Positions 1 through 7,068 of a stretch of 7,068 nt of DNA are shown piece after piece; within the stretch, counting starts at the first letter, position 1; each line of letters starts with the position of its first letter. A program made the position numbers and the translations under genes. This stretch comes from a virus. Lineage: Duplodnaviria; Heunggongvirae; Uroviricota; Caudoviricetes. The notes under the pieces are model-generated. The model had not been told where the DNA came from and made no database searches. It was given only the letters and a program-made list of their open reading frames with translations. The stretch is from IMG/VR virus record IMGVR_UViG_2534681649_000006; one strand, 5' to 3'.

Positions 1-296
1 TTCGCAAAATAAGCGGAAGCCTGGCGAAGGATATCGTTACTGCGGCGCAGTTCACGATTTTCACGTTCCAGCTCTTTCAGACGCTGACGTTCAGCGGTGG
101 TGAGCCCGCCATCACCGCCTCCGGTATCCCGCTCATGCTGGCGTACCCAGACACGCAGAGTCTCCGGTGTACAGCCAATCTTTGGGGCAATGGAACAAAT
201 TGCCGCCCACTGTGAGTCATATTCGCCCTGACTTTCCAGAACCATACGAATCGCCCTCTGACGGACTTCGGGGGAAAAACGAGTATTTTTAGTCAT
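1..296 (-). CDS. IS3-family transposase OrfA (HTH/leucine-zipper N-terminal ORF), 3' end outside window
   Basis: ATG at 296-294 (minus). Translation is [98 protein letters not shown]..., open to the window edge and matching recalled IS629/IS1203 OrfA. Confidence 0.85.
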
Positions 297-350
297 CCTG
301 TTTACCTCTTTCTCAGGGAGTTTAGTCTCCAGGATTCCCGGGGCGGTTCA
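1..350 (-). mobile_element. IS3-family insertion sequence (IS629/IS1203-like), partial: terminal inverted repeat plus 5' part of orfA; element continues beyond the window start
   Basis: Reverse complement of 297-350 is TGAACCGCCCCGGGAATCCTGGAGACTAAACTCCCTGAGAAAGAGGTAAACAGG, which I recognise as the IS629-group terminus, followed directly by the orfA start. The flanking yeeJ reading frame is cut exactly at 350/351. Recognised from memory, not searched. Confidence 0.85.
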
Positions 351-1676
351 CTTCCCTGTCACGGGGTCTGTCAGGGTCAGGCGAACCAGTTCTTTTTTGC
401 GATATTCCAGAACGATATTGTTGTTGCGATCCACCAGATCATAACGGCTGCCTGCAAGGCTACGCCGTGCAGCGACTTCATTCGGGTCAAGCTGTTTCTG
501 CATTGCGCTGCCAGGTTGCCAGGTAAAATCGACGGCAAAACGGGTGTCATTTTCGCCCTGTTTACCCTAGCGTTGCTCCGCGCTGAAGGTCATCAGCGGG
601 AAGGGGGTATAGTTAAGTCCAGCGGTTATGGCATGAGGATTACTTTGCCGATCGTCTTTATCGAACAGGGCCACTTCATCGCCATAATACTGTTCATAGA
701 CCAGTTTACCGCCAAGGTGCGGCCAGGCGGGTAGCCAGCTTTCTGCGCGTACATCCCAGCCATTGGCCGGGCGTGCTTCATAATCGTTGTCCAGTTCAGG
801 TGCGCTGCGCCAGTTGGTCAGTCGCAAATAGCCGTTACTGCTTAATTTTAGATAGTCGCGCCAGTACTCCGCGCCAATGCCGGCGCGGGAGTGGTAACGG
901 CTAAGATCGTGGTCGAAAAAGAAGTTGATGCCTGACATCCATGTGGGAGTGAAATGACGCCAACCTAAGCCGTTGTTAATCTGCGTACGCTCGTCAGTAC
1001 GATGGAGAGTATGCTGACTGAAAAAGAGATTATCAGGCGTTTCATACCACGGATGGAGAAAATCGAACTGGGAGTTCTTCAGGCTAAAATCTTCATCCAC
1101 GCCCAGCGTGATTCTTGCGGTACCGAAGCGGCTTAACCAGTCTGTCATTGCGCCTGAAGCCTGAGAAGAGGCCCATCCACGCGCCATATTTGCCGCTTGC
1201 TCGCTGTTCATATCTTCGGCGAGCAGAGACCCGATTTGCTGTGAAGTACTGGCTATCTGTTGCTCGAGGTTGTCACTGCTATTACCCGGCGGCGGGGTTA
1301 ATTTTTTTTCACTAACTTGTGCCGGGACATCCAGTTCATCACCCTGGCGGACATTATTAAAACCTCGAGCAAACGTACGAAACTGGTTGAGTTTGCGTAA
1401 CTCAGCCACCGAAATACCGAAACGTTCGGCAACGCTTTGGGCCGATTCCAGCGCTCCAAGGATGTAGGGCACCGTATTGGCATTTGCAATGGCAATTTGT
1501 GCAGGAACTGGTTGTTGGGTTGCGGCGTTTACCACACCTTGTGCTGCCGCAGCCATAGGGAACGCAAGTTGAGTTATCAGACAGATACCCGCAGTTAAGC
1601 GGCGTAGTTTAATTCCCATCCCGCATAATATTTGTCGGTCATTTATTTCTTCTCCACTTCTCTTCTTCGTAGCCAT
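351..1676 (-). pseudogene. yeeJ: yeeJ fragment: inverse autotransporter (intimin/invasin-family) adhesin, N-terminal region only; in-frame TAG at 567-569 and IS insertion at 350/351
   Basis: Minus-strand frame from ATG 1676-1674 reads MATKKRSGEEINDRQILCGMGIKLRRL... with a signal-like segment, a LysM-like region and the start of a beta-barrel. The frame stops at TAG (567-569) after ...FSAEQR, then stays open in the same frame for 72 more codons (GKQGENDTRFAVDFTWQPGS...DPVTGK) until the IS terminus at 350. Synteny yeeJ-asnT-mtfA-serU matches E. coli K-12 as I recall it. Full-length YeeJ is over 2000 aa, so most of the gene is displaced by the IS. Confidence 0.8.
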
Positions 1677-1873
1677 GCTTACCTTCCCTGAACGAGCTAA
1701 CATAAATGCGCCCTTTCTAGCACAGCGAAAAAATGTAAATACTGATAGCAATATGATTGAAAATTAATAACTTTTCGTTAGGCAGTTTTGGGTGTGAGTT
1801 GCAAGAGGGGAGACTACTGAATAACTCAAGTTTTATAATCGAGGGGAAAATGGTGATGGCGTTCATAGCAAAA

Positions 1874-1900
1874 CGCCCTCAACCATAAAGGTCGAGGGCG
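1874..1900 (-). terminator. Candidate intrinsic terminator downstream of asnT (minus strand)
   Basis: Inverted repeat CGCCCTC (1874-1880) / GAGGGCG (1894-1900), with inner pairing that could extend the stem. On the minus strand it is followed by TTTT (complement of 1870-1873). Only a 4-nt U-run and about 90 nt from the tRNA 3' end, so weak. Confidence 0.3.
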
Positions 1901-1989
1901 CTTAAGATGTTAAAAACCCGCTATCCGTTAAAAAACAATGTTCAACTAAGGTCAGTGACATTGCGCTAAAAAAGCGAATTTTTAGAATT

Positions 1990-2065
1990 TGGCTCCTCTG
2001 ACTGGACTCGAACCAGTGACATACGGATTAACAGTCCGCCGTTCTACCGACTGAACTACAGAGGA
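1990..2065 (-). tRNA. asnT: tRNA-Asn (anticodon GUU)
   Basis: Reverse complement is TCCTCTGTAGTTCAGTCGGTAGAACGGCGGACTGTTAATCCGTATGTCACTGGTTCGAGTCCAGTCAGAGGAGCCA, a canonical 76-nt E. coli tRNA-Asn with anticodon loop CU-GUU-AA and encoded CCA. The asnT name is assigned by synteny between mtfA and yeeJ; all E. coli asn tRNA copies have the same sequence. Confidence 0.95.
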
Positions 2066-2076
2066 ATCGTGTGAAC

Positions 2077-2112
2077 GGGGCGCATATTACTTAGCGGTAC
2101 CTTGTCTGTCAA
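2077..2112 (-). promoter_or_regulatory. asnT sigma70 promoter: -35 TTGACA, 17-bp spacer, -10 TAATAT, GC-rich discriminator
   Basis: On the minus strand: TTGACA (complement of 2107-2112), 17-nt spacer, TAATAT (complement of 2084-2089), then GCGCCCC, the stringent-type discriminator typical of stable-RNA promoters. Predicted start is about 11 nt upstream of the mature tRNA 5' end. An AT-rich tract with two TTAATTAA palindromes lies upstream (2139-2170). Confidence 0.55.
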
Positions 2113-2165
2113 CACTAAATTTCATAAGTCATTTCAATTGGTTAATTAATATGCAAAGTTGTTAA

Positions 2166-2963
2166 TTAATGAACATTCGTCGCCGAAAACGAGTCTGTAT
2201 CATTAGCGTGATGCAGTCTCTGCAAAGGATCTTGTTGATAAAATTGGCAGAAACGTTGCCACAATGAAGGGAAACGAGGAGCAAAAAGTTCTGGGGCGCT
2301 AAAGAAATATTCAGAAAGTACGGCAAAACATTCAGCAGGATCGCTGGCTGCATAAGCATCAATGCTCGCCGCATTCTCGCCAACCAATTCGATTTCTTCC
2401 TGAATGTTGTTCATTGCAGCATGAAGATCGTGTTCCCAGCCAGCAACCTCACGCAACGGAATAAAGGGAACTCCGCTGGCGCGATCGCCGTTACGGGTGT
2501 CCAGCTTATGAGCGACTTCATGAATAATCAGGTTAAAACCAGAAGCATCAAAAGAATCTTGTATATCCAACCAGTTCAAAACGATAGGCCCTTGCTGCCA
2601 GCTCTGACCTGACTGAACAATACGTTGGTTATGCACCAGACCGATATCGTCTTCCCATTCATCATCGACCACAAATGGCGCAGGATAAATTAAGACTTCA
2701 TGAAAACCATCCAGCCATTCCAGTCCTAACTCCAGAACGGGTAGGCAAAATAGAAGTGCTATCCGGCAGCTTCTTAATGAATCCAGTTCAAAGCCCTGTA
2801 AAGGAACAAGCCGCTTTTGCTGTAAAAAACGTTCGGCAAGAGTGACTAATTTGCTTTGTTCCTGTTCCGTCAGACACGTTAAAAGGGGGATCGATAGTGC
2901 TTCCTGCCAGGGAAGGGCAGTTTGATGTGCTGATTCTTGTACTTTCCAGGGCCACTTAATCAT
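2166..2963 (-). CDS. mtfA: MtfA (Mlc titration factor A; zinc-dependent peptidase, HExxH motif HEVAH)
   Basis: ATG 2963-2961 to TAA 2168-2166, 265 codons. Translation [28 protein letters not shown]...[21 protein letters not shown]...SATNVH matches recalled E. coli MtfA/YeeI. The track ORF 2166..3002 is a 13-codon upstream extension that I do not favour. Confidence 0.9.
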
Positions 2964-3056
2964 CGTTTTGCTCGCAAACTCGTCACTTGAACAAAATTGC
3001 ACGGACAGGGACTGTTAAAATGCCAAATTTCCTGGCATCATGGCAACCATCTGAAC

Positions 3057-3146
3057 GGAGAGATGCCGGAGCGGCTGAACGGACCGGTCTCGAAAACCGG
3101 AGTGGGGGCAACTCCACCGGGGGTTCAAATCCCCCTCTCTCCGCCA
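3057..3146 (+). tRNA. serU: tRNA-Ser (anticodon CGA)
   Basis: GGAGAGATGCCGGAGCGGCTGAACGGACCGGTCTCGAAAACCGGAGTGGGGGCAACTCCACCGGGGGTTCAAATCCCCCTCTCTCCGCCA: 90 nt with a long variable arm, anticodon loop CU-CGA-AA and encoded CCA. Divergent from mtfA, as in K-12. Confidence 0.95.
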
Positions 3147-3173
3147 AAATTCAATCACTTATACATCATTAAG

Positions 3174-4199
3174 TCAGTGACAAAAATCACACGTGGAATT
3201 ACTTGGAATATTTTCAGGTAACGGGACATCAAGTGTCGGTGAAACTTTAACCTTCCTGTCATAGATTAGCACTTGCCCCTCGGTTTTGTGACCAGAGAAA
3301 AGTTGCTTATCCCGACTGCTTCCTTCATAGTCTGAAATTCCTTTCGCCTTCAGATCATGAAAGGTGAAGTCGGTTAAAATACCTGAAATTTTGCCTGCGC
3401 GATTTCTTGCTTCTACCCACATTTCGTTAAAGCCTTTGTACATATATCGGTTGCCGTATTGATTGCTGATTACATAGGCGGATGTTGGTAACTGTTTTGC
3501 TTTTTCGATCGCCGCCTGTAATCGTGGACTCCATGCTTTTATCTGTTTTTTTCCTGTTTTCCCTTGCTGGATAAAGATCCCGTCGTTTCCAATCTGCTCC
3601 CATTTCAGCGATAACACATCGGAAACCCTCGCTGCACACAGATAGGCAATTTCCATTGCGATAAAAACAGGAAGAGGTGCAACGCTTAATACTGCCTGGT
3701 ATTCTTTGTCGGTTACATATCGTTCGCGGTTTTTGGCCTTGAATTTACTTACACCTGCACATGGGTTAGCCTTCACGTACCCTCGCTCATACCCCCAACT
3801 GTAAACGCGGGACTTCATGGTTGGCTTGCGTTTTACTCTGTTCCCCTCTCTTGTCCATGTATCGACGGATGTGTTCTGGTTTTATGGAATCTGCCGGCAC
3901 CTTACCGAATACGGCAAGCAACTTTTTTGATGTTGCAGATAATCTTTTTGTGTTCTTGGACTGAGGTCACTGTAATAGGCGCTGGCGAGGAATTTTTCCC
4001 ACAAGCGACCGAATGTCATTGCACGATCGCGATTATTTACAGTTTCCTCATACTTTTTCCATAAAGCAGCTAAACCATCCTTGATGGCGGTTAGTGTTAC
4101 AGATTCGCTGGATGTTGGTTTCCATACATAACTATATTTATTTGGGTATACATTTGGAGGTAATTTTTCGTGCTCAGGATTTTTCCTTCGTCTTCCCAT
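3174..4199 (-). pseudogene. Lambda-family tyrosine integrase with an in-frame TAA at 3882-3884 (codon 106 of about 341)
   Basis: Track ORFs 3882..4199 (MGRRRKNPEHEKLPPNVY..., lambda-Int-like arm-binding N-terminus) and 3174..3818 (catalytic domain) are in the same frame, separated only by TAA and 21 open codons (NQNTSVDTWTREGNRVKRKPT). Catalytic-domain landmarks are present: AARVSDVLSLKW (Arg I), GKTGKK, FHDLK, GHK and LIYDRK (Tyr). Confidence 0.8.
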
Positions 4200-4402
4200 C
4201 AGATCGCACCAAAATTCGGCTCTACCTCGCGTGGTGGTAAAGTTTTATTGCAGGTAAATAGATCCCGGCTGACAATCGGTTTGCCACTACGATTGGTATA
4301 GAACGGAAGCTCGTTTTCCATTAACCATTTTCGCTGGTGGCTTGCATATTTGCAGCCCGTTAATATTAGCAATTCATCTTCGGTTAAAAATAAGCTGCTC
4401 AT
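4199..4402 (-). CDS. Small phage excisionase-like / DUF4224-type DNA-binding protein (putative recombination directionality factor)
   Basis: 67 codons, MSSLFLTEDELLILTGCKYASHQRKWLMENELPFYTNRSGKPIVSRDLF..., resembling small proteins found immediately upstream of phage integrases. Its stop overlaps the int start (TGATG at 4197-4201), consistent with translational coupling. Confidence 0.6.
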   Translation of the reverse strand: MSSLFLTEDELLILTGCKYASHQRKWLMENELPFYTNRSGKPIVSRDLFTCNKTLPPREVEPNFGAI

Positions 4403-4419
4403 AGCTATATCTCATAACC

Positions 4420-4445
4420 GCCGCTAACTATATACGGTTAGCGGC
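4420..4445 (-). promoter_or_regulatory. Perfect 9-bp inverted repeat (GCCGCTAAC, 8-nt loop, GTTAGCGGC) between the exo stop and the xis-like start
   Basis: 4420-4428 pairs with 4437-4445. It lies 17 nt upstream of the xis-like ATG on the transcribed strand and is not followed by a U-run, so it is not a canonical terminator; possibly an operator, RNA processing or arm-type site. Confidence 0.3.
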
Positions 4446-4460
4446 AATTAGGGTTGAACA

Positions 4461-5003
4461 TTAAAAATCAGCCTGACTCGGGATCAGTTTTTGCCAGATA
4501 GCTGAAACGTATTTTGCCTGGTAACGAGCGTCATCAAGTGCATTATGGCGCTCACCTTCGAATGGAATAGCCGTTCTGGCATCGAAGTCTATGGCTTTCC
4601 CCAGCTCAACGATTGTGCGTACATCGCGATCGTTGTAGTAACGCCACGGGCAGGGGATCCCCTGCCGTTCGTATGAACGGCGCAAAATCGTGTTGTCGAA
4701 GTTGGCTCCATTTCCCCAGACCTGAACAAAAAATTCACCGGAGTTTTCGTCGATAAATTCCCGCAATTGTAACAGTGCATCATCTAACGGGATTTCATCG
4801 GTCATAATGGCAGATTGCGCTTCGCGTGATTGCTTAAGCCACCATTTAATGGTGTCCCGATCAATGACTCCGCCAGCAGTTTCCAGATCGATAGTCTTAC
4901 TAAATTCGGGTCCCATATCTCCGGTTTGCGGATCGAAAAATATTGCACCTATTGAGATGATCGGGGCATCAGGATTTTTTCCCATGGTTTCAAGGTCGAT
5001 CAT
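4461..5003 (-). CDS. DEDDh-type 3'-5' exonuclease (DnaQ-like fold), prophage-encoded
   Basis: MIDLETMGKNPDAPIISIGAIFF (Exo I, D-x-E), VWGNGANFDNTIL (Exo II) and ERHNALDDARYQAKY (Exo III, H-x4-D). I place the start at ATG 5003-5001, 7 nt after the TGA of the upstream recE-like frame. The track ORF start at 5186 adds a 61-residue Lys/Arg-rich extension that looks like an out-of-frame reading of the acidic recE-like tail. Start is uncertain. Confidence 0.65.
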   Translation of the reverse strand: MIDLETMGKNPDAPIISIGAIFFDPQTGDMGPEFSKTIDLETAGGVIDRDTIKWWLKQSREAQSAIMTDEIPLDDALLQLREFIDENSGEFFVQVWGNGANFDNTILRRSYERQGIPCPWRYYNDRDVRTIVELGKAIDFDARTAIPFEGERHNALDDARYQAKYVSAIWQKLIPSQADF

Positions 5004-5010
5004 TAGATGG

Positions 5011-6646
5011 TCACACGTCCTGCTGGTGGATGTGATTTCGTGATGACCATTCACCGTAATTAATCTCGCCAGTTTTACTATCGCTGGCGTGGTCCTGAGC
5101 GCTGCCAGCATTCTCCTTGTGTGGATGTTCAGCGCCTTCCATTTCCTCCGGATCATTTTCCTGAACTTCAACCTGATTCTCTTCATCGAATGTTTTCTGG
5201 TATGTTGCGTCGTCCATCACCGCGCCACAATCAGGGTAGTTGCCGCCACCGCTCTGACCGCAGGCGGTGCAGACTTTTTCCGGTTCCTGTTGCGCTACTG
5301 GTTCGGATTGTTTCGTTTCTGGCTCGTTTTGTAACGCATTTGGGCTGTTTTGTTCCGCTTTTTGGTCGTTCCGTTCCGATTCATGCTGGTTCTGGTTCAC
5401 AGAATCGCGAGTCTGGATCCCCTTGACCCATTTCGGATCATTAGGGTCGCTAATCCCCTCAACAAATTCACCACGCGATACAGCAAGTAACTTATCGGCG
5501 TCAGGCTGGCTGATATTGGCTGCCTGCATAATTTTGTTTACTTCGTCAGCGGTGACTTTTACTTGGTTAGCGGAACTCACCTGCGACTGAGCATCCAGCG
5601 ACTGCGCGTTCTGGCAATGTTCAGTTGTATCCGGTTCCATTGTTTCAGTTGTTGCCTGTTCACCTGCCATTGCGTCAGATGGTTGTGGTTTTTCTTCTTC
5701 TGTTTCACGCTCAGTAACCACCTCGCGGTTAATTTCTTCCAGGATATCTTTTTCCGGCGTATGCCGGGTAGCTGTGAGAGTTTCCTTGCTGGGGTTCTCG
5801 TGATCAGTTTCCGTCAAATAGGCGTTGATATACCCCTGAAGGCGTCCCGGGTAGTGATAAAATTCAGGGTGTGCGCTTCGGATAAGTGCAAAAATAGCGG
5901 CGCGGGAATAGTCCAGAATACCCGGGGGTGCACGAAGTGCTGCGGACCATTCTTTGAACGGACTTTCTTTTTTCAGGACTACTTCTTTTGCGCGACGATA
6001 AACGCTGCCCGGAATTTCATAAATATTAAAATCCATCGGAAGTGTGGCTGCTGCAATCTCCACATCCAGTGTGTCGAGGGTGTGTACTAAATTCGGATTG
6101 CGATCGGTTTTGTTCCCACCACCAGCATTAGCACCGGAAGCCGTGCGGGTGATGCGTGAAACACGATTTCCTTTCATCCACTCTTTTGTCAGCAGGCCCC
6201 GAACAGTGTAGTCAGCGTCCAAGTATGCTTCGAAAAAAGCAGTTATTAGTCCCAGGTCTGAATTACCAGGATTAGGGAAAACTTTGTCAGTGTCACGAAC
6301 CAGTTTGTGGAGGTCGCGAATCTCCAGCGAGTCGAGCAGACTGGTTTTATGCGAAATAGCCAGGGCAGTAACAGCCGGTAGTTCTTCAGCCCGTGCAATG
6401 TGTAATGCCTAGAGTTCGTCGCGTGAAACGTGCGTTACTGGTTTTTCGCTGCCGTGTTGAGCAAGCCAACGAATGGGCAGTTCCTGACCGGAGACAGGTA
6501 GAAGCATGCTCTCCTCAATCTCAGTCATGTCTTCGCCGTTGATGTTGGTATTATCAGTGCTGGCTGATTTGTCCTGAACAGAGGGGGAAGGGCCGATAAA
6601 TGTCATTGTGATGCCATCTTTCCCGCCTTTTTCATAGCGGTTGCAG
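5011..6646 (-). pseudogene. RecE (exodeoxyribonuclease VIII)-like N-terminal region: 5' end cut by IS1 at 6646/6647, in-frame TAG at 6409-6411
   Basis: One minus-strand frame reads CNRYEKGG...[47 protein letters not shown], then TAG, then [36 protein letters not shown]...[36 protein letters not shown]...[19 protein letters not shown]...[10 protein letters not shown]..., ending at TGA 5013-5011. Long stretches match my recollection of the non-catalytic N-terminal part of Rac RecE. The track ORFs 6409..6660 and 5011..6222 are in the same frame; their apparent starts are TTG codons, the first inside the IS1 terminus. Confidence 0.75.
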
Positions 6647-6701
6647 GGTAATGCTGCCAACTTACTGATTTAGTGTATGATGGTGATTTTAAGGTGCTTG
6701 C

Positions 6702-6977
6702 GTGGCTTCCATTTCCATCAGATGTCCTTCCTGCTCCGCTACTGAAGGCGTGGTGCGTAACGGCAAAAGCACTGCCGGACATCAGCGCTATCTCTGCTCT
6801 CATTGCCGTAAAACATGGCAACTACAGTTCACTTACACCGCCTCTCAGCCCGGTACGCACCAGAAAATCATTGATATGGCCATGAATGGCGTCGGATGTC
6901 GCGCCAGTGCACGCATTATGGGCGTTGGCCTCAACACGGTTTTACGTCACTTAAAAAACTCAGGCCGCAGTCGGTAA
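6702..6977 (+). CDS. insA: IS1 InsA (transposition inhibitor / N-terminal part of InsAB' transposase)
   Basis: GTG start at 6702. Translation [91 protein letters not shown], 91 aa, stop TAA 6975-6977. It differs at a few residues from the IS1A InsA I recall, so a divergent isoform. Confidence 0.9.

Positions 6978-7068: not shown

Follow-up and report, generated by a model that had tools for sequence, protein, structure and literature searches.

Among the closest known relatives of the gene examined here is recE (exonuclease VIII, E. coli K-12 b1350) of the Rac prophage, an early-left-operon gene near xis/int that overlaps recT and encodes a PF06630 domain, a central region with a four-cysteine motif and acidic linkers, and a PD-(D/E)XK 5'-3' nuclease domain (PF12684, residues 615-850, E 4.1e-28). 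The RecE N-terminal region is still given as having no known function (PMC11611040). Salmonella phage epsilon34 gp34, a standalone 182-aa DEDDh protein without a RecE-like scaffold, has been treated as a Rec-module DnaQ-like nuclease, and a position beside xis/int is not counted as part of a Rec module (PMC12315714). The epsilon34 gene is flanked by SSB and Abc2 and has a Rad52-family annealase gene as a neighbour, a setting that links it to DNA transactions. T4 DexA (PDB 8KEL/8KEN), a DNA exonuclease, is a distant member of the same DEDDh subfamily as the nuclease studied here and is its sole solved relative found by sequence. In the K-12 Qin prophage, the pseudogene ydfE (b1577) occupies the same position in the order dicB-ydfD-ydfE, and over its first 255 aa it matches, at 99% identity, the beginning of an 823-aa Tritos-type variant that ends in the same DEDDh domain; unlike the gene studied here, it has an alternative N-terminus without PF06630. 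Intact 813-aa forms of the gene itself are on record (WP_038338946.1, FDAARGOS_944; URC08875.1, phage vB_EcoS-689R5), annotated as 'exonuclease' or '3'-5' exoribonuclease domain-containing protein', in a prophage that shares 99.1% DNA identity with positions 350-6646 of our sequence and has the same serU site, xis and int.

We analysed a 7,068-nucleotide stretch of viral DNA, referred to throughout as the window, in which an earlier note had seen a RecE-like frame followed by a DEDDh 3'-5' exonuclease. Our best explanation, in which we have high confidence, is that positions 6646-4461 are a broken copy of a fused RecE-like/DEDDh gene of a lambdoid prophage, the intact product of which would be a scaffold-tethered 3'-5' exonuclease. 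The gene is flanked by the following features:

3057..3146, plus strand: tRNA-Ser(CGA), the prophage attachment site, beside mtfA
3174..4199, minus strand: integrase pseudogene that, relative to locus L007, has lost 11 nt at 3813/3814 and 1 nt at 3922/3923
4199..4402, minus strand: excisionase-like gene (DUF4224; PF13986, E 7.7e-13), directly downstream of the exonuclease
4415..4450, minus strand: strong hairpin (RNA fold -22.7 kcal/mol) in the 58-nt exonuclease-xis spacer
6647..7068, plus strand: left end of IS1, with its inverted repeat GGTAATGCTGCC... from 6647
6702-6977, plus strand: insA within IS1 (PF12759, E 4.9e-30; PF03811, E 5.9e-20)

The tRNA-Ser(CGA), which we take to be serU, has the same layout beside mtfA in loci L001 and L007, and the excisionase-like gene is the same neighbour in both. 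As the earlier note stated, no recT lies between the exonuclease and xis/int: only 58 nt separate the stop at 4461 from the xis start at 4402. The dicB-ydfD-exonuclease-xis-int synteny is represented in the window by xis, int and the tRNA-Ser, its upstream half being replaced by IS1. A search of Rfam over the window returned two tRNAs only, and a promoter and terminator scan returned nothing within the gene region.

The upstream part of the gene, a frame at 6645-5014 on the minus strand, contains these features:

6412..6646, minus strand: remnant of the RecE-type N-terminal domain (PF06630), codons 82-160 of the 813-aa gene
5064..6408, minus strand: RecE-like central region, a conserved core with acidic low-complexity linkers (BLASTP to RecE 151-586, NF007259, composition profile)
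5496-5404, minus strand: motif within the central region (29 protein letters, not shown)
5215..5271, minus strand: four-cysteine zinc-ribbon-like motif CxxCGQTGGxNCPDCGAVM (alignment with RecE)

That this frame is RecE-like is borne out by PF06630 (Exonuc_VIII; E 2.2e-13 on the 6660-6409 ORF and 3.6e-35 on the intact homologue) and by BLASTP against K-12 RecE, in which the 6408-5014 translation is 57% identical over 455 aa (RecE residues 151-586, E 3e-168). The aligned stretches share 97.9% nucleotide identity with L001 and 99.1% with L007. In the intact fusion, residues 58-615 correspond to RecE 50-591 at 58% identity, and residues 1-615 match positions 1-602 of the 877 of NCBIfam NF007259, scoring 943.7 bits, below the equivalog cutoff of 1269. 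The four-cysteine motif, common to RecE and the window, resembles a zinc ribbon in its cysteine pattern; in the window its third Cys is changed to Tyr (C552Y relative to L007). The profile searches that the note proposed gave the outcome it expected, with a RecE N-terminal match, an Rv2179c-like match and no match to the PD-(D/E)XK domain PF12684 in either the window ORFs or the intact protein. In comparison with Rac RecE, the fused gene instead carries a DEDDh domain from codon ~613 and lacks recT.

This nuclease domain is an ORF of 180 codons plus stop that is intact in the window and ends at 4461:

4461..5003, minus strand: DEDDh (DnaQ-like, Rv2179c/DexA-type) 3'-5' exonuclease domain (PF16473, E 2.5e-67)
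5003-4980, minus strand: Exo I, MIDLET
4718-4683, minus strand: Exo II, WGNGANFDNTIL
4553-4521, minus strand: Exo III, ERHNALDDARY

The match to PF16473 (Rv2179c-like) reaches 226.4 bits against a gathering cutoff of 27, and the ORF also matches RNase_T (E 2e-5). The three Exo motifs named in the note are all present, and their catalytic residues (Exo I D-x-E, Exo II D, Exo III H-x4-D) align with the invariant D7, E9, D119, H186 and D191 of T4 DexA, to which the domain is related at 26% identity (E 1.8e-6); unlike the window domain, DexA has extra loops. The domain is 56% identical to epsilon34 gp34, itself a strong PF16473 match (E 2.3e-73), and has zero codon differences from L007. The domain is predicted to have 3'-5' exonuclease activity.

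Both parts form a single 813-aa ORF in L001, L002 and L007, and an 823-aa ORF in L003 and L009-L011; the alignment with intact prophages that the note had suggested therefore finds the two ORFs fused as one. All of the best 120 database matches are 813-832 aa long and combine PF06630 with PF16473, and one fused sequence is present on at least 1000 contigs. The switch from RecE-like to DEDDh sequence falls at codon ~613, DNA homology to recE ending at ORF nt 1837. Among 5426 complete E. coli genomes, 4017 carry the fused junction, always in the order dicB-ydfD-exonuclease-xis-int, and 1730 carry canonical recE-recT (RecE catalytic domain plus recT), every recE match listed overlying recT. The rarity implied by the earlier note is thus contradicted, as about three-quarters of complete E. 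coli genomes have the fused gene and it is routinely annotated. The RecE-like region was further surveyed in 80 cluster representatives with a length of 450 aa or more: 14 of them have a DEDDh head, and in 20 the head is PD-(D/E)XK; among these representatives, DEDDh heads are 55-99% and cores 35-93% identical to the window's gene. The fused architecture is old, mosaic and modular. It is also already catalogued in databases, where the family corresponds to PHROG 607, 2082 and 20376; our literature search found no paper describing a RecE-like/DEDDh fusion, its function or experiments on it. A single-sequence structure prediction of the 813-aa protein gave a mean pLDDT of 36.6 and a pTM of 0.21, too low to use.

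The intact gene is an early-left-operon gene of a lambdoid prophage at the tRNA-Ser beside mtfA, encoding one protein of about 813 aa with, in order, the PF06630 N-terminal domain, the RecE central region and the DEDDh domain. As regards its polarity, its DNA or RNA substrate and its biological function, we infer that in intact phages the RecE-type scaffold would tether a metal-dependent 3'-5' exonuclease, and that in lytic growth the fused protein would work on the 3' ends of nucleic acids with no annealase from the phage. PF16473 is named after a mycobacterial exoribonuclease, a point against this explanation, as are the position beside xis/int and the lack of an annealase in these phages. 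There is no recT adjacent to the fused gene in L001, L002, L003, L007 or L009-L011, and no annealase (RecT, Red-beta, Erf or Rad52-type) was annotated or called in L001-L003, L007, L009-L011 or L013-L020, the part retrieved of each extending at least from the repressor/cro region to int. A two-component phage recombinase (SynExo, an exonuclease plus a single-strand annealing protein) has a phage-encoded annealase in the same module, a partner absent from these retrieved parts. Of the note's suggestion of a domain-swapped recombination module, the domain swap is right as a description of the architecture, in which similarity to Rac RecE ends at RecE residue 591, and the recombination module is unproven, given phages without an annealase and a gene adjoining xis/int. 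More tentatively, and with a good deal of doubt, the RecE N-terminal and central region might be a polarity-independent targeting scaffold that carries either a PD-(D/E)XK head, with RecT, or a DEDDh head, without an annealase, the latter being commoner in E. coli and undescribed in function. Candidate roles for the DEDDh form are 3'-end trimming for host RecA/RecBCD-dependent phage recombination and destruction of competitor nucleic acid.

An alternative is that the intact gene encodes mainly an anti-phage defence or superinfection-exclusion nuclease and not a recombination or DNA-processing enzyme. Its distant relationship to T4 DexA invites this reading, for which models exist in EcD, an E. 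coli DexA homologue that degrades 5hmC-modified T4 DNA and is reported to protect against T4 (PMC12153337), and in the prophage DEDDh 'TONDO' exonucleases, which are reported to have auxiliary domains and to defend against the RNA phages MS2 and Qbeta (PMC13344964); the gene also belongs to the accessory part of the operon near int, and most E. coli genomes keep it. However, EcD is a different protein: its primers give a sequence that starts MIDTET... and ends ...TIPETY, which differs from the window domain, and we rejected the identification of the two. The residues reported as required for 5hmC recognition are not conserved in a MAFFT alignment: the EcD/'HREX' 5hmC-DNA-specific homologues are marked by equivalents of DexA W152 and D169 and by loss of the D90 equivalent, and the window domain has Tyr for W152, Ala for D169 and a retained Asp at D90, these positions being uncertain at 26% identity. 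With PADLOC, the full protein had no match and the domain only a weak, generic Cas-associated DEDDh one (1.3e-6). Finally, the pair dicB-ydfD precedes the gene, and in K-12 Qin the regulators dicA and dicC are located upstream of that pair. The dicB-ydfD operon is repressed in the lysogen, and the fused gene, probably co-transcribed with it, would hence be silent there. We consider a mainly defensive role unlikely.

Returning to the broken fused gene of the window, we compared it with its intact counterparts and found three lesions in addition to the amino acid changes:

6646/6647: junction at which the match to intact phages ends and IS1 begins, replacing 81 codons (245 nt) at the 5' end of the exonuclease gene and all that lay before it
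6409..6411, minus strand: nonsense TAG at codon 161 (Q161*; CAG in all relatives)
5063..5064, minus strand: deletion of 11 nt (ORF nt 1829-1839, which read CGGCAGATCCC in S. boydii Sb227)
5011..5013, minus strand: TGA reached in the shifted frame

Relative to the L007 protein, the window has lost codons 1-81 and carries Q161*, D230V, T322P, C552Y and the 11-nt frameshift. Neither the in-frame TAG at 6411-6409 nor the want of a start codon for the RecE-like frame, in which IS1 begins at 6647 and no independent start is present, had appeared in the earlier note. The 11-nt deletion shifts the frame precisely at the end of DNA homology to recE, and the TGA at 5013-5011 is a consequence of it and not a native gene end. 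The note had allowed for a fusion that a frameshift at roughly 5004-5070 had broken, and a single deletion at 5064/5063, with intact homologues forming one 813-aa ORF, is what we found. The deletion cut off the DEDDh domain, which thus resembles a separate ORF. Among the 5426 complete E. coli genomes it does not occur, the best matches at the site having 96.0% identity over 261 query bases that span 272 record bases, which we read as identity except for the missing 11 nt. The exact 29-nt deletion pattern had no match in species-representative genomes or in a set of retrieved loci, and a database look-up of the exact 241-aa extended ORF product found it not to be on record.

The nearest relatives, reached via a 214-aa integrase fragment, are four S. 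boydii genomes (L021-L024) that differ from the window by 5, 1, 1 and 7 mismatches over 6719-7068 aligned bases, and the comparison shows the host of the window's prophage to be a Shigella boydii-type chromosome. S. boydii Sb227 and the three others match the whole window except for the TAG, the 11-nt deletion and a 1-nt indel in IS1; further differences are 0-6 substitutions and an insertion sequence in int of L022 and L023 that is absent from the window. The IS1 junction is the same in all four, none of which has lost the 11 nt; in L021, L022 and L024 the fused gene is called as one ORF of 718 aa. Because the next called gene past IS1 in L021 is an HTH-domain regulator, with no dicB or ydfD between, we associate IS1 with a deletion. 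Where the fused family has one uninterrupted ORF, the window has an IS1 truncation, a TAG and a frameshift; because its ORF pair is near-identical to the fused L021-L024, we file it as a pseudogene of that family, to which it belongs by descent. An insertion sequence also destroyed ydfE, but there IS2 took the DEDDh end and left the 5' end, whereas in the window IS1 took the 5' end. The window would make no fused protein and at most a promoterless 180-aa DEDDh fragment from ATG 5003.

Could the TAG and the 11-nt deletion be sequencing or assembly errors, the real locus having the Sb227 form, an IS1-truncated but continuous 718-aa ORF? Both lesions are private to the window, the deletion being in no other genome searched; apart from them, the only differences between the window and L023 are the 1-nt IS1 indel and the insertion sequence in int of L023, and the TAG is the only base substitution separating it from L022 and L023. 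Yet a clean 11-nt deletion and a single transition are atypical of assembly errors, the lineage shows other prophage decay (int frameshifts, the IS1 deletion, C552Y), and the gene is without its first 81 codons and its promoter either way. We regard such errors as improbable.

The earlier note had also raised translational coupling of two real, separately translated genes, a RecE-N-like gene and a DEDDh exonuclease, and the arrangement that prompted it is confirmed in the sequence: a TGA at 5013-5011, 7 nt (ccatcta) and an ATG at 5003-5001. In its favour are, besides this spacing, the listing of the 180-aa product as its own gene in many assemblies, standalone homologues of 182-190 aa in other phages that start just 4 residues upstream of the ATG, and an independent nonsense codon in the corresponding linker of L017, which leaves 638 + 180 aa. 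This reading is largely refuted and has very little probability left, as the nearest relatives are fused, the junction is fused in 4017 genomes, the split in the window is an 11-nt deletion found nowhere else searched, the upstream frame has no start and an internal TAG, and by eye no good Shine-Dalgarno precedes ATG 5003 at a workable distance. Separate calls of the 180-aa product do not reflect a real split gene either, because 6 of the 8 loci retrieved with it have one open frame of 814-817 codons across the junction.

As one more decayed prophage gene in an insertion-sequence-rich Shigella-type genome, the window is itself of little weight. In most genomes, the E. coli prophage gene usually labelled 'exodeoxyribonuclease VIII' encodes something other than RecE, namely a protein in which the RecE scaffold bears a nuclease head of predicted opposite polarity, and it comes without RecT. 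Annotation as a 5'-3' dsDNA exonuclease, of which there is an example among the database entries, is wrong because the head on the RecE scaffold is DEDDh. The natural head-swap at the RecE nuclease-domain boundary offers a ready comparison for the scaffold's contribution, and if the scaffold reading is true, study of the DEDDh form would show the role of the RecE N-terminal region. A minor feature of the locus is the hairpin in the exonuclease-xis spacer, which has no T-run and was not called a terminator; it has a z of -4.08, and none of 200 shuffles was equally stable.

On the minus strand of the window, the ORF list and the sequence place two adjacent reading frames, given here with the motifs of the second:

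6645-5014, minus strand: RecE-like open frame, ending at the TGA at 5013-5011
5003-4461, minus strand: DEDDh ORF of 180 codons, opening with the ATG at 5003-5001
5003-4980, minus strand: DEDDh motif Exo I
4718-4683, minus strand: DEDDh motif Exo II
4553-4521, minus strand: DEDDh motif Exo III

A gap of 7 bases separates the TGA from the ATG. The 180-codon ORF encodes a full DEDDh exonuclease domain (Pfam PF16473 'Rv2179c-like', E 2.5e-67; RNase_T, E 2e-5) whose Exo I, II and III motifs line up with the invariant catalytic residues of T4 DexA. The first part of the upstream frame matches PF06630 (E 2.2e-13), marking it as RecE-like, and the frame shares 57% identity with residues 151-586 of K-12 RecE (E 3e-168). 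Profile searches returned no match to the RecE PD-(D/E)XK domain at the locus, and recT is absent because a DUF4224 excisionase-like gene begins only 58 nt after the exonuclease stop and is followed by the integrase gene and tRNA-Ser. The earlier note, working from the sequence alone, had described this same arrangement, and its observations were borne out in every detail.

That note had also predicted a possible frameshift between about 5004 and 5070 and proposed alignment to intact prophages. Both parts form one ORF of 2442 nt (813 aa) in three phage and prophage records matching the window DNA at 96-99% (L001, L002 and L007), and alignment to L001 locates the frameshift as a single indel, 11 bases missing between 5064 and 5063 (ORF nt 1829-1839). 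All of the best 120 protein-database matches are 813-832 aa long with a PF06630 plus PF16473 architecture, and one of these sequences occurs on at least 1000 contigs. An assembly collection lists the exact 180-aa DEDDh product as a gene of its own in 204 blocks. Among eight loci retrieved with this product (L013-L020, about 8090-10543 in locus coordinates), six have a single open frame of 814-817 codons spanning the junction; in L017 an independent nonsense change, GAA to TAA, falls within the linker and gives 638 + 180 aa, and several frameshifts are present in L018.

The nearest intact relative, E. coli FDAARGOS_944 (L007), lies at the same tRNA-Ser site. Compared with it, the window gene carries Q161* (an in-frame TAG at 6411-6409), D230V, T322P, C552Y, two synonymous changes and the 11-nt deletion, with no codon differences in the DEDDh part. 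The earlier note was silent on this TAG and on an IS1 that starts at 6647, owing to which the RecE-like frame lacks a start of its own. When used as a query, the frameshifted integrase fragment retrieved Shigella boydii Sb227 (CP000036.1) and three related genomes, all four of which match the whole window, IS1 junction and integrase frameshifts included. One of them, L023, differs from the window by C/T at 6411, the 11-nt deletion, a 1-nt indel inside IS1 and an insertion sequence in int present in L023 only; the other three (L021, L022 and L024) have a called 718-aa ORF that is IS1-truncated yet still fused to the DEDDh domain. The deletion was found in none of 5426 complete E. coli genomes and in none of a species-representative genome collection. 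The best E. coli matches to a deletion probe (96.0% identity, 261 query bases across 272 record bases) are read as identical to the window except for the missing 11 nt. The two-gene appearance is thus a very recent lesion in an already dead gene.

The two private changes, the TAG and the 11-nt deletion, could be assembly errors, though this is unlikely. At 7021/7022 inside IS1, a 1-nt indel sets the window apart from all four S. boydii relatives, with that part of IS1 otherwise identical or nearly so. Either IS1 copies differ here or the sequence is in error, and the indel affects how far the two private exonuclease lesions can be trusted. Even if both prove to be assembly errors, the gene is a 5'-truncated pseudogene, and by descent the locus is a pseudogene of a widespread fused prophage exonuclease.

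The intact 813-aa protein is 58% identical to Rac RecE over residues 58-615 (RecE 50-591), with nothing beyond, and the junction probe's match to canonical recE DNA ends at ORF nt 1837. Past this point RecE differs in having its own continuation, PF12684 (615-850); its nuclease domain has been assigned to residues 564-866 and its N-terminal domain called 'of unknown function' (PMC11611040). The natural swap therefore sits at the nuclease-domain boundary. The 11-nt deletion in the window takes out precisely the codons where homology to RecE ends, which may or may not be chance. RecE and the fused protein have in common a CxxC...CxxC motif and then GDATYQETFDEE; the third Cys is Tyr in the window lineage. 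The NCBIfam exonuclease VIII equivalog model aligns residues 1-615 with profile positions 1-602 of 877, scoring 943.7 bits against a cutoff of 1269. The locus thus lacks three RecE-defining features (PD-(D/E)XK domain, equivalog score, recT partner), which rules out its identity as RecE, and by profile score and motifs it is a predicted DEDDh exonuclease.

Using a 501-nt probe across the fusion, counted at 80% coverage or more, we detected the fused junction in 4017 of 5426 complete E. coli genomes. RecE catalytic-domain DNA occurs in 1730 of 5426, and every one among the matches listed overlies recT too. The order dicB, ydfD, exonuclease, xis, int is kept in each of seven loci compared, at several different attachment sites, and none of the seven contains an annealase. 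An 823-aa variant in phage Tritos has the C-terminal ~370 aa in common and a different N-terminus without PF06630. The K-12 Qin pseudogene ydfE (L012, 4079-4999), interrupted by IS2 (IS2E), matches the opening 255 aa of the DEDDh-headed Tritos exonuclease at 99% identity; K-12 formerly had the same gene class and has lost the nuclease end.

Searching the RecE-like part of the window against 1.84 billion cluster representatives yielded 204 clusters, and local phmmer typing of the C-terminal domain, or head, in the 80 representatives of at least 450 aa found PD-(D/E)XK in 20, DEDDh in 14 and neither in 46. Some of these 46 are probably fragments, and some resemble the nuclease-free 'RecE-2' proteins mentioned in PMC12315714. 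The DEDDh-headed representatives are 35-93% identical to the window gene in the core and 55-99% in the head; the architecture is therefore long-standing and reshuffled by recombination. One 703-aa representative (P0123) has PF06630 (E 4e-98) fused straight to a RecT domain (PF03837, 528-678, E 1e-42) and is a recE'-recT fusion without a nuclease domain.

The fused family is already catalogued, as a Pfam architecture, in several PHROGs and under the PGAP names 'exonuclease' and '3'-5' exoribonuclease domain-containing protein'; we found no paper describing the RecE-like/DEDDh fusion or testing its function. The finding is right but ordinary for the window. Its wider interest is that the dominant E. 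coli prophage 'exonuclease VIII' bears a head of predicted opposite polarity on its RecE-type scaffold. Some public records, including P0099, label the 813-aa protein with the DEDDh head 'phage exonuclease VIII, 5'-3' specific dsDNA exonuclease', a name carried over from RecE and at odds with the domain present.

The DEDDh subfamily of the head is present in 1249 phage records, and the sole solved relative found by sequence is T4 DexA (8KEL/8KEN, E 1.8e-6), a DNA exonuclease (PMC12153337). A standalone homologue, epsilon34 gp34 (56% identical), lies between SSB and Abc2, adjoining a Rad52-family annealase, and its gene is regarded as a Rec-module DnaQ-like 3'-5' nuclease (PMC12315714); the same study noted sporadic DnaQ-type genes adjoining int and excluded them from the Rec module. 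Our best reading is that the RecE scaffold would tether a 3'-5' exonuclease that, with no phage annealase, acts on nucleic-acid 3' ends in lytic growth. A role in defence is a live alternative, with precedents in EcD, a DexA homologue, and in the 'TONDO' exonucleases of prophages. The present evidence does not lean that way: EcD differs in sequence, the residues reported for 5hmC recognition are not conserved in the aligned domain, and PADLOC gave a weak generic match only.

The 58 nt that separate the exonuclease stop from the start of xis contain a hairpin with a 14-bp stem (4415-4450, minus strand; -22.7 kcal/mol, z -4.08, 0 of 200 shuffles equally stable). Lacking a T-run, it is not a classical terminator, and it might serve int/xis expression as a site of processing or retroregulation. 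The integrase gene (3174-4199) is a pseudogene too, with an 11-nt and a 1-nt deletion relative to L007 (sites 3813/3814 and 3922/3923) and a 3-nt deletion at 3198/3199; the first equals the exonuclease-gene deletion in length. Alignment across these sites is gap-free for L021 and L024, which thus share the integrase lesions, and L022 and L023 carry an extra insertion sequence at 3903/3904 that is absent from the window. The inverse-autotransporter gene yeeJ (1-1751) is also disrupted, its N-terminal ORF stopping at 567, and the region has 1-nt insertions relative to L007 (1577, 1968). Most E. coli matches lack window positions 1-349 and start at 350.
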